In this document: piece by piece, positions 1 to 64,000 of the stretch | Layout of the letters: every line of letters starts with the position of its first letter | How positions within the stretch are numbered: the first letter of the stretch is position 1 | Assembly: GCA_045588145.1 (NCBI GenBank) | Contig: JAZNDS010000056.1 | Span: 27,448-91,447 of the forward strand | Direction of reading: 5' to 3' | From: Eubacteriales bacterium | GTDB taxonomy: Bacteria > Bacillota > Clostridia > Oscillospirales > CAG-272 | Length of the DNA: 64,000 nucleotides | The notes under the pieces: model-generated | The model's input: only the letters and a program-made list of their open reading frames with translations | Databases searched by the model: none | Told to the model about the DNA's origin: nothing | Made by a program: the position numbers and the translations under genes

Positions 1-1
1 T

Positions 2-1660
2 GCCGATAAAAACAAGGCCATCAACTCGCACATCAACAGCAACCTTCTGAACGGCAGCCGCATTGACGGCAGCCTTTACGCGATCCCCAACAACGTTCTG
101 ATCGGTAACTACAAATACGTCATCGTCAACAAAATGCTGGTTGACAAGGTGTATATGGACCAATCGAACTTCCAGCGCTTTGAGAACGAGCACTATGTTT
201 TCGACTATAACGCGGCTTATACCTTTGCGAAAAACCTTCTTTCGGATAAGGATGCCATTCTCCGTAACATCAACGAAGCCATCGACGATCCCGCGGAAAA
301 GTATACCGATCTGTATCCGATGACCGCAAGCTTCAAGGATTTTGAGTATCCGACGGTCGCTCTTTACGATTATAACGGCATTAAGACCGTTTTCGGCACG
401 ACCTACACCTACTATAACACCTTCGGAAGCAGCGTAAAGCTTACCAACGTTCTCTCTCTTGACGCGGGTAACGATTACCGCAACTTCCTCTCCCTGAAGA
501 TCGCCGCGAAGAGCGAGGGCTTCTATCCTGCCTCGGATATCTCCGGTCAGAAGATCCTGTACGGGATCGACGTGATCGAGGCCTCGTACGCCGATGCTAA
601 GCTGTATGAGGATGATTATTATCTCTATCAGGTCGACAGCCCGCGTCTTGGCGACGACGATGCCTTCAAGGCGATGTTCGCCGTTTCCAAGTACACCGTA
701 TCGTTAGAGCGGTCGATGACCATCATCGAGGATCTCATTTGTAACGAGGACGCGCTTCTTCGCAACATTCTGCAGTACGGCGCCCCCAACCGTCATTTCC
801 TTCTTAATGAAGGAGAGGTTTATACGGTAAACCGCACGAGAAACTGCGACTACTATATGAACTACAATTATACGGGCAACGTTGCCACCCTCTATCCGTG
901 TCTTGACGATGGGATGACCACCTCGTTCAAGGAGCAGTTCCGTCACCAGAACGAAAACGCGACCCGTAACCCGATCTACGGTCTTACCAGTGAATATCTC
1001 TGGGAAAATACCCGCAATGGTATGATCGCTCTGGCCTTGAGTAAGAGTATGTCCGCAGAGATCACCCATGATATCTATGCGATAACCTCCGCGAACGACT
1101 GTCCGAATATGCTGCAGACCCTTATCGATAATGGGGATATCAACAGCAGTGATACGAACGAGCAGAAGCTGCAGAAGCTGCAGTCGAGCTTGATCGCGGG
1201 GCTCCCGAGATCCGCGTCCGAGGCCTTCTACAAGGAATATTGGACCAACATTCTTTGCGACGTTCATCCGACGGTGCCGATGGCCCCCGAAAAGCTTGAG
1301 CAGCTTGAGGCTGATGAAGAGTATCAGGCCAAGAGAAGAGAAGTGACCGCTAAAGTGAATGCGGCGGCCGTTTCCCTCCGCTTCCAGGTGATCGACCTTT
1401 GCGACCTGTATATCGCGGAAACCGTCGAGCTTGCTTCCTATTATATGAATCTTGCGGAAAGCGCCGAGACCCGTGAGGAGTTTGAGGCGATCTGTAACGA
1501 GCTTAACACCGCTTGTACGAACCGTACCAACGATAAGTACAAATTCTTCAACGGTACCAATGAGGAAGACCCCTACGGTATGCTTGTTGAAAGAATTTCG
1601 GGTGAGCCCTGCGAGTCTACGCTGGCGGGTGTCTTCTATCTCTGGTGGTTCAATAAGTAA
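2..1660 (+). CDS. C-terminal ~550 aa of a large uncharacterised, probably secreted solute-binding-like protein; the 5' end lies outside the window
   Basis: Frame 2 is open from the window edge (ADKNKAINSHINSNLLNGSRIDGSLYAIPNN...) into listed ORF 134..1660. The DGxLYAIPNN motif resembles extracellular solute-binding lipoproteins. A strong terminator follows. Confidence 0.55.
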   Translation, partial: ADKNKAINSHINSNLLNGSRIDGSLYAIPNNVLIGNYKYVIVNKMLVDKVYMDQSNFQRFENEHYVFDYNAAYTFAKNLLSDKDAILRNINEAIDDPAEKYTDLYPMTASFKDFEYPTVALYDYNGIKTVFGTTYTYYNTFGSSVKLTNVLSLDAGNDYRNFLSLKIAAKSEGFYPASDISGQKILYGIDVIEASYADAKLYEDDYYLYQVDSPRLGDDDAFKAMFAVSKYTVSLERSMTIIEDLICNEDALLRNILQYGAPNRHFLLNEGEVYTVNRTRNCDYYMNYNYTGNVATLYPCLDDGMTTSFKEQFRHQNENATRNPIYGLTSEYLWENTRNGMIALALSKSMSAEITHDIYAITSANDCPNMLQTLIDNGDINSSDTNEQKLQKLQSSLIAGLPRSASEAFYKEYWTNILCDVHPTVPMAPEKLEQLEADEEYQAKRREVTAKVNAAAVSLRFQVIDLCDLYIAETVELASYYMNLAESAETREEFEAICNELNTACTNRTNDKYKFFNGTNEEDPYGMLVERISGEPCESTLAGVFYLWWFNK

Positions 1661-1670
1661 ATAAGAAAAA

Positions 1671-1698
1671 GGCGAGTTGCTTACAATTCGCCTTTTTT
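1671..1698 (+). terminator. Intrinsic terminator of the upstream CDS
   Basis: GGCGAGTTG-ctta-CAATTCGCC (one mismatch) followed by TTTTTT. Confidence 0.75.
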
Positions 1699-1789
1699 AT
1701 TCGTGTTCCCGCGTGAAAAAAGAAAAAACGGCTATAAAAAAGATATTTTACCTTTTTAATCGATGGATTTGAACCCGCGCGTACTCAAT

Positions 1790-1954
1790 CACGGCGGAGC
1801 CGTGCATGGAATCCGTAACTTGTTGCGGTATGGAATTGATTGCAAAGCAATCGTATGGAATCAAGCCGCAGAGAAATGCACCTTTGGTGATGCCATACGC
1901 CTACGGCGATACCATACACGCTAACGCGTGATTCCATACCAAGCCTGCGGCTTG
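1790..1954. repeat. Array of six GTATGGNATC 10-mers (3 forward, 3 inverted) alternating with seven short unrelated hairpins; candidate structured ncRNA or protein-binding array
   Basis: Motifs at 1805, 1828, 1853 (forward) and 1889, 1908, 1930 (inverted). The hairpins between them are listed in the findings. No ORF or RBS. Confidence 0.6.
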
Positions 1955-1990
1955 AATAAAAAACGACAAATTTCTGTCGAAATTTGTCGT
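1955..1990 (-). terminator. Terminator of the tRNA-Gly/tRNA-Arg transcription unit (bidirectional shape)
   Basis: Perfect 12-bp stem ACGACAAATTTC-tgtc-GAAATTTGTCGT, followed on the minus strand by TTTTTATT. Confidence 0.8.
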
Positions 1991-1994
1991 ATTT

Positions 1995-2070
1995 TGGCGC
2001 GCCTGATAGGATTCGAACCTATGACCTACCGGTTCGTAGCCGGGCACTCTATCCACTGAGCTACAGGCGC
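1995..2070 (-). tRNA. tRNA-Arg (anticodon ACG)
   Basis: 76-nt cloverleaf: acceptor GCGCCTG/CAGGCGC, anticodon loop CT-ACG-AA, T-arm ATAGG-TTCGAAT-CCTAT, encoded CCA. Confidence 0.93.
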
Positions 2071-2076
2071 ATATAT

Positions 2077-2150
2077 TGGAGCGGGTGATGGGAATCGAAC
2101 CCACACGACCAGCTTGGAAGGCTGGGATTCTACCATTGAACTACACCCGC
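2077..2150 (-). tRNA. tRNA-Gly (anticodon UCC)
   Basis: 74 nt: acceptor GCGGGTG/CACCCGC, anticodon loop CT-TCC-AA, T-loop TTCGATT, encoded CCA. Confidence 0.93.
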
Positions 2151-2168
2151 ACATCCGCGCGCCTTATT

Positions 2169-2197
2169 ATAGTAACACAAAAGAATGGCTTTGTCAA
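2169..2197 (-). promoter_or_regulatory. Sigma-A type promoter of the tRNA-Gly/Arg unit
   Basis: Minus strand TTGACA-17 nt-TACTAT, about 20 nt upstream of the tRNA-Gly 5' end. Confidence 0.65.
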
Positions 2198-2238
2198 GAG
2201 ATAGAACGAAATTTCTTTTAAAAAAATCGGTTTTTTTC

Positions 2239-2267
2239 TTGATATAGCCTCGTTTCTGTGTTAAAAT
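2239..2267 (+). promoter_or_regulatory. Sigma-A type promoter for the 2307 gene
   Basis: TTGATA-17 nt-TAAAAT, 40 nt upstream of the start codon. Confidence 0.5.
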
Positions 2268-2306
2268 GAAATCAATTAACAATCTATATCTATAAAGGAA
2301 GAAAAA

Positions 2307-3170
2307 ATGAACAAGAAACCTCTTTTCGGGCCGGGAGGAAACAGCGTTTCCTTTGCGGCGGCAGGGCATAAATCAACGGTAGAGGCCCCCGCCTGGCTGG
2401 CAGAGATCGGCCTCGATGCTTATGAATACGAGGCAGGGAACGGATTGACCGCCGGGGACGCGACGCTTGCCAAAATCGGGGAGGAAGCAAAACGAAACGG
2501 CATCGCGATGTCCTTTCATACGCCGTATTTCATTTCGCTTTCGGGGATCGAGCTTGAGAAAAGGCTGAAAAGCATTGAATATATTCGCACCTCCTTGCAC
2601 GCGGCCGAATTGCTGGGTGCCTCCACGATCGTTGTCCACACGGGGAGTGCTGCCAAGATCACCAGGGAAGAGGCGATGCGCTTTTGTGCCGACACCTTGT
2701 ATAAGGCCCTTGAAGCACTTCCCGATAACGGGGTAAAGATCGGCCTTGAAACCATGGGAAAGGTCAATCAGCTGGGCACCTTGGATGAGGTCATCACGCT
2801 TTGCGGTCTTTCGTCGCGCCTTGCCCCGGTCGTTGATTTCGGGCATCTTAACGCGCGTGAATGCGGAAACGGCGGCTTTAAGACGAAGGACGATTATATG
2901 CGTGTTTTCGACGCGATCGCCTGCGGCCTTGGCGATAGCTATGCCTTGGATCTACATTGTCATTTTTCCAAGATCGAATATACGGGGGCGGGTGAGAAGA
3001 AGCACCTTACCTTTGAGGACGCGGTTTTTGGTCCCGCTTATGAGCCTTTAATGGAAGCGATCGCTTCGCTTCGGGTCAATCCCACGATCATTTGCGAATC
3101 GGCGGGAACGATGTCAGACGATGCGCTTGCCATGAAGGCCTATTATCAGAAGATTACGGAGGGATTATGA
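2307..3170 (+). CDS. Xylose-isomerase-like TIM-barrel protein (AP endonuclease family 2 / endonuclease IV-like)
   Basis: 287 aa. Alternating hydrophobic strand/helix pattern, with HTPY, VVHTGS and DFGH motifs typical of the family. RBS AAGGAAG precedes the ATG. Confidence 0.5.
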   Translation: MNKKPLFGPGGNSVSFAAAGHKSTVEAPAWLAEIGLDAYEYEAGNGLTAGDATLAKIGEEAKRNGIAMSFHTPYFISLSGIELEKRLKSIEYIRTSLHAAELLGASTIVVHTGSAAKITREEAMRFCADTLYKALEALPDNGVKIGLETMGKVNQLGTLDEVITLCGLSSRLAPVVDFGHLNARECGNGGFKTKDDYMRVFDAIACGLGDSYALDLHCHFSKIEYTGAGEKKHLTFEDAVFGPAYEPLMEAIASLRVNPTIICESAGTMSDDALAMKAYYQKITEGL

Positions 3171-4228
3171 ATCACATAAGATCCTTGCAGGCTATTCTCC
3201 CCGCGATCGGGGCGGAGGCGATGCTGCTTTCCTCGTGGCAGAGCTGCTTTTATGCCGTTCCCTTCAGCTTTGAGGACGGATACGTGCTGATCCTTCCCGA
3301 TAAGGCCTATCTTGTAACCGATTTCCGATATCAGGAGGCGGCGACGGCTGCGGTCGGTGACTGTGTTACCGTCGTTTCCCCTTCGTCCATGAAAGAATTC
3401 ATTGCCGACACGCTTCGGGATGCTGGCATCACCCGCTTGGGCTACGAGGACCGCATGCTTTCCTGCTTTGATAAAGCTTCTTTTTTTGAGGGGCTTTCGG
3501 TCGAGGCCGTTCCGATCGGGCAAAGGATCGAAGCGCTTCGCGCGGTTAAGGATGCGGATGAGATCGAGGCGATCCGCCGCGCGCAGGCGATAACCGATCT
3601 TGCTTTTTCCCATATCCTGAAGGCCCTGACCCCTTCTATGACCGAAATCGAGGTCGCGCTGGAGCTTGAGTTCTTCATGCGGAAAAACGGAGCCAAGACC
3701 GCCTCCTTCCCGATCGTTGCCGTATCGGGATCGGCCAGCGCGTTGCCACACGGCGTTTGCCGCGATAAGCCGCTCGAAAGAGGCTTTCTGACGATGGATT
3801 TTGGTGCGGTCGTTAACGGATATTGCTCGGATATGACGCGTACGGTTTTGATCGGGCGGGCAAGCGAAGAGGAAAAAAGAATCTACAAGACCGTCCTTGA
3901 TGCCCAGAAGGAGGGGCTTGGGGCGATCCGTGCGGGGGTCCCGTGCCGAAAGGTTGACGGTGCCGCGCGCAGCCTGATTGACGGCGCGGGATACCGCGGC
4001 TGCTTTGGGCACGGCTTCGGGCACGGCGTGGGGCTTGATATTCACGAAAGCCCGCGCGTTTCCTACCGCTCGGACGAAATTCTTGCCGAGGGAAACATCA
4101 TTACGGCAGAGCCCGGGATCTACGTGTACGGTGCCTGCGGATGCCGTATCGAGGACATGGGCTGCGTCACTTCGGGCGGTTTTATGAATTTTACCGCTTC
4201 CACGAAGGAACTGATAGAAATTTTTTAA
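3167..4228 (+). CDS. pepP: Xaa-Pro aminopeptidase/dipeptidase (M24B family)
   Basis: HGFGHGVGLDIHESP and the EPGIY...RIED metal-ligand motifs. I placed the start at the ATG in GGAGGGATTATGA, overlapping the upstream stop. pepP-efp synteny is conserved. Confidence 0.85.
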   Translation: MNHIRSLQAILPAIGAEAMLLSSWQSCFYAVPFSFEDGYVLILPDKAYLVTDFRYQEAATAAVGDCVTVVSPSSMKEFIADTLRDAGITRLGYEDRMLSCFDKASFFEGLSVEAVPIGQRIEALRAVKDADEIEAIRRAQAITDLAFSHILKALTPSMTEIEVALELEFFMRKNGAKTASFPIVAVSGSASALPHGVCRDKPLERGFLTMDFGAVVNGYCSDMTRTVLIGRASEEEKRIYKTVLDAQKEGLGAIRAGVPCRKVDGAARSLIDGAGYRGCFGHGFGHGVGLDIHESPRVSYRSDEILAEGNIITAEPGIYVYGACGCRIEDMGCVTSGGFMNFTASTKELIEIF

Positions 4229-4246
4229 CTTTTTGCGGTTTTACTA

Positions 4247-4275
4247 TTGCAAAAATTCCCAAAATAAGGTACAAT
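4247..4275 (+). promoter_or_regulatory. Sigma-A promoter of efp
   Basis: TTGCAA-17 nt-TACAAT. It leaves a ~100-nt leader. Confidence 0.6.
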
Positions 4276-4382
4276 AATACTGTATATAAACCGTAGTATA
4301 CGGTCGGAGGAGCCATTGCGTCAGCGGAACGATGGGCCAACTCTTTCAACAATAATGCTTACCGCTGAGAGATAGGTGTAAA

Positions 4383-4946
4383 ATGGAAGTTGTAATTGCA
4401 GGCGATTTTAAAAACGGCGTTACCTTTGAGATGGACGGCAAGGTCGTTCAGGTTATCGAATTCCAGCACGTTAAGCCCGGTAAGGGTGCTGCCTTCGTTC
4501 GTACCAAGCTGAAGGATGTTATCAACGGGGCCGTTATCGAAAAGACCTTTAACCCCACCGATAAATTTGAGGGCGCTTATATTGAGCGTAAGGATATGGA
4601 ATATCTTTACAACGACGGCGATCTTTATTATTTCATGGATCCCGAAACCTACGAGCAGATGCCCCTCAACTCCGAAAAGCTCGGCGATAACTTCAAATTT
4701 GTAAAGGAGAACACCACCTGCAAGATCGTTTCCTATAAGGGCAATGTCTTCAGCGTTGAGCCTCCCGTATTCGTAACGCTTGAGGTCACGGAAACCGAGC
4801 CCGGCGTCCGCGGCGATACCGCTACCAACGTAACCAAGGCCGCTACGCTTGAGACCGGCGCCATCGTTCGTGTTCCGATCTTTATCAACACCGGCGATAT
4901 GATCCGTATCGACACCCGTGTCGGCGAATATCTTGAAAGAGCATAA
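4383..4946 (+). CDS. efp: Elongation factor P
   Basis: 187 aa. [18 protein letters not shown] contains the conserved modified-Lys loop. The length and three-domain pattern are typical. Confidence 0.95.
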
Positions 4947-4994
4947 GCCGCTTTAAAACCCCTTTTCCCATCTTATCGAAAGGAAGTTTTTAAC

Positions 4995-5432
4995 ATGGAT
5001 ATTTGTGAAAAAGCCGCGTACCTTAAGGGGCTTTATGAGGGCTTCGGTCTTGGGACCGCCACCCCCGAGGGAAAGCTTCTGTCCGAGCTTATCGGTCTTG
5101 TTTCCGAAATGAGCGAGACCATCAATAACCTGGAGGTCGAATGCAAGGAGCTTCGTGATTATTGCGAAGAGCTGGACGAGGATCTCGGCGATCTTGAGGA
5201 GCTTCTTTACGAAGAAGAGCTTGACGAGGACGACGAATACGAGGACGACGAGGAATTCGAGGCCGATTCGTATTACGAGGTGACCTGTCCCGCTTGCGGT
5301 GAGGTCGTTTGCTTCAGCGAGGACGTTGATCCTGCCGAGCTTGTGTGCCCTGCCTGCGGCGAGAAGTTTGACGCTACCTGCGACCCCGACAATTGCGAGG
5401 CCTGCGGGAAGGATTGCGCCAACAAGGAATAA
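4995..5432 (+). CDS. Small acidic protein with a C-terminal double CxxC zinc ribbon (CD1247 N-terminal-domain-like)
   Basis: 145 aa. N-terminal helical domain, a D/E-rich linker, then CPACG...CPACG plus a CxxCxxxC tail. Confidence 0.6.
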   Translation: MDICEKAAYLKGLYEGFGLGTATPEGKLLSELIGLVSEMSETINNLEVECKELRDYCEELDEDLGDLEELLYEEELDEDDEYEDDEEFEADSYYEVTCPACGEVVCFSEDVDPAELVCPACGEKFDATCDPDNCEACGKDCANKE

Positions 5433-5446
5433 TATACAAAGAAAAA

Positions 5447-5478
5447 CGGTATAAGCTTTTGCTTATACCGTTTTTTTT
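5447..5478. terminator. Bidirectional intrinsic terminator
   Basis: CGGTATAAGC-tttt-GCTTATACCG flanked by an A-tract and TTTTTTTT. It sits between convergent genes. Confidence 0.85.
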
Positions 5479-6259
5479 ATTTCAGATTTTGTCGCAGGAT
5501 CTCATAGCCGAAGATCGTAGCGGCGGATGCGGCGGAAAGGGCCGCGTTGAAGGGGCGCCCATAAGGGATCTTTACCGTGAAGTCGATCTCCTTGGCCAGG
5601 GAAGCGGAAATTCCTCTTTTTTCTCCGCCGATCACCAAAAAGATCGGTTTTTTCAGGTCGGCATCCGGCAGGGAAAGAGTGGTATCGGCATCGGCCGCCA
5701 CGATCTTGTAGCCGTGCTTGCGGAAATAGGAGGCCGCAGCCGTCGGCTCGGCAGAGAAGAGCGATAGCTCCTCCGAGGCCCCCGCGGAGGCCCTTGCCAC
5801 CACCCCGGCGGCGTTCATCCAGTTTCGCTTGGGAAGAACGATGCCGTCTACCCCTACCGCGTACAGAGAGCGCAGGGCGTATCCAAAGTTATAAGGATCC
5901 TCGATCCCCTCGATCATGCAGTAAAATCCGTTAGGAAGGGGAGAAGGAAGCGCCGTAAGCTCGGGGATATCTCTTTCGGTGCAAAAGGCCACGAGCCCTC
6001 CGTGCGTGTTTCCGACCGTAAGGGCGTTGATCTCATCCTCCGGCGCGGGAAGAAGGGAAAAGCCGTATTCCTCGGCACGGTGACGCAGATACGCAACCTC
6101 TTTTCCGATCTTCTTCAGTCGCTCTTCGGCGTAGAGGATCTTTACGATCCTGCGGTTGTTGCGGGGGGAATTGGCCACCATGGCGGAAAGCAGGGAACGG
6201 ATCGAGGTCATCCCCTCAAAAACGCTTGCGGTTGAAAATTTTTCTGCTTCTTTATGCAT
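5477..6259 (-). CDS. TrmH/SpoU-family RNA 2'-O-methyltransferase (RlmB-like)
   Basis: C-terminal SPOUT motifs (IEDPYNFGYALRS, LVIGGEKRGIS, IPYGRPFNAALSAASAATI). I trimmed the listed 330-aa ORF to MHKEAE at 6259, which has a GAAAGG RBS. Confidence 0.8.
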   Translation of the reverse strand: MHKEAEKFSTASVFEGMTSIRSLLSAMVANSPRNNRRIVKILYAEERLKKIGKEVAYLRHRAEEYGFSLLPAPEDEINALTVGNTHGGLVAFCTERDIPELTALPSPLPNGFYCMIEGIEDPYNFGYALRSLYAVGVDGIVLPKRNWMNAAGVVARASAGASEELSLFSAEPTAAASYFRKHGYKIVAADADTTLSLPDADLKKPIFLVIGGEKRGISASLAKEIDFTVKIPYGRPFNAALSAASAATIFGYEILRQNLK

Positions 6260-6320
6260 GATGGTCGTTGGCCTTTCATAGGATGTAATAACGGAAATTC
6301 CGTAGGGAGGCAGTAAGGAT

Positions 6321-6584
6321 ATGCTATATCGCGAACAAAGAGAACGCTGTGAGGTTTTAGCGGAATACTTGATCGAAAACAAAGCCACGGTGCGAAGTGC
6401 GGCACAGCATTTCAATATCAGCAAAAGCACGGTACATAAGGATCTTACGATGCATTTACCCGTCATCAACCCGATTTTGTATCAGATGGCCAAAAAGGTG
6501 TTGGAGATCAATAAATCGGAACGGCATCTGCGGGGCGGGGAAGCTACACGCATCAAATACCTGCAAAAGAAGAAGGATGCGTAA
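6321..6584 (+). CDS. spoIIID: Stage III sporulation protein D (mother-cell transcription factor)
   Basis: 87 aa. The runs KATVRSAAQHFNISKSTVHKDL and ERHLRGGEATRIKY match the SpoIIID HTH and basic C-terminus. Confidence 0.9.
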   Translation: MLYREQRERCEVLAEYLIENKATVRSAAQHFNISKSTVHKDLTMHLPVINPILYQMAKKVLEINKSERHLRGGEATRIKYLQKKKDA

Positions 6585-6592
6585 GCGGCCTT

Positions 6593-7297
6593 CTATTGCG
6601 GATGAAAAAGAAGATGCGTCCGCCGGGCCAGGGCAAGGAGCGTGCGCTTGGATATTCCTTCGGGAAGCGGCTCGGGAAAGAGAAGAGGCGGACGGCTTTT
6701 TGCGTTATGCCCGTTTGAGCCGAGAAGGATCTCCTTTCCTTCGCTTATCTTGCGGAAAAGAAGGAAGGCAAAACGACTGTCAGAGAGTGCGTGCGCGCTG
6801 ACCTGGAACAGGGAAGAGGGAAGCGAAAGCAAGCGGTCGAACTCCTTTTCGCTATAGAAGAGGTACGGTCTTTCTATATGGCATAGCAGCGGCCGCAGCT
6901 TTCTTTTTTGAATAAGAAAGGCCAATTCCTTCATAATATCGGGGGTGAGCCTATCCGAAATTGGAAGCGATAAAGGGAGAATATTCGTTTTGGGAATGCA
7001 CAAAGAGGGAAGGGACGGCAGCGATGAGAGTCCGCTCGTCAAAACGGCTTCTGCCGAAAGATAAAACCCGAAATGATGCGCTTTTTCGCCTAAAATCTCC
7101 TTTAATTTTGCATAGGACAAGCGCCTTTTGATGAGAAAAGCGTCTATCGTTTCGCGGTCCGCATCAAAACGCGGGGTAAGGACCGCCGCGCGGACCCCAT
7201 TGGCATAAAGAAGATCGAACATTCGCTCAGATTCCCATGGGCGGGCAGGGCCGTTATCCATACCGGGCAGTAAATGAAGGTGTATATCGGTAAACAT
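6593..7297 (-). CDS. CpsB/YwqE-like PHP-domain protein (tyrosine-phosphatase fold, possibly degenerate)
   Basis: It starts MFTDIHLHLLPGMDNGP and has CHIERPY and GSNGHNAKSRPP, which correspond to CpsB motifs. Some metal ligands are substituted (see findings). Confidence 0.6.
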   Translation of the reverse strand: MFTDIHLHLLPGMDNGPARPWESERMFDLLYANGVRAAVLTPRFDADRETIDAFLIKRRLSYAKLKEILGEKAHHFGFYLSAEAVLTSGLSSLPSLPSLCIPKTNILPLSLPISDRLTPDIMKELAFLIQKRKLRPLLCHIERPYLFYSEKEFDRLLSLPSSLFQVSAHALSDSRFAFLLFRKISEGKEILLGSNGHNAKSRPPLLFPEPLPEGISKRTLLALARRTHLLFHPQ

Positions 7298-7447
7298 GGC
7301 AGAGGTCCTTATGATTTTCTTCTTTTATAATCATAACAAAAAAATCCATTAAATGCAAGGGAAGCCCCTTAAATTCCTTTTTTCTTTTTTGGGGTGAGTA
7401 AAAGCATGGGTTCCCCTCGTCTTATTAGCCCCAAAAATTATATCCAT

Positions 7448-7479
7448 AAAATTATACAAAATTAAAATTTTGTATAATT
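7448..7479. promoter_or_regulatory. 32-bp near-perfect palindrome (candidate operator or divergent promoter core)
   Basis: AAATTATACAAAATT-aa-AATTTTGTATAATTT. Each arm carries TATAAT on one strand. Confidence 0.45.
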
Positions 7480-7638
7480 TAGGGAAGCGAAAAAGGGGTT
7501 TTTGAGCCGCATGAAGCCTTTTCGCTGCCATTTTTCAAAAAACAGAAAAAAATATGCTTTTCGTATTTTCTTTTTTTGAAATCTATGATATAATGAATAC
7601 AAATAAAGGCATTGCCAAGAATACGGAGGAATTTGATC

Positions 7639-8070
7639 ATGAAATTGAAACTGCGCTCCCTGACCGCTACGAATAAAGGAAAGCTTCTGGCCCTTGCTTC
7701 CGCGGTCGCTTCCGAATACGCCATTCAGCACGCAGCGGACGTCATTCCGCCTGCTTACCCCTGCGATAACGAGCGGCTCGTCGTTATCTTCTTTACGGCC
7801 GGCAACAGCTATCAGCAGGCCTTCGAGATCTTCTGCAAGAATCTGAAGAAGGATAACGCCCAGCACGTTGCGCTCGTTGTAGACGGTACGCCCGAAAAGG
7901 CCGCCCCGGTTATCGAGTGGATCCGCAGCGCCGGCTGCCATTTCCATGAAAACATTCTTTACGTCAACGGTGGGCTCCCCTTTAAGTTTATGAAGAAATA
8001 CACCGAGGATGAAAAGAAGCAGGTATTCGATTGGATCGACGCCACGATCGAAGCTATCAAAAAGGCTTAA
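7639..8070 (+). CDS. Hypothetical protein (possible flavodoxin-like fold)
   Basis: 143 aa from the ATG preceded by GGAGGA. No motif recognised. The antisense ORF 7462..7947 looks spurious. Confidence 0.55.
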   Translation: MKLKLRSLTATNKGKLLALASAVASEYAIQHAADVIPPAYPCDNERLVVIFFTAGNSYQQAFEIFCKNLKKDNAQHVALVVDGTPEKAAPVIEWIRSAGCHFHENILYVNGGLPFKFMKKYTEDEKKQVFDWIDATIEAIKKA

Positions 8071-8074
8071 TAGG

Positions 8075-8106
8075 AAAAAGAAGCTGTCAAAGACAGCTTC
8101 TTTTCT
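8075..8106. terminator. Bidirectional intrinsic terminator
   Basis: GAAGCTGTC-aaa-GACAGCTTC with an A-tract upstream and a T-tract downstream, between convergent genes. Confidence 0.8.
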
Positions 8107-9426
8107 TTATTTTGCCATAAATTCGTTGTAGATCGCTTTAATGGCGGCCTGATAATCCTCTTCCTCAATACCGATAATGATATTCAGCTCGCTGGAGCCC
8201 TGGTCGATCATACGGATATTGACCGAGGCCTTGGCAAGCGAGGAAAAGATGCGGGCGGCCGTGCCCTTGGAGCGTACCATTCCGCGCCCGACGACGGCGA
8301 TCAGGGCGATACCGTCAAGCACGGTGACGCTATCGGGGGTGGTGGCGCGGCAGATCTCGTCTACCAGCTTTTCCTTCTTCCCTTCGATATCCGCCGTTTT
8401 TACAATGACGCACATCGTATCGATGCCCGAGGGCAAATGCTCAAAGCTGATGCCGTTTTTCTCCAGAACCTCCAGCACGCGGCGGCCGAAGCCGAGCTCG
8501 GCGTTCATCATATCCTTTTCGACCGAAATGATCGAAAAGCCGACCTTGCCCGCAATCCCGGTCAAAATGCTGTCGTTTGCGTCGACAGGGGCCGTGGGGA
8601 CGATCAGTGTTCCCTTGGCGGCGGGATCGTTGGTATTCTTGATGTTGATGGGAATTCCCGCGGCACGTACGGGGAAAACGGCATCCTCGTGCAGGACGGT
8701 GGCGCCCATATACGAAAGCTCGCGCAGCTCCTTGTAGGTGATAACGTCGATCGGCATCGGATCGTCAACAACGCGCGGGTCGACCATCATAAAGCCCGAA
8801 ACGTCGGTAAAGTTTTCATACAGATCGGCCATAGTCGCCCTTGCGACGATCGCTCCCGTGATGTCTGAGCCGCCTCGGGAAAAGGTTTTTACCTTTCCGC
8901 ACGGTAATACGCCGTAAAAGCCGGGGATGACCGCCTTTTCGTGCTTTTTAAGGCATTCGGCCATAACCGTATTGGTCTTTTCCGAATCAAGCGAGCCGTC
9001 CGCGTTAAAGAAGATAACGTCCGCGGCGTCAACAAAATCAAAGCCGAGGTAGGCCGCCAGAACGATGCCATTCAGGTATTCGCCGCGGCTGGCTGTGTAG
9101 TCGCGATTTCCCGCCAGCTTGACGTTTTCCTCGATCTTTTTGAATTCTTCCTCCAAAGAGACCGAAAGCCCAAGGTCGTTGATGATATCGTAATAGCGGG
9201 TCTTGATCCTCGTAAGAATGGAAAGGAAGTCACCGTTTTCCTGTGCCGCATCGTAGCAGGCGTACAAGAGGTCGGTCACCTTTTCGTCTTCCTTATAGCG
9301 CTTTCCGGGGGCGGAAGGAACAACATACCGTCTCGTTTCTTCTGCCGTTACAATGTTTTTAACTCGGTTAAAATGCTCGGCATCGGCGAGTGAGCTTCCC
9401 CCGAATTTTAAAACTTTGAGTGTCAC
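8107..9426 (-). CDS. Aspartate kinase
   Basis: KFGGSSLAD kinase N-terminus and two C-terminal ACT-like repeats. I placed the start at a GTG 7 nt after AAGGAG. The listed ORF extension would run through the promoter. Confidence 0.88.
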   Translation of the reverse strand: MTLKVLKFGGSSLADAEHFNRVKNIVTAEETRRYVVPSAPGKRYKEDEKVTDLLYACYDAAQENGDFLSILTRIKTRYYDIINDLGLSVSLEEEFKKIEENVKLAGNRDYTASRGEYLNGIVLAAYLGFDFVDAADVIFFNADGSLDSEKTNTVMAECLKKHEKAVIPGFYGVLPCGKVKTFSRGGSDITGAIVARATMADLYENFTDVSGFMMVDPRVVDDPMPIDVITYKELRELSYMGATVLHEDAVFPVRAAGIPINIKNTNDPAAKGTLIVPTAPVDANDSILTGIAGKVGFSIISVEKDMMNAELGFGRRVLEVLEKNGISFEHLPSGIDTMCVIVKTADIEGKKEKLVDEICRATTPDSVTVLDGIALIAVVGRGMVRSKGTAARIFSSLAKASVNIRMIDQGSSELNIIIGIEEEDYQAAIKAIYNEFMAK

Positions 9427-9460
9427 TTTCTGTCTCCTTCTTGGTTTCCATAATATTAAT

Positions 9461-9489
9461 ATTATATGTTTTATTTTGGCCTGTGTCAA
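9461..9489 (-). promoter_or_regulatory. Consensus sigma-A promoter of aspartate kinase
   Basis: Minus strand TTGACA-17 nt-TATAAT, about 30 nt upstream of the RBS. Confidence 0.75.
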
Positions 9490-9583
9490 GGGATTTTCAC
9501 TAAAATTCGATAAAATCCGTAAAACCCTTCGTTCTTGCGTTTTGGGTAGGGGGCACTTCCCTGCTGTATAGTGCTCTAAACGC

Positions 9584-9613
9584 AAAAAACGCACCGATTC
9601 GGTGCGTTTTTTT
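9584..9613. terminator. Intrinsic terminator after the 9651..11312 gene
   Basis: GCACCG-att-CGGTGC flanked by an A-tract and a T-tract. Confidence 0.75.
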
Positions 9614-9650
9614 GCGTGAAATTAAAAGGAATAGCAAGCGATCGCTTTGC

Positions 9651-11312
9651 TTAAACCCCTTCGGGGGCACGGCAATGGTCGTCTGTCAGGTCGCTGGCGT
9701 AGTAAATGCTGTTGACCTCGTGAAAAAGCTTCTGGCATTCCTCGGAATGTAAGGGATAACCGCCCGCCTTCACCAGCTCATAGTCGATCATGGCGCGCAG
9801 ATACAGCAAACGGAAGCGGAAATTCTTGCGGATCTTTTCGGGCATTTGCGGGTCATACTTCAGAAGGATCTCGCGAACCGTGTTGATCTCGCTTTGATTG
9901 CGGATATAGAAATGCTGCGGCTGACCTTCCTTTTTGGTGCGCTGCCTCGCAAGGCCTGTTTCGGTTAAGAGGAAGGCCTTCGTCAGCTCGTCCAGCGCTT
10001 CCCCGTCGACGCAAAATTCGAACTTAACATAAGCGCGTACGGCGTCGGCGGTATTGGGATAGAGCCCTGAATACCAGGAAAGGATGATGAATTTGTTGAT
10101 ATCCTCAAAGATGCCCTCGGAATAAGGCGTACCGCCCTCATAAAGATAGCCGGTCTTATCCAGCGTCAGCTGCAGGAATTTGGCGAGGCAGTTGACCCCA
10201 AAGCCACCGTACGGCAAGCAGGTATACATGCTGATCTCGGTAAAGTCGATAAGCTTTACCCCATCCGGCACACCCTCGTCTACGAGGCATTCGGGCATTT
10301 CACCGCGGAAGAAGAAGGATTGATAGTAGGAGGCCCCCTCCAGGCTCCCGTCGGTCAGGTGCGGATAGAATTCGTTCCATTCGTCATCGGTAAACCAGTC
10401 AAAGTGCCAGGTAGAAATAACGAATTCAACGTTCGGGAAGAATTCACGGCATACGTCCCTGAAGTGCGGGAACAGCTTAACAAAGCCGTTGGGCCCCCAG
10501 GGCTGACATTTCATACAGGTACAGCCACCCTGGTCGTAGGGACCGTAGGAAATATACTTGATGTTCAGATCCTTGAAGTACGCCAGCATCTCGCGGCGCT
10601 CCTTCAGGATCTCCTCAAGCCCCCCTTCCTTGCTGGGGCAAAGCTCGACGTGGTAATGGTCCTGCGGCTCGTGATGATAGCAGCCCTGGGCCGCCCATTC
10701 GGCGCGCAGCTCGACGGGAGAGGAGGTAAAGCCTTCATTTCCAAGGGCTACCAGCATGCCGGCAATGCCGATCTTGTTGGCGTAATGAATGATCTCGTGC
10801 AGAATGCCGACCTGCTTCTGCGCGGCCTCATCCTGCATCGAATTATAGTTATGCATATCGAACCAGACCTGCAGAACGTTACAGCCGCGAAGAGCAACGT
10901 CCTCGATGACCTCAAATACCTCGTGAAGCGGGGCAGCCTGATAGAAGTTGTAGTTATGGGTAGCAAAATACATACCGCGGAAGGAGCGCTTGGGGGTGAA
11001 ATCGATGCTTCCGCAGTAGGGGGTAAAGGCGCCCCGTCCGTCAAAGCTCGATTCAAGCAGCAGGCGGCCAAAGGCGGCGTGCAACGAAAGGTCGTTGGCG
11101 GCGCAAAGGGCAGCCCCCTTCTCGTTGGCGGTGATGGTGTAACGGTCGTTCTGATAAGAAGCGTCAACGTTCAGAGTAACAAGGTAATCGGCGGCCTCGG
11201 GCTTCAGGGAAAGACCAAGCTCTCTTTCTTCCAGGCGGCGCTTGGCAGCCTTTTCAAGAACCGAAAAGCTTTCACTTCCCATGCTTTCGTTTTGCAGATA
11301 AAAGGTTTTCAT
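9651..11312 (-). CDS. Uncharacterised TIM-barrel glycoside-hydrolase-like protein
   Basis: 553 aa with RBS AAGGAG. The N-terminus is like the GH20/GH67 accessory domain, followed by a barrel-like region with YDQGGCTCMKCQPWG. The assignment is tentative. Confidence 0.6.
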   Translation of the reverse strand: MKTFYLQNESMGSESFSVLEKAAKRRLEERELGLSLKPEAADYLVTLNVDASYQNDRYTITANEKGAALCAANDLSLHAAFGRLLLESSFDGRGAFTPYCGSIDFTPKRSFRGMYFATHNYNFYQAAPLHEVFEVIEDVALRGCNVLQVWFDMHNYNSMQDEAAQKQVGILHEIIHYANKIGIAGMLVALGNEGFTSSPVELRAEWAAQGCYHHEPQDHYHVELCPSKEGGLEEILKERREMLAYFKDLNIKYISYGPYDQGGCTCMKCQPWGPNGFVKLFPHFRDVCREFFPNVEFVISTWHFDWFTDDEWNEFYPHLTDGSLEGASYYQSFFFRGEMPECLVDEGVPDGVKLIDFTEISMYTCLPYGGFGVNCLAKFLQLTLDKTGYLYEGGTPYSEGIFEDINKFIILSWYSGLYPNTADAVRAYVKFEFCVDGEALDELTKAFLLTETGLARQRTKKEGQPQHFYIRNQSEINTVREILLKYDPQMPEKIRKNFRFRLLYLRAMIDYELVKAGGYPLHSEECQKLFHEVNSIYYASDLTDDHCRAPEGV

Positions 11313-11474
11313 ACACGATACTCCTTTTTTGGATCGTTAGGGTGAATATTTCCCCTTCATTAAAGCATACATCCCCCAAAAAATCAAGAGTTTTCCGAAA
11401 AAAAAGAAAGCCTTATCAAGTCGAAAAGAAAGAAGGAAAAAGAAAAAGAAAAGAAACAAAAGGAAACAACAAAA

Positions 11475-12093
11475 GGATGCGCATCGATGCCGGAAATGCG
11501 AACTTTTTGTCTATGCCGGGGCATAGACAGAGCTCTCACAGTCAACTTCTCCGCAAAAAAGGACACCCACAGGGGTGGCTAAAGAAGAGATATTCACCGC
11601 GGTGAATATTCCACGGCTTTCCACCGCCTCGCAAGCGGGCGGATGCTCTGCGCCGGGAATGCGAACTCTTTGTCTATGCCGGGGCATAGACAGAGCTCTC
11701 ACGGTCAACTTCTCCGCAAAAAAGGACACCCACAGAGGTGGCCTATAATATAAAAGAAGAGATATTCACCGCCGGTGAATATTCCACGGCTTGCCACCGC
11801 CTCGCAAGCGGGCGGATGCTCTGCGCCGGGAATGCGAACTCTTTGTCTATGCCAGGGCATAGACAAAGCTCTCACAGTCAACTTCTCCGCAAAAAAGGAC
11901 ACCCATAGGGGTGTCCTATAATATAAAAGAAGAGATATTCACCGCGGTGAAGATTCCACGGCTTGCCACCGCCTCGCAAGCGGGCGGATGCTCTGCGCCG
12001 GGAATGCGAACTCTTTGTCTATGCCAGGGCATAGACAGAGCTCTCACAGTCAACTTCTCCGCAAAAAAGGACACCCACAGGGGTGTCCTTTTT
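11475..12093 (-). repeat. About 3.6 tandem copies of a 172-175 bp tRNA-Ser-derived structured unit, each ending in a terminator hairpin
   Basis: The anchor AGAAGAGAT recurs at 11583, 11755, 11928 and, within the tRNA, at 12103. Copies are near-identical by eye. Each unit has four hairpins. Confidence 0.9.
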
Positions 12094-12185
12094 TGGCGGA
12101 GAAGAAGAGATTCGAACTCTTGAACCGCTTTTAACGGTTACACGATTTCCAGTCGTGCGCCCTCGACCAACTAGGCGACTTCTCC
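12094..12185 (-). tRNA. tRNA-Ser (anticodon GGA)
   Basis: 92-nt class II tRNA: acceptor GGAGAAG/CTTCTCC, anticodon loop CT-GGA-AA, long variable arm AACCGTTAAAAGCGGTT, T-arm AAGAG-TTCGAAT-CTCTT, encoded CCA. Confidence 0.93.
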
Positions 12186-12217
12186 GTATTCAATTCGTCA
12201 ATCGCTTGACCTTATGT

Positions 12218-12246
12218 AGTATACCACATCGTATTCTAAAATGCAA
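12218..12246 (-). promoter_or_regulatory. Sigma-A promoter of tRNA-Ser
   Basis: Minus strand TTGCAT-17 nt-TATACT, about 30 nt upstream of the tRNA 5' end. Confidence 0.65.
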
Positions 12247-12256
12247 GCCTTTTTTG

Positions 12257-12293
12257 AAAAAAAGAAACGGAGAAGTTGCGCTTCCCCGCTTCT
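12257..12293 (-). terminator. Terminator of the Cys-rich protein gene
   Basis: 13-bp stem (AGAAGCGGGGAAG/CTTCTCCGTTTCT, two G-U pairs) followed by TTTTTTT on the minus strand. Confidence 0.7.
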
Positions 12294-12302
12294 TTGTTCA
12301 GT

Positions 12303-13157
12303 TTAGCGTTGCTTCCCGCAACCGCAACCGCCCGAAGGACCGTTCTGACCGCCGTTCCCAAGCTCCTGAAGCGAAGGAGGGCAAAATTCGGATACGGGGA
12401 AGGCCATTTTGCGGAAAAGGCTGCAAGGATCGTCTTCTTCTGTGGCGATGCATTCCTTGTCCGGTACACAATAGTCGGCTGCCGTGATGAGATACTGGGC
12501 GGGGCGCTCAATACGGATGACCGAAAAGATGCCGAGCGTGACGTATAAGGAATTCTGCGAGTCGTCATCCACTAAGGAGCCGCAGACAGATGAAGAGATG
12601 CCGTTTGGAATATCGGCGGCGCAGCAGCAGCAATATCCGCAGCAGCATCCGGGCTCCACGACCTTGGCGGAAAGAAGGACGGGATCCACGACCTCGACGA
12701 CGCCAACGGGTACGTTGCTGGAACGGTTATCAAGATTTCCGAGATCGCAAGGGCCGACGTCGGGGTTGCTTCGATAGATAGAAACGTTGCCGACGCTTCC
12801 GTAGAGAATGACCCGCTTTTCGACGACGGCGATCCCTTCAAATTCCTGATTGCGCCCGATCCCGATGCAGGCCTCAAGCGTTACCTTGATATAAAAACGG
12901 ACGGTAACTTGGTAAAAGCCGCGATTGAACTGTACGGGCTCTACCCCGACGTAGGTCCAAAGGATCGATGCGCTTTTGGTACGGACCGAGGCGGTGCGCC
13001 CGATGATCTCCTGACCGAAGCTACCGAGATAGACGCGTACGTCCTCGTAGCAATCGCGATCACGGCAGGAATCCAACACGCGGAAGGTATCGATACAGAC
13101 GGTTTCCCTTTCCGCGGAAGAGCCGCAAGGAATGGGCGAACCTCTATTATCAGACAT
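12303..13157 (-). CDS. Cysteine-rich hypothetical protein (candidate spore coat/exosporium component)
   Basis: 284 aa with about 20 Cys by hand count. These include CCCGYCCCC and a C-terminal GGCGCG. RBS AGGGGG. It has its own upstream region after a terminator. Confidence 0.7.
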   Translation of the reverse strand: MSDNRGSPIPCGSSAERETVCIDTFRVLDSCRDRDCYEDVRVYLGSFGQEIIGRTASVRTKSASILWTYVGVEPVQFNRGFYQVTVRFYIKVTLEACIGIGRNQEFEGIAVVEKRVILYGSVGNVSIYRSNPDVGPCDLGNLDNRSSNVPVGVVEVVDPVLLSAKVVEPGCCCGYCCCCAADIPNGISSSVCGSLVDDDSQNSLYVTLGIFSVIRIERPAQYLITAADYCVPDKECIATEEDDPCSLFRKMAFPVSEFCPPSLQELGNGGQNGPSGGCGCGKQR

Positions 13158-13244
13158 TTACTTATCCCCCTATAAAAAAATTACCGAGGCAAAGCGTGCC
13201 TCGATAATAGGGTATGCGGAAGGGGGAAACCTTGACTTAGAAAC

Positions 13245-13277
13245 AAAAAGAAAAGCCCCCGCTTGGGGGGCTTTTTA
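13245..13277. terminator. Bidirectional intrinsic terminator
   Basis: AGCCCCC-gcttg-GGGGGCT with flanking A- and T-tracts, immediately after the stop of the 13278 gene. Confidence 0.8.
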
Positions 13278-13682
13278 TCAACAGAATTGCTTCAGGGCTT
13301 CGGGCAGCTCCTCCGCCGCCATCGAAACGGTTGCGGTGAAGTTGATCTCGTGCTGCTTTACCAAGGCATCGACCTTGGCGATAAAGCCTTCAAGCGCCTC
13401 GGCCGAGCCGCAGATACGAAGGGTGGAATCCAGATAAATATCGGTGATATCGAAATTGCTGGCAATAACGCCGGCGACGAAGCCGTAAAGCGCCTCCGCA
13501 TCGGCGACCTTATAAGAATCGGTATCAACAAGGCGAGCCTTGTGAGTAATATCTTTATCAAGCGTCATGCCCTTTTCGATGCAAATAACGCATCCCTTGG
13601 AGCTGGCGGCAGCCGCGTTCACCTGTTCGATGAGGGCCTTGGTTTTTCCGCTACCTTTTTTTCCTACGATGAGTTTAACCAT
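13278..13682 (-). CDS. Stand-alone mini P-loop NTPase (134 aa)
   Basis: Walker A GKKGSGKT at residues 7-14 and Walker-B-like DITDIYLDS. RBS GGAGGA. Confidence 0.7.
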   Translation of the reverse strand: MVKLIVGKKGSGKTKALIEQVNAAAASSKGCVICIEKGMTLDKDITHKARLVDTDSYKVADAEALYGFVAGVIASNFDITDIYLDSTLRICGSAEALEGFIAKVDALVKQHEINFTATVSMAAEELPEALKQFC

Positions 13683-13773
13683 ACAAACATCCTCCTAAAA
13701 GTATTAGGGTATCTCTACCTTAATCATACACTATTTTCAGAGAAAAAGCAAGAGTGTTTTCGCGGTTTTTTAC

Positions 13774-15114
13774 TTAAATTTCCAATTTTGCCGCGAGTTT
13801 TTCTCCCTCGGCCTCATATCCCGGCTTACCAAGTAGGGCAAACATGTTCTTTTTATAGGCCTCGACCCCCGGTTGGTCAAAGGGATTGACCCCAAGAAGG
13901 TATCCCGAAATGGCGCAAGCGGCCTCAAAGAAGTAGATCAGCTCCCCAAGAGAATAGGCGGTTCGGTCGGGGATATCGATCACGATGTTGGGCACGCCGC
14001 CGTCACAATGCGCCAGAAGCGTACCGAGCATTGCCTTTTCATTGACAAAATCAAGTGTTTTCCCTGAAAGGAAATTCAAGCCGTCAATGTTGGCCTCGTC
14101 ATGGGGAACGGTGAAGCTTGCGCCGCAATCCTTGACGTGAAGAACCGTTTCAAAGAGTGTGCGCTGACCTTGCTGTATATACTGTCCAAGCGAATGAAGA
14201 TCGGTCGAGAAAATAACCGAATCGGGCAGGATGCCCTTATTGTCCTTCCCTTCGCTTTCGCCGTAAAGCTGCTTCCACCATTCGTTGAAAAGAAGCGCGT
14301 AGGGCTCGTAGCCCACAAGGATCTCCACGCTTTTTCCCTTGCGGTACAGCGCGTTACGGATGGCGGCGTATCGCATCGCGGGGTTTTTCTCCATGCTTTC
14401 GGTAAGGCAAAGAGCGCGTGCGTCGGCTGCCCCCTTCATCAGCGCGTCAATATCGATCCCGGCGACCGCGATCGGTAAAAGGCCGACTGCCGTTAAGACC
14501 GAGTACCGCCCGCCAACGTCATCGGGGATAACAAAGGTCTCAAAGCCGCTTTGATCGGCAAAGCTTTTTAAGGTGCCGCGGGCTTTATCGGTGGTGACGA
14601 AGATGCGCTCCTTGGCGCCCTCTTCCCCGTATTTTTTGTAAAGAAGGTCGCGGAATACGCGGAAGGCGACCGCCGTTTCGGTCGTGGTACCCGATTTGCT
14701 GATGACATTCAGGCAGATATCCTTGCCTTCGCAAAGCGTAAGCAGCTCGCAAAGAGCGGTGGTGCTGATGTTGTTCCCCGAAAAATAGATCTCGGGCGTA
14801 TCCTTCGGAAGGGCGTTGTAAAGCGGCGATTTGACAAACTCGATCACGGCCCTTGCCCCAAGGTAGGAGCCGCCGATCCCGAGAACGATCAGCACATCGC
14901 AGCTGTTTTTGATTTTTTCGGCGGCTTGCTTGATCCGCGCGAATTCTTCTTTGTCGTAATCAACGGGAAGATCGACCCACCCCAAAAAGTCGGCCCCTGC
15001 CCCGCTTTTATTTTTAACCTTTTTCAAGGCGGAGACGGCATCGGCCTCCAGATAAGAAAGCTCATGCGCGCCGAGAAATCCGCCCAAAAATCTTTGTTCG
15101 ATCGAAACGGCCAT
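13774..15114 (-). CDS. pgi: Glucose-6-phosphate isomerase
   Basis: 446 aa. [14 protein letters not shown], the [13 protein letters not shown] motifs and a Firmicute-type length. Confidence 0.93.
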
Positions 15115-15186
15115 TTTGTTTCTCCTCTTTGTTTCGTTGTTGCTTATATTATATACCTATTTTTTATAACTTTCAAGGAAAATATC

Positions 15187-16344
15187 TTATTTTGCGGAGG
15201 TACCCGTAAAAAATCCCTTGAAAAGCTTCATAAGGATATCCCAATAGGAGATCTTTTCGATCTCCTCGGTGGCGACAATGTCGGCCTTGCCCAAGGTCTT
15301 TTCCCCAAGGCGGTATTCCGCGATCCCAACGGTATCGCCCAAAGACAGCGGGGCCACGGCGTAAGGCGGCAGGGTGATAACCTCCTCGACCGACTTCTCC
15401 TCTCCCTTTTTCAAAAGGACGGAAAATCCCTTTTTCTTCAAGGAAACGGTATCCTCAAGGCCCCCTTTTACCGAAATCGGCTCCATATCCCTCTCGGGGG
15501 ATTCAAAAAGCGTATAGTTGGCAAAGCCGTAGTCCAACAGCTTTTTGGCCTCGGCGTTCCGTACGTCGCGGGTGGGAGAGCCCATAATGACAGCGATCAG
15601 ATGTAAATTATCACGCTTGGCGGTGGCGCTGATGCAGAAGAGCGCCTTGGAGGTGGAGCCTGTTTTCAGTCCTGTGGCGCCGGGATAAAAGCGGACGAGG
15701 CGGTTGGTATTCGAAAGCGTAAAGGCACCGTTGCGTACGGTATCCATCCAGATGGTCGTATAGGCAAGGATCTTTTCGTGTGAGATCAGCTCGCGCGACA
15801 TAATGGCAATATCCCGCGCGCTGCAGCGGTGGTTCTCGGTGGTATCGTCAAGCCCATTGGTGTTTTCAAAATGGGCGTTATTCATTCCAAGCTCCTTGGC
15901 TCTTTCGTTCATCCTTGCGACAAAGGCCTCCTCACTGCCGCACAAATGCTCGGCCAAGGCACAGGCGGCGTCGTTGGCACTGCTGATGACCACGCACTTG
16001 ATCATATCCTCGACCGTCATCTGCTCCCCTACCTCTAAAAAGACCTGAGAGCCACCCATAGCGGCCGCGTTCTCGCTGGTCGTTACGGTATCGCCAAGCG
16101 AAAGACGCCCATCATCGATCGCCTCCATAACAAGCAAAAGAGTCATGATCTTGGTGACCGAGGCGGGGGGCAATGCCTCGTCTGCGTTCTGCTCGAACAG
16201 CACGGTTCCCGTGGCAGCATCCATTAAAATGGCCGATTTTGCGTCCAATTTCAAGGGATATTCCTCGGCAGAAGATTTCAGGGGCACAAAAACGCCCACG
16301 CAAAGAAGCAAGGCGATGAGTACAAGCGAAGTGATCCTTTTCAT
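15187..16344 (-). CDS. D-alanyl-D-alanine carboxypeptidase (S11, PBP5/DacB/DacF-like)
   Basis: Signal peptide, SVTK (SxxK), SSAND (SxN) and KTGST (KTG) motifs. Confidence 0.9.
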   Translation of the reverse strand: MKRITSLVLIALLLCVGVFVPLKSSAEEYPLKLDAKSAILMDAATGTVLFEQNADEALPPASVTKIMTLLLVMEAIDDGRLSLGDTVTTSENAAAMGGSQVFLEVGEQMTVEDMIKCVVISSANDAACALAEHLCGSEEAFVARMNERAKELGMNNAHFENTNGLDDTTENHRCSARDIAIMSRELISHEKILAYTTIWMDTVRNGAFTLSNTNRLVRFYPGATGLKTGSTSKALFCISATAKRDNLHLIAVIMGSPTRDVRNAEAKKLLDYGFANYTLFESPERDMEPISVKGGLEDTVSLKKKGFSVLLKKGEEKSVEEVITLPPYAVAPLSLGDTVGIAEYRLGEKTLGKADIVATEEIEKISYWDILMKLFKGFFTGTSAK

Positions 16345-16447
16345 ACGGTTCTCCTTTGAATATTCTTACTTAATGATATGAATATCCAAAGGGAAAAATG
16401 TGTGTATGCAAGAAACTGTGAAGAAAGCGTAAAATCGCGTAGCCTTC

Positions 16448-16476
16448 TTGCAATTTCGCTGGGATTGTGCTATACT
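16448..16476 (+). promoter_or_regulatory. Sigma-A promoter for the 16503 gene
   Basis: TTGCAA-17 nt-TATACT. Confidence 0.6.
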
Positions 16477-16502
16477 ACTAAATGAATATTCGGAGGATAA
16501 AT

Positions 16503-17513
16503 ATGAACGGTTTTCATGATAACGGGCTGCCAGAGGAGCCCGGCAAGAAAAAACGCTTTCGCCTTTTTGATTCGCAACGCGAGGGAAAGGGGGTCAGCAA
16601 AGAGGATGCCAAGATCACGCCTGACCTTAAGGGGTTCTTCCGTAGCTTTGGGCGTAATTTCAGCAAGCTTCTTTCGGTAAATCTTTTGATGGTGATCGGG
16701 AACTTCCCTGTTCTTTTCGCCATTCTCGGGCTTTCGGGGTGGTTCAAGCTTTCGTATATGACCCCCGTCTCTCCCTTCTTCGCGGGTCTTCACAACGCAA
16801 TGGTGCTGCAGGGGGGACAGACCCCCGCCTCCATGGCGCTTTTCGGAGTTTTCGGAATGCAGATCGAAAACAGCGCGATGACGACAACCTCGTATATCCT
16901 TCTCGGCCTTTCGGCGCTGACCTTTCTGACCTTTGGCTTCATCAAGGTCGGATCGACCTATGTGATCCGCTCTATGATCCGCGGGGAGCCGACCTTCCTG
17001 GCGGCCGATTTCCGTTACGCCGCCAAGCGAAACAAAAAGCAGGCCTTCCTTTTTGGTATGCTTGATCTGGTTTTGCTTTTGCTTCTTCCCTTCAATCTGA
17101 TCGTGATGCTCCAAAGCGCCACGTCCTTCCTTTCCAGCATCCTGCTTTGGGTCAACATCATCGTCAGCGTCCTGTATTGCTTTATGCGGCCGTATATCTA
17201 TCTTCAGATCATTACCTTTGATCTGAAGCTCGGCAAGATCCTCAAAAACGCGTTTATCTTCTCCCTGCTTGGGTTCAAAAGGAATATCCTGGCGCTGCTG
17301 GGGGCCGCCCTTCTCCTTCTTTTGACCGTGTTCCTCATTATGGGCATGGGTGGGCTTCTGATGCCGCTCGGTATCGCTTCCCCGCTGGTCATCTTCTTTT
17401 CGGCTACTTCCTTTATGGGGATCTTTGCCGCCTGGTTCAAGATCAAGGAGATCATGATCGACCCCGCGGAGGAAATTCAGGAGGAAGAGGAAACGCTTCC
17501 CTCCGAGGAATAA
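16503..17513 (+). CDS. Polytopic membrane protein, YesL/DUF624-like
   Basis: About 6 hydrophobic helices. The start is the ATG after GGAGGA. The 364-aa antisense ORF is low-complexity and was rejected. Confidence 0.65.
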   Translation: MNGFHDNGLPEEPGKKKRFRLFDSQREGKGVSKEDAKITPDLKGFFRSFGRNFSKLLSVNLLMVIGNFPVLFAILGLSGWFKLSYMTPVSPFFAGLHNAMVLQGGQTPASMALFGVFGMQIENSAMTTTSYILLGLSALTFLTFGFIKVGSTYVIRSMIRGEPTFLAADFRYAAKRNKKQAFLFGMLDLVLLLLLPFNLIVMLQSATSFLSSILLWVNIIVSVLYCFMRPYIYLQIITFDLKLGKILKNAFIFSLLGFKRNILALLGAALLLLLTVFLIMGMGGLLMPLGIASPLVIFFSATSFMGIFAAWFKIKEIMIDPAEEIQEEEETLPSEE

Positions 17514-18187
17514 CTCAAAAGCTCGGATACGGTCACCAAGCGGTATCCCTCCTTCTTCAGCCAAGGCAAAAGGGCCGCAAGGGCCGAAAGCGTGGCGCTT
17601 TGCTTTCCCCCGTAATCGTGAAACAAAAGGATCGAGCCGGGGTACACCGTATTCTGAACCGTTTTAATGATCTCGTGGGTCGGCGTGCCGGCCCAGTCAC
17701 GGGTATCGACATCCCAAAGGATGGCTCGATACCCTCTTTTTTTAATAAGATCGCGCACGGCCTTCCCGCAATATCCCTCGGGTGGTCTGAAAAGGGCGGT
17801 TGGCTTTTCGGTCAGCTCCTCGATCAGGCGCTCGTTCCGCTCGATCTCCCGAAAAAGCTCTTCTTCACTCATAGCGGAAAGATGCGGATGCGTGTAGGTG
17901 TGATTTCCTATCTCGTGCCCTTCCCTTACCGCCCTTTTTACCGTCTCCCGATATAATTCAAGGTTTTTTCCGATAACGAAAAAGGTGGCCTTTGCGTCAT
18001 ACCTTTCCAAAAGATCCAGCACCTTTTCGGTGTTTTGGGGGTGCGGTCCGTCATCAAAGGTAAGGGCGATCACCTTTTCCTCGGTGCTGACGCGGTGATA
18101 AACGTTTTCGATCGGCGTATATTCCCGTGGAAGCCCCCCTGAAAGAAGAAGGGGGGCCATGATACAGGCAATCAGATTTTTCAGCAT
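17477..18187 (-). CDS. Polysaccharide deacetylase (NodB homology domain)
   Basis: TFDDGPHP, the ATFFVIG and GNHTYTHPHL motifs, and an N-terminal signal/anchor. Confidence 0.88.
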   Translation of the reverse strand: MLKNLIACIMAPLLLSGGLPREYTPIENVYHRVSTEEKVIALTFDDGPHPQNTEKVLDLLERYDAKATFFVIGKNLELYRETVKRAVREGHEIGNHTYTHPHLSAMSEEELFREIERNERLIEELTEKPTALFRPPEGYCGKAVRDLIKKRGYRAILWDVDTRDWAGTPTHEIIKTVQNTVYPGSILLFHDYGGKQSATLSALAALLPWLKKEGYRLVTVSELLSYSSEGSVSSSS

Positions 18188-18188
18188 C

Positions 18189-18983
18189 TTAAGGGGCGGT
18201 CAGCTCATACAGCGTGCCGAAGGAATACCCAAGGCTGCGCCATTCGCGTATCAGGTCCTTCAGAATAGCGGCATTGGTAGACGAGGTGGGGTGCAAAAGG
18301 ATCACGGCACCGTTATGCGTATTTGAAAGCAGCTTTTTCTTGGCCTCCTCAAGGCTTGGCTGGCGGTCGTTGTCCCAATCGGCATACGCAAGGCTCCAGA
18401 AAACCGTTTTGTAACCGAGCTTTTGTGCCATTTTAAGGTTTTCCTCGCTAAAGCGCCCCTCGGGCGGTCGGTAGAATTTGGCCATTTCCTTGCCCGTCTT
18501 TTCTTTATAAAGGCGCTCCAGCGCGGCCAGCTCCTCCGAAAAGGCGGCTTCGTCATGGATCTTGGTCATATCCCTGTGCTTTAAGGTGTGATTGCATAAA
18601 AGATGTCCTTCCTCGGCCATACGGATCACAAGCTCGGGGTTCCGAAGGATCAGGTTATCGAGAATAAAAAAGGCCCCTTTTACGTTTTCTTCCTTCAGAA
18701 TGTTCAGGATCTTTTCGATATTTCCGTTTTCGTATCCCGCGTCGAAGGTAAGATACAAGACCTTCTCTTCGGTGTCATCCCCGTGCTTTTTGTCAATATA
18801 ATACGCATCGTACTGCTGGATATAGGAAACGGCGGGATCAAGAAGCGGCTGCTTATTATCGCTGTTTCGCTTTACATACCAACCCATCGGGGGCTTTTTT
18901 TCGGCGTTGACCGAAAGCGGGGGATAAAGCGTAAAAAGAAGCGCTGTTATCAGCGCGATCGAAAAAAGTTTCGTTTTTTTCAT
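18189..18983 (-). CDS. pdaA: Delta-lactam-biosynthetic de-N-acetylase (sporulation polysaccharide deacetylase PdaA-like)
   Basis: 264 aa from MKKTKLF (RBS AAGGAAGG). LTFDAGYENGN, GAFFILDN and NHTLKHRDM are PdaA-type motifs. Signal peptide present. Confidence 0.8.
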   Translation of the reverse strand: MKKTKLFSIALITALLFTLYPPLSVNAEKKPPMGWYVKRNSDNKQPLLDPAVSYIQQYDAYYIDKKHGDDTEEKVLYLTFDAGYENGNIEKILNILKEENVKGAFFILDNLILRNPELVIRMAEEGHLLCNHTLKHRDMTKIHDEAAFSEELAALERLYKEKTGKEMAKFYRPPEGRFSEENLKMAQKLGYKTVFWSLAYADWDNDRQPSLEEAKKKLLSNTHNGAVILLHPTSSTNAAILKDLIREWRSLGYSFGTLYELTAP

Positions 18984-19061
18984 AGCATTCCTTCCTTTCT
19001 TTTTTATTATGGCCAAAAAAGAAAGGAGGACGCCTTGCAAAATAAGGCGCCCCTTCCAAAG

Positions 19062-19094
19062 AAAAAATGCGGATATTTCTATCCGCATTTTTTT
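19062..19094. terminator. Terminator after rpsU (bidirectional shape)
   Basis: ATGCGGATA-tttc-TATCCGCAT flanked by A- and T-tracts. Confidence 0.8.
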
Positions 19095-19271
19095 TCACTT
19101 AAACTTACGCTTGCGAGCTGCCTCAGCCTTCTTCTTGCGCTTTACGCTGGGCTTTTCGTAATGCTCTCTTTTGCGCAATTCGGTCAGAACGCCCGATTTT
19201 ACGCACTGTCTCTTAAAACGACGCAGCGCGCTGTCAAGCGTTTCGTTTTCCTTAACTCTGACTTCTGCCAT
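19095..19271 (-). CDS. rpsU: 30S ribosomal protein S21
   Basis: Hand translation gives [58 protein letters not shown] (58 aa). It falls below the ORF-track cutoff. Confidence 0.93.
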
Positions 19272-19328
19272 CCAATATCCCTCCCCTCGCTGTTAGCAAG
19301 AGATATAAAATCTCATCATATACGATAC

Positions 19329-19357
19329 ATTATATCCTGCTTTTGCCACTTTGTCAA
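19329..19357 (-). promoter_or_regulatory. Consensus sigma-A promoter of rpsU
   Basis: Minus strand TTGACA-17 nt-TATAAT. Confidence 0.75.
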
Positions 19358-19380
19358 TACAGATTTTAAAAATAATCGGA

Positions 19381-20241
19381 TTATTTTTTCTTTTCGGCAA
19401 AGGATATCGCGGCACGCAGGGTGTTTTCCATCAGCATCGTGATGGTCATGGGGCCAACGCCACCGGGAACGGGGGTGATGAACGAAGCTTTCGGTGAGGC
19501 CGACTCAAAATCCACGTCGCCGCAAAGCTTTCCGTCGGGCAGGCGGTTGATGCCCACGTCAACGACAACGGCCCCCTCCTTGATCATATCGCCCTTGATA
19601 AAGCGCGGGCGCCCAACGGCCGCCACCACGATATCGGCACGCTTCACTTCCTCGGCAAGATCTTTGGTTTTGGAGTGGCAGATCGTGACCGTCGCGTTCT
19701 TTTCGAGCATCAGAAGCGCCTGCGGCTTCCCAACAATGTTGCTTCGCCCAACGACCACACAATGCTTGCCGCAGAGGTCGATGCCGTAATAGTCAAGCAG
19801 GACCATAACACCGGCGGGGGTACAGGGTAAAAAGGTGTAGTTCCCCGTGCAGATGCCCCCCACGTTCTCGGGATGAAAGGCGTCTACGTCCTTTCGGGGG
19901 TCGATCGCCTTGATGATAGCCTCCTCACAGATCTGCTTCGGCAGAGGAAGCTGAACGAGAATACCGTCGGTGCTTTCATCCTTGTTCAGCTTTTCGATCA
20001 GCGAAAGAAGCTCTTCTTCGGTGGTCGTTTCGGGCAGCTCGTAGACCTCGGAGTTGAAGCCGACGTCGACACACGCGCGGCGCTTATTCCGCACGTAAAC
20101 ACACGAGGCGGGATCGCTTCCGACAAGAATGACCGAAAGCCCGGGGGTATGCCCGGTTTTTTGAATGAATTCAGCGGTTTTTTCGCGGATCCTTTCCCGC
20201 GTTGCGGACGATACCAGGCGTCCGTCCAGAATGGTTCCCAT
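19381..20241 (-). CDS. folD: Bifunctional methylenetetrahydrofolate dehydrogenase/methenyl-THF cyclohydrolase
   Basis: VILVGSDPASCVYVRNK, DGILVQLPLP, GRSNIVGKP. Confidence 0.95.
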   Translation of the reverse strand: MGTILDGRLVSSATRERIREKTAEFIQKTGHTPGLSVILVGSDPASCVYVRNKRRACVDVGFNSEVYELPETTTEEELLSLIEKLNKDESTDGILVQLPLPKQICEEAIIKAIDPRKDVDAFHPENVGGICTGNYTFLPCTPAGVMVLLDYYGIDLCGKHCVVVGRSNIVGKPQALLMLEKNATVTICHSKTKDLAEEVKRADIVVAAVGRPRFIKGDMIKEGAVVVDVGINRLPDGKLCGDVDFESASPKASFITPVPGGVGPMTITMLMENTLRAAISFAEKKK

Positions 20242-20261
20242 GGTTTTCTCCTTGCTATTTC

Positions 20262-21125
20262 TTATTCTGCCTTCTCGGAGATCTCGTCAAAGGCGGTCGG
20301 CTTTTTGGTCTTTTTGATCAGGTTGTAAAGCAGAATACCGCCGCAGACCAGGAAGAACACGAGCCCGAGGATCGAAGAGACCTTCAGATACCAGACGGCG
20401 TTTTCGTTGTTGCCGCCGATGGCAAGGCTGTCGGTCCGCAGCTGCTCGATAAACATACGGCCAAAGCCGTACCAGGCGAAATACATCAGAACGATCTGCC
20501 CGTTATACTGCTTTTTCTTGTAGAAGAGGCTGATGAGGATAAGCCCGATAAAGTTCCAGAGGGATTCGTAGAAGAAGCAGGGGTGATAATAATACCATTT
20601 TCCGCCCTGTAAAATGCCCATACGGCAGAAGATGTCGGTCTCGGCGCCATACGCCTCGGCGTTGAAGAAGTTCCCCCAGCGGCCCATCAGCTGGCCGATC
20701 ATAACGGCGGGGGCGATCATATCGTAAAATACGAGCGGATCTCTCTTTTTCAGCTTGCACCAGACGAAAATGGTGACAGCACCCGCAATAATGGCGCCGT
20801 AGATCGCAAGGCCGCCCTCCCAGATGGCAAACACGTGCCAGAACGGGCGCCCGATATACTGCTCAAGCGAGGTGATGACGAAGAAAATACGGGCCCCAAG
20901 CACGGCGAAAAGGACGGTGTAGATCCCGACGTCCAAAACATCATCCGAGGAAACACGCTCTTGCTTGGCGCGGTAGAGAACGTACAGGGCCGCCATGATG
21001 ATGCCAAGGGTGATGATGACCCCGTACCAGGCCACCTCCTTGCCGAAGATCGTGAAGGCAACGCTGTTAACGGCGAATTCCCCGATCCCGAGTCCCGGGA
21101 ACGATAAATAAGAGATTTTTAACAT
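20262..21125 (-). CDS. lgt: Prolipoprotein diacylglyceryl transferase
   Basis: GGLAIYGAIIAG and GRWGNFFNAEAYG motifs; multi-pass membrane protein. Confidence 0.93.
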   Translation of the reverse strand: MLKISYLSFPGLGIGEFAVNSVAFTIFGKEVAWYGVIITLGIIMAALYVLYRAKQERVSSDDVLDVGIYTVLFAVLGARIFFVITSLEQYIGRPFWHVFAIWEGGLAIYGAIIAGAVTIFVWCKLKKRDPLVFYDMIAPAVMIGQLMGRWGNFFNAEAYGAETDIFCRMGILQGGKWYYYHPCFFYESLWNFIGLILISLFYKKKQYNGQIVLMYFAWYGFGRMFIEQLRTDSLAIGGNNENAVWYLKVSSILGLVFFLVCGGILLYNLIKKTKKPTAFDEISEKAE

Positions 21126-22429
21126 TTTTCTTTTCCTTTCTCGGGAATAATGACCACCTCGGCCATATTTTCCTCGTTTAAGAATGCTTGTATAACGGCT
21201 TCGACATCTTCCCTTGTGATCCTTTGCAAAAGCTTTCCGGTCTCAAAGAGGGAGACCCCGTCGGTTACCGCGTCAAGCAAGGAAACGGCGATCTCCTCGG
21301 TGCTGTCGAAATCCTTGACAAATTCGGCAAAGTGAACACGGCGGATCCGCTCAAAATCCGCGGGGGTGATCTTCTTCTCCCCCCGCCGATAAAGAGAGAT
21401 CTCCTCTTTTAAGGCGGCAAGCAGGGCCTTCGGGTCATCGGTCGCGGCGGAAAACAGAAGGTGGCCGCATCCGCGCGTGGATTCGTAGCTGACCGAGAAA
21501 TCCGAGCCGATCAGCCCCTTTCGGTACAGCGTATCGTAAAAATCGGTTCCGCTGCCGAACAAAAGGTCGGCCAAAAGGTTCATACAAAGGGCGCGTGTCA
21601 CCCTTTCGGTGGGGTCGGCCTTATCGTCGGTATCCTTGATCCCAAGGCAGACGATCGGGCGTGCTACGTCCATCGTGAAGGTGAATTTCTTACGATAGAT
21701 CCGCTTCGGCTCCTCGGGGTAAATGCGCTTTGGCAGATCCCAGGCACAAAGCGGAACGTATTTGTCGGCAAGAGAAAGGACCTCTTCCACCGATATTTTT
21801 CCGCAAACGATCAGGGTCATATTCCTTGGATGGTAAAAGGCGCGGAAGCAGGTATGGAGAAGCCCCGGCGTGATAGTGCCGATCGACTCGACCGAGCCGC
21901 AGATGTTCCTGCGGATGCCGTGATGCTCGTAAAGGCTTTCCATCATCGCGTAATACAGGCGATTGAAGGGCGAATCGTCGTACATCCCGATCTCCTGGGC
22001 GATGATCCCCTGCTCTTTTTTTACGTTCTCCTCGGTAAAATACGGGTGAAATACATAATCCAAGAGGATCGAAAGCGGCTTCAGGATATCCCCGCTGGTG
22101 GAAAACAGATACGAGGTCACCTCGTTTGAGGTGAACGCGTTGGCCGAGGCACCGACCGCCGCGAATTTATCGAAGGTATCGACGTGATCCTCGCTTTCGA
22201 ACATCTTGTGTTCTAAAAAGTGGGCGACCCCATCGGGCAGCGTAACGCTTGTCCCCTCGTTCGGCAGCGAAAAGCAATTATCAAGCGAGCCGAAGGCCGT
22301 GGAAAGCGAAACGTACGCCGTTCCGAGCATCTTTTTAAAGACATAGATCGTAAGGCCGCTTTCGTGGTGGATAAGGTCGTATTCCTCCCGCAAAAAGTCA
22401 TCCTTAACGTGCGTGATCTCATTCTTCAT
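21119..22429 (-). CDS. M16 family zinc peptidase (active subunit, YmfH-like)
   Basis: HFLEHKMFE (HxxEH) motif; 436 aa. Confidence 0.85.
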   Translation of the reverse strand: MKNEITHVKDDFLREEYDLIHHESGLTIYVFKKMLGTAYVSLSTAFGSLDNCFSLPNEGTSVTLPDGVAHFLEHKMFESEDHVDTFDKFAAVGASANAFTSNEVTSYLFSTSGDILKPLSILLDYVFHPYFTEENVKKEQGIIAQEIGMYDDSPFNRLYYAMMESLYEHHGIRRNICGSVESIGTITPGLLHTCFRAFYHPRNMTLIVCGKISVEEVLSLADKYVPLCAWDLPKRIYPEEPKRIYRKKFTFTMDVARPIVCLGIKDTDDKADPTERVTRALCMNLLADLLFGSGTDFYDTLYRKGLIGSDFSVSYESTRGCGHLLFSAATDDPKALLAALKEEISLYRRGEKKITPADFERIRRVHFAEFVKDFDSTEEIAVSLLDAVTDGVSLFETGKLLQRITREDVEAVIQAFLNEENMAEVVIIPEKGKEKC

Positions 22430-23729
22430 CGCTTCCCGATTCCTTTCTCTTGGCTAAGGAGCCGCGCAGAAAATAAACGGTATCCAGCCGAACGGTAGCG
22501 GCAACCGCGCGTATCTCCTGCAGCGTGACGCGCATAACCGCCTCGGCCGCCTCCTCGGGGGTCTCGGAGATGCCCGAAAGGTCACGCACGAAATACCAGC
22601 TTGCGAGGAGCTGCGGGTCATCCGAAACCGAGCGGAATTGCCCCGCCAGAATGTTTTTTGCGAGCAAAAGCTCGTTCTCCGTGATCTTTCCGGCCTTCAT
22701 CAAACGGAATTGGCGCAAAATCTCGCGTAGCGCGCGCCGATATTTGGCGTTTTCGATCCCTGCCGTTACCAGAAGAATGCCCTTCGTAAGCTCTTGCCTT
22801 GCCGAGCAGGAATAGCAAAGGCTTAATTTTTCCCGTACGTTGGCAAACAGCTTGGAGGTGGGGGAGGCCCCGAATACGTAAAGGAAAAGCGACATCGCGC
22901 TATGAAGCGGATCCTTGATGCGTGTTCCGACACGGAACCCAAGGCAAAGCTTTGCTTGCTTGGCCTTGGCGCTTTCCCGGATCCGCTTTGCGCGGATCTT
23001 CTGGGGATTGGGCTCGGTCTCAAAAAGAGCACAGGGGATGCGCCGAATGTCGGTAAAGAGCGAGGAGACCGTGTCCCGCACCGTATCGAAGCTTTCGCTT
23101 CCCGTATAATAGATCATGATCTTGGCTTCGGCAAGCAAGGAGCGGTAGGCCTCGTAAAGCGAAAAGGGAGTTATCGCCTCAATCTCCTTGATCGTGCCAA
23201 ATTCGCTGATGCCGTATTTTTCGTTGCGGCACATATGCCCGATGCAACGGATACGGGCGTAATAGGCCTTGTTATCCAGCTGGGCGCGGATGGCGTCGAT
23301 CGCGTTTTTCTTTTCCCCCTCGACGTATTCTTCAAGGAAGACCCCCGTGCTTTTGTCGCACAGCGGATGGAAAAGAAGGCTTTTCAGCAGGTCACAGAGC
23401 GAAGAAAGCATGGAAAGCCCATCGGGAATATAATCCTGCTGCAGCATCCCTACGTCAAAGGTGATGATCTGCATATCCCCACGTCTTGAGACCGAGGTAT
23501 TCAGATCGGCGGAATACAGCCCCTCCAAATGGCGGGAAAGAAGCGTTTGCGTGGGGTATTTTTCACACCCGCGCCGCAGAACAGCGGGGATAAGCGCACG
23601 GTGCGAGGCCGCCCTTTCGCTGTCGATCGGGACCACGAAATGCAGCTGCAGATGGGCGCTTTTAAAGGTGTCGGTCGGCAAATGGTGCAGATAGATCTGC
23701 TCTCCAAGCTCGATTTTTAACGGTACCAT
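22419..23729 (-). CDS. M16 family peptidase-like protein (non-catalytic partner, YmfF-like)
   Basis: Same length and fold pattern as its neighbour but without HxxEH. The two genes overlap, which suggests translational coupling. Confidence 0.75.
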   Translation of the reverse strand: MVPLKIELGEQIYLHHLPTDTFKSAHLQLHFVVPIDSERAASHRALIPAVLRRGCEKYPTQTLLSRHLEGLYSADLNTSVSRRGDMQIITFDVGMLQQDYIPDGLSMLSSLCDLLKSLLFHPLCDKSTGVFLEEYVEGEKKNAIDAIRAQLDNKAYYARIRCIGHMCRNEKYGISEFGTIKEIEAITPFSLYEAYRSLLAEAKIMIYYTGSESFDTVRDTVSSLFTDIRRIPCALFETEPNPQKIRAKRIRESAKAKQAKLCLGFRVGTRIKDPLHSAMSLFLYVFGASPTSKLFANVREKLSLCYSCSARQELTKGILLVTAGIENAKYRRALREILRQFRLMKAGKITENELLLAKNILAGQFRSVSDDPQLLASWYFVRDLSGISETPEEAAEAVMRVTLQEIRAVAATVRLDTVYFLRGSLAKRKESGSDEE

Positions 23730-23958
23730 ATATGTATGGGGGAATCTTCCCCACTCCTTTTTGTAAAAATATATAATTGCTTTTAGGTATACAACTACAT
23801 TATATAATTATACTCCTTTTATATTCTTTTTGCAATACCCAATTTTATATTTGGTAAAAGCCGATAAAAGTCTCATCTTTCGGCTTTTTTGTCTTATCGT
23901 ATTGCCATTTTTGCGGTTATATGGTATAACAAAAATACCGCAAAAAGGAGATTGGCAT

Positions 23959-25890
23959 ATGGAAATGGCAAAGTGGATCTGGACAAACCCCGCCCCTTCC
24001 TCGGATGAATACGGGGAATTCTATGAAAGCTTTTCTTTTTCGGGAGAAAAGACCGAGCTATATATTTCTGCCGACAGCAATTACGCCGTTTACCTGAACG
24101 GGGAGCTTTGCGCCTTCGGGCAATACCCCGACTTCCCTTACGACAAGGTCTACGATACCGTGGATCTTACCCCCTTTTGCCGCACGGGCAAAAACCATCT
24201 CGGGATCGTTGTATGGTATTATGGGATCGATACCACCATGGTATATTATAAAGGAAACGCTTCCCTGCTGTTTGCGGTAAAGGCGGGTGATTCCGTCCTT
24301 GCGCGCAGCTCTATGGATACGCTTTCCCGCCAAAGCCGTGCATATGAAAGTCATCGGAACAAAACCATCACAAGACAGCTGGGTCTTGGCTATCATTACG
24401 ATGCTTCAAGCGAGGATAATTGGCGTTTCGGGGAGCTTTCGGGCTTTTCAAAAAGCGTTTTGGTCGAGCAGGAGCCGCCCCTCCGCCCTCGCCCCTGTGA
24501 GCGGCTCTTTTTTGGAGAGGCTGCCGTGGGAAGGTTTGTTAAAAAAACGGCACCCAACCGCCTTCTCTTTGATCTTGGGGTCAATACGGTCGGCTTTTTG
24601 ACGCTTTCGGTCGTATCCCCCGTTAAGCAAAGGCTTACGGTTTCTTACGGAGAGCATCTTGTGGACGGAACCGTTCGCCGCATCATCTCCTACCGCGATT
24701 TCAGCGCGGACGTTACCGTTGGCGCGGGAAAAACCGAGTACGCGAACCCTTTCCGTCGCTTTGGCGGGCGGTATATGGAGATCGAAAGCGAGGAGCCGAT
24801 CGAGGTCCTGCGGCTGGGGCTGATTCCGACGCTGTATCCGCTTGAAATAGCCCCGCGCCCCCAATTGACCGAAAAGGAGAACGAGATCTACGATATTTGC
24901 TTACGCACGCTTATTCTCTGCACACACGAGCATTACGAGGATTGTCCTTGGCGTGAGCAGGGGCTGTACGCCCTTGACAGCCGTAATCAGATGCTTGCCT
25001 CCTATTATGCCTTTAAAGGGACCGAATATCAGCGATCGAATCTGGAGCTGATGTCCAAGGACGATCGCGCGGACAAGCTGCTTTCGATCTGCTTCCCGAT
25101 GTCGGGCGATCTGGTCATTCCTTCCTTTGCGCTTCACTATTTCAGCTCCTGCGCCGAATATCTTCGGCGTACGAACGACCTTGCGTTTTTGGAAGAGATC
25201 TATCCGAAGCTTCAGTCGATCCTTTCGGCCTTTTTGGGGAATACCCTTGCAAGCAGTCATCTGGTCGATTGCTTCCACGGGGCGAATTACTGGAACTTTT
25301 ACGAATGGACCCTCGGGCATAACGGACACGGCAAGGGGGACGGAGAGGGAGCGGAGCTTCTTCTGAACGCGCTGTATTCTCTCGCCCTTTCGCATATGGC
25401 CGAAATCGCCGCTGCCCTTGGGAAGCCGAATTCCTACAAGGAAGAGGCACGTCTTCTTAACGAGGATATCGTGAAGGCGTTTTATCGTGAGGATATCGGC
25501 CTTTTCACCGACAGAATGGGGGATGCAACGGCAAGTGTTCTCGGCAATGCGTTGGCGATCCTTTGCGGGGCCGCGCCCAAGGAAAGGGCTGCCGCTATGG
25601 CCGAAAGAATGGTTACGGATAAGGGCCTGCTTCCGCCCTCCCTCGGGGCACGGTGGTTTCTCTTCGATGCGCTTCTTTTGGTTGACCGTGACCGCTACGC
25701 CCCCTATATTTTGGCGGAGATCGAGCGTATTTATCAGCCGATGCTCGAGCTTGGGGTCGGCACCGTCTGGGAGACCGAACAGGGAGAAGCGGATTTTGGC
25801 AAGGCGGGAAGCCTTTGCCACGGCTGGAACGCAATGCCGATCTACTATTATCACACGCTCGGCTCCTCGGCACAAATTAAAGATCGGTAA
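23959..25890 (+). CDS. Alpha-L-rhamnosidase-related (GH78-like, six-hairpin) protein
   Basis: MEMAKWIW... N-terminus and a C-terminal (alpha/alpha)6-like region with a CHGW motif. The start is the ATG after AAAGGAG; I trimmed the listed ORF. Confidence 0.6.
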   Translation: MEMAKWIWTNPAPSSDEYGEFYESFSFSGEKTELYISADSNYAVYLNGELCAFGQYPDFPYDKVYDTVDLTPFCRTGKNHLGIVVWYYGIDTTMVYYKGNASLLFAVKAGDSVLARSSMDTLSRQSRAYESHRNKTITRQLGLGYHYDASSEDNWRFGELSGFSKSVLVEQEPPLRPRPCERLFFGEAAVGRFVKKTAPNRLLFDLGVNTVGFLTLSVVSPVKQRLTVSYGEHLVDGTVRRIISYRDFSADVTVGAGKTEYANPFRRFGGRYMEIESEEPIEVLRLGLIPTLYPLEIAPRPQLTEKENEIYDICLRTLILCTHEHYEDCPWREQGLYALDSRNQMLASYYAFKGTEYQRSNLELMSKDDRADKLLSICFPMSGDLVIPSFALHYFSSCAEYLRRTNDLAFLEEIYPKLQSILSAFLGNTLASSHLVDCFHGANYWNFYEWTLGHNGHGKGDGEGAELLLNALYSLALSHMAEIAAALGKPNSYKEEARLLNEDIVKAFYREDIGLFTDRMGDATASVLGNALAILCGAAPKERAAAMAERMVTDKGLLPPSLGARWFLFDALLLVDRDRYAPYILAEIERIYQPMLELGVGTVWETEQGEADFGKAGSLCHGWNAMPIYYYHTLGSSAQIKDR

Positions 25891-25939
25891 ACAAAAAAGG
25901 CAAGTACGGAGCGTACTTGTCTTTTTTATATCGAAAGGC

Positions 25940-26494
25940 TCAGCTTTCCATCTGCTTTCCCAGAAAGCCGGCGGCGGTCTGGATCAGCTTGCATTCGATC
26001 TCATCGGCGATCTTGCCTTCCCCGCTTGCTTCGTCATGAAGAACCGAAAGCACGCATCCAACGATATCGCCCTCGGAAAGAATAGGCATCGCGCAGCTGA
26101 TATAATGAGAGCCGCCCTCCTCGGTGACCCGCAGGCGGTTGCCCCCCGCGCGGTAGGTGTAAAGAGTGCGGGTATCGATAATATCCTCAAGCTCCTCCGA
26201 AAGCTTCTTTTCCAGGTATTCCTTCTTCGAAACCCCCGAAGCGGCGATCACGGCGTCTCGGTCGGTGATCAGCACCGCCATCGAGCAGGTCTTGTGCAGC
26301 GTTTCGGCGTATTGCGCGGCAAAGCCCGCCAGCTCTCCAATGGGGGAATATTTTTTGAAAATGACCTCTCCTTCGCGGTCGGTATATATCTCCAGCGGGT
26401 CGCCCTCGCGGATTCTCATGGTGCGGCGGATCTCTTTGGGGATAACGACACGCCCCAGATCATCGATCCTGCGCACAATTCCGGTTGCTTTCAT
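25940..26494 (-). CDS. spoVT: Stage V sporulation protein T (AbrB-family regulator)
   Basis: MKATGIVRRIDDLGRVVIPKEIRRTMRIREGDPLEI SpoVT/AbrB swapped-hairpin N-terminus plus a GAF-like C-terminus. Confidence 0.92.
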   Translation of the reverse strand: MKATGIVRRIDDLGRVVIPKEIRRTMRIREGDPLEIYTDREGEVIFKKYSPIGELAGFAAQYAETLHKTCSMAVLITDRDAVIAASGVSKKEYLEKKLSEELEDIIDTRTLYTYRAGGNRLRVTEEGGSHYISCAMPILSEGDIVGCVLSVLHDEASGEGKIADEIECKLIQTAAGFLGKQMES

Positions 26495-26506
26495 ACATAA
26501 ATCTCC

Positions 26507-26534
26507 TTATTATCCACGTCTTCACGCGTTTTAC
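26507..26534 (-). promoter_or_regulatory. Possible forespore (SigF/SigG-type) promoter of spoVT
   Basis: Minus strand GTAAA-14 nt-GGATAATAA. The resemblance to GTATA-N15-GGnnAnAnTA is only loose. Confidence 0.3.
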
Positions 26535-26686
26535 AAGGATATTATTTGAAAAGTTACTGAATTTTATCCATAACAGAGTTTGGAAATGAAAAGTAGATAT
26601 TTTCCGCAAAAAAATCCGAAAAGCCTTGACACTTTGACGAAAAAGTTGTATATTCTTCTCGTTGACGAAAAAGTGAGGATTTCGGT

Positions 26687-27574
26687 ATGAATAAGCACAA
26701 AGCCAGTATTATCGTGATCGCCGCGGGCATCTTTTGGGGTGCCATGGGGCTTTTTGTCAATGAGCTTTCGGCCGCGGGTCTTTCCTCCATGCAGATCGCG
26801 GCGGTCCGTATGCTCGGCTCCGCCTTGATCTTTACAACGGTCCTTCTTATTAAGGATCCAAAGCTTTTGAAGATTCGACTGCGGGATATCTGGATGTTTA
26901 TCGGCACCGGCTTTGTCAGCACGACGCTGTTCTGCGTTTGCTATTTTGATACGGTCGTCAAAAGCGAATCCTCGATCGCTGTGGTCCTGCTTTATACCTC
27001 CCCGATCTTTGTGATGCTCATGTCACTTCTCTTCTTTAAAGAAAAGATCACGCTTCGTAAGATCGCGGCGCTTGTGATGACCTTTGTCGGCTGTATCCTT
27101 GTGGCGGGGATCCTTCAATCCGATAAGCCCCTCTCCCCTCTCGTTCTTTTGACCGGTATCGGCTCGGGCTTCTTTTACGCGCTGTATTCGATATTCGGCA
27201 AATTTGCTTTGGAAAAATATCATTCCTCCACCGTTACGGCATACACCTTTTTGATCAGTGCCCTGCCGCTTTCCCTGCTTGGAGAGCTTCCAAAAACCGC
27301 CGTTACCGTCGCCGCAAATCCCACGATCCTTCTTCTGATCCTCGGGATCTGTGTCATTTGCACGGTTATGCCGTATTTCCTGTATACCTACGGGCTTAGC
27401 GGTATGGAATCGGGGCGTGCCGCTATTCTTGTCGCGGTAGAGCCCCTGGTCGGCTCGGTTATCGGGATCCTCTTTTATAACGAAAGCCACGATCTCTTAA
27501 AGATCCTCGGTATTCTTCTCATTCTATCCGCCATCATCGTTTTGAATATTGCGCCCAAGAAAAAGGAAAAATAA
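26687..27574 (+). CDS. EamA/DMT-superfamily transporter
   Basis: 295 aa with about 10 TM helices in two EamA-like halves. Confidence 0.8.
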   Translation: MNKHKASIIVIAAGIFWGAMGLFVNELSAAGLSSMQIAAVRMLGSALIFTTVLLIKDPKLLKIRLRDIWMFIGTGFVSTTLFCVCYFDTVVKSESSIAVVLLYTSPIFVMLMSLLFFKEKITLRKIAALVMTFVGCILVAGILQSDKPLSPLVLLTGIGSGFFYALYSIFGKFALEKYHSSTVTAYTFLISALPLSLLGELPKTAVTVAANPTILLLILGICVICTVMPYFLYTYGLSGMESGRAAILVAVEPLVGSVIGILFYNESHDLLKILGILLILSAIIVLNIAPKKKEK

Positions 27575-27577
27575 AAA

Positions 27578-27609
27578 GAAAAAACCGCAAAAGCGGTTTT
27601 TTCTTTTTT
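27578..27609. terminator. Bidirectional terminator
   Basis: ACCGC-aaaa-GCGGT with flanking A- and T-tracts, between convergent genes. Confidence 0.7.
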
Positions 27610-27612
27610 AAA

Positions 27613-28674
27613 TTAGATCTGGTCAAGCCCAAGACCGCGAAGATCGGCGATGGTGCCGTTCTTTTCGGCGTCATACATCTTCCAGATGCAACGAAGGCTC
27701 TGCAAAGCGGCACGGCCGTTCGTGAAGGGAACCTTATCGTTGTGGATGCAATCGGCGAAGTGGGCGATCTCAAACTGGGTCTGCTTGCTTCTCTCGCTTT
27801 CGCGCTTCCAAAGCACGGTGTAACGGTCAACAACGTCGTCAAGACCTCCGGGGATATGCGGAAGCTCACCGGCATAAAGACGAAGCTCGCCGCGTCTGTG
27901 GTCGTACATCAGCATGCCCTTTTCGGTGTGGAGCTGGAAGTTGGTGCCGAGATGCGTGCCGCGGGCGCCCCAGGTCGCGCCGTGATAACCGAGCGCGCCG
28001 TTCTCAAACTTCATGCTGGCAATGCTGGTGCCCTCCTTCATCATCCAGGGGGTACCGACCTTGGTGCCGAAGTGCGTACCGCTGACGGGGTTGCCGAGGA
28101 ACCAAAGGAGAATATCAACGTAGTGGCAGCCGTGGCTGAAGAACTGGCCGCCGCCAAGACGGGCCGTGTATGCCCAAGTGGGATGAACGCGCTTCAGCTC
28201 GGCAGAGCCGGTCAGCTGCTCGGTCCAGATCGACATCATCATGATCTTGCCGTACTTGCCGCTGTCAACCTCTTTCTTCATACGGACGATACCCTCCCAG
28301 AAGCGGACGGGGTAGCCGCACATCAGCTTCACGCCGTTTTCTTCGCAGATATCGATCAGGGAGAGGCACTCTTCTTCCGAATTGCAAAGCGGCTTTTCCA
28401 TGAGAACGTGCTTTTTGTTGCGGGCGAAGAATACGCCACACTCATAATGCAGGTCGTGCGGAAGCGCGACAAGGACAGCGTCCACGTGGTCAAGGATCTC
28501 TCTATAATCGGTGGTAACAAAGGCCTTGGGGAAGATCGTGGCAACGTCCTCCGCGCGCTCACGAACGATGTCGCAAAGGGCGGTGATGTCAACGTTATCC
28601 ATTGAGGTAACACCGCTGACGTGGTGCTTCATCATATTCCCGCATCCAACAAGGCCGAGTCTCAATTTTTCCAT
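27613..28674 (-). CDS. Gfo/Idh/MocA-family NAD(P)-dependent oxidoreductase (paralog A)
   Basis: The GLVGCGNM Rossmann N-terminus and the EKP motif. Confidence 0.85.
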   Translation of the reverse strand: MEKLRLGLVGCGNMMKHHVSGVTSMDNVDITALCDIVRERAEDVATIFPKAFVTTDYREILDHVDAVLVALPHDLHYECGVFFARNKKHVLMEKPLCNSEEECLSLIDICEENGVKLMCGYPVRFWEGIVRMKKEVDSGKYGKIMMMSIWTEQLTGSAELKRVHPTWAYTARLGGGQFFSHGCHYVDILLWFLGNPVSGTHFGTKVGTPWMMKEGTSIASMKFENGALGYHGATWGARGTHLGTNFQLHTEKGMLMYDHRRGELRLYAGELPHIPGGLDDVVDRYTVLWKRESERSKQTQFEIAHFADCIHNDKVPFTNGRAALQSLRCIWKMYDAEKNGTIADLRGLGLDQI

Positions 28675-28823
28675 TTTCTTTATTCCTTTCTTTTAAAAAA
28701 GCGAATTTAACTTGTTGGCTTTTGCCTACAAGAAGATTGTAGCACAGAAGGATGGGGTTTGTATTTGTACAAAAAGAATGTAAAATTTGTATTATTTGTC
28801 TTTCACTTCTTTTTGAAAAATAA

Positions 28824-28854
28824 GAAAAAAGCCATATAAAATATGGCTTTTTTC
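28824..28854. terminator. Intrinsic terminator after paralog B
   Basis: AGCCATAT-aaa-ATATGGCT with flanking A- and T-tracts. Confidence 0.75.
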
Positions 28855-28864
28855 GGTTTTTTTA

Positions 28865-29923
28865 TCAGATCTGATCAAGACCAAGCCCACGAAGGTCGGC
28901 GATGGTGTTGTTCTTTTCGGCCTCGTACATCTTCCAGATGCAGCGAAGACCCTGAAGCGTGGCCTTTCCGTTGGTAAGCGGAACCTTGTTGTTTCTTACG
29001 CAGTCAACGAAATGCGCGATCTCAAACTGGGTCTGCTTGCTGCGGGCGCCGTCACGCTTCCAAAGCAAGCGATATTCCCCGATGCGCTCCTGCTCGCCGG
29101 GGACGTGGGGGGCCTGATTGTTGTAAAGACGGATCTCTCCCTCGTTGTGGAGGTATTCGAGCATACCCTTTTCGGTATGGATCTGGAAGTCGTATCCAAG
29201 GCGGGTGCCTCTTGCGCCCCAGGTCGCGCCGTGATAGCCGATGGCGCCGTTTTCAAACTGCATGCAAGCCATGCTGGTACCCTCGCGAAGCAGCCAGGGC
29301 GTTCCGTTGCGGGTGCCAAAGTGCATACCCTTTACGGGGTTTCCGAGGAACCAGAGCATGATATCAACGTAGTGACAGCCGTGGCTGAAGAATTGGCCGC
29401 CGCCAAGACGGGCGGTGCTGAACCAGGGCAAAGGGCTTTCATCGAGATAATTGGCGCCGGTCAGCTGCTCGGTCCAGATCGACATCGTCATGATCTCGCC
29501 GTATTTGCCGCTATCGACCTCTTCCTTCAGCTTTACGATGCCCTCCCAGAAGCGAACCGGGTACGCGCACATCAGGGTGACCTTTTCCTTTTCGCAGATA
29601 TCGATCAGGGAAAGACACTCTTCTTCGGTGTTGCAAAGCGGCTTTTCCATCAGAACGTGGATATGGTTTCTCGCGAAGAATACACCGCACTCATAGTGCA
29701 GATCATGCGGAAGCGCGACCAGGACCCCGTCTACCTTACCGACAAATTCGCGGTAATCGGTGGTAACGAAGGCATTGGGGAAAATGGTGGCAACATCCTC
29801 GGCGCGTTCGCGGATGATATCGCAAAGCGCGACGATCTCTACCTCTTCCATCGAGGTAACGGCCTGGACGTGCGTTTTCATCATACCGCCGCATCCGACA
29901 AGACCAAGCTTAAACTTTTCCAT
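28865..29923 (-). CDS. Gfo/Idh/MocA-family oxidoreductase (paralog B)
   Basis: It starts at MEKFKLGLVGCGGM; I trimmed the listed 494-aa ORF. It shares long identical runs with paralog A. Confidence 0.85.
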   Translation of the reverse strand: MEKFKLGLVGCGGMMKTHVQAVTSMEEVEIVALCDIIRERAEDVATIFPNAFVTTDYREFVGKVDGVLVALPHDLHYECGVFFARNHIHVLMEKPLCNTEEECLSLIDICEKEKVTLMCAYPVRFWEGIVKLKEEVDSGKYGEIMTMSIWTEQLTGANYLDESPLPWFSTARLGGGQFFSHGCHYVDIMLWFLGNPVKGMHFGTRNGTPWLLREGTSMACMQFENGAIGYHGATWGARGTRLGYDFQIHTEKGMLEYLHNEGEIRLYNNQAPHVPGEQERIGEYRLLWKRDGARSKQTQFEIAHFVDCVRNNKVPLTNGKATLQGLRCIWKMYEAEKNNTIADLRGLGLDQI

Positions 29924-30067
29924 AATTCTGTTCCCTTCTTGACTTTTTAGTGAAAAATGACTATAATAGGCTTGCTGCCTTGTTTTTATTCTATCACAAA
30001 AGACAAGGCGTGTATTTATATAAAAGGAACAGGAATTTATAAATTCGGTGCAAAAAGGAGGAACAGA

Positions 30068-30946
30068 ATGAAATACAGCAAAACCGCTCTCACTTCCCCT
30101 TTTTCCGTGCATACCGCCATTACCTTTTACCATATCGATCTGGCCGACACCCAGCCAAGGGGCGATTGGCATCCCTTTCCCGAGTTTATATACGTCGATA
30201 AAGGGGAGCAGCGTGTGCTGGTAGACGGAGAGCTTTTCTTCCTTCGTGAGGGGCAGGCCGTTTTTTATCCGCCGAATGCTTATCATATCGGGGCATCTGT
30301 CAGCCGCGCTATTGTGGACGTCGTCACCTTTGAGACCGATTTTTCGCATCTTTCCTCGCTATATAACCGCGTGATCACCCTGGATTCCTCCGAAAGGCGC
30401 CTGCTTTCCCAGGTCATGCGCCTCGGCCTTGCCAATTTCAAGAACAATTCTTCTCAAACAGAACAAATGGGCTTAATGGCAAAGGAGGATGCCTCATCAT
30501 TGGATCTGATGGCCCTGAAAAACTATCTCGAGCTTCTTTTGATCAGCCTGTATCAGAAGCTTGATCGGGGGGAAGAAGCTCTTCCGTCCGCTCCCATTGC
30601 CTCCAACCGCGCCAATTTCAAGGAGGAACAGTTCTTTGCCGTTGCAAAATACTTAAAGAAGAACCTTCACAGGGTGCTGACCTTGGAGGAGATCTCCTCC
30701 GCCAACCGCATCAGCGTTTCGCAGCTGAAATATATCTTCCGCTCCCAGATCGGCTGCGGCCCGCTTTCGTATTTTCTCTCGCTGAAGATCGGGGAGGCCA
30801 AGCATCTCATCACCGATACCTCGCTGAATTTTACCGAGATCGCCGACCGCCTCGGCTTCTCCTCGATCCACTACTTCTCCAAGCTTTTTAAGGAAAAGAC
30901 GGGGCTTACCCCCACCGAATACGCCAAAACCGTTAATAAAGCCTGA
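30068..30946 (+). CDS. AraC-family transcriptional regulator (cupin N-terminus, paralog B)
   Basis: C-terminal HTH run RLGFSSIHYFSKLFKEKTGLTPTEYA. The start ATG follows AAAGGAGGA. It is divergent from oxidoreductase B. Confidence 0.85.
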   Translation: MKYSKTALTSPFSVHTAITFYHIDLADTQPRGDWHPFPEFIYVDKGEQRVLVDGELFFLREGQAVFYPPNAYHIGASVSRAIVDVVTFETDFSHLSSLYNRVITLDSSERRLLSQVMRLGLANFKNNSSQTEQMGLMAKEDASSLDLMALKNYLELLLISLYQKLDRGEEALPSAPIASNRANFKEEQFFAVAKYLKKNLHRVLTLEEISSANRISVSQLKYIFRSQIGCGPLSYFLSLKIGEAKHLITDTSLNFTEIADRLGFSSIHYFSKLFKEKTGLTPTEYAKTVNKA

Positions 30947-31070
30947 AGGTACTTTTGCCCTTCAGGCTTTATTTGTACAAAAAGAGAGGTGTTTTTGTAT
31001 TTTTTGTTGACATAAGCGCTTCGCTTCATTATAATAAGGGTAAAGAGATCTTCGGGAAAGGAGGCGGCCC

Positions 31071-31940
31071 ATGGAATATCACAGAACCCCGTTTCCAACC
31101 CCCATTTCGGTCAATTCGCTGGTCGTTTTCGCGCACGTTTCCATAAGAAACCGAACGCCCAAGGGCGGGAACGCGTATAGCTTTCCGGAGCTTGTATACG
31201 TGGATAAAGGGGTCTTCAACATCACAGTGGAGGGAGAGCTTTATACCCTTAAGGCGGGAGAGGCGATGCTGTATGCCCCAAACGCGTACCACGTAGGGCA
31301 TTTTACCGAGAGCGCCGTTATCGATATCGTTGGATTTGATACCGATTCCTCGTTGCTTTCAAGCCTTTACAACCGTGTATTCGTTCTGGACGCCACCGAG
31401 AAAAGGCTTCTTTCCCATGTTATACGCCTCGGCACCTCGCATTTTCGGCATATCTCCAAGGCAAGCGGGGAGCTTGGCTATATCGCGAAGGAGGATACGG
31501 ACGAGCTTACCCTTATGATCATAAAAAACCGCCTGGAGCTGCTTTTGCTGGAGCTTTTGCGAAAAAAGGAGCGGGTCGGCATCCTTCCCACGGCCTCCAA
31601 TCAGGAAAATTTTAAGGACGATCTCTTTTATTCGATCACCGCTTTTCTGAAATCCAACCTCGGCAAGAATTTTTCTTTAGACGAGATGGCGGAGCATTCG
31701 GGCATCAGCGTAACCAAGCTGAAATCGCTTTTCCGTACGCGGGTCGGCTGTGGGCCGATCACCTATTTTCTGTCATTGAAGATCGGGGAGGCCAAGCGGC
31801 TTATCGGTGATACCTCGCTGAATTTCACCGAGATATCGGAGCGGCTCGGTTTTTCCTCTATCCACTATTTTTCCAAGCTTTTCAAGGCTAAAACCGGCAT
31901 GACCCCGACCGAATATGCCAGTTCGGTTTATCAAATATGA
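31071..31940 (+). CDS. AraC-family transcriptional regulator (paralog A)
   Basis: Same architecture as the neighbour, with RLGFSSIHYFSKLFKAKTGMTPTEYA. Confidence 0.85.
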   Translation: MEYHRTPFPTPISVNSLVVFAHVSIRNRTPKGGNAYSFPELVYVDKGVFNITVEGELYTLKAGEAMLYAPNAYHVGHFTESAVIDIVGFDTDSSLLSSLYNRVFVLDATEKRLLSHVIRLGTSHFRHISKASGELGYIAKEDTDELTLMIIKNRLELLLLELLRKKERVGILPTASNQENFKDDLFYSITAFLKSNLGKNFSLDEMAEHSGISVTKLKSLFRTRVGCGPITYFLSLKIGEAKRLIGDTSLNFTEISERLGFSSIHYFSKLFKAKTGMTPTEYASSVYQI

Positions 31941-31968
31941 AAAAAGGGACTGATTTTCAGTCCCTTTT
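31941..31968. terminator. Bidirectional terminator
   Basis: GGGACTGA-ttt-TCAGTCCC with flanking A- and T-tracts. Confidence 0.8.
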
Positions 31969-31971
31969 CCT

Positions 31972-32517
31972 TTATTCCTCGGAAGCTTCGGTCTCTTCGT
32001 CCTCTTCCTCGTCATATTCTTCGTCTTCGCGGTCCTCGTCTTCCCCGTACTCTTCGGCTTCTTCCTCCTCTTCTTCAAGCTGGGCGTGTTCCATACCGAA
32101 GGCGTCGTGAATATCCTCCTTGATGTCGTCGATCCCGTCCCAGATGTCAAAGAAAGCATAGGCAAGCACGTCGGGAGCGGTGATGAGATCAAAGGGGAGA
32201 ACGTAGCTGAAGCAAAGGCGCCCATCCTCGACCGTTACGGTAAAGGGGGCCTGCTGATTCAGGCCGTTTACGTAGCGAAGAAGCTCCAATTCGTCTACCT
32301 CGGGGATATCGCAGTAGTCGACGTAGAAGAAGGCGTCCCCGCCGTCCTCCAGCGTCGTGATGATATCATAGGAAACGCAACCGTCCTCTTCCTCAACAGG
32401 GAAGGTAATGGCGGTGATGCTTTCATCCTGTCCAAGCCCCTCTTTGAAGGTCACATCAAAAAGCTCACGCGACTCAAACCAGGCACGGAGGCCGTTTAAA
32501 AACTCTTGAAAATTCAT
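31972..32517 (-). CDS. YbjN-like (T3SS-chaperone-fold) protein with a poly-acidic C-terminal tail
   Basis: 181 aa. An alpha/beta N-terminal ~135 aa, then EEEEEEAEEYGEDEDREDEEYDEEEDEE. Confidence 0.55.
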   Translation of the reverse strand: MNFQEFLNGLRAWFESRELFDVTFKEGLGQDESITAITFPVEEEDGCVSYDIITTLEDGGDAFFYVDYCDIPEVDELELLRYVNGLNQQAPFTVTVEDGRLCFSYVLPFDLITAPDVLAYAFFDIWDGIDDIKEDIHDAFGMEHAQLEEEEEEAEEYGEDEDREDEEYDEEEDEETEASEE

Positions 32518-32595
32518 TATTATCTCCTTTATGACGGAAAAATCCGATCAACAGTCAACAGTATAGCATAAACCGAACGAAAAGTCAAGAAAGCC

Positions 32596-34803
32596 TTATC
32601 CGCGCGGGGAGGTGCCGGGGGCGGGGATCTTACGGCGGCGGAACTTTTCGAACGCGGCGCTTCCCTTTTCTCCAAAATCGTTAACGGCGGATACAAGCTT
32701 ATACTTGGGCTTGATGCTCATAACCGTGCAGCCGGTCGAGGTGCGGGTCGATTTGATCGGGATAAGGGAGGAGTTGACCAGCATACGCTTGTTCTGGCTG
32801 TCGGTCAAGAGGATATCGATCGGCTCGCTCTCGTAGAAGGCCGCCACAACCGGAGAGGCGCTTGAAAAGACGGCGGTCTGCTTTTTACGGGTCGATTTTA
32901 CGGCGTAGCGATCGACGGGGATACGCACGCCCTTCCCGTTCTCAAACAGGAAAACGAAATTATGGGCGGGATGATACTCGTAAAGCCCCTTCATCAGGAT
33001 CGGGTATTCATCGGCCTCCATCGAAAGCTTGGCGGGCAAATAATCGCCGAGGGCCGATGCCTTCACGGGATCGAAGTCCGAAGCCTTGGCGCGATACAGC
33101 TGGGCCTTGTTGGTGAAGAACACAAGCTCACAGCGGTTATCAAGCTCCTCGGAGAACAGAACGTAATCCCCCTCCTTCAGCTTTTGCTCGTCGCTTCCGC
33201 GCAGGGATTGAAGCGTTATCTTCTTAAAGTACCCTTCCTTGGTCATAATATACCGGGCCTGGAAGTTTTCCTCAAAAAGATCCTCCGCGTCAAAGACGGG
33301 AACATCATCGGCGTTGATCAGCTCGGTCTTGCGAGGAATGCCGTATTTTTTCTTGATCTCCTTCAGCTGCTCGGCGATCGCGGCCTTCAGCCTGATCTCG
33401 TCGGAAAGCGTGGCCTCCAGCTCCGCAATGCTCTTTTGCAGATCCTCGATCTCTAAAACACGCTTCTGGATATACTCAAGGTTCAGGTTGCGCAGCTTGA
33501 TCTCGGCGATGTATTCGGCCTGTGTTTTGGAGATGGCGAAGCCCTCCATCAGGCGCGGTACAACGTCGGCCTCCTTTTCGGTGTTGCGAATGATGCGGAT
33601 CGCCTTATCGATATCCAGGATCAGCGCGGCAAGGCCGAGAAGCAGGTGCAGCTTTTCCCGCTTTTTCCCAAGGTCGAAGCTAAGCTCCCGCTTATAGCAC
33701 CCGATGCGGAAGGCGATCCATTCGCGCAAAAGCTCGATAATGCCAAGCTGGCGCGGCGTACCGCCGATAAGAACGTTGAAGTTGCAGTCAAAATTGTTTT
33801 CAAGATCGGTAAGCTTGAAAAGCTTTTGCATGATCTTGTCGGGCTCTGCCCCGCGGCGCAGGTCCAGCGTCAGCTTAAAGCCGTTCAGGTCGATCGCGTC
33901 ACGGAAATCGGTTACCTCCTTCAGCTTACCGCCCTTGATAAGCTCGGAGATCTTGGACATGATCGATTCAATGCTGGAGCTGTACGGGATCTCCAGAATA
34001 TCGATGCTGTTGTTGGCGGCATCGTAGGCGTAGCGGGCGCGCAGCTTGACCGAGCCAAGTCCTGTTGCGTAGATCTTTTTGATTTTCTCACGGTCGTAAA
34101 GCAGAAAGCCGCCGCCGGGAAAATCGGGCCCCTTAACGATATCCAGCATACGGTCGATCGACGTGTTGGGGTTACGCAGAAGCGCGATGGTCCCATCGCA
34201 GATCTCCGCAAGGTTAAAGGAGCAGATACGGCTCGCCATACCAACGGCGATGCCGTGATTGGGCGAAATGAGGATATTCGGGAAGGTCGTAGGCAAAAGC
34301 GTCGGCTCTTCCATGGTATTGTCGTAGTTGGGGACGAAATCAACCGCGTTTTTGTCGATACCGCGGAAAAGCTCGTGGCAAAAGGGATCTAGGCGCACCT
34401 CGGTATAACGCGAGGCCGCGTACGCCATATCCTGGCTATACTGCTTACCGAAGCTCCCCTTCGAGTCGACGAAGGGATGCAAGAGGGCCTCGTTTCCCCT
34501 CGTTAAGCGTACCATCGTTTCGTAAATGGCGGCGTCCCCGTGGGGATTCAGACGCATCGTTTGCCCAACAACGTTGGCGCTTTTGGTTCGCGCCCCACCG
34601 AGAAGCCCCATTTTATACATCGTATAGAGGAGCTTACGGTGAGAGGGCTTAAAGCCGTCTATTTCCGGTATCGCACGGGAAATAATAACGCTCATAACAT
34701 AGGGCATATAGTTTGTTTCGATGGTTTCGGTGATCGGCTGGTTGGTGATTTCCGCCTCCTCCAAGGGGTATTCGCTTAGATCATTCTTTTTCTTCTTTGC
34801 CAT
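32596..34803 (-). CDS. Type IIA DNA topoisomerase subunit A (ParC/GyrA-like)
   Basis: DGFKPSHRKLLY, NPHGDAAIYETMVRL and the catalytic region AASRYTEVRL; 735 aa. Confidence 0.88.
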   Translation of the reverse strand: MAKKKKNDLSEYPLEEAEITNQPITETIETNYMPYVMSVIISRAIPEIDGFKPSHRKLLYTMYKMGLLGGARTKSANVVGQTMRLNPHGDAAIYETMVRLTRGNEALLHPFVDSKGSFGKQYSQDMAYAASRYTEVRLDPFCHELFRGIDKNAVDFVPNYDNTMEEPTLLPTTFPNILISPNHGIAVGMASRICSFNLAEICDGTIALLRNPNTSIDRMLDIVKGPDFPGGGFLLYDREKIKKIYATGLGSVKLRARYAYDAANNSIDILEIPYSSSIESIMSKISELIKGGKLKEVTDFRDAIDLNGFKLTLDLRRGAEPDKIMQKLFKLTDLENNFDCNFNVLIGGTPRQLGIIELLREWIAFRIGCYKRELSFDLGKKREKLHLLLGLAALILDIDKAIRIIRNTEKEADVVPRLMEGFAISKTQAEYIAEIKLRNLNLEYIQKRVLEIEDLQKSIAELEATLSDEIRLKAAIAEQLKEIKKKYGIPRKTELINADDVPVFDAEDLFEENFQARYIMTKEGYFKKITLQSLRGSDEQKLKEGDYVLFSEELDNRCELVFFTNKAQLYRAKASDFDPVKASALGDYLPAKLSMEADEYPILMKGLYEYHPAHNFVFLFENGKGVRIPVDRYAVKSTRKKQTAVFSSASPVVAAFYESEPIDILLTDSQNKRMLVNSSLIPIKSTRTSTGCTVMSIKPKYKLVSAVNDFGEKGSAAFEKFRRRKIPAPGTSPRG

Positions 34804-34815
34804 TTCCGTCTCCGT

Positions 34816-35865
34816 TTATAATGTAATGATATGATGGGCCGCCGCGCGGATCATGCGATTATAAAGCGCGAGCCCCAGCCCCTCGGGGCGCGGCAGGGGG
34901 GCATACAGGGCCGAATAGCCCTGCTTATCGGCTTCGCGCAGGGTGTAAAACAACCGATGTGCCAGAACGTGGGGATCGCTTTTCTTCCCTACCGCGATCA
35001 GCCGACAGGAAAGAAGCCCGCTGTAAAGGGGGATATCCTCTTCGTAGCAAAGCACCGCGTAATTTCCGCCTTGCTCGGCAAGATAGGAAGCACACTTTTC
35101 GGGGGTGCCCGAAAGCAAAAAGAAGGGGACCTTCGGGGCATAGTGCTTATATTTCATGCCGGGAGAAAGCACGGTCTCCCCGGGCTTTAAGGAATCAAGA
35201 ACGGCGGGGGCGATATAGACCCTGTCACAGACCTTCTCCAGATCCTTCGGGGTGATAGCACCCGGGCGCAGAAGCGTTACGGTGTTATCGTCCTCGATCA
35301 TAACGATCGTCGATTCAAGGCCGATCTCGGATTCGCCTCCGTCAAGGATCATATCGACGCGCCCCCGCATATCGTCGATCACGTGGGCGCAGCAGGTAGG
35401 CGAGGGGCTGCCCGAAAGATTGGCCGAAGGTGCGGCGATCGGGACCCCCGCGGCGCGGATAAGGGCACGGGCCGTCGGATGAGAGGGACAGCGCACCGCC
35501 ACCGTCGGAAGATTGGCCGTGACCGTTTTCGGGATAGCTTCCTTTACCGGCATAACAACGGTAAGCGGCCCCGGCATAAAGGCCTTGGCCAGGCGGTAAT
35601 AAAGCGGAGAGGTATAGGTATATCTCTCGGCGTCCGCGGGATCCGCGATATGTATGATAAGGGGGTTATCCGCAGGGCGCCCCTTGGCGGCGTATATCCT
35701 TTCGGCGGCCAGGGGATCGGTCGCGTTCCCTCCGAGTCCGTACACGGTCTCGGTTGGAAAGACCACCAATCCGCCGCGCAAAAGAATATCGGCCGCTTCT
35801 TGGATCAAGAGGGGGTCGATTTCTTTCTGCCCTGCTTTAAGTGCCACAATTTTTGTGTTAATCAT
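34816..35865 (-). CDS. L-threonylcarbamoyladenylate synthase (Sua5/YwlC type, with Sua5 C-terminal domain)
   Basis: VVFPTETVYGLGGNA, KGRPADNPLIIH, SANLSGSPSPT. Confidence 0.9.
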   Translation of the reverse strand: MINTKIVALKAGQKEIDPLLIQEAADILLRGGLVVFPTETVYGLGGNATDPLAAERIYAAKGRPADNPLIIHIADPADAERYTYTSPLYYRLAKAFMPGPLTVVMPVKEAIPKTVTANLPTVAVRCPSHPTARALIRAAGVPIAAPSANLSGSPSPTCCAHVIDDMRGRVDMILDGGESEIGLESTIVMIEDDNTVTLLRPGAITPKDLEKVCDRVYIAPAVLDSLKPGETVLSPGMKYKHYAPKVPFFLLSGTPEKCASYLAEQGGNYAVLCYEEDIPLYSGLLSCRLIAVGKKSDPHVLAHRLFYTLREADKQGYSALYAPLPRPEGLGLALYNRMIRAAAHHIITL

Positions 35866-36931
35866 GATAATTTTTCAGTTTTTCTGTGGTTTCCGCCATC
35901 ATAAGAGCCTCGATCATCGCCCCGATATCCCCGTTCAAGAAGGCTTCGAGTGTGTAGATCGAGAATCCAATACGGTGGTCGGTAATTCTTCCCTGCGGGA
36001 AATTGTAGGTACGGATCTTCTCGCTTCGGTCGCCCGTGCCGATCTGGCTTTTGCGGTCGGCCGCTGTCCTTTCCTGCTGCTCCCGCCTTTGGATATCCGA
36101 AAGCTTGGAGCGCAGCATACGAAGGGCGGCCTCTTTATTCTGAAGCTGGCTTCGCTGGGTCTGACAGGCAACGACGATCCCCGTGGGGACATGAAGGATA
36201 CGGACCGCCGATTCGGTTTTGTTGATATGCTGTCCGCCCGCCCCGCTGCTTTTCATGCTTTCGATGACAAGGTCTGCGGGGTTCAGCTCCACCTCCCCCT
36301 CGTCCTCGACCTCGGGCAGGACCGCCACGGTGACCGTAGAGGTGTGGATACGTCCCGAGGATTCGGTACGGGGGACACGCTGCACGCGATGCACGCCGCT
36401 TTCGTATTTTAAGCGTTTGTATACGTCGCTTCCGAAAACACGGAAAATGATCTCGCGGAAGCCGCCAAGCTCGGTCTCGTTACACCCGAGAAGCTCTAAG
36501 GAAAGGCCGCTGGCATCCGCGTACATACGGTACATTCGGTAAAGGTCGGAAACGAACAGGGCCGCCTCTTCCCCGCCGGCACCGGCGCGGATCTCAACGA
36601 TCGCGTTTTTTTGATCGTTTTCATCCTTCGGAAGCAGCAGAAGCCGGATCTGATCTTCCAGCTCCCCGACCGCTTGCCGCTTTTCCTTCTCCTCCTCGGC
36701 CGCCAGGACGCGAAGCTCTTCATCCGCGTGGGGATCCTCCCTTACGGCGACGGCTTCGCAAAGCTCATTCTGCGTGCGGCAAAGCGCGCGGTAGGCGTTT
36801 GCGAGGGGCAAAAGCTCGTTATATTCCTTGATAAGTCTCCGATATTCCTCTTGGCTGGCCACAGCGTTCGAGGAAAGCTTTGCCTCCAGCTCCGAAAAGC
36901 GAAGATCTATTTCAGAAAGTCTTTGCTTCAT
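35858..36931 (-). CDS. prfA: Peptide chain release factor 1
   Basis: GGQHINKTESAVRILH (GGQ motif), RIHTSTVTVAVLPE. Confidence 0.95.
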   Translation of the reverse strand: MKQRLSEIDLRFSELEAKLSSNAVASQEEYRRLIKEYNELLPLANAYRALCRTQNELCEAVAVREDPHADEELRVLAAEEEKEKRQAVGELEDQIRLLLLPKDENDQKNAIVEIRAGAGGEEAALFVSDLYRMYRMYADASGLSLELLGCNETELGGFREIIFRVFGSDVYKRLKYESGVHRVQRVPRTESSGRIHTSTVTVAVLPEVEDEGEVELNPADLVIESMKSSGAGGQHINKTESAVRILHVPTGIVVACQTQRSQLQNKEAALRMLRSKLSDIQRREQQERTAADRKSQIGTGDRSEKIRTYNFPQGRITDHRIGFSIYTLEAFLNGDIGAMIEALMMAETTEKLKNYHD

Positions 36932-38319
36932 CAGTCGCGACAGAAGGCGACAAAGGCTTCGTGAAGCGCGTAAAGATCAGCCTTGGAGATGACCTCGTAG
37001 GGGGCGTGCATCGAAATGACGGGAAGCCCAAGGTCGACCGTATCGATATTTTGCTCGGCAATAAACATGGCAACGGTACCGCCGCCGCCGATATCGACCT
37101 TGCCAAGCTCAGCCGGCTGCCAGGAAACGTTGTTCTCGGCGAAAATACGGCGAATAAAGCCAACGTACTCGGCCGACGCGTCGTTCGAGCCCGACTTTCC
37201 TCTCGAGCCCGTAAACTTGCTCATAGCGGGGCCGTGAGAGATAAGGGCGCTGTTTCTTTTTTCGTATACCTCGGGATAATTGGGATCGTACGCCGCGTTT
37301 ACGTCCGCCGAGAGGCAGCAGGAAACACTGCGGACCTTGATCGGGTCCTTCCCGAGAGCAAAGGAGATCTCATCAACAAGATCCGAGAAAAGGCGGCACT
37401 GCATACCGGTGTTACCGTTGCTGCCGATCTCTTCCTTGTCGGCCAGGATCACAAAGATCGTCTGTTCTTCCTCCTTGGTGGCAAAAAGGGCGGTCAGCGC
37501 GGAATAGGCGCAGCCGCGGTCGTCATGGCCGTAGCCCGAGATAAAGGCACGGTCAAATCCAACGTCGCGGGCCTTATCGGCGGGAACCGCCGAAAGCTCG
37601 GCGCTGACGAAATCTTCCTCGATGATGCCGTATTTTTCGTTGAGAATACGCAACACGTTCAGCTTGATAGCCTTGCCCTCTTCCCCGTCCTCTACCGGAA
37701 TGCCGCCGACGAGAAGGTTAAGGTTTTCCCCGGGAATAGCCTTTCCAAGGGGCTGGGCGGCCTGCTCCTGCCCCAGGTGAGGAAGCAGATCGTTGATATA
37801 GAAAATGGGATCGGCCTCGTCCTCCCCGATCGAAATATCGAGGGCACTGCCGTCACGGCGCAAAATGACACCGTGCAGGGCCAGGGGGGTGGCCAGCCAC
37901 TGATACTTTTTGATGCCGCCGTAATAGTGGGTCTTTAAGAAGCCCATCTCTCCATCCTCGTAAAGCGGATTCTGCTTCAGGTCGAGGCGGGGGGAATCGA
38001 CGTGAGCCGCGATGATGCGAAGGCCCGCATCCTCGATATCGGCATTACCGATTCGGAAAAGATAAAGCCCCTTTCCTTTGTTGACAAAATAACGCTTATC
38101 CCCGGCTTGCAAGGCATCGCCGAGGCGGTATTCGGTAAAGCCCTCCCTTTCGGCAAGCTCGACCGCCGCCAAGACAGCCTCTCTTTCGGTCTTCGAAGCG
38201 TTCAAGAAGGCCTTGTACGCTTCGGCATACGAGAAGATCGCGGAAAGCTTCTCTTCACTCGCGGTCTTATAAATGTTCTCTCTTTTACAAAGAAGGGCCT
38301 CGTATTGGTTCTCTGCCAT
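36931..38319 (-). CDS. M18-family aminopeptidase
   Basis: IIAAHVDSPRLDLK, GYGHDDRGCAY and an EEIGSNG-type motif; 462 aa. Confidence 0.8.
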   Translation of the reverse strand: MAENQYEALLCKRENIYKTASEEKLSAIFSYAEAYKAFLNASKTEREAVLAAVELAEREGFTEYRLGDALQAGDKRYFVNKGKGLYLFRIGNADIEDAGLRIIAAHVDSPRLDLKQNPLYEDGEMGFLKTHYYGGIKKYQWLATPLALHGVILRRDGSALDISIGEDEADPIFYINDLLPHLGQEQAAQPLGKAIPGENLNLLVGGIPVEDGEEGKAIKLNVLRILNEKYGIIEEDFVSAELSAVPADKARDVGFDRAFISGYGHDDRGCAYSALTALFATKEEEQTIFVILADKEEIGSNGNTGMQCRLFSDLVDEISFALGKDPIKVRSVSCCLSADVNAAYDPNYPEVYEKRNSALISHGPAMSKFTGSRGKSGSNDASAEYVGFIRRIFAENNVSWQPAELGKVDIGGGGTVAMFIAEQNIDTVDLGLPVISMHAPYEVISKADLYALHEAFVAFCRD

Positions 38320-38320
38320 A

Positions 38321-38941
38321 TCAATATTCCTCCGTTAAAAGCCCCTGCGCTTGGCAAAAGGCGTATATTTTTTTCTTTAGTTCCGTGGGGGTTTTATCAT
38401 TCAGGATCTGAAAATCGGTGTTTTCCTTTAAAAATGCGTCGCTGTGCTGCGAGGAAAGGCGGCGAAGCGCGGTTTTCTCGTCAAGCCCATCCCGCTTCAT
38501 GATACGAAGGCGCTTGGCCTCGGGGGATGAAAGGATCGCAAGGGTCAGATCGCATTCCTTATCGAAGCCCGATTCAAACAAAAGCGGGGCGTTGATCAGC
38601 GCGGCCTTTATTCCGTTTTTTTCTTGCTCCTTCAGCCATTTCCGGCATTCGTCCAATATGATCGCGTGGGTGATCGCGTTCAAGCGCGCAAGGCGCTCCT
38701 TTTGCATCTCCCCACCGCAAAAGATGAGGGTGGAAAGAGCCCCGCGGTCAAGGGCGCCGTTTGGCAAAAGGATCTCTTTTCCGAAGGCCGCGGCAAGGGC
38801 CTCGGTGCAAGGAGAGGCGCTTGACGTAAGCTCTCGGTACAGTAGGTCGGTGTCGATCCCGGGGATCCCGAAATCGGCAAAATAAGCCTGCGCAAGGCTT
38901 TTTCCGGCCCCGCTTCCGCCACATAGCCCGATCACACGCAT
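38321..38941 (-). CDS. coaE: Dephospho-CoA kinase
   Basis: It starts at MRVIGLCGGSGAGKS (P-loop) after AGGAGGTG; 206 aa. Confidence 0.85.
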   Translation of the reverse strand: MRVIGLCGGSGAGKSLAQAYFADFGIPGIDTDLLYRELTSSASPCTEALAAAFGKEILLPNGALDRGALSTLIFCGGEMQKERLARLNAITHAIILDECRKWLKEQEKNGIKAALINAPLLFESGFDKECDLTLAILSSPEAKRLRIMKRDGLDEKTALRRLSSQHSDAFLKENTDFQILNDKTPTELKKKIYAFCQAQGLLTEEY

Positions 38942-39056
38942 TCGCCCACCTCCTAACCTTATAATATTATACATCACCGCATAAGAATTGTCAAGGAATG
39001 GAAAAGGGGGTTCCCCTCCCTTTTTCCGCCTTTTTGAAAAGAAATTTTGTGTTTTC

Positions 39057-39085
39057 TTGACTTCGCCTGTAAAATATGCTATACT
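39057..39085 (+). promoter_or_regulatory. Sigma-A promoter of tmcAL
   Basis: TTGACT-17 nt-TATACT. Confidence 0.65.
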
Positions 39086-39129
39086 TCAAAAGGTAAGATT
39101 TGAAATTCGTGCGGTAAAGGGGGATATAG

Positions 39130-40320
39130 ATGAAAACCGTTGCCGTTATCAGCGAATTTAATCTTTTTCATCGGGGGCACGCCTCGCTTATCGAGCAGGT
39201 GCGGAATGCCTACGGGGAAGATACCTGTATCATTGCCGTGATGAGCGGAAATTATACCCAGCGGGGTGACATTGCCTTCGCCGATAAATTTATCCGTGCC
39301 GAGGCCGCTGTGGAAGCGGGGGTCAACCTGGTTTTAGAGCTTCCCTTTCCCTTTTCCGCCGCGGGGGCCGATTATTTTGCCCGTGCCGGTGTACATATCG
39401 CTTCCTCCTTGGGTGGGGTCGATGCCCTGGCCTTTGGGTGCGAGTGCGGCGACCTTTCTCTCCTTTATGAGGTATCACGCGATCTTTCCTCCGCACCCTT
39501 CCTTGCCGAAATGAAAAAAAGACTCTCCTCCAAGGAAGAAAGGACTAAAGGGTATGCTTTGATCCAGGAAGAAGCGTACGTGGCCCTTTTTGGCAAAGAA
39601 AACCTAACGGTTTTGAGAAGGCCAAACAACATTCTGGCCGTGCAGTATCTGCGCGCCCTTTCTACGCTTTCCTCCGGCCTTACGCCCTTTGCCGTTCGTC
39701 GAAAGGATGATTATCACAGCGCGGATGCCAATTCGGCCTTATCGGCAACAGCGGTCCGCTGCGCTCTTACCGAGGGGCGGATCGGGGATGCCCGCGCCCT
39801 TATTCCCAAAGAGGCCTTTACGGTTTATGAGCGAGCGATGACGGAAGGCCTTCTTCCCTGCGCGCTCTCACGCCTTTCGGGGCCGATCCTTGCCGCGATG
39901 CGGCTTTATCCCCCGCAGTCGAAGGACGATCTTTTTAACCGTCTTTCTTCTCTTTCTTTACACGCAAAAAGCATTGATGAAGTACTGTCGCTTGCCTCAA
40001 CCAAGCGTTATACGAATGCCCATATCCGCCGTTCCCTGTGGTACAGTCTTTTCGGCGTTACCTCCGCCGAGCTTGACGCGCTGCCGCAGTATACGCAGAT
40101 ATTGGCTATGGATACGGTCGGGCAAAAGAAGCTTGCCGAGATTCGGAAAAAAGCCATGATCTCGCTGCTTTCAAAGCCTGCGGATCACCGCGCGTTTTCT
40201 CCCATCGGCCGGGCACAGGCCGCCCTCTCTCAAAGGGCAGACAGCCTCTTCGCGCTTTCCTTCCCCACCGCGCAAGCGGGGGATTACGCCGTTCTTTCCA
40301 AGCCGTACCGAAAAATATAG
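39130..40320 (+). CDS. tmcAL: tRNA(Met) cytidine acetate ligase (YlbM/TmcAL nucleotidyltransferase family)
   Basis: VISEFNLFHRGHASLIEQ and AVMSGNYTQRGD motifs; 396 aa. Confidence 0.8.
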   Translation: MKTVAVISEFNLFHRGHASLIEQVRNAYGEDTCIIAVMSGNYTQRGDIAFADKFIRAEAAVEAGVNLVLELPFPFSAAGADYFARAGVHIASSLGGVDALAFGCECGDLSLLYEVSRDLSSAPFLAEMKKRLSSKEERTKGYALIQEEAYVALFGKENLTVLRRPNNILAVQYLRALSTLSSGLTPFAVRRKDDYHSADANSALSATAVRCALTEGRIGDARALIPKEAFTVYERAMTEGLLPCALSRLSGPILAAMRLYPPQSKDDLFNRLSSLSLHAKSIDEVLSLASTKRYTNAHIRRSLWYSLFGVTSAELDALPQYTQILAMDTVGQKKLAEIRKKAMISLLSKPADHRAFSPIGRAQAALSQRADSLFALSFPTAQAGDYAVLSKPYRKI

Positions 40321-40444
40321 CGTTTTTTGCCGATATCTTTTTAAGGTTCTAAAAATGTCGAATGAATTGACAATTTTTGGTAACCGTGATAGGATAACGG
40401 TGAAAAGGACGGGCAGTCATTTTCAAATACCGAAAGGAGTTTAC

Positions 40445-40735
40445 ATGGAAGCAATCGGGATCAAAGGTAATTTTGTCGAATACAAGGGTAAGCCCCTCGT
40501 TCGCCAGGGAAACGAGATCTTCTACGGCGATATGGCCGATAAATATTATCTTTTTCTTATGATCATGAACACGGTCGAGGATCCTTCCCTCGGCGAAAAA
40601 ATTCCGGGAAAGGTCATGGTGCAGATTCTTTCGACCGACGACCACAAGCTGTACGAAAACAAGCAGAAGGTCGTGGACGGATTGAGTGAAGCCCTGGAAC
40701 TTGGTACTGCCTGGCTCGACAGAGCAAACAAATAA
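40445..40735 (+). CDS. Small hypothetical protein (96 aa)
   Basis: ATG preceded by AAAGGAG. It has a plausible globular composition. The antisense 145-aa ORF was rejected. Confidence 0.55.
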   Translation: MEAIGIKGNFVEYKGKPLVRQGNEIFYGDMADKYYLFLMIMNTVEDPSLGEKIPGKVMVQILSTDDHKLYENKQKVVDGLSEALELGTAWLDRANK

Positions 40736-40788
40736 TTCGTTTTCCTTTTTAATTGCCGACAGAACCCCTGTCGAGAGAGGTAGCAATT

Positions 40789-41898
40789 ATGAAAGAAAAC
40801 CGCAAAAACCGCACCACCCTATTTTTCCTTACGGCAGCACTGTTTTCGGTGTTGCTCATCTCTTCCGCGCTATCTTCCTGTCAGCTGAACTCCATTGTGG
40901 ATAGCGTGGGATCGGGGGCGAACGATGTTTTCCTACCCATTACGGAAAGCACAACGACCGCCCCCGTTTCTATTGCAACGACCACCGAGCCGCCAAGCAC
41001 GACGAGCGCGCCGCCGATAACGACCACCGCCCCACCCGTGACAACGACCGCCGGCCCGATCTACTACAATCCCCTTTCGGCGCTCCCCACCAATAAGGAA
41101 GCCTCTCTTACAAGGCCGATCGGTCTTTGCGTCAACGAAGAGGTTTTCATGGGGGCCCCCGCGGCGGATCTTGTGATCGAGGCTCCGACCGCCGAAAACG
41201 GGCAGCGCTATCTTTTGCTGAATACCGACGTCGGATGTCTGGACGCTTTTAAAAGCGTTTCCTCGATCCGCCCGCATCTTGCCGCCCTTTCGCATGATTT
41301 CTTCGGGATCTCGGTCTATTGCGGCACCTCGGACAACGGGCGCCCCGCCTCCTCTTTTCTTTACGATACCATTGACACCTCGCTGTTAGACGGGGATATA
41401 TCGCTTCAGCAGGCCTACCTTGCCGCCGATATGCAGAAAAGCATCGCCCATTCGATCGCGCTTCCCTACGATTTTGCCCCGGTTGGTCAAACCGTCGCCT
41501 TAAACGGCACCCCCTCGCATTACGTTTCTATTCCCTTTTACGGCGGGGCCGCCACCGCCTTCAGCTACGACGCCTTAAGCGGGGTCTATACCCTGCGCCG
41601 CGCGCAAGCCACACAGGAGGTCGCCCCACCGAGCTTTACCAACCTCTTTGTTCTTTTCTTCGACTCTACCGTCACCTCGGGAAGGGACGGAACCGTGCTG
41701 ACCCTTGATACGGCAAGCGAGGGAGAAGGCTATTACATTTCGAAGGGCGAGGCTACAAAAATCCTTTGGAAACGCGACAGCGTGACCTCAAGTCTTTCCT
41801 TTACCCTTGAAAACGGCGAAAGGCTGACCGTCAATCGCGGAAAAAGCTACATCGGTATGACCGATTTTTCCGCAAAACGAAGTCTGATCCTTAATTGA
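40789..41898 (+). CDS. Lipoprotein, DUF3048/YerB-like
   Basis: Signal peptide with lipobox LSSC, a Thr/Pro-rich linker (TTTAPVSIATTTEPPSTTSAPPITTTAPPVTTTA), then a globular domain. Confidence 0.65.
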   Translation: MKENRKNRTTLFFLTAALFSVLLISSALSSCQLNSIVDSVGSGANDVFLPITESTTTAPVSIATTTEPPSTTSAPPITTTAPPVTTTAGPIYYNPLSALPTNKEASLTRPIGLCVNEEVFMGAPAADLVIEAPTAENGQRYLLLNTDVGCLDAFKSVSSIRPHLAALSHDFFGISVYCGTSDNGRPASSFLYDTIDTSLLDGDISLQQAYLAADMQKSIAHSIALPYDFAPVGQTVALNGTPSHYVSIPFYGGAATAFSYDALSGVYTLRRAQATQEVAPPSFTNLFVLFFDSTVTSGRDGTVLTLDTASEGEGYYISKGEATKILWKRDSVTSSLSFTLENGERLTVNRGKSYIGMTDFSAKRSLILN

Positions 41899-41917
41899 AG
41901 AAAATACTGCCCAAGCA

Positions 41918-41956
41918 AAACAGCGGTGCGACCGATCGATCGCGCCGCTGTTTTTG
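41918..41956 (+). terminator. Intrinsic terminator
   Basis: AACAGCGGTGCGA...TCGCGCCGCTGTT long stem followed by TTTTT. Confidence 0.75.
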
Positions 41957-42064
41957 ATAAACTGTCTTTTTTAATTAATAAACTGTCGTTTTTTCTCTTT
42001 TTTTCAGGGAAGAAAAGAGTATAATACTGATTGTATCGAATGGCGATTATCGAGGGAGACTTTT

Positions 42065-42963
42065 ATGTTTATTCTTGCTTTGCCTTTTTTGCTTCTCTCC
42101 ACGGCGACCGGGCTCGTCGAAGGAATGATGATCAAGCTTTATAACCGCAAGCATCCGAAGGGCGGTTTTTTCTTCACGGCACTTATTGCGCTTTTTTCCA
42201 TGCTTGTTTTCGTTATTCGCGAAGCGTTTGCGGGCAGAGGCGGCGAGGCCAGCTTCACCTTTCCTCTTCCCATGGTTCTTTTCGGGCTTCTTGGGGGCTT
42301 TTTATATGCGACTGCATCTCTTATGACTTATTTTTCCGTGCAATGGGGCTCCTATGCACTCAGCAATCTGATCCTTTCGTATTCGCTTGTTCTGACGGTG
42401 GCATACGGGCTTGTATTTCGAAATGAATCGGCCGGGGTATTAACCTATATCAGCTTTGCCCTTATTGCCGTATCCCTCTTTCTTCTGCGAAACAAAAATC
42501 CGGATAAATCGGGAGACAAAAGGGAAAACATCTCGTTGCGTTGGATCCTCGCTATCATATATTCGGTTTTTGCGGCGGCAGGCTTCAGCATCGTTCGTAT
42601 GTATCAGCAAGAGCTCTACGAAAATGCCTATAACAATGAATTTATGATCGTTTGTCTCGGTTTTTCATCCTTTGTACTTATTCTGATCGGTCTTTGGCGG
42701 GATAGAGGTGACTGTTGGAAGATCTTAAAAAAAGGCACCCCCTTCGCTTCTGCCGCGGGCCTTTCCAACGGTTTGACGAACCTTTTGGGATCTTGATGCT
42801 TCAGATCGGTATCAGCGTTTCTTATTCGGGTCCTATGGGGTCAGTCCTGAAAAGCCTTGGCTCTTTTTTGGTTGCGGTATTTCTTTTTAAAGAGCGATTC
42901 GAAAAGCGACAGCTATTCGGCCTTTTTTTAGGGGCGCTTGCGGGTGTTCTGATCAGTATATAA
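42065..42963 (+). pseudogene. DMT-like 10-TM membrane protein interrupted by a frameshift near 42783-42796
   Basis: ORF 42065..42796 (frame 2) and ORF 42715..42963 (frame 1) are both hydrophobic and read continuously if one base is added or removed around CTTTTGGGATCTTGATG. Confidence 0.6.
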
Positions 42964-43000
42964 AAAGAAAAGCGAGAACGGAATTCGTTCTCGCTTTTTT
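42964..43000. terminator. Bidirectional terminator
   Basis: GCGAGAACG-gaatt-CGTTCTCGC with an A-tract and TTTTTT. Confidence 0.85.
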
Positions 43001-43001
43001 C

Positions 43002-43280
43002 TTATTCGGCATACACGCTCACGCGCTTTTTGTCTCTCGTAACATGCTCGAACTTGACCTTTCCGTCAATCAGAGCAAAGAGGGTATCATCGGTACCGAT
43101 ACCGACGTTTTCGCCTGCCGCAATCTTGGTGCCGCGCTGGCGAACGAGAATGTTGCCGGCCGTTACGAACTGACCGTCAGCACGCTTTACGCCGAGACGC
43201 TTCGATTCGCTGTCACGGCCGTTTTTGGTAGAACCAACACCCTTTTTGTGGGCGAAGAATTGCAAACTGATTTTCAGCAT
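43002..43280 (-). CDS. rpmA: 50S ribosomal protein L27 (with a Prp-cleavable N-terminal extension)
   Basis: [24 protein letters not shown]... Confidence 0.95.
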
Positions 43281-43309
43281 TTCAAATACCTCCGTAATGA
43301 TTTGGGGGC

Positions 43310-43666
43310 TTACAGGGGCCGCTCGATCACGTCGACCGATAAATAATCGTAATATTCCTCGGTCATTTCGTTGAGCTGGTAGAAGTAAGCCATGATAAGA
43401 CCCGATACGGCGAAACGTTTTTTCTCATCGGCCTCATACTCGGGGAGCGCCCCCTTGGCGATCAACCGAATATCAGTCGTCGCTTCGTCGATGGTATATT
43501 CGACCCCCGACGCGTAAGAGACCTCGATGGCGTTGATGATCAGCATCGTCATACCCGAGAGCGCCGAGCAAAGCACGTCATCGCCTGCCTCGCCGTATCC
43601 CGTATGTCCCTGCTCCTCAAAGCCGTAAAAAACACCGTTTGTCTTATAGAAAATGATTTTTGTCAT
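43310..43666 (-). CDS. prp: Ribosomal-processing cysteine protease Prp
   Basis: 118 aa. [18 protein letters not shown] contains the His/Cys dyad. It sits between rplU and rpmA. Confidence 0.88.
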
Positions 43667-43668
43667 AC

Positions 43669-43980
43669 TTAACCCACGATTTTTTCAATCTGGATCTTGG
43701 TGTAGAACTGCCGATGACCGATCTTCTTCTTTTCGTTCTTCTTGGGCTTGTAACGGATCACGTAGATCTTCTTGCCCTTACCGGTCTTAATGACGTTGGC
43801 AGTTACCGATGCGCCCTCAACATAAGGGGTACCGGCTTTGAAGGAATCACCGTCGGAAACAGCAAGTACCTTGTCGAAGGTATAGGATGCGCCGTCTTCT
43901 ACCTCGAGCTTTTCGATGAAGAGAACATCACCCTCGCTGACTTTGTACTGCTTTCCGCCTGTTTCAATAACCGCAAACAT
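43669..43980 (-). CDS. rplU: 50S ribosomal protein L21
   Basis: [18 protein letters not shown]...; the start was trimmed to the second Met. Confidence 0.93.
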
Positions 43981-44059
43981 GGAAAAGCACCTCGCTTTCT
44001 TCATTATTCGCTACGTTAGGCGGCATACGCACTTAAAGCCCAACAATATGCGTCATATC

Positions 44060-44088
44060 ATTATATAATTAGTTTTAAGGCTTGTCAA
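44060..44088 (-). promoter_or_regulatory. Consensus sigma-A promoter of rplU-prp-rpmA, followed by a ~75-nt leader (possible L21-type leader)
   Basis: Minus strand TTGACA-17 nt-TATAAT. I could not verify the leader structure. Confidence 0.7.
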
Positions 44089-44117
44089 GTGTTTTTGGAA
44101 AAAAATATGAAATTTCT

Positions 44118-44537
44118 TTACATTTCGGGCGCTTTATTCGCTTCATCAGCGGCTTTTAAAAGCGCCGCGAGATCGATTTCGCTTTCCTCGGGCAAAAGTC
44201 GCTCCAGATTATAGTAATCCCGTGCGTCACGGGCGAAGATATGTGCGATCACGCTGCCGAAGTCGAGAAGGACCCAGGAGCCGGCGTCCCGCCCTTCCAC
44301 GTGGGCGGCCTTGATGCCGCCAAGATCGAGCCGATAGCAGACCTCATCCGCCAAGGCCTTGATGTGGGTGGTCGATCGGCCGGTCGCGATCACGTAATAA
44401 TCGGTGATGACGGTGCTGTCCTCGACGTGATACATTTTCAGTTGAAAGCCGCCCTTGCCGTAAAGCGCCAAGGCTGCCTTTTCGGCCAGCTGCAGCGGGG
44501 AAAGCCCCGTGTAATCAAGCTTTTCTTGGTTTTCCAT
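44118..44537 (-). CDS. rsfS: Ribosome silencing factor RsfS
   Basis: TDYYVIATGRSTTHIKALADEV and WVLLDFGSVIAHIF motifs. Confidence 0.9.
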   Translation of the reverse strand: MENQEKLDYTGLSPLQLAEKAALALYGKGGFQLKMYHVEDSTVITDYYVIATGRSTTHIKALADEVCYRLDLGGIKAAHVEGRDAGSWVLLDFGSVIAHIFARDARDYYNLERLLPEESEIDLAALLKAADEANKAPEM

Positions 44538-44547
44538 ATCTGTTCCC

Positions 44548-45567
44548 TCATTTGCTTTTTACTTTTATTTTTAAAGAATTTACCGTTTCCTCGGTGTATA
44601 CCGTATAAGAAATGTTTTTATCATAATAAATGTTTTCGAACTTGATGTTTTTGGGATCGACCATTTTCAGGTTAGGATCAAAATCCCCGACGCCCCCAAA
44701 ATGGGCGCGAAGCATCTCGGAAGCGGCCTTTCGGTTTGCCACATAATACCAGGCCCCCTCCCCTTCACCGTAGCGCGCCGATTCCCCGGGAAGCGTCATA
44801 AGCCTTATCGAATAGGCATCCTTGTGCCGATAAAAGCTGTAGGCGGCGGAAAGGACGGCGGAAAGCGACATGCTGCTTTCGATACGCGAATACATTTCGG
44901 GAAGGCCCTTGACAAGTAAGCTATACATATCAGCCTCCTTGATCGCTTTAAAAACCGCGGAAAGGAGAAGCTTCTGGGCGTCGATGCGCCCCACATCCCC
45001 CATCAGATAATCACTTCGGAAGCGCATGAACTGGGCGGCCTCCTTCCCGTTCAAGCGGTTCGTTCCCTTCTTTATACGGATGGAGAGCCCCTGCCCTTCG
45101 TCGGTGTAGACCATATCGCAGGGCACCTCAACGGTCACTCCGCCCAGCGTATCGATCAGCTTTTCGAAGGCTTCGATATCCACCGTCACGGTATGGTCGA
45201 CGGGGATACGGAAGGCTTCCCCGATCTGCCGTCCGAGAAGACGCATTCCTTCGCTTCGGCTGCCTTTTTTCGCATACGCCAAGGGATAGATCTGATTGAT
45301 TTTATTTTGGGCCGTATCGGCACGGAAATAGGTGTCGCGCGGGATCTGCAGGATCGAAAGCGAATGCGCGTCATAATCAACCGAGGCCAAAAACAGAACG
45401 TCGGTATTCCCCGCCACCCGATCCAGCCCCGCGACAAGAAGGGTCTCTTTTCCTTCCCGCTCCCCCTCGCCGATAAGCGCCAGGGCGGGAAGCCCGTTTT
45501 TTATGAACAAAATGCCACCGCACACGGCGGCCAGGAAAATAAACAGTAGGATTTTCTTTTTCATCAT
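44548..45567 (-). CDS. LytR-CpsA-Psr (LCP) family cell-envelope phosphotransferase
   Basis: N-terminal TM helix, then NTDVLFLASVD...LSILQIPRDTY. Confidence 0.85.
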   Translation of the reverse strand: MMKKKILLFIFLAAVCGGILFIKNGLPALALIGEGEREGKETLLVAGLDRVAGNTDVLFLASVDYDAHSLSILQIPRDTYFRADTAQNKINQIYPLAYAKKGSRSEGMRLLGRQIGEAFRIPVDHTVTVDIEAFEKLIDTLGGVTVEVPCDMVYTDEGQGLSIRIKKGTNRLNGKEAAQFMRFRSDYLMGDVGRIDAQKLLLSAVFKAIKEADMYSLLVKGLPEMYSRIESSMSLSAVLSAAYSFYRHKDAYSIRLMTLPGESARYGEGEGAWYYVANRKAASEMLRAHFGGVGDFDPNLKMVDPKNIKFENIYYDKNISYTVYTEETVNSLKIKVKSK

Positions 45568-45612
45568 AACACCTCAAGGGTAGTTTTCGATAAAAAAGAA
45601 AATTTACTAAAT

Positions 45613-46257
45613 TCAATTTTTGCTATTTTCCCCGACCTTTTGCAAAAGGTAGGAAAGTGCCTCGTAGGTCTTCGGGAAAACAGGGATATGCTTTTCGGTC
45701 AGCTCCGCGATCGTGCCCTTCAACGCAAAAATAATGGTATTATGCAGGTGCGTCTCTTTGCTTGGCGCCCCCTCAAGGCCTTCCCAGAACATACGCCGAA
45801 GCGCCACGCAATCGGGGTAGGTACGGGTCGGCTCGATGTAATCGGCAAGATACAAAAGCTCGTCAAACAAGGTCATGCCGAAGCCGCCCATCGTATGAAA
45901 TTCGATCGCGTGAAGGATCTCGGGGTCCACCCAGGCGGAAAACTCGGCCTTGGCAACGTGGGCGCCCGTCTTCGCGTGCAAAACGCGCGGGGTCGCGATC
46001 TCCAGGTCATTCAGGGGTAAAGCGTGCCTTCGGCAGTAGGAAAGCTGCTCCTCGGCGCTCCATTCCTTGGTGATGTCGTGCAAAAGCGCGGCGATCCGAA
46101 GGCGCGCGATATCGGCGGGAAGAAAAACATTCCCAAGGCGGATGATCTCCTCCTCCACCCCCAGCGTATGCGAAAAGCGGCGGCTTCCGATCCGCTCGGA
46201 AAGTTGGATCCGCAAGCGCAAAAAGCGTTCCTCGGTCAAGCCCTGTAAAGCTGCCAT
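45613..46257 (-). CDS. yqeK: HD-domain bis(5'-nucleosyl)-tetraphosphatase YqeK
   Basis: HTLGVEEE...AALLHDITKE; lies downstream of nadD. Confidence 0.85.
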   Translation of the reverse strand: MAALQGLTEERFLRLRIQLSERIGSRRFSHTLGVEEEIIRLGNVFLPADIARLRIAALLHDITKEWSAEEQLSYCRRHALPLNDLEIATPRVLHAKTGAHVAKAEFSAWVDPEILHAIEFHTMGGFGMTLFDELLYLADYIEPTRTYPDCVALRRMFWEGLEGAPSKETHLHNTIIFALKGTIAELTEKHIPVFPKTYEALSYLLQKVGENSKN

Positions 46258-46853
46258 TGCTGAATATATTCCTCCACACTCGGCACGACGTATGCCGCTA
46301 TTTCTTCTTGTCTTGAAAGCCTTCCCCGAATGAATTCCGAGCTGACCTCCAGATGCGGGGATAAAAGCTTACAAAGCCTTGCCCCGAATTTTTCCCGATA
46401 CAGCTGCTCCTTTTCACGGATCCTTTCGGAAAGGACGGCATCCCCCTCCCTACGCATCAGGACGACTGTAGAAAGCGAAAAGATCGTTTGCGGACAGTGC
46501 CAGCTGTCAAGGGTCAGGAACATATCGGTCCCCATTAAAAGGAACAATTCGCTTTCGGGAGAGGAAAGGGTCATTAGGGTATCGGACGTATAGCTTTTTC
46601 CGCCCCGATCGATCTCAAGCGTCAGGATCTCGGTACGGGGGAGCTCCCCAAAGGTCAGGCGGCACATTTCCACCCGCTGAGCGGGGGTCGCGTCTCCCTT
46701 TAAGGTCTTATGCGGGGGGATCCCTGCGGGGATCACGTAAAGCGCGTCAAGCTCCGCCTCCTTCAAAAAGGCCCACGCCGCCGCAAGATGTCCACGGTGC
46801 GGGGGCGAAAAGCTTCCCCCAAAGATGCCGATTTTCTTTTTTTCGATGCTCAT
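46236..46853 (-). CDS. nadD: Nicotinate-nucleotide adenylyltransferase
   Basis: GIFGGSFSPPHRGHL (HxGH motif). Confidence 0.92.
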   Translation of the reverse strand: MSIEKKKIGIFGGSFSPPHRGHLAAAWAFLKEAELDALYVIPAGIPPHKTLKGDATPAQRVEMCRLTFGELPRTEILTLEIDRGGKSYTSDTLMTLSSPESELFLLMGTDMFLTLDSWHCPQTIFSLSTVVLMRREGDAVLSERIREKEQLYREKFGARLCKLLSPHLEVSSEFIRGRLSRQEEIAAYVVPSVEEYIQQWQLYRA

Positions 46854-47140
46854 GGCAAAACGATCTTCGGCTTTTCGTCGTCGGGTCGGTATAAAACGAC
46901 CTTCATCCCGATAACCGCTACGGCGTCACAGCAAAGCGCCTCGGTAAGGATATCCGCCACCTCACGGGGGGTGTACGGACAGCTCTCAAGAATATGGATC
47001 TTGATCAGCTCTCTGGCCGCAAGCGCGTTGCCGATCTGCAGGCAGCTTTCCTCGGATAAGCCCGCCTTGCCTACTTGGAAAATGGGAGTAAGCTTGTTGG
47101 CAAGCCCCCGTAGGTAAGCGCGCTGTTTACTGTTTATCAT
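46850..47140 (-). CDS. yhbY: Ribosome assembly RNA-binding protein YhbY (CRM domain)
   Basis: KQRAYLRGLANKLTPIFQVGKAGLSE. Confidence 0.88.
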   Translation of the reverse strand: MINSKQRAYLRGLANKLTPIFQVGKAGLSEESCLQIGNALAARELIKIHILESCPYTPREVADILTEALCCDAVAVIGMKVVLYRPDDEKPKIVLP

Positions 47141-47747
47141 TCGTTTCTCCTTTTACAAAGTCGGAAAACGCCTTTAAAAAGAGCGAAAGCGCTTCCCCAC
47201 GGTGACTGCAGGAATCCTTTTCGGTGGGGGTAGCCTCCGCAAAGGTCTTGCCGATCTTCGGCACGTAGAACAGCGGATCGTAGCCAAAGCCGCCGTTCCC
47301 CGACGAGCGTTCAAACAAAATTCTCCCCTCGCAGGTACCGCGTACCGTAAAGGAACGTCCGCTCGGTGAAACACAAGCGATCACCGAAACGTAATGTGCC
47401 GTGCGCGCCTCCTCGGGGACCAAAGCAAGCTCACGCAAAAGAAGCTCGTTGTTTTTTTCATCGTCACAGGGCTCCCCCGCGTAGCGGGCGGAATACACCC
47501 CGGGGCGACCGCCGAGGGCATCGACCTCAAGGCCCGAATCGTCGGCGATCGAATAATATTCGCTCGACGCCCCCGCTCTTGCCTTTTGCAGCGCGTTTTC
47601 CTCAAAGGTGGTGCCGGTCTCGGGGATCTCGTCAAAAAAACCGATATCGGTTAAGGAAAGGAGGGTAAGCTCCGGGAATTCGGCTGTGAGAATACGGCGC
47701 ATTTCCTCAATTTTTTTCTTATTGTGCGAGGCTAAAACCGCTTTCAT
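47127..47747 (-). CDS. rdgB: Non-canonical purine NTP pyrophosphatase (RdgB/HAM1)
   Basis: ASHNKKKIEE, PGVYSARY and GFGYDPLF motifs. Confidence 0.9.
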   Translation of the reverse strand: MKAVLASHNKKKIEEMRRILTAEFPELTLLSLTDIGFFDEIPETGTTFEENALQKARAGASSEYYSIADDSGLEVDALGGRPGVYSARYAGEPCDDEKNNELLLRELALVPEEARTAHYVSVIACVSPSGRSFTVRGTCEGRILFERSSGNGGFGYDPLFYVPKIGKTFAEATPTEKDSCSHRGEALSLFLKAFSDFVKGETNDKQ

Positions 47748-48658
47748 TCTTCCCCTCCGAAAAGTGCGTCGGTGAATTCCTTGCCCGAAAAGGGCTTCAT
47801 ATCGTCGATCTGCTCTCCAACCCCGATGAATTTCACGGGGATCCCAAGCTCACGGCGGATCGAAAAGACGATGCCGCCCTTGGCGGTTCCGTCAAGCTTG
47901 GTAAGGATCAGGCCGGTTATGGCCGCCGCTTCACGGAATTCCTTCGCTTGCGAGACCGCGTTCTGCCCGGTGGTGGAATCCAGCACCAAAAGCGTTTCAC
48001 GGTCAGCGTTCGGCAAAAGCTTATCGATCACACGGTTGATCTTGGAAAGCTCATCCATCAAATTTTTCTTGTTGTGAAGGCGCCCGGCGGTATCTACGAT
48101 CACAACGTCTGCCTTGCGGCTGATCGCCGCGCTTACGGCGTCGTAAACAACGGCCGCGGGGTCTGCCCCCGCCGCTTGGCGGATCATATCGACCCCCGCG
48201 CGGTCACACCATACCTTCAGCTGCTCGGCCGCGGCAGCACGGAAGGTATCGGCCGCCGCCACCAGGACCTTTTTGCCCTCTTCCTTTAAGGAATGGGCCA
48301 TTTTCCCGATCGAGGTGGTCTTGCCGACACCGTTTACCCCGATCACGAGAATCACCGAGGGGGTGGTTTCAAGGTGCAGCGTTTCATCTTCACCGATCAT
48401 ATCGGTAAGCAGGGCGTAAAGCTCACCTCTTACCTCCTTGGGGTCGGTGATCCGTTTTTCCTTCAAGGTATCGCGCAACGTATCCAGGATATATTCGGTG
48501 GTCGAAACTCCCACGTCCGCAAAGATCAGGGTCTCCTCCAGCTCCTCGAAGAAATCCTCGTCGATACGGACGAAGGCACGCAAAAGCGCGTCGATCCTTC
48601 CAAAGAGCGCATCCTTGGTGCGGCGCAGGCCGTTTTTCAGCTTCTCAAAGAACGCCAT
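47744..48658 (-). CDS. ftsY: Signal recognition particle receptor FtsY
   Basis: [29 protein letters not shown]. Confidence 0.95.
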
Positions 48659-51600
48659 CTTTTTTCAAGGTCTCCTTCATCTGCTCCATCTGCTCGGGAT
48701 TCATGGGCAGCACGCGGGAAACGCCGCGCTCCTGCATCGTAACGCCGTAAAGGCGCTCCGCGATCTCCATCGTGCCCGGGCGGTGGGTAATCAAAATAAA
48801 CTGTGTCTCTTCCGACATTTTCTTAATGTACTCGCCGAAACGGAAGACGTTAACGGCATCCAGCGCCGCCTCGATCTCGTCAAAGATACAGAAGGGCGTC
48901 GGGTTCACCTTCAGGATCGCGAAGAACAAGGCGATCGCGACGAAGGCCTGCTCACCGCCCGAAAGCAGCGAGAGCGATTTGATGATCTTGCCGGGAGGGG
49001 CCGCCTTGATATCAATGCCGCAGTTAAGCACATCCTCGGGATCGGTCAGGACGAGCTCTGCCTGTCCGCCGCCGAAAAGATCGGCGAAAACGATACCGAA
49101 ATTGCGATTGATCTCATAGAAGGCCGCCGAGAATTGAGTCTTCATGTCCTCTTCCATCGAAAGGATGATCTCGGTCATCTTATCGTAGGATTCCTTCATA
49201 TCCTCGACCTGCACGGCCATCTCGTCGTAGCGGGCCTTGACCTCGGTGTATTCCTCGATCGCCCCAAGATTTACGGGGCCCAAGGCCTTCATGGTGTTAC
49301 GGCAGCTCGCTTGGACCGAAGCGACCTCTGAACGGTTTTCGGGCGTTACGGGGGGATAATTCAACGCGATGGCATCCTCGTAGGAAAGCTCGTATTCCTC
49401 CCAGATACGCAGGCCCAGCCGTTCCTGGTCATCCTCCAGGCGGTGCAGGCGGTTTTCGGCGTGAAAATGGTTATTCGCGCACTTATCCTTCTGCTCCTGC
49501 TTTTGGCGAAGCTGCTCGCGGATCTCCCCAAGGCGAGCGTTATAAGCCGAGATATTTCCCTCGGCCTCCTGTCTTTTTTCGGAAAGCTCGGTAAGATCCT
49601 TTTCGATCGTGCAGATCTCTTCCTTGCTTGCCTTTTTCTTTTCCTCGGCAGCGGCAATAGCCGTTTTATATTCCTTTACCAGCGCCCGCTGGCCGTCCTT
49701 CTCGCTATGCAGCTCAAAAAGACGCTCGGAAAGGCTTTCCTTCATTTTTTCCGCTATCTCGATCTCTTTATTCAGCTCGAAGATGCGGTTGGACATCCCG
49801 GCGGCTTCCTTCTGGGCACTCTCGTTCTCGTCAAGAAGCTGATTGCGCTCGATATCCCTGGCATTTCTTTCCTCACGCAGGGCGGCGATATCGGCGTTCT
49901 TTTTGCCAAGCTGGCGCTTCAGACGCTCGATCTCCTCCTCGATCTCCCGATCCTTGCCCGCGACCGTCGAAAATTCCTCACGCAGCTTTTCCAGCTGCTC
50001 CTGTCCCGCCGAAAGGCGGGCCTTGGCGTTATCAAGGGCGCTTAACTGCGCTCTCGCCATGGTGCGCAAAAGCTCTGTCTGCTGGATGGCATCCTTTTTG
50101 GCGATCTCCAGCTCGTGGATCTCGTTTTCCTTTTCGGAGGCCTCGCTGTTCAGCGCCACGATCCTCTTGGTAAGCGCCTCGGCCGCGTCCATCTTGGCCT
50201 CGATATCGGCCCCGCGGGAAAGCATACCGCTTCCCTTTCCGCTGCGCAGAGAGCCACCGGTCAAAGAGCCGCCGGGGTTGATCAGCTGTCCGTCAAGCGT
50301 GACGAGCTTCACGCGATAGCGTACGCGCTTGGCCGCCGCTACGGCGTTATCGAGGGTATCGAAAACGACCGTACGGGAAAGAAGCCATACAACGATATCG
50401 TCAAATTTCTCCTCACACGCGACCAGACGGTCGGCACGGTCAACATAACCGCGGCAGGAGGCAAGCTGTCTTACCTCCTCGGTCTCGTTTCCGGGGCGAA
50501 TGGTGGTAAGCGGATAAAAGGTGGTACGGCCCGATTTGGTCTCCTTCAGGTAACGGATAGCGGCCTTGGCGGTCTCCTCGTCCTCCACCACGATGTTTTG
50601 CAGATCGGCGCCCATCGTTGATTCGATGGCCAGAAGATGCTCCGGCCGCACCGAGATCAACTGAGAGAGCGGGCCGTATACGGTAGAGGCCCCCGAAAGG
50701 CGATTGCCCTCATAAGCCTCCATAACCGCTTTTACGGCATGGCTGTATCCCTCAAAATGCTCTTCAAGCTTGCGAAGCGCCTCGGCGGCCTCCTCAAGGG
50801 CGGCACGCTCGGCCCGCAGGGCGGCGGCCTCCTCCCCGATCTTTTCCTTCTCAAGACGGCATTTTTCGGCCATTTCATCGCAGGCGGCGGCCGAAGCCTC
50901 CAGCTCGGCAATGCGGCCGGTAAAGCCCGATGCGTTTTTCTCGCAGCGGCTGACCTCCTCGGTCAGCTCCCTCTCCTGCGCCTCCCCGTCACGGATCGCC
51001 TTTTCGATGCTCTCGCCTCTTGTGCTGTCCTGCTCGCGGGAGCGGGTCAGAACGTCGATATTTACCTTCAGATCGGTCGCGTCGTTCTGTAAGCGGTTAA
51101 GACGCTCCAAGGAATCCTCAAGGTCCTTTGAAAGCTTGGAGGCCGCCAAAGCGACCTTCTGGGCATCGGCCAGAACACCGAGCCGCTCCTCCATAAGCGA
51201 GTCACGCTCGGCCGTGATCTTCTTCAGGTCAGCATCATACGTGCCGTCCTCTCCCGAAAGCTTTTTGGCCGCCTGCTCAATTTCCGCGATGCGTTTTTCC
51301 GCGGCCCCGATCAGCTCGTTCTTATGCTGAATATCGGTATCCAGGCGCGAAAGCTCGGTCTCAAAGGCGTGCATTTTTTCACGGCACTCGTTCATGCGGG
51401 TGAGAAATTGCTCGGAAGCAAGGCGCCCGCCGTCCACCGCCTCAAAAAGACGTTGATCCTGGGCCTGCAGGGATCCGATCGATTCCTCCAGCGTTTCCAG
51501 CTCCTTGCGGCTTAATTCAAATACGTCGCGGGCCTTTTGCAGGTCGGCGCGGTTCTTTGCCGTGTCGTACAGCCAAAGCGAAACGTCGGCCTCCTTTTTC

Positions 51601-52268
51601 TTTTCAAGAAGGTCGCGGTATTTTTTGGCCTTTTCGGCATCCTTTGTCAGCGGCCCGAGGCGGGCGGCAAGCTCGTCGTAGATATCGATAATACGCTCCA
51701 TATTATCGTGGGTCTGGGCGCGTTTGCGTTCGGTTTCCTCCTTGCGGTGGCGGAATTTCGCGATCCCCGCCGCTTCCTCGAATACATTACGGCGATCCTC
51801 GCTTTTTCTCGACAAAAGCTCGGCAACGCGGCCCTGCCCAACGATCGAATAGCCCTCACGCCCGATACCCGTGTTCATAAAGAGATCGGTGATATCGCGC
51901 AAGCGCTTTTTCTGACCGTTGATTAGGTATTCGCTGTCCCCGCTTCGGTAATACCGACGGGTGACCTTGATCTCGTCGTAAGGAGAATCGATGCGGTGGC
52001 TTTTATCGGTGTTATCAAAGGTGACCGATACCTCGGCAAAGCCCATCGGATTGCGCTGATCGGTTCCGCCGAAGATAACGTCCTCCATCTTCGTACCGCG
52101 GATATTACGGCTGGAAAGCTCCCCGAGGACCCAACGCATAGCGTCCGAAATATTCGATTTTCCGCTTCCGTTCGGACCGACGATGACGGTAGAACCGCGC
52201 TCAAAGGTGAGAAGAGTCCGATTCGGAAAGGACTTAAAGCCATGCAATTCAAGTGATTTTAAGTACAT
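48645..52268 (-). CDS. smc: Chromosome segregation protein SMC
   Basis: 1207 aa. GPNGSGKSNISDA Walker A, long coiled coils, a hinge, LSGGE signature and FCIFDEIEAALD Walker B. Confidence 0.97.
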   Translation of the reverse strand: MYLKSLELHGFKSFPNRTLLTFERGSTVIVGPNGSGKSNISDAMRWVLGELSSRNIRGTKMEDVIFGGTDQRNPMGFAEVSVTFDNTDKSHRIDSPYDEIKVTRRYYRSGDSEYLINGQKKRLRDITDLFMNTGIGREGYSIVGQGRVAELLSRKSEDRRNVFEEAAGIAKFRHRKEETERKRAQTHDNMERIIDIYDELAARLGPLTKDAEKAKKYRDLLEKKKEADVSLWLYDTAKNRADLQKARDVFELSRKELETLEESIGSLQAQDQRLFEAVDGGRLASEQFLTRMNECREKMHAFETELSRLDTDIQHKNELIGAAEKRIAEIEQAAKKLSGEDGTYDADLKKITAERDSLMEERLGVLADAQKVALAASKLSKDLEDSLERLNRLQNDATDLKVNIDVLTRSREQDSTRGESIEKAIRDGEAQERELTEEVSRCEKNASGFTGRIAELEASAAACDEMAEKCRLEKEKIGEEAAALRAERAALEEAAEALRKLEEHFEGYSHAVKAVMEAYEGNRLSGASTVYGPLSQLISVRPEHLLAIESTMGADLQNIVVEDEETAKAAIRYLKETKSGRTTFYPLTTIRPGNETEEVRQLASCRGYVDRADRLVACEEKFDDIVVWLLSRTVVFDTLDNAVAAAKRVRYRVKLVTLDGQLINPGGSLTGGSLRSGKGSGMLSRGADIEAKMDAAEALTKRIVALNSEASEKENEIHELEIAKKDAIQQTELLRTMARAQLSALDNAKARLSAGQEQLEKLREEFSTVAGKDREIEEEIERLKRQLGKKNADIAALREERNARDIERNQLLDENESAQKEAAGMSNRIFELNKEIEIAEKMKESLSERLFELHSEKDGQRALVKEYKTAIAAAEEKKKASKEEICTIEKDLTELSEKRQEAEGNISAYNARLGEIREQLRQKQEQKDKCANNHFHAENRLHRLEDDQERLGLRIWEEYELSYEDAIALNYPPVTPENRSEVASVQASCRNTMKALGPVNLGAIEEYTEVKARYDEMAVQVEDMKESYDKMTEIILSMEEDMKTQFSAAFYEINRNFGIVFADLFGGGQAELVLTDPEDVLNCGIDIKAAPPGKIIKSLSLLSGGEQAFVAIALFFAILKVNPTPFCIFDEIEAALDAVNVFRFGEYIKKMSEETQFILITHRPGTMEIAERLYGVTMQERGVSRVLPMNPEQMEQMKETLKKDGVL

Positions 52269-52289
52269 AAACGGTTCCTTTCAAAGTGT

Positions 52290-52976
52290 TTAGGGGTGAA
52301 ACCAGCGAAGAGCTTCCTTGGCGGCCATCTGCTCGGCCTCGTGCTTGGAGCCGCCCCTTCCGCTTCCAACGATATTTCCGCTGATAACGGCGTTAATGAC
52401 GTAAAGCGGCTTATGCTCGGGGCCTTCCTTCTTGGCGACCACGTATTCAAGCGTTTCCTTGCCGTCCTGCTCGATCAGCTGCTGCAGGCGGGTCTTATAA
52501 TCGGCCCCCTTGTTTTCGGCACTTTGCAAAAGCTCGTCCCTCATAAGACGAAGAAGAACGGCCTTCACCCTTTCGATGCCGCCGTCCAGGTAAATGGCTG
52601 CCATAAGCGATTCAAAAACGTCGGCAAGGATGGTGGCGTTATGGCGCCCGCCTGCCGCATCCTCCCCTTTTCCGAGCGAAAGATATTCGCCAAGCGAAAT
52701 TTCCTCGGCAATACGGGCAAGAGGGGGCTTGCTGACGAGGTTCTTACGCATGGTGGTAAGCGTCCCCTCGGCCTCCGCCTCGAATTGATGGTAAAGATGA
52801 TCGGTGATGATGATCTGAAGCACAGCGTCCCCGAGAAACTCCAATCGCTCGTATGAGGGAACGGCATGCTCGTTGGAATAAGAGGTATGCGTCAAGGCCC
52901 GCTCTAACAGTTGGCGGTTGGAAAAGCGGTACCCGATCGCCTCTTCAAGGCAGGAAAGATCTTTACTGTTCTTCAT
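52290..52976 (-). CDS. rnc: Ribonuclease III
   Basis: ERLEFLGDAVL signature and a C-terminal dsRBD. Confidence 0.95.
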   Translation of the reverse strand: MKNSKDLSCLEEAIGYRFSNRQLLERALTHTSYSNEHAVPSYERLEFLGDAVLQIIITDHLYHQFEAEAEGTLTTMRKNLVSKPPLARIAEEISLGEYLSLGKGEDAAGGRHNATILADVFESLMAAIYLDGGIERVKAVLLRLMRDELLQSAENKGADYKTRLQQLIEQDGKETLEYVVAKKEGPEHKPLYVINAVISGNIVGSGRGGSKHEAEQMAAKEALRWFHP

Positions 52977-54028
52977 TCACCCTCGCCCTTCCCCTCTGCC
53001 GCTTGCTTGGCGGCCTCTTTTTCGGCCTTGGCCTTTTCTTCGCAGGCGGCGGCCCAGGCGGCGATGTCGTAATTGATACCCGTGTTAACAAAGTTCATGG
53101 CCTGATGCACCGCGTTTTTGATGGCGTTGGCATCCGAGGAGCCATGGGCCTTGATGACCGGCTTTGAAATACCGAGAAGCGGGGCCCCGCCATGCTCGGA
53201 GGCGTCGAATTTCTTTTTGAATTCCTTCAGCTTTCCGCGAAGCATCATCGCCGAAAGCTTGGTAGCGGTGTTGGAATAAAACAGCTCCTTCATCGCGCCC
53301 AGGAAGAATTTTCCCATTCCCTCCAGAAATTTCAGAACGATATTTCCCGTAAAGCCATCGGTCACGACCAGATCGCATACGTCGAAGGGAAGCATTTTTG
53401 CTTCGATATTGCCAACGAAATTCAGGTCGGCGTTCGAAAGGCGAGCGTAGGTCTCAACCTGAAGCTCGTGCCCTTTATTGTATTCGGTACCGTTATTGAT
53501 CTGCCCGACGCGGGGCGATTGGATACCGTAAATTTTTTCCATATAAAGCGAGCCCATCAGGGCAAACTGCTCCAAATTTTCGGGGGTCACGTCAAGATTG
53601 GCGCCCGAATCGATCAGAAGAACAGGCGAAGGGAACGGAAGAACGGTGGCGATCGCCGCGCGGGAGATCCCGCGGATACGGCGCACAAGCAGCGTGGCGC
53701 CCGCCAGAAGGGCCCCCGTGTTGCCCGCGCTGACAAAGGCGTCTCCATGTCCTTCGGCAAGCTCGCGAAGGCCAACGCTCATCGAGGAATCCTTTTTATC
53801 ACGCACGACAGAAAGGGCCTTATCCTCCATTTCGATCACGCTGACAGACGGAATGACGGTTATATTATCAAGCGAAAGGCCGTTATCCTCGGCCGTCTCC
53901 CGAATAACGTCCTCGTTCCCGACGACCGCTATCTCAAGAGAGGGGTATTCCTCGGCCGCAAGCACCGCCCCGCGAATCAGCTCGCCGGGGGCGTTATCTC
54001 CGCTCATGACATCAATTAAAATACGCAC
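52973..54028 (-). CDS. plsX: Phosphate acyltransferase PlsX
   Basis: DVMSGDNAP, AGNTGA and KAHGSS motifs. It has a short K/E/A-rich C-terminal tail. Confidence 0.93.
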   Translation of the reverse strand: MRILIDVMSGDNAPGELIRGAVLAAEEYPSLEIAVVGNEDVIRETAEDNGLSLDNITVIPSVSVIEMEDKALSVVRDKKDSSMSVGLRELAEGHGDAFVSAGNTGALLAGATLLVRRIRGISRAAIATVLPFPSPVLLIDSGANLDVTPENLEQFALMGSLYMEKIYGIQSPRVGQINNGTEYNKGHELQVETYARLSNADLNFVGNIEAKMLPFDVCDLVVTDGFTGNIVLKFLEGMGKFFLGAMKELFYSNTATKLSAMMLRGKLKEFKKKFDASEHGGAPLLGISKPVIKAHGSSDANAIKNAVHQAMNFVNTGINYDIAAWAAACEEKAKAEKEAAKQAAEGKGEGE

Positions 54029-54043
54029 GGAAAGTCTCCTTTT

Positions 54044-55378
54044 TTATGTTCCTTCGGCAATATAAGCGTCCATGAAAGCAAGCGAACGGGCGGCATACGC
54101 CTCCGCTCTTGCCCGTTTACCGCCGCGTACACGCTCGGTAAGCGGCGCTATGATGCCGAAATTGGCGTTCATCGGCTGGAAATCCACGACTCCCTCATCC
54201 GAAATATACGCCGCCATGGCGCCCAGCATCGTAATGGGGGGAAATACGGGCGTCTCCTTGCCAAGGGCAAGGGCGGCGGCCGAAAGGCCCGCCACAAGGC
54301 CGGAGCCGGTGGATTCGATATATCCCTCCACCCCTGTCATTTGCCCCGCGAAAAAGAGGCGGGGGGCAGAGCGAAGCGAATAATCGGCCCCCAACAGCTT
54401 GGGGGAATTCAGATAGGTATTGCGATGCATCACGCCGTAACGGTAAAATTCGGCGTTTTCAAGCCCGGGGATCAGGCCGAACACCCGCCTTTGCTCGGGA
54501 AAGGTAAGGTGAGTCTGGAAGCCGACGAGATTATACATATCCCCGTTTTTGTTCTCGCGGCGAAGCTGGACGGTAGCATAAGCGTCCCTTCCTGTCGCGG
54601 GGACGGGGAGCCCGACGGGCTTCATCGGCCCGAAGCGCAGGGTATCGACCCCACGGGAGGCCATGACCTCCACCGGCATACACCCCTCAAAGACCGTGAT
54701 CGCCTCATCGCTCTCAAAATCGTGAAGCTTGGCGACCTCGGCCCCGATCAGGGCCTCGTAAAAGCGGCGGTATTCCTCCTCGTTCAAGGGGCAATTCAGA
54801 TAATCCTCGGGATTTCCCTTTCCGTAACGGGAGGCAAAAAACGCCTTTTCGAAATTTATGCTCTCCTTGGAAACGATGGGGGCGGCGGCATCAAAAAAGT
54901 GAAGCGCGCCCTCCCCTGTCAGCCTTCCGATGGCGTCTGCCAAGGAATCTGAGGTAAGCGGGCCTGTCGCAATGACCGTGATCCCCTCGGCAGGGATTTC
55001 GGTCACCTCCTCGTTCACCACCTCGATCAAGGGGTTTTCGGCAATTTTTTCGGTGATATACCTTGAAAAAAGCACACGGTCGACCGCCAGGGCGCTCCCC
55101 GCGGGAACGGCTGTAAGATCGGCCGCCTCCATGATAAGGGAGCCAAGGCGCCGCAGCTCCTCCTTCAGGAGCCCTACGGCGTTGGAGGTCGCGTTCGAGC
55201 GAAGCGAATTGGAGCAAACGAGCTCCGCCAATCCGTCGGTATGATGCGCGGGAGTGGTTTTCTTGGGGCGCATTTCAAAGAGACGGACCCTTACCCCCCG
55301 CTTTGCGATCTGCCACGCCGCCTCGGAGCCGGCAAGACCGCCTCCGATAACGGTTACCAAAGGCAGATTTTCATTCAT
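54044..55378 (-). CDS. trmFO: Methylenetetrahydrofolate--tRNA-(uracil54-C5)-methyltransferase TrmFO
   Basis: [17 protein letters not shown] motif and [14 protein letters not shown]. Confidence 0.93.
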
Positions 55379-57624
55379 TTTTCAACGTCTTCCTTCTTAT
55401 AGGTGCATTTACGGTTGCGGCAGAATACGGTCTTTTTGCTCTTGCGGTAAAGCAGGAGATCGCCGCAATCGGGGCATTTTTCGGGAAGGGGCAGGTCCCA
55501 GGTGGAGAAATCGCACTCGGGATACTTTTCACAGCTGTAAAAGACCTTCCCTTTTCCGTTTTTTGTGATGATCTTGGCGCCGCACTTCGGGCAATCCACC
55601 CCGATATCACGGGGCTTTGTAAAGCGACACTTGGGATAATTGCGGCAAGCGTAGAAGCTGCCGAAGCGACCGCTGCGAAGCACCATATCGCCTCCGCAAA
55701 GCTCGCATTTGACGTCGGCGACCTCCTCGGTCTCCTGCTTCTTTTCGATCGGACGTCCGTCCTTACCGATCGCCTTGGTGTTACGGCAGGTAGGATAATT
55801 CGGACAAGCGAGGAAGCGGCCGAAGCGGCCCGATTTATACACCATCAGGCTTCCGCACTTTTCGCAGGGGATATCCGATTCCTCGGGCGGGACCTCGACC
55901 GCCTTTTCGCTGATGCTGTCGGTCGCCGTCGAAAGGGCCTCCGAAAAGCCGGTATAAAAATCGGAAAGAACCGAGATAAGCGTGCTTTCGCCCCGCGCGA
56001 TGCTATCGAACTTATCCTCCATATCGGCGGTAAACTGATAGTCGACAATATCGGGGAAATTTTCCTTCATCAGCTTGGTGGTCACCTCGCCAAGCGGGGT
56101 GGGGATCAGCGACTTTCCTTCACGGCGGACGTAATTACGCTCGATGATCGTGGTGATGATCGCCGTATAGGTGCTGGGGCGCCCGATCCCGTTTTCTTCC
56201 AGGAATTTGATCAGAGAGGCCTCGGTATAGCGCTGAGGCGGCTCGGTAAAGTGCTGGGTAGCGCCCGAGCTCGTAAGCGGCATGCTCTCGCCCTCGTGAA
56301 GCGCGGTAAGCGGCAAGGCGGAGCCTTCTCCCGACTCTCCCTCCTCCATGTCGGCGCTGTTATCGTATACGGCAAGATATCCCTTGAATTTCGGGGTGCT
56401 TCCGGTCGCGCGGAACTGATACTCGCCCGAGGAAAACTCAAGCGTTACCTGCGTAAAGACCGCCGAGCTCATCTGGCTGGCGACAAAGCGCTCCCAGATC
56501 AGCTTATAAAGGCGGTACTGGTCGACCGTCAGGGCACGGCGGATCTTATCGGGGGTCAAGCTGATATCCGAGGGACGAATAGCCTCGTGCGCGTCCTGCG
56601 CGCCGGGCTTCATCTTGAATTGACGGGGCTTAGAGGGGCGATATTCCTTTCCGAATCTTTCGTCGATCAGCTGGGCCGCTGCCTCCTGCGCGGTAGACGA
56701 AACGCGAAGCGAGTCGGTACGCATATAGGTGATAAGACCCGAGAAGCCGCCCAGCTCGCTGCCGAGGTTGATACCCTCGTAAAGCTCCTGCGCCGTTTTC
56801 ATAATGCGCTGGGACTGGAATCCAAGCTTCTTGGAGGCCTCCTGCTGCAGGGTGGAGGTGGTAAAGGGCGGGGCGGGCATACGGCTCTTTTGCGATTTCT
56901 TAACAGCGTTCAGAACGAAGGGATATTTTGAAAGCGCCTCGGTCACCTTTTTGGCCTCGGCCTCGGTAGAAAGGCGGTCTTCATTCCCCCCTTTGCCAAA
57001 ATAACGGGTGTGGATCACCTCTCCGTCCTTCGTCTGAGCATCGGCCTCGACCGTCCAGTATTCACGGGGAACGAAGCTTCGGATCTCCTCTTCTCTTTCC
57101 GAGATGATGCGGGCGGCAACACTTTGCACACGCCCCGCGGAAAGGCCGCTGTGGATCGATTTCCAAAGGAAGGGACTGAGCTTGTATCCCACGATACGGT
57201 CGAGGATCCGCCTCGTCTGCTGCGAATTAACAAGATCCTGGTTGATGGTCTCGGGATGCTTGATCGCATCCTTGACCGCCCCCTTCGTGATCTCGTTAAA
57301 GGTCACGCGGCAGGCTTTATCGAGCGGAATGCCGAGCGCCGCGGCCAGGTGCCAGGAGATCGCCTCGCCCTCACGGTCAGGGTCGGTCGCGAGGAAGATC
57401 TTGTTGGCGCTCTTCGCCTCCTGCTTCAGCTGGGAAATAACATCCCCCTTCCCGCGGATGTTGATATAGTGCGGGGTAAAGTTGTTTTCAATATCCACGC
57501 CGAGTCCGCTTTTGGGCAGATCGCGGATATGCCCCTTAGAAGCGATAACCTTATAATTCGAGCCAAGGTACCCCTTGATGGTACTTGCCTTGGCAGGTGA
57601 CTCAACGATTACTAAATTTGCCAT
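55375..57624 (-). CDS. topA: DNA topoisomerase I
   Basis: The [17 protein letters not shown]-terminus, an active-site Tyr region and four C-terminal CxxC...CxxC zinc ribbons. Confidence 0.96.
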
Positions 57625-57645
57625 AATGTGAACCTTTCTTTATTC

Positions 57646-58953
57646 TTATGTATCATCGGCATCCTCGCCACGCAAGAGCATACCGCTTTGCGTAAGCTCA
57701 ATAAGGCCGAGAAATTCCATTTGTGTCGCAACGGCCATACAATCGGTCGACCAAAGGCCGCGAAGCTCCAGATCGTCGTAAAGAACGAACTCCTTTTCCC
57801 TTGCCATACCGTATATGGCGCGTGCCTCGGGCGGAAGGGTCGAAAGAAGAGCCTCCACCCGATCGGGATCCTTTTCGATCGGCGGTCTCGCTTCTTCCCT
57901 TTTTTCTTTATCCTTCCCGTCCTTCGCCTTCTTTTCTTCCTTTTTCTTTTTCGGCTCCTTTACGGCTTTTTTCTTTTTCTCCTCTTCCTCGGGAGGAAAA
58001 GAAACGCGCATCGCCGTAAGGACCTTTTCGATAACAGGCGGCAAGGTCTGCAGTAAGCTTTGCAAAGAGACCTTTCCGTAATATTCCTTTTCAAAGTCCG
58101 AAAGAATATCGTCGGCGCAGGTGAGGGCCTTGGCCCCATCCCGCAAAAGAAGGCAGGGACCCATGGCCCCCTCCTCATCCACACGGCCGGGCAAGGCGTA
58201 GACCGCCCTTCCCTGTTGCTTGGCCAAGCGCGCGGTGATCAGAGCGCCGCTTCTCAGATCGCCCTCGATCACGGCACTTGCCGCGCTAAGGCCGCTGATG
58301 ATACGGTTGCGGATGGGAAAATTCTTTCCGAAGGGCCGTGTTCCGGGCGGAAATTCGGTAATGACCGCGCCATGCTTAACAACATAGGTCGCCAGGTGCC
58401 GATGCTGTGGGGGATACAGAATATCGATCCCGCTTCCGAGAACGGCAACCGTTTGCCCGCCGCCGTTGATGGCCGCTGCGTTGGCGACCCCATCGACGCC
58501 AAGGGCCATACCGCTGACGACGATAGCCCCACCCACCGCCAGATCACGGGCGATCTCAAAGGCCATTTTCATGCCGTATCGGCTCATTTTCCGTGTACCG
58601 ACCACCGAAACGCAAAGCTTTTCGTTCCACGCGGGGATCCTGCCGCAGCAAAAGAGCATGACCGGCGGATTCGGGATCCTTCGCAGGGCCTCGGGAAAGC
58701 GGGGATCATCGTACGCCAGGGGGATCACGCTTCTCCGATTGCAGAAATTCAGGATCCGCACCTCGTCCTCTTTCCCCTTGTCCAACAGGGCTCGAAGGTC
58801 ACCGTCCTCCCCCGAAAGCGCGCGACGAAGGGCCGCTTCATCGGCCCCGTAGATCTCATACGGATCGTCGAACGCCTTTAAAAGCTTGGCAAAGGTAAAA
58901 GAGCCCGGGGTCACACGGCGGCAGAGCCAGATCCAGAACAAAATATCCTTCAT
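57646..58953 (-). CDS. dprA: DNA-processing protein DprA (Smf), long form
   Basis: GMALGVDGVANAAA Rossmann core, then a K/E-rich linker and a C-terminal winged-helix-like domain. Confidence 0.88.
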   Translation of the reverse strand: MKDILFWIWLCRRVTPGSFTFAKLLKAFDDPYEIYGADEAALRRALSGEDGDLRALLDKGKEDEVRILNFCNRRSVIPLAYDDPRFPEALRRIPNPPVMLFCCGRIPAWNEKLCVSVVGTRKMSRYGMKMAFEIARDLAVGGAIVVSGMALGVDGVANAAAINGGGQTVAVLGSGIDILYPPQHRHLATYVVKHGAVITEFPPGTRPFGKNFPIRNRIISGLSAASAVIEGDLRSGALITARLAKQQGRAVYALPGRVDEEGAMGPCLLLRDGAKALTCADDILSDFEKEYYGKVSLQSLLQTLPPVIEKVLTAMRVSFPPEEEEKKKKAVKEPKKKKEEKKAKDGKDKEKREEARPPIEKDPDRVEALLSTLPPEARAIYGMAREKEFVLYDDLELRGLWSTDCMAVATQMEFLGLIELTQSGMLLRGEDADDT

Positions 58954-58956
58954 TTG

Positions 58957-59790
58957 TCAATCCTTGCATTTCCCTTGCTCCCAAAGCAGGACCGTGGCGG
59001 CCGCGGCCGCGTTCAGGGATTCCGCCTCTTCGGCAATGGGGATATAAACGCTTGCGTCGCAAGCGGCAGACAGAGATGCGGGTATTCCGTGTCCCTCGTT
59101 TCCGATGATCAGAAGATCCGACGACCGAAGCGGATACGCGGCAAGCAAGTGGGCGCCCGGCCGAAGCTCGGCCGCCAAAGCACGACGATCGGCAGCACGG
59201 AACAGGGAAACAAAGGCCTCCGCATCCTCCAAGCGCACGGTGGGGACACGGAATACCGCCCCCATGGCGGCCCGAACGGCACGCGGGTGATAGGGATCGG
59301 TGCAATCGGGGGAAAGCAAGACCGCATCCACCCCGAAGGCCCCGGCGCTCCGCAGGATCGTTCCAAGGTTCCCGGGATCGCGGATCGAGGACAAAAGCAG
59401 ATAACGCTCCTGTTTTTCTCGCAAAAAGTCTACATTTAACATTTTAATATATTTTTTTGAAAAGTCAAGATATTTTATAACAACCGAAATGCCTTCCGGG
59501 GACTTTTCGGTCGATATTTTTTCAAAGCAGCTGTCCGAAAGCAGAAGAATTTCGGCCTCCGGGTATTTTGCCAGCGCTTCCTCCGCCGTTTTGCTGTAGG
59601 CATCCTGCTTGCTTTCTTGGATCAGAATATAGCGAATGGGGGCGTTTTTTTCAACCGCCTCTCCCAATAATTTTCTGCCTTCCGCCAAAAAAAGACGGTG
59701 TTTGTCACGGTATTTTTTCTCGGATAACGAGGAAAGCAGCACGACAAGCGGATTCGTGCGGCTGCTGATCCTCAAAATTCGATCCTTCAT
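58957..59790 (-). CDS. TrmH/SpoU-family RNA methyltransferase
   Basis: IRDPGNLGTILRSAGAFG, LIIGNEGHGI, ESLNAAAAATVLLWE. Confidence 0.85.
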   Translation of the reverse strand: MKDRILRISSRTNPLVVLLSSLSEKKYRDKHRLFLAEGRKLLGEAVEKNAPIRYILIQESKQDAYSKTAEEALAKYPEAEILLLSDSCFEKISTEKSPEGISVVIKYLDFSKKYIKMLNVDFLREKQERYLLLSSIRDPGNLGTILRSAGAFGVDAVLLSPDCTDPYHPRAVRAAMGAVFRVPTVRLEDAEAFVSLFRAADRRALAAELRPGAHLLAAYPLRSSDLLIIGNEGHGIPASLSAACDASVYIPIAEEAESLNAAAAATVLLWEQGKCKD

Positions 59791-59801
59791 AGGGTCCCCC
59801 T

Positions 59802-59834
59802 CAAAACAAAATCCCCGACTCGTGCGAGTCGGGG
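59802..59834 (-). terminator. Terminator of infC-rpmI-rplT
   Basis: CCCCGACTCG-tg-CGAGTCGGGG followed on the minus strand by ATTTTGTTTTG. Confidence 0.8.
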
Positions 59835-59844
59835 TATAATGCGG

Positions 59845-60198
59845 TCAAAGAGCCGCTTTGGCCTTTTCGACAAGGGCTGCGAACGCCTCTTTGTCGGAAA
59901 TAGCGATCTCGGAAAGCATCTTGCGGTTGAGGTCGATCGAAGCCTTCTTCAGACCGTTCATCAGCTTCGAATAGCTGATGCCGCAGACTCTGGCCTGCGC
60001 CGAGATACGGGCGATCCACAGCTTGCGGAAATCTCTCTTCTTCAGCTTGCGGCCGATGTAAGCGTAGTTCCCGCTCTTGAGAACGGCCTGCTTCGCTATC
60101 TTAAAATGCTTGCTCTTTGCGCCCCAATATCCTTTTGCCGCTTTGAGAACGCTTTTTCTTCTCTTGCGCGTCATCATTGCGCCTTTTACTCTTGCCAT
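59845..60198 (-). CDS. rplT: 50S ribosomal protein L20
   Basis: [29 protein letters not shown]. Confidence 0.96.
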
Positions 60199-60228
60199 TT
60201 CACGTATCCTCCTGTTCTTTTGTTCGTC

Positions 60229-60423
60229 TTAGTGCTGGATCATGGAAGTGATCGTAGGAGTCATAGACTTGCTGAGTATGAATCCCTTACGAAGCGCTCT
60301 TTTGCGCTTTGCGGTCTTGATTCCAAGATTGTGGCGGTGCTGGGAGTGGTTAACTTTGATCTTTCCGCTTGCCGTCAGCGAAAATCTTTTCGCGGAGGCT
60401 TTGTGAGTTTTCATCTTTGCCAT
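60229..60423 (-). CDS. rpmI: 50S ribosomal protein L35
   Basis: MAKMKTHKASAKRF. Confidence 0.95.
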   Translation of the reverse strand: MAKMKTHKASAKRFSLTASGKIKVNHSQHRHNLGIKTAKRKRALRKGFILSKSMTPTITSMIQH

Positions 60424-60482
60424 GTTTTTTCTCCTTATTCTTTACTCGATAAATAGAAATTCAAACTGAATTTTCAACAAAT

Positions 60483-61004
60483 TTATTTCCCGTTCTTCAG
60501 CGGGGAAAGCACGACAGACAAAATACGCCCGTCGATCGTGGGGATCTTATCGGAGGAGCCGAACTCGGCACAGGCGTTCATAAAGCGCTGTACCACCTCT
60601 CTGCCCATATCCTGATGCGCCATCTCGCGCCCCTTGAAGCGAATGACGACCTTGACCTTGTCGCCACCCTGCAGGAACTTGCGCGCCTGATTGGCACGCG
60701 TTTCGAAATCGTGCGTGTCAATACGGCAGGAGAGCTGTACCTCTTTGATCTTTACGATCTGCTGATTGCGGCGGACCTCACGTTCCTTTTTATCCCGCTC
60801 AAAACGGAATTTACCGTAATCCATCACACGGCATACAGGGGGTTGGGCATCGGGCGCCATCAGAACAAGGTCAAGCCCCTGTCCGTAAGCGTATTCAAGG
60901 GCGGCATGAGAGGACATAATGCCCAGCTGCTCTCCCCCGGAGCCGACAAGCCGAACTTCCTTGCAGGAAATGCTTTCGTTGATCTGTAAATCTTTGGTAC
61001 TAAT
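60483..61004 (-). CDS. infC: Translation initiation factor IF-3 (ATT start codon)
   Basis: The listed ORF starts at an internal Met. The frame stays open upstream to ATT at 61004 (STKDLQINESISCKEVRLVGSGGEQLGI...), which lies 8 nt after GGAGGT. Confidence 0.9.
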   Translation of the reverse strand: MSTKDLQINESISCKEVRLVGSGGEQLGIMSSHAALEYAYGQGLDLVLMAPDAQPPVCRVMDYGKFRFERDKKEREVRRNQQIVKIKEVQLSCRIDTHDFETRANQARKFLQGGDKVKVVIRFKGREMAHQDMGREVVQRFMNACAEFGSSDKIPTIDGRILSVVLSPLKNGK

Positions 61005-61160
61005 AGCGGTTTACCTCCAATAAAAATAAAAAGGCATACGAATTCCCGTATGCACAAAAGCGCGAGTACCCCTCACGCGATTATTGACCTTGGCGCACAC
61101 GGTGGCAAGGTGAGAACGGAAATTCTGCTTCATTTTAGGATGAGTTTCCTCATACGTCGA
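61005..61160 (-). promoter_or_regulatory. infC leader with a terminator/attenuator hairpin (L20-leader-like)
   Basis: About 150-nt leader. GCATACG-ggaatt-CGTATGC + TTTTTATTTTT (61021-61053) sits just before the RBS, with further stems upstream. Confidence 0.6.
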
Positions 61161-61162
61161 TA

Positions 61163-61191
61163 ATTATAGCACGCCTTTTTGTTCTTGTCAA
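61163..61191 (-). promoter_or_regulatory. Consensus sigma-A promoter of infC operon
   Basis: Minus strand TTGACA-17 nt-TATAAT. Confidence 0.75.
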
Positions 61192-61250
61192 GGGCTTTTC
61201 GGATTTATTTTTAAAGATTTTTTTTGCTTATTTTTGTTGAAATTGACCTA

Positions 61251-61279
61251 TTTACAAAAGCGGCGTTTTGCGCTACAAT
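61251..61279 (+). promoter_or_regulatory. Sigma-A type promoter driving the candidate sRNA
   Basis: TTTACA-17 nt-TACAAT. Confidence 0.5.
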
Positions 61280-61285
61280 GTACAG

Positions 61286-61362
61286 GCAACCAAGCACAAG
61301 CGCACGCCGAAATTTCAATCTAATGAAATCTTTCCGCGGCTGAGCGCTTCGCTTGGTTTTTA
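61286..61362 (+). ncRNA. Candidate small RNA (~75 nt) bounded by a promoter and an intrinsic terminator
   Basis: Closing helix CCAAGC/GCTTGG plus AGCGC/GCGCT, an inner hairpin GAAATTTCA/TGAAAT-TTC, then TTTTT. No ORF or RBS. Confidence 0.4.
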
Positions 61363-61433
61363 TTATTTATATTATTATTTTACAAAAGATTAAAATCTTT
61401 TTTCAAAAATGTGTGGAAAACGAGGGCTTGATG

Positions 61434-61442
61434 TGCTATAAT
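61434..61442 (+). promoter_or_regulatory. Extended -10 promoter of lon
   Basis: TGcTATAAT with a weak -35 TGGAAA 17 nt upstream. Confidence 0.5.
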
Positions 61443-61511
61443 GATGTATAATGCGTAAATTGTGCGCCGTCGGCGCTTTTATACGAACGAGAACAACATA
61501 AGGAAATCGCT

Positions 61512-63944
61512 ATGTCTAACTTTATTGAAAAAGCCGAGGTGGCTACCCTTCCCCTGATCCCCTTGCGGGGAACCGTCGCCTTCCCTTCGGTTCAAATGAA
61601 TTTATCCATAACCCGCAGTCTTTCGCTGAAGGCCTTCAGTGAGGCGGCCGCCGGGGAATCCTACGTCATCCTGACCGCCCAGAAGGACCCCTCGGTGGAG
61701 GAGCCGAAGCCGAAGGATTTTTACCGTGTGGGAACCGTTTGTCTGATCAAGCACGTCTCCCGCTCGCCCGACGGCAGCCTTTCCGCGGTCTTTGAGGGAA
61801 TGTGCCGCGCCAAGATCACCAACGTGATCGAGGACGACGGCTTTTTCCGTGCCGACGTTATCTGCAAAAAGGTCACCCTCGGCGCCGTTACCACGCTTCG
61901 GGCCGAGGCGCTGATGAGCGATCTTGCCCATCGGCTGGAGGAGATCGAGCCGATACACCCCACCCTGAATCAGGAGATCCGAACCGCCGCCACGGCCATC
62001 AAAAACCCGGGGCTTCTTTCGGATTTTGTTGCCTCCTCGGCGCTTCTCAATTTCAAAAGCAAGCAATCGGTCCTCGAATGCTTTAATCCGCACGTGCGGT
62101 TAGAGCGTCTGCTTGTCCTTTTGGAGGAGGAAAAGGAGATCCTCGTGTGCGAGGCCGAGATCCATTCCGCCGTACGGGAAAAGGTCGACGGCCATCAGAA
62201 GGAATTCTTCCTGCGTGAGCAGATGCGCGCGATCCAGCAGGAGCTGGGGGAGGACAGCGACGAGATCGAGGAGTACCATACAAAAATCGAGAAGGCGGCC
62301 CTGCCCCAAGAGGTCAGGGAAAAGCTGAAAAAAGAGCTTGGCAAGCTGGCCAAGACCCCTTACGGCGCGGCGGAAAGCGTCGTTCTGCGCAATTACCTTG
62401 ACGTATGCCTGGAGCTTCCCTGGGAGAAAAAGACCAAAGACAAGCTGGAGCTGAAGGCGGCCAAGCGTATCCTTGATGCCGATCACGACGGACTGGAAAA
62501 GATCAAGACCCGTATTCTTGAATTTATCGCCGTGCGGAAGCTGGCGCCCGATATCAAAAACCAGATCCTTTGCCTTGTCGGCCCTCCGGGGGTCGGTAAG
62601 ACCTCCATCGCCGCCTCGGTCGCCCGTGCTCTCGGGCGCAAGTATGCCCGTATTTCACTGGGTGGCATCCGCGATGAAGCGGATATCCGCGGCCACCGAA
62701 AGACCTACGTCGGGGCGATGCCGGGGCGCATCGTGTCCGCCATTTCCCAAGCGGGCACCCAAAATCCCGTTATCGTTCTGGATGAGATAGACAAGCTTTC
62801 ACGCGACCTGCACGGAGACCCTGCCTCTGCCCTTTTAGAGGTATTGGATCCCGAGCAGAACAAGTATTTCCGCGATCATTTCCTGGAGCTGCCCCTCGAT
62901 CTTTCGGACTGCCTGTTTATCGCGACCGCCAACTACTACGAGGGGATCCCCGATGCCCTGCTTGACCGTATGGAGATCATCGAGGTAAAGCCTTATTCAA
63001 GAAGCGAAAAATTCAATATCGCCAAGCATCATCTTATCAAGAAGCAGATGAAGCGCCACGGCTTGGACCGCAAAATGCTCTCTCTCTCCGACGCTTCGCT
63101 TCTGGAGATCATCGACTATTATACCCGCGAGGCGGGCGTGCGGAACCTAGAGCGCGAGCTGGCTACCCTTTTCCGTAAGGTGGCCGCGAAGATCGCGGGG
63201 AACGAGATCACAAGGCTTTCGGTCACCCCCGCCGTTGTGAACGAGCTGCTTGGAAAGCGCAAATATTTGCCCGATCCCGATTGCCTTACCGATGAGATCG
63301 GTGTGGTAAACGGCCTTGCCTATACCAAAACGGGAGGCGACCTTTTAAAGGTAGAGGCGCTTCCTATCCCGGGAAGCGGGAAGATCGAGCTGACCGGATC
63401 GTTGGGGGACGTGATGAAGGAATCCGCGGGGATCGCCGTCAGCTGTGTGCGCGCACGCGCCGATGCCTTTGGGATCGAGCCCGATTTCTTTAAAAAGCAC
63501 GACCTGCATATCCACTTTCCCGAAGGGGCGGTGCCGAAGGACGGCCCTTCGGCGGGTGTCACGATGGTAACGGCGCTTATCAGCGCCCTGACGGGCACCC
63601 CCGTCCGCCACGATGTCGCCATGACCGGGGAGATCACCCTGCACGGCAAGGTCCTGCCGATCGGCGGCCTTACCGAAAAAACCATGGCGGCTTACCGCGC
63701 GGGTGTGAAGACCGTCCTTATTCCCCGCGAAAACGAACGGGATCTGGACGAGATCGATAAAGAGGCCGCCGCCCATCTTCGCTTTATCTTCTGCGATACG
63801 GTGGATGACGTTTTGGAAAACGCCCTGGTGAAAAAGAACGGCGAGGCCTTGAACGCCTGTGAAAAGGCCAAGGAAAAGCTCCCCGAGGTGGCGCTTCCCT
63901 TTTCGGGAAACGTCGGTATTTCGGTGACGGGAAGGATCGGCTGA
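61512..63944 (+). CDS. lon: ATP-dependent Lon protease (LonA)
   Basis: 810 aa. LON N-domain, GPPGVGKTS Walker A and PKDGPSAGVTM catalytic Ser. Confidence 0.97.
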   Translation: MSNFIEKAEVATLPLIPLRGTVAFPSVQMNLSITRSLSLKAFSEAAAGESYVILTAQKDPSVEEPKPKDFYRVGTVCLIKHVSRSPDGSLSAVFEGMCRAKITNVIEDDGFFRADVICKKVTLGAVTTLRAEALMSDLAHRLEEIEPIHPTLNQEIRTAATAIKNPGLLSDFVASSALLNFKSKQSVLECFNPHVRLERLLVLLEEEKEILVCEAEIHSAVREKVDGHQKEFFLREQMRAIQQELGEDSDEIEEYHTKIEKAALPQEVREKLKKELGKLAKTPYGAAESVVLRNYLDVCLELPWEKKTKDKLELKAAKRILDADHDGLEKIKTRILEFIAVRKLAPDIKNQILCLVGPPGVGKTSIAASVARALGRKYARISLGGIRDEADIRGHRKTYVGAMPGRIVSAISQAGTQNPVIVLDEIDKLSRDLHGDPASALLEVLDPEQNKYFRDHFLELPLDLSDCLFIATANYYEGIPDALLDRMEIIEVKPYSRSEKFNIAKHHLIKKQMKRHGLDRKMLSLSDASLLEIIDYYTREAGVRNLERELATLFRKVAAKIAGNEITRLSVTPAVVNELLGKRKYLPDPDCLTDEIGVVNGLAYTKTGGDLLKVEALPIPGSGKIELTGSLGDVMKESAGIAVSCVRARADAFGIEPDFFKKHDLHIHFPEGAVPKDGPSAGVTMVTALISALTGTPVRHDVAMTGEITLHGKVLPIGGLTEKTMAAYRAGVKTVLIPRENERDLDEIDKEAAAHLRFIFCDTVDDVLENALVKKNGEALNACEKAKEKLPEVALPFSGNVGISVTGRIG

Positions 63945-63945
63945 T

Positions 63946-64000
63946 ATGAGTAACCTATCCTTTTCGGAGGCCACCCTTACGATCTCGGCCGGCTTCCCGA
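63946..64000 (+). CDS. 5' end of a downstream gene, possibly the ribosome-biogenesis GTPase YsxC/EngB (truncated by the window edge)
   Basis: The ATG lies 1 nt after the lon stop. MSNLSFSEATLTISAGFP resembles an EngB N-terminus, and lon-ysxC synteny is common in Firmicutes. Confidence 0.35.
   Translation, partial: MSNLSFSEATLTISAGFP

Follow-up and report, generated by a model that had tools for sequence, protein, structure and literature searches.

What is the array of short repeats and small hairpins at positions 1790-1954 of the window (the whole 64-kb stretch of DNA analysed here), next to the terminator of a tRNA operon: a structured RNA, a set of binding sites in duplex DNA, or one copy of a repeat that recurs elsewhere? 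The first-pass annotation proposed a structured RNA or single-stranded DNA element and offered two specific versions, a protein sponge of the CsrB/RsmZ type and a set of iterons. We examined the anatomy and surroundings of the array, its presence in related genomes, and the way in which its hairpins and linkers vary.

Anatomy and setting of the array

The six 10-mers and seven hairpins first described at 1790-1954 are all present, in an arrangement far beyond chance expectation. The 10-mer GTATGGNATC occurs in three forward copies on the plus strand, at 1804-1813 (GCATGGAATC) and 1828-1837 (GTATGGAATT), each with one mismatch, and at 1853-1862 without mismatch, and in three inverted, minus-strand copies at 1889-1898, 1908-1917 and 1930-1939, all exact, alternating with the hairpins. 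When at most one mismatch is allowed, the window contains 21 matches to this 10-mer, compared with 8.7 +/- 3.3 in shuffled sequences; six of the 21 fall within 136 bp, and no second cluster was found elsewhere in the 64 kb. Six of the hairpins are perfect (1790-1804, 1838-1852, 1879-1889, 1898-1908, 1917-1930 and 1940-1954) and the seventh (1814-1827) includes one T.G pair, with several being 1 bp longer than initially given because the flanking C and G pair. Perfect hairpins contribute 62 paired bases to this 165-nt region, whereas 2000 shuffles gave 16 on average and 56 at most; the region ranks second among the 1161 tiles of 165 nt that make up the window. The long-range complement noted at first is exact as well, spanning 11 nt with 100% complementarity between 1861-1871 and 1945-1955. 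The statement that the region lacks open reading frames has to be corrected, as small ORFs of 38-53 aa do cross it; these cannot be conserved, because the modules are shuffled between copies of the array.

The array consists of two opposed halves around a centre. The left half (1790-1862), the sense strand of which is the plus strand, comprises hairpins 1790-1804 (loop GGA), 1814-1827 (with the T.G pair) and 1838-1852 (loop AAA) alternating with three linkers; its GNA loops and the T.G wobble are on the plus strand. The centre, AAGCCGCAGAGAAATGCAC (1863-1881), to which no strand is assigned, is the most conserved segment of the dyad arrays described below, and its first 9-11 nt pair with 1945-1955. 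The right half (1879-1954), with the minus (tRNA) strand as its sense strand, contains hairpins 1879-1889, 1898-1908, 1917-1930 and 1940-1954 and three linkers, and on the minus strand the loops of hairpin 1898-1908 and of the terminal hairpin 1940-1954 read GTA and GCA, respectively. The terminal hairpins, together with partial linkers, are imperfect inverted copies of each other that agree at about 12 of 15 positions (ATC-CAAGGC..GCCTTG on the left, CAAGCC..GGCTTG-GAT on the right), and the right block has perfect inverted repeats of 10-11 bp; terminal inverted repeats, a hallmark of MITEs, are therefore present.

On the left, the intergenic space begins after the stop codon of an upstream plus-strand gene (1658-1660), with the intrinsic terminator of that gene (1665-1698, plus strand; a 15-pair stem followed by a T run) as its boundary. 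The stretch between positions 1730 and 1789 travels with the array, being conserved as a block in a second locus, L224, beside a different tRNA gene. It includes ATAAAAAA (1734-1741), a promoter-like site that reads away from the array on the minus strand (TTCAAA-17-TAAAAT, 1773-1745) and a stretch resembling a tRNA T-arm, GGATTTGAACCCGCGCG (1765-1781); this stretch is not part of the array, nor does it match tRNA-Arg or tRNA-Trp. Fragments derived from tRNAs, such as integrative elements leave behind, abound in the 3' flanks of the tRNA genes of this clade. The array itself starts with the leader CTCAATCAC (1784-1792), and CTCAATC(AC) also opens the arrays of loci L005, L221 and L056. At its right end, an A-tract, again ATAAAAAA (1956-1963), runs into a bidirectional terminator hairpin (1963-1990; read as 1990-1963 on the minus strand by the tRNA operon) with homologues in L224, L001 and L047. 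The reported adjacency to a tRNA-Gly/tRNA-Arg operon is borne out: beyond this terminator are, on the minus strand, tRNA-Arg(ACG) (1995-2070), tRNA-Gly(UCC) (2077-2150) and their promoter-like site (2197-2169), followed by a gene for a TIM-barrel protein of the AP-endonuclease-2 family (2307-3170). Thus, the array is situated between two convergent intrinsic terminators. Its neighbours are tRNA genes, the TIM-barrel gene of the AP-endonuclease-2 family, and genes for an M24 peptidase and EF-P.

A dispersed family with constant linkers and variable hairpins

Loci in related genomes were selected by homologues of the flanking TIM-barrel gene (2307-3170). In L001, the closest relative, where the flanking protein is 90% identical, the gene order is that of the window (upstream gene, terminator, tRNA terminator, tRNA-Arg, tRNA-Gly), but the spacer measures 83 nt compared with 334 nt in the window, and there is no array. 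The array is also missing from the next closest, L230 (flanking protein 88% identical), which shares this synteny and has a spacer of 131 nt; both loci retain the upstream terminator 1665-1698. The array was therefore either gained in the lineage of the window or lost repeatedly in the others, the empty sites being too diverged to yield clean borders. A clearly homologous dyad array occupies the same place in a more distant relative, L005, and has in common with the window the leader CTCAATCAC, the hairpin cgcaacttgttgcg, the centre AAGCCGCAGGAAAATGCAC and the terminal hairpin CAAGCCTGCGGCTTG, whereas its linkers differ (GTATATCATC / GATGATATAC). Simpler, direct arrays, in which hairpins with GNA or GNRA loops alternate with a constant 7-mer (GCATCAC, GATTTCA(T), ATATCAC or ATATCGC), were found in L016, L047, L056, L029, L058, L050 and L246. 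The array architecture is conserved across loci in which the flanking proteins are only 65-75% identical. The first-pass annotation had made its proposal depend on homologous loci with intact hairpins, and such loci exist, the stems being kept by compensatory changes. Eight of the nine arrays in the synteny-selected loci are located within a few hundred nucleotides of the 3' end of a tRNA operon, compared with an expectation of about 1 in 10, the share of intergenic regions of that kind in the same loci. Several of the contigs stop about 200 nt upstream of the flanking gene.

A metagenome scan with the centre sequence as the pattern returned 28 stretches, of which eight are true arrays, the remainder being chance matches in coding DNA. 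Altogether, nine dyad arrays (eight from the metagenome scan and the locus set, and a one-plus-one mini version) and about seven simpler direct arrays were recovered. L224 matches 1730-1963 of the window with five substitutions and one indel (~97% identity), although it adjoins tRNA-Trp and the window copy tRNA-Arg. The adjacent terminator is homologous too, so that homologous recombination could explain this duplication as well as transposition. Elsewhere, dyad arrays adjoin tRNA-Ser (L223), end in an apparent tRNA 3' end (L226), or follow a protein-coding gene (L219), a terminator hairpin (L220) or tRNA-His (L055, the mini version); at L205, only the first bases of tRNA-Arg are kept. Arrays of the GTATATCATC type occur in at least nine different gene contexts. 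Flanking direct repeats of 8 bp (ATAAAAAA; window and L224) and 9 bp (AAAAAAATC; L226) are matched by about 2% and 1% of shuffles, respectively, and those at six other loci are A-rich, only 5-6 bp long and at chance level, so that the case for a target-site duplication is weak. No match to plasmid or phage sequences was obtained by blastn with 11-base words. Viral contigs with two copies of GTATGGAAT gave more than 120 matches, mostly coding repeats with a 33-nt period and without hairpin spacers, and a scan of viral sequences for the centre yielded one chance match, in coding DNA; both leads were dropped.

Within the family, it is the linker that stays nearly the same. Its consensus is G-Y-A-T-N-N-N-A-T-C, mostly in the form GTATATCATC, and it is near-constant within each array, with both linker types, GTATGGAAT and GTATATCAT, appearing together in the arrays of L219 and L055. 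L223 and L224 come from the same assembly with similar coverage (0.91 and 0.88), and both linker types therefore probably coexist in one genome. The hairpins had been called unrelated, but most fall into a few module families common to other arrays, many of them fitting the frame CA-NNNN-GNA-NNNN-TG, and modules such as aagggcggcNNNgccgccctt, accgcacgttgtgcggc, acgactgcgtcgt and cgcaacttgttgcg recur across arrays in differing order. Between zero and three units make up the left half and three or four the right half, and a 3+3 architecture is found in six of the nine dyad arrays despite module replacement. In L207, almost no left half is present; the right half and the centre constitute the constant core of the dyad arrays. 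In this subfamily, both blocks are directed inward, at a conserved centre, AAGCCGCAGRRAAATGCAC; an inverted repeat of 10-11 bp, CAAGCCGCAG(G) with (C)CTGCGGCTTG, closes the right block, and the A-tract of a bidirectional terminator invariably adjoins the right end. The spacing from one linker start to the next is 19-30 bp, irregular and without helical phasing.

Strand-specific features and transcription

The way in which the stems vary bears on the state of the nucleic acid in which they matter. Among ten modules of the 15-nt class (frame ATC-A-NNNN-GNA-NNNN-T-GTAT), all 60 of 60 cells are paired, and three of the six pairs display changes on both sides, that is, compensatory changes; the covariation score was reached by none of 500 shuffles, and sliding the partner destroys the pairing. 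As read from the array sequences, stable loops (GNA, GNRA and CUUG) are on the plus strand in left halves and on the minus strand in right halves. Four G.U wobbles occur on the sense strands and none on the opposite strands, no C.A mismatch is found on a sense strand, and the two tandem G.A pairs of L050 are likewise on the sense strand. Such loops and wobbles have no meaning for a duplex; they indicate RNA or single-stranded DNA and give each half an orientation. These patterns support the view that the hairpins have been selected in a single strand, in which they are joined by the conserved linker. To this extent, the original proposal of a structured RNA or single-stranded DNA element stands, and its sponge and iteron versions do not.

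Folded alone on the tRNA strand, the right halves of five arrays enclose three or four hairpins within a closing helix of 11-12 bp, with z-scores of -4.6 for the window (three hairpins) and -5.0 to -7.1 for four homologues, although low values are expected of any string of perfect palindromes and the closing helix, being invariant, lacks covariation support. It had also been suggested that the forward and inverted 10-mers pair with one another. Such pairing is thermodynamically possible and is used when single sequences are folded, but in-register complementarity falls to 6+1 of 10 positions in L219 and 6 of 10 in L055, and the GCAT linker variant, which is present in both halves, occupies positions that are not opposite one another and is thus uncompensated in register. 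We thus rejected a long hairpin formed by forward and inverted linkers; judging from these comparisons, the dyad symmetry appears to reflect orientation rather than pairing. Two further resemblances were considered and set aside. The sequence CCTGCGGCTTGGAT resembles the 3' strand of helix 45 of 16S rRNA followed by GGAT; among random hairpins designed in the same way, about 2.5% mimic the 16S 3' end equally well, which is not significant after many comparisons. Inspection by eye for likeness of the linker to tRNA T-loops or to MazF-type cleavage sites gave no convincing match.

No promoter scoring at least 10 of 12 leads into a dyad array, with the exception of L205, whose linker doubles as the -10 box. 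Just outside the left end of the array, seven of the eight GTATATCATC-type loci carry, on the tRNA strand, a strong sigma-70-like promoter (matching at 10-12 of 12 positions) that reads away into an unrelated gene. In L219, L223, L226 and L055, its -35 box, TTGATT, is formed by the last bases of the terminal hairpin and a partial linker. L055 and L058 have the -10 box and the downstream gene in common and differ in their arrays and -35 boxes. The window and L224 have a weaker promoter (TTCAAA-17-TAAAAT at 1773-1745 in the window), which reads into a terminator. In the direct arrays of L016, L047, L056, L029, L246 and L050, a sense block is followed by an intrinsic terminator. In L056, L029 and L050, the array has a stop codon on one side and the terminator on the other and must therefore be transcribed, and at L246 a promoter-like site (TTGCCC-18-CATAAT) lies just ahead of the sense block. 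The sense strand of each half in the window agrees with that of the transcription unit directed into it. L016 and L246 break this rule, as do the left halves of the GTATATCATC-type loci, where the left neighbour is the outward-facing promoter. Since both incoming units of the window are well terminated ahead of the array, read-through may be slight.

Interpretation and relation to known systems

The array is real, and it represents a previously undescribed family: full-text searches of the literature for hairpin arrays, extragenic palindromes of Clostridia and the linker sequences returned nothing that describes these arrays. Our preferred reading, to which we assign a probability of about 0.45, is that 1730-1963 is a copy of a dispersed, modular, non-coding repeat family resembling REP, BIME and BOX elements, proximal to terminators and distributed among uncultured gut and rumen Clostridia (Eubacteriales/Oscillospiraceae-like metagenome-assembled genomes). 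The arrays reside in terminator-proximal intergenic DNA, most often immediately beyond the intrinsic terminator that ends a tRNA operon; they are gained, lost and duplicated to new sites, perhaps by transposition or homologous recombination, and exchange modules at the linkers. Under this reading, the hairpins would act in a single-stranded nucleic acid, most probably RNA read through from a flanking unit, and, like REP/BIME clusters, might pause or end such read-through and block 3' exonucleases, which would insulate neighbouring genes from the very strongly transcribed tRNA operon. REP clusters have been described as combined 3'UTR terminators and stabilisers (bioRxiv 10.64898/2026.03.23.713779), and a link between clusters of hairpins and termination sites has been reported (PMC8355165). 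We infer a comparable terminator and stabiliser role for the arrays on read-through transcripts of their flanking units. At some loci, the end of the element would also provide the -35 box for the next gene. A constant linker between variable hairpins implies a factor that reads the linker, and the linker could be the recognition site of a putative enzyme that moves or recombines the modules, or of an RNA-binding protein. A simple hairpin barrier needs no conserved linker, which counts against our reading.

Much of the same evidence could be read as a dedicated structured RNA, free-standing or derived from a 3' end, which, as a multi-site sponge or scaffold, would present the repeated single-stranded linker (G)UAU-NNN-AUC(A) between its hairpins to a partner such as an RNA-binding protein, RNase or complementary RNA; the earlier sponge idea is thereby generalised, with CsrA removed. 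The compensatory changes in the hairpins, the stable loops of RNA type, the sense-strand G.U pairs, and linkers more tightly constrained than the stems are what such an RNA should display, as are a sense block followed by an intrinsic terminator in the direct arrays (with the promoter-like site upstream in L246) and retention of the 3+3 layout in six of nine dyad arrays while modules are replaced. Five right halves also adopt the same closed multiloop of three or four hairpins (z = -4.6 to -7.1), but this loses force because the closing helix does not covary and palindrome strings give low z-scores anyway. We nevertheless consider this reading unlikely: dyad arrays have no consensus-quality promoter leading into them, the strong promoters nearby point away, orientation relative to the neighbours varies, and the linker differs between arrays and even within L219 and L055, so that any sequence-specific partner must be tolerant. 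CsrA itself is specifically excluded, as GGA is not conserved. It is found only in the GTATGGAATC linker and is missing from the commoner homologous linkers (GTATATCATC, GCATCAC, ATATCAC and ATTTCAT). The absence of a promoter into the dyad arrays, which do have a terminator, speaks against a CsrB/RsmZ sponge as well, as does the outcome of the Rfam comparison, in which no family was matched at gathering level in the window, none at E <= 10 over 1600-2200, and nothing but tRNAs at gathering level in 17 related loci. A variant in which the arrays are a new class of modular structured RNA arising from the 3' flanks of tRNA operons, with helix-closed clusters of three or four hairpins displaying constant UAU-NNN-AU(C) linkers as a multi-site decoy or scaffold for an RNA-binding protein or ribonuclease, and with new hairpin cassettes swapped in at the linkers by dedicated recombination, seems to us distinctly unlikely.

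The 10-mers might instead be sites bound in double-stranded DNA, whether repressor operators, arm-type sites of a tRNA-targeting element or iterons, to which the hairpins would be incidental. Three forward and three inverted 10-mers beside a tRNA gene do resemble the arm-site layout of tyrosine-integrase att sites; tRNA-derived debris is found in the tRNA 3' flanks of the clade, including the T-arm-like stretch 1765-1781 at the far end of the array; the arrays abut promoters, to which their end contributes the -35 box in L219, L223, L226 and L055; and some linkers contain ATCAC, a sequence also present in the heptads to which the omega repressor of inc18 plasmids binds. The spacing of 19-30 bp, however, places the sites on all faces of the helix, strand-specific loops and wobbles and compensatory stem changes have no role in a duplex, the dyad centre is not tRNA-like, and no plasmid or phage counterpart was found. 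Nor is an integrase, rep gene or regulator consistently nearby, the flanking genes being unrelated housekeeping genes, and the arrays occur at many such chromosomal sites, which disposes of the iteron version in particular. The unrelatedness of the adjacent genes also led us to reject a leader or operator of one gene family. Overall, we regard binding sites in duplex DNA as very improbable. That the array has no function and arose as a chance cluster, or as debris of neutral slippage beside a terminator, is scarcely credible: its absence from the closest relatives has no visible consequence, but motif clustering and hairpin content far exceed those of shuffles, and the architecture persists, with compensatory changes in the stems, where the flanking proteins have diverged to 65-75% identity.

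If the reading as a REP/BIME/BOX-like repeat family is right, uncultured gut and rumen Clostridia would have an equivalent of REP/BIME, organised the other way round, with a constant linker and variable hairpins. Differences between strains in read-through, in transcript stability and even, where the element supplies the -35 box, in promoter strength would be expected, and the arrays could be used as a typing marker. The strictly conserved linker makes an enzyme or binding protein worth seeking. The arrays and the adjacent tRNA-derived repeats are unannotated structured DNA and may add to breaks in short-read assemblies.

Comparison with known systems places the array as follows. CRISPR loci combine repeats of 23-55 bp with unique, non-palindromic spacers and cas genes, whereas the repeats here are 7-10 nt long and the 'spacers' are palindromes of 9-20 nt drawn from a small common repertoire. 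Iterons are phased direct repeats of ~17-22 bp that accompany a rep gene and an AT-rich unwinding region, in contrast to 10-mers that recur at intervals of 19-30 bp within two blocks of opposite orientation. The arm-type sites of tyrosine integrases share with the array direct and inverted repeats of ~10 bp beside a tRNA 3' end and tRNA-derived remnants, but no core identical to the tRNA 3' end lies between the two sets here, AAGCCGCAGRRAAATGCAC not being tRNA-like, no integrase is encoded among the housekeeping genes nearby, and the hairpins and strand-specific features would be left unexplained. CsrB and RsmZ likewise repeat short single-stranded motifs between and on stem-loops; the differences are the lack of a conserved GGA, of a promoter belonging to the dyad arrays and of an Rfam match, and a host that is not a proteobacterium. 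The BOX elements of Streptococcus pneumoniae (boxA-(boxB)n-boxC) and MITE-like repeats are closer: they too are modular, differ in how many internal modules they contain and have partly inverted ends, and they are intergenic, dispersed and highly structured when single-stranded, although the sequences are unrelated and BOX modules are ~45-nt repeats of one sequence rather than varied hairpins with a 10-nt linker.

REP/BIME elements, which form RAYT-mobilised mosaic clusters in Enterobacteria and Pseudomonas, are non-coding and extragenic, residing at 3' ends or between convergent genes; correspondingly, the window copy lies between convergent terminators and all its homologues abut a terminator. 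Both consist of small GC-rich palindromes, clustered in opposed orientations with short linkers between them, both vary in presence among close relatives, and both are likely to affect read-through and 3' decay. They differ in several respects: BIME palindromes are conserved, whereas here the hairpins vary within and between arrays and the linker GYAT-NNN-ATC is constant; REP units carry a 5' GTAG and are repeated many times per genome, whereas these units lack GTAG, their linker starting with GTAT; and a strong preference for the terminators of tRNA operons is peculiar to the arrays described here. The array resembles the REP/BIME elements of E. coli more than it does sponge RNAs of the CsrB type or plasmid iterons.

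Array ends and neighbouring promoters

In three of the contigs carrying dyad-symmetric arrays (L219, L223 and L226), as well as in L055, which contains a one-plus-one mini version, the left end of the array (…CCTTG followed by AT) forms a -35 box, TTGATT, with a spacing of exactly 17 nt to a TATAAT box. The gene served by these TTGATT/TATAAT boxes is an otherwise unrelated neighbour of the array. L055 and L058, the latter carrying a simpler direct array, have the -10 box and the gene in common, whereas their arrays and -35 boxes differ. At the other end of the array, the terminal hairpin CAAGCC...GGCTTG (1940-1954 in the window) is interrupted by an insertion of approximately 45 nt, GGGAACCCCCAAAGCTCGGCAAGCTCGCTTCGAGGAACCCCTA, in L205 and L220, two independent contigs. 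In many viral contigs (L081-L200), GTATGGAAT is repeated every 33 nt within coding repeats; these occurrences are unrelated to the array.

tRNA-derived elements

A tandem repeat of an ~180-bp unit, present in ~3.5 copies (11480-12093), lies downstream of tRNA-Ser(GGA) (12094-12185, minus strand). Each unit consists of a terminator hairpin and a pseudo-copy that resembles tRNA-Ser but carries a large insertion inside it. On the minus strand, the pseudo-copy starts with GCGGAGAAGTTGAC and ends with GAATATCTCTTCTT; neither ARAGORN nor Rfam made a call on these pseudo-copies. Comparison loci contain analogous elements that originate from the 3′ ends of tRNA-Arg and tRNA-His, namely, L028, L029, L030, L039, L040, L043 and L007 (positions 12300-12610), with remnants in L025 and L056. 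These elements, exemplified by TGGCGCGCCTGACAGGAG...GTTCGAATCCTGCAAACGCGCCA, occur in one or two tandem copies immediately downstream of the parent tRNA, each with its own terminator, and had no match in Rfam. The elements derived from tRNA-Arg and tRNA-His may represent debris of integrative elements or, alternatively, an unknown tRNA-like RNA.

To the left of the array, the stretch GGATTTGAACCCGCGCG (1765-1781) is similar both to a tRNA T-arm and to the end of the tRNA-derived elements described above, and also serves as the -35 region for a minus-strand promoter-like site (1773-1745), which reads into a terminator. Many short-read contigs containing the flanking TIM-barrel gene stop ~200 nt upstream of that gene, at tRNA genes (L236-L240, L243-L245 and L247); evidently, this locus is a break point of assemblies.

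Likeness to 16S rRNA

Two segments of the array, at its right end (1940-1957) and centre (1861-1876), together with the corresponding parts of the GTATATCATC-type arrays, resemble a ribosomal hairpin: CCTGCGGCTTGGAT and CAAGCCGCAGGGAAA are similar to the two strands of helix 45 of 16S rRNA, followed by GGAT. Among random hairpins built to the same design, ~2.5% match helix 45 equally well, so the likeness of these array segments to the rRNA is probably coincidental.

Follow-up and report, generated by a model that had tools for sequence, protein, structure and literature searches.

The 64,000-nucleotide stretch of Eubacteriales DNA analysed here (the window) carries, directly after the terminator of its tRNA-Ser(GGA) gene and on the same strand, a tandem array of 3.5 copies of a hairpin-rich unit whose ends are derived from tRNA-Ser, and this array is a member of an undescribed family. 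Units related to those of the window are found in dozens of species, so that they are not private to the window genome. As an explanation we favour, with a probability of roughly 0.5, a trailer RNA that would arise by read-through of the tRNA terminator, with the number of copies being set by unequal recombination.

The repeat array and the anatomy of its units

The presence of the array is confirmed, with TRF placing it at 11489-12089 with a period of 173, 3.5 copies and 94% matches. A first-pass annotation, made by reading the letters of the window, had described about 3.6 copies of 172-175 bp with a truncated distal copy near 11475; the array and the truncation hold, while the units measure 163-173 nt and the truncated copy is placed slightly further inward (Table 1). 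The anchor AGAAGAGAT recurs exactly where it had been reported, at 11583, 11755 and 11928 and within the T-arm of the tRNA at 12103 (0.74 occurrences expected by chance), and the motif CGGAGAAGTTG is found on the minus strand at the four unit starts and once more, inverted, at 12268-12278 (0.04 expected). All three of the tRNA-like stretches that had been attributed to the unit are likewise recovered by direct reading, as are its 10-bp hairpin and its palindrome, ATATTCACCGCGGTGAATAT. Each copy closes with a hairpin and a T-run, that is, with a terminator of its own, and as previously described the stems are perfect in the tRNA-proximal copies (after the tRNA and after unit 1) and mismatched in the distal ones (after units 2 and 3).

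The copies differ from each other in small ways. Unit 2 bears an additional G in the middle of the palindrome H4, which accounts for the 1-nt insertion noted earlier, as well as the mismatch in its terminator stem, and unit 3 is without about 9 nt (TATATTATA-like) ahead of the terminator. Unit 4 contains the antisense segment, H1 and the T-arm-like AGTTCGCATT, after which unrelated sequence follows, and its truncation point is identical in a relative (L001:18-95). Folding of a single unit, which had been suggested as a check, gives an energy of -76.8 kcal/mol for unit 1 (z = -5.35 against shuffles); in the MFE fold the antisense copy GCGGAGAAG pairs GGAGA/UCUCU with the remnant of the T-stem, its sense partner having decayed. 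Another helix of the MFE fold of the window unit, ACUGUG/CGCGGU, was discarded, as it is broken in the sister species represented by locus L060, while the H4 palindrome is kept there. All that the window units retain of the tRNA 3' end is ATCTCTTCTT (10 nt), and the CCA is gone. ARAGORN and the Rfam tRNA model (RF00005) do not recognise the units, even at E <= 10, and find only the real tRNA-Ser, so that an identity of the units as tRNA pseudogenes was dropped. The same applies to protein-coding units, since the periods of 172, 173 and 163 are not multiples of three and the indels differ between copies; the open reading frames across the units are out of phase with the repeat and not conserved.

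Derivation of the unit from the 3' region of tRNA-Ser, as originally proposed, stands. The unit start, in contrast, had been taken for a copy of the tRNA 5' end and is better explained by reverse complementarity to the tRNA 3' end; the unit in L060 starts with TGGCGGAGAAG, which includes the complement of CCA. The opening bases of the unit also make up the right arm of a long palindrome that has the terminator loop at its centre (Table 1) and runs from the CCA-bearing 3' strand of the acceptor through the intrinsic terminator to the antisense tRNA 3' end, the last of these being the opening of unit 1. This layout around the tRNA terminator is repeated in L060 (with TGGCGGAGAAG) and occurs also in L059, there reaching through the T arm, and both arms of the window palindrome are paired in a below-threshold alignment to the sX4 RNA model.

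The tRNA-Ser(GGA) gene is 100% identical between the window and L060, and the promoter-like stretch before it is 91% conserved. In a consensus scan the site upstream of the tRNA was the sole promoter-like match in 11200-12400, with no such site inside the array; a TTGCAT-17-TATACT was seen by eye just downstream of it. The inverted copy of CGGAGAAGTTG, whose exact match had been correctly reported, supplies the 3' arm in the terminator of the 284-aa gene lying upstream and is conserved in L008 and L060. An exact-protein look-up of both flanking ORFs returned no record.

Table 1. Features of the tRNA-Ser(GGA) locus and its repeat array (positions in the window).
Feature	Position	Strand	Basis or remark
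Pyrimidine-rich tract between array and promoter region of the 553-aa gene	11424..11488	(-)	TRF period 21; direct reading
Unit 4, truncated, first ~66 nt only	11489..11554	(-)	
Unit 3, 163 nt	11555..11717	(-)	90.7% identity to unit 1
Unit 2, 173 nt	11718..11890	(-)	96.5% identity to unit 1
Unit 1, 172 nt	11891..12062	(-)	direct reading, copy alignment, fold
Unit 1, terminator	11891-11916	(-)	
Unit 1, ATCTCTTCTT	11927-11936	(-)	T-stem 3' strand and start of acceptor 3' strand
Unit 1, palindrome H4	11935-11954	(-)	
Unit 1, hairpins H2/H3	11953-12005	(-)	
Unit 1, T-arm-like AAGAGTTCGCAT	12004-12015	(-)	
Unit 1, hairpin H1	12017-12036	(-)	
Unit 1, antisense acceptor segment	12054-12062	(-)	
Long palindrome, CTTCTCCGCCA + AAAAAAGGACACCC-CTGT-GGGTGTCCTTTTTT + GCGGAGAAG	12054..12104	(-)	direct reading
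tRNA-Ser(GGA), CCA encoded	12094..12185	(-)	ARAGORN; Rfam RF00005, 57.4 bits
Promoter-like site upstream of tRNA-Ser(GGA)	12233..12260	(-)	consensus scan
Inverted exact copy of the first 11 nt of the unit (CGGAGAAGTTG)	12268..12278	(+)	0.04 expected by chance
R1 match, unit 1	11987-12065		16.9 bits
R1 match, unit 2	11815-11893		14.8 bits
R1 match, unit 3	11642-11720		16.7 bits
R1 match, unit 4	11479-11557		12.6 bits

Homologous units at the same site in related genomes

In a comparison of 71 related tRNA-Ser(GGA) loci from gut and rumen Eubacteriales/Acutalibacteraceae MAGs, about a third (23) have a unit within 450 nt. L060, which belongs to a sister species of the same genus and encodes flanking proteins that are 93-95% identical, has one unit, and partial units are present in L077 and L001; the contigs of L001, L008 and L077 all end within or beside the array. 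Among close relatives the copy number ranges from 0 to 3.5. Following synteny by way of the 553-aa gene led to one syntenic close relative, whose contig ends in the array, and to more distant homologues in a different context.

Between the window and L060/L077, hairpin H3 shows four double (compensatory) changes, H4 one double change and one wobble, and H1 one double change, and the terminator stem is altered yet still paired. The stems evolve faster than their surroundings, with 66-71% identity between the window and L060 compared to 91% for the flanks. According to the first-pass annotation, variable copy number in relatives together with substitutions that break the hairpins would indicate neutral debris of unequal crossing-over. 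The copy number does vary (1 in L060 versus 3.5), but compensatory changes keep the hairpins, so that only half of this picture is found.

A complete tRNA 3' tail, from the T-loop through CCA, is present at unit ends in, for example, L021, L043, L049, L015, L033 and L059, while the acceptor/CCA tail has been lost in many units, those of the window among them. In L059 the 5' antisense acceptor segment pairs strongly with the 3' tail of the same unit, whereas in most units the duplex energy of this pairing does not surpass that of shuffled sequence, so that the notion of an acceptor-like helix in each unit (a mimic of the tRNA "top half") was dropped.

The units belong to a wider set of elements behind several tRNA genes

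The best-sampled class of this set is captured by model R1, which covers 27 units in 12 loci/species behind six tRNA genes, its hosts being tRNA-Ser(GGA), tRNA-Ser(GCT), tRNA-Ser(TGA), tRNA-Ala and tRNA-Thr. The ends of the units copy whichever tRNA adjoins, beginning with the antisense of the tRNA 3' part and finishing with the sense copy. The R1 fold is a three-way junction, in which the antisense T-arm segment forms a helix with the T-arm 5' strand and two hairpins supply the remaining arms. In the alignment, which was fitted to the structure of the model so that all counts lean towards that structure, 93.6% of the cells are paired, a value that none of 500 shuffles attains (75.0 ± 1.1), double changes occupy 95 cells compared to 22 ± 4.4, and 16 of the 22 pairs have changed on both sides; slid controls are paired to at most 55%. 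The excess of G·U (30 cells) over A·C (7 cells) assigns the fold to the tRNA strand, and the sense strand folds better than the antisense strand in 25 of 29 units, by a mean of 4.8 kcal/mol. Covariation thus lends strong support to the three-way junction on the tRNA-sense strand, although both the covariation and the strand bias would equally arise from folding as single-stranded DNA.

The initial 79 nt of each of the four window units are matched in register by model R1, with scores of 12.6-16.9 bits that are weak (E = 3e-4 to 5e-3 in 901 nt, 0.18-0.68 in 1.1 Mb). R1 units, which are not in Rfam, occur like those of the window after the tRNA-Ser(GGA) terminator and in the same lineage, and both kinds feature a 5' tail (..AGTTGA..), the closing helix and the first hairpin, followed by the T-arm-like GAGTTCG. 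The second, sequence-conserved hairpin of R1 (GGTTTTGCG...CGCAAAACC) is absent from the window units, which, unlike R1, carry extra hairpins inside the T-loop. This comparison suggests that the window units are a derived variant of the R1-type set, with H1 and the closing helix kept, hairpins in the T-loop and a decayed CCA end. The initial description of the unit as a private tRNA-Ser gene with replaced arms gives way to that of a derived member of a wider set behind several tRNA species.

A search of 540 kb of fetched loci with R1 detected no copies away from tRNA genes, and unit 1 had no blastn match in phage or plasmid collections. The unit pattern GCATAGACAAAN{0,2}GTTCGCATT had four matches in JGI metagenome contigs, all of them by chance and inside coding regions; in viral contigs, this and two other unit patterns gave no hits other than the host flank of a prophage end.

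Trailer RNA or recombining DNA repeat

If the favoured reading is correct, the array represents a local amplification of an RtT-like, non-coding, hairpin-rich tRNA-trailer unit. The promoterless units would be transcribed from the tRNA promoter by terminator read-through, and their transcripts would fold as RNA and stop at the next terminator. Those units with an intact, tRNA-identical CCA tail may be trimmed by the enzymes of tRNA 3' maturation, by analogy with E. coli RtT. Arrays could expand and contract when repeated terminators and copies of the tRNA tail recombine unequally with each other, and the tRNA-matching ends might be maintained through the adjoining tRNA, either by gene conversion or by recombination. 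This reading draws on the homologous units at the same site with their compensatory changes, on the covariation and strand bias of R1, on the architecture shared with RtT, on the occurrence of an accepted ncRNA candidate, Gut-1 RNA, in the same slot of L045, and on the array having no promoter-like site. Counting against a trailer RNA is the strong intrinsic terminator (8-9 bp GC-rich stem, T6) before every unit, because of which distal copies would rarely be transcribed and a multi-copy array makes poor sense as RNA dosage. The range of copy numbers and the loss of the tail in many units furthermore imply that any function is dispensable. The shuffled-level pairing of the unit ends and the weak R1 scores of the window units speak against it as well.

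The same terminator favours a serious rival, which we regard as possible but on balance doubtful, namely that the units are a selfish or recombinational DNA repeat with an irrelevant RNA product. Being flanked by direct copies of the tRNA tail, a unit can loop out and re-insert, and by homologous or microhomology recombination at tRNA T-loops it would move from tRNA to tRNA and build arrays. The role of the hairpins would then lie in single-stranded DNA, or template switching at palindromes would keep them perfect. A nested series of loci indeed resembles stepwise insertion at the tRNA (tRNA-T1 in L054, tRNA-T2-body-tail-T1 in L042 and tRNA-T3-body-tail-T2-body-tail-T1 in L015, with L032 versus L033 giving a like picture), and the junction lies in the T-loop right after GTTC, usually plus one base, behind four different tRNA species. 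Within one genome the unit bodies to either side of the tRNA-Ser cluster are near-identical, and they differ between genomes, T-arm types are swapped in L053 and a displaced unit fragment lies in L049, all pointing to recombination between units, and hairpin H1 of the window resembles an inverted duplication of neighbouring sequence. The fast evolution of the stems relative to the flanks, the variable copy number and the decay of distal copies fit this rival as well. It is at odds with the orientation of the units, which is always that of the tRNA, with wobble pairs favouring the transcribed strand, and with the confinement of copies to tRNA genes in the 540 kb of fetched loci and their absence from the phage and plasmid collections; moreover, we know of no enzyme that would act on such a unit. 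The analogous RtT of E. coli and sX4 of Xanthomonas are detected RNAs (PMC3300014 for sX4).

Three further explanations carry less weight. That the units are remnants, after internal deletion, of phages or islands integrated in the tRNA 3' half seems improbable, even though the site is an insertion hot-spot of the lineage: a tyrosine-integrase C-terminus (LGHSNTRTTLDIYTH) lies just downstream of tRNA-Ser(GGA) in L032, an 870-bp cassette is inserted exactly after CCA in L073, and a prophage end abuts a partial tRNA in L084 and L085. The att-repeat borders of such elements also leave a displaced tRNA tail downstream of an intact tRNA, as here, and the identity of the units to the tRNA begins inside the T-loop, where att identity of tRNA-targeting integrases often starts. 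Unlike att-bounded elements, however, the units hold between their repeats 100-200 bp with conserved, covarying hairpins, without integrase, cargo or coding remnants, and with boundaries that are constant across many species; in the window units (163-173 bp) no recombinase gene and no cargo were found between the tRNA and the displaced tail. The units of L084 and L085 are found on that side of the att site which belongs to the host, and a single family behind six tRNA genes with matching ends would not be expected from one integrase specificity. A one-off tandem duplication that is private to this genome and has left neutral debris would suit copies with 91-97% identity that are more decayed the further they lie from the tRNA, and a different copy number in L060; the homologous units with compensatory changes at the same site in L060, L077 and L001, and related ones in dozens of species, contradict this idea and make it very improbable. 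We reject, as having next to no likelihood, control of the downstream 553-aa gene by the units as tandem attenuators or riboswitch-like leaders. Several structured, terminator-ended units do precede this same-strand ORF, but the gene has its own promoter-like region past the pyrimidine tract, L060 keeps the unit without it at that position, its homologues elsewhere are preceded by a LacI gene and not by a tRNA, and units in other species precede unrelated or opposite-strand genes, with no conserved linkage to a downstream gene found among the unit-bearing relatives.

Implications

With the clostridial units, the RtT architecture now extends to a distant phylum, where it follows at least six tRNA genes and occurs in dozens of species, with strong covariation, and a one-off becomes a class with comparative data. 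The stretch just past tRNA terminators emerges as a collecting place for structured RNAs and elements: in L045 the same slot, directly after the tRNA-Ser(GGA) terminator and with no space for a promoter, is occupied by Gut-1 RNA, an accepted ncRNA candidate (PMC2864571). Two questions are thereby made testable, namely whether tRNA terminators leak purposefully in order to feed trailer RNAs, and how elements acquire ends that match their tRNA. For annotation it is relevant that the units break short-read assemblies (L001, L008, L077) and resemble partial tRNAs.

Comparison with known tRNA-associated RNAs

The parallel to the E. coli tyrT locus drawn in the first-pass annotation is well founded. 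The RtT repeats of tyrT are tandem, directly behind the tRNA and on the same strand (3.1 x 178 bp), much like the window array, and they contain the tRNA 3' end with the identity starting inside the T-loop (AATCC...CCA), a property shared with clostridial units such as those of L021 or L059. The Rfam consensus of RtT is closed by a helix between antisense and sense copies of the tRNA-Tyr 3' half and has its hairpin body inside the T-loop, a layout to which the window unit corresponds, although its closing helix is only a candidate. The systems differ in host and tRNA (Enterobacteria and Tyr versus Clostridia and Ser), in the 3' tail, which ends in CCA in RtT and is without CCA in the window units, and in the strong intrinsic terminator ahead of every clostridial unit, whereas the tyrT transcript runs into the RtT repeats and ends at a rho-dependent site. 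In E. coli K-12, RtT is annotated as the small RNA RttR (rttR, tyrT/tyrV locus); to our knowledge it is a decades-old orphan of enterobacterial tyrT loci with no known function, and literature searches on tRNA-linked repeats and RtT yielded nothing past annotation-level mention of rttR.

The RtT covariance model (RF00391, gathering threshold 45 bits) has no match at E <= 10 in 11300-12400 and none at E <= 5 in five related loci, while the four E. coli units, serving as positive control, score 132.9-137.5 bits. Neither does nhmmer with an E. coli RtT unit match the clostridial units, nor R1 match E. coli. By the covariance model the units are not members of RtT; matching its architecture but not its model, they are RtT-like without being RtT. 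The Rfam scan that had been advised revealed no family covering the unit. The sX4 model (RF02223) reaches 35.9 bits in the window, against a gathering threshold of 70 and with most of the score coming from the tRNA itself, and 32.7-40.5 bits in relatives, again below threshold. This model spans a tRNA-Ser-like part, a hairpin and, downstream, a segment pairing back to the T-stem/acceptor 3' strand, and the window aligns over all three; sX4 itself was detected as RNA in Xanthomonas (PMC3300014).

RtT, sX4 and the clostridial units might even form one general, so far unrecognised class of small structured elements attached to tRNA 3' ends, with inverted and direct copies of the tRNA tail, which would spread from tRNA to tRNA by this portable homology and give a stable RNA by means of the tRNA promoter and the maturation enzymes; we put this forward tentatively and consider it rather unlikely. 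If it were true, the class would be approximately the bacterial counterpart of tRNA-derived SINEs or "genomic tags", and its RNA could have tRNA maturation or tRNA 3' fragments as a target.

The tandem array behind tRNA-Ser(GGA)

The array behind tRNA-Ser(GGA) is genuine rather than an artefact. The first-pass annotation had described this tRNA gene and the repeats behind it, and both were recovered with ARAGORN, Rfam and Tandem Repeats Finder. The anchor sequences it had reported recur exactly and in position, far more than chance predicts, and each unit is indeed closed by a hairpin, GGACACCC-nnnn-GGGTGTCC, with a T-run, the stems being perfect beside the tRNA and mismatched farther out. When folded, unit u1 proved much more stable than its shuffled counterparts (z = -5.35), and no Rfam family covers the window unit, even at E <= 10. 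Additional copies were not found elsewhere in the 64-kb window, nor were promoter-like sites inside the array; the sole such site within 11200-12400 lies upstream of the tRNA.

Features of the window at and around the tRNA-Ser(GGA) array
Feature	Position	Strand	Description
tRNA-Ser(GGA)	12094-12185	minus	ARAGORN and Rfam
Tandem array	11489-12089		period 173 bp, 3.5 copies, 94% matches (Tandem Repeats Finder)
Unit u1	12062..11891	minus (tRNA strand)	172 nt
Unit u2	11890..11718	minus (tRNA strand)	173 nt
Unit u3	11717..11555	minus (tRNA strand)	163 nt
Unit u4	ends ~11489	minus (tRNA strand)	truncated
Pyrimidine-rich tract	11424-11488	minus	21-nt period
553-aa ORF	9651-11312	minus	no Pfam match
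Inverted copy	12268-12278		exact, first 11 nt of the unit
Terminator of the 284-aa gene	12262-12295	minus	contains the inverted copy
284-aa gene	12303-13157	minus	CCCGYCCCC cysteine run, no Pfam match
Short-hairpin array	1780-1960	minus	spaced by TATGGnAT / TTCCATAC motifs
tRNA-Gly/tRNA-Arg pair	1995-2150

The inverted 11-nt copy, expected 0.04 times by chance and kept in relatives L008 and L060, may have been left behind by an inverted unit or may be a chance occurrence within a purine-rich motif. It lies in the terminator that ends the upstream 284-aa gene, and that gene is well conserved (more than 2,400 homologues) and closes a conserved block of D-Ala-D-Ala carboxypeptidase, glucose-6-phosphate isomerase and a 134-aa ORF. 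The pyrimidine-rich tract separates the truncated unit from the promoter region of the next gene, and in L018 the tRNA terminator is likewise followed by a CT-rich stretch.

Anatomy of the unit

The first-pass annotation had read the start of the unit as resembling the tRNA 5' end. We revise this reading, as the tRNA 3' end, CTTCTCCGC(CA), has its reverse complement in GCGGAGAAG, immediately past the T-run, and unit start and terminator form a single long palindrome, CTTCTCCGCCAAAAAAGGACACCC-CTGT-GGGTGTCCTTTTTTGCGGAGAAG. The antisense copy is complete in the same-genus sister species L060 (TGGCGGAGAAG) and extends through the T arm in L059. Past this segment follow hairpin H1, the T-arm-like AAGAGTTCGCAT, hairpins H2 and H3 with palindrome H4, then ATCTCTTCTT, which consists of the T-stem 3' strand and the beginning of the acceptor 3' strand, and finally the terminator; the CCA end is missing from the window units.

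Close relatives preserve the pairing

Judging by its flanking genes, the window belongs to an uncultured gut or rumen lineage of Eubacteriales/Acutalibacteraceae. Three flanking proteins are shared with L060 at 93-95% amino-acid identity, and that species carries one unit only, at the position matching the window array. Identity between the two is 91% in the intergenic region upstream of the tRNA, 100% in the tRNA, 71% in the first terminator, 97% in the first 70 nt of the unit and 66% in its remainder. The quickly changing parts of the unit are the hairpin stems, and in L060 and L077 pairing is preserved: H3 carries four double changes and H4 one double change and one wobble with pairing intact, the altered terminator stem still pairs, and in L077 GCC/GGC of H1 is swapped to GGC/GCC. 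The first-pass annotation had held that variable copy number together with broken hairpins would speak against a functional RNA; copy number does vary among relatives (1 versus 3.5), but the hairpins are maintained.

A truncated distal unit is common to the window and L001, whose contig ends within the array, and the L008 and L077 contigs likewise end in or beside theirs. The 553-aa ORF, located between the array and an aspartokinase gene, is found in L001 (93% identical) and is missing at the matching position in L060; elsewhere its homologues occur in a LacI / CBM9 / metallo-beta-lactamase-fold cluster, and it looks like a recent insertion at the window locus.

A family of tRNA-trailer units

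A tRNA-Ser(GGA)-specific pattern used as locus anchor returned 69 genome loci, 71 with the window and L010 added. Within 450 nt of the tRNA, 23 of the 71 loci carry a structured unit, and these units fall into several sequence classes. They share one plan: behind a terminator, the T arm and/or acceptor strand of the tRNA is copied in antisense; hairpins come next, then a sense copy of the T arm and acceptor 3' strand, often through CCA, and lastly another terminator. The family is absent from Rfam. A covariance model of the best-sampled class, R1, recovered 27 units in 12 loci (E < 1e-4), behind tRNA-Ser(GGA), tRNA-Ser(GCT), tRNA-Ser(TGA), tRNA-Ala(GGC), tRNA-Ala(CGC) and tRNA-Thr(TGT), and the ends of every R1 unit match whichever tRNA precedes it; the T-loop of these units usually has one additional base past GTTC.

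In all four window units R1 aligns in register with the opening 79 nt (12.6-16.9 bits); the closing helix and H1 are covered and hairpin 2 is lacking. The match is weak (E = 3e-4 in a local search, 0.18 in a large one). We take the window units to be a derived relative of the R1 class and putative members of it.

The R1 alignment has 93.6% of its cells paired, compared with 75.0 ± 1.1 in shuffles (none of 500 attains the observed value) and at most 55% in slid controls. Both sides change in 16 of 22 pairs, double-change cells number 95 versus 22 ± 4.4 in shuffles, and in hairpin 1 each of the seven pairs covaries, showing as many as four pair types. G·U is more frequent than A·C (30 versus 7 cells), and across all classes the tRNA-sense strand is the more stable one in 25 of 29 units. 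As the alignment was made to fit the model and its sequences share ancestry, these statistics are strong rather than exact.

Other hairpin arrays also follow tRNAs. The short-hairpin array of the window lies directly past the tRNA-Gly/tRNA-Arg terminator and matches no Rfam family at gathering score; comparable ones stand behind tRNA-Ser(GGA) in L016, L027 and L080. A further set of look-alike hairpin arrays, spaced by GTGAAAT, occurs behind tRNA-Ser(GGA) in L019, L022, L073 and L079.

Insertion and recombination at the tRNA 3' flank

In the series L054 / L042 / L015 and L032 / L033, units look to have been added one after another at the tRNA, with every addition bringing a new terminator and displacing older units outward. 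Where units flank a divergent tRNA-Ser cluster, those of one genome are near-identical and those of different genomes differ. In L053 such units (7084-7211 and 7787-7914) have exchanged T-arm types, and in L049 a displaced unit fragment (3051-3163) is joined to a promoter and gene which in L067 lie behind an intact unit; both cases suggest that recombination between inverted units has inverted the tRNA cluster.

The 3' flank of tRNA-Ser(GGA) is a general insertion hot-spot. About 190 nt downstream of it in L032, the opposite strand encodes a tyrosine integrase C-terminal motif, LGHSNTRTTLDIYTH, so that for at least one species this tRNA is a site used by an integrated element. In L073 an 870-bp cassette (5500-6390, minus) sits exactly behind the CCA, before the older terminator and unit, and comprises a terminator of its own, five direct repeats of AATCGTTRAA spaced by about 20 nt, and an ORF of about 175 aa; the same repeats also follow the tRNA in L024, L058 and L075. 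The IMG/VR contigs L084 (1-660) and L085 (10900-11574) carry a holin-like gene and then a partial tRNA, which spans the anticodon loop through CCA and is followed by a terminator and a unit of the R1 type. The arrangement resembles a prophage attR behind which, on the host side, stands the trailer unit of the host tRNA, in which case the family would also stand behind a seventh tRNA, in another host.

Trailer RNA or DNA repeat

The units have a conserved, strand-specific and covarying fold and tRNA-matched ends, lack a promoter and vary in copy number. We favour, at a probability of about 0.5, the reading of the units as trailer RNAs. The units would be transcribed by read-through from the tRNA promoter and fold as RNA, the following terminator would fix their 3' ends, as would tRNA-type trimming in units with an intact CCA, and the arrays may arise when identical terminators and tails recombine unequally. 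Support comes from the E. coli annotation of RttR as a small RNA and from L045, where Gut-1 RNA, a published ncRNA candidate (PMC2864571), begins a few bases past the tRNA-Ser(GGA) terminator (2759-2835; RF01706, 88.6 bits), with no space for a promoter; the main text of the paper describing Gut-1 makes no mention of its association with tRNA 3' flanks.

Against trailer RNA stand the strong terminator ahead of every unit, which would leave distal copies nearly silent, the decayed tails of many units, those of the window included, and the weakness of the acceptor-like helix within the unit. A selfish or recombinational repeat acting at the level of DNA is a serious if less probable alternative. 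That the units are scars left by integrases is unlikely. Debris private to this genome and a leader function are, even taken jointly, very improbable.

Comparison with RtT and sX4

A sub-threshold alignment to the Xanthomonas sRNA model sX4 pairs the antisense start of u1 with the tRNA 3' strand. The parallel to E. coli tyrT drawn in the first-pass annotation holds for architecture and fails for membership in RF00391 (RtT). A 178-bp unit is present 3.1 times in the tyrT-tyrV-rttR locus of E. coli K-12, and every copy ends in AATCCTTCCCCCACCACCA, the tRNA-Tyr tail from within the T-loop. The closing helix of the Rfam consensus, GgGaaGGAU with AUCCuuCcC, pairs an antisense with a sense copy and is followed by single-stranded ccaCCACCA, and the hairpins sit between the T-arm 5' half and the tRNA-Tyr tail, an architecture that the Clostridial units, and the window type in particular, appear to follow. 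In contrast, the E. coli copies reach 133-137 bits with RF00391, which has no match on the window or five relatives, R1 has no match in E. coli, and an nhmmer comparison with RtT found nothing. By analogy, the units may work like RtT, or at least appear to be built like it, without belonging to RF00391. The array is a set of RtT-like tRNA-trailer repeats, a known if obscure kind, of which the variant described here is new.
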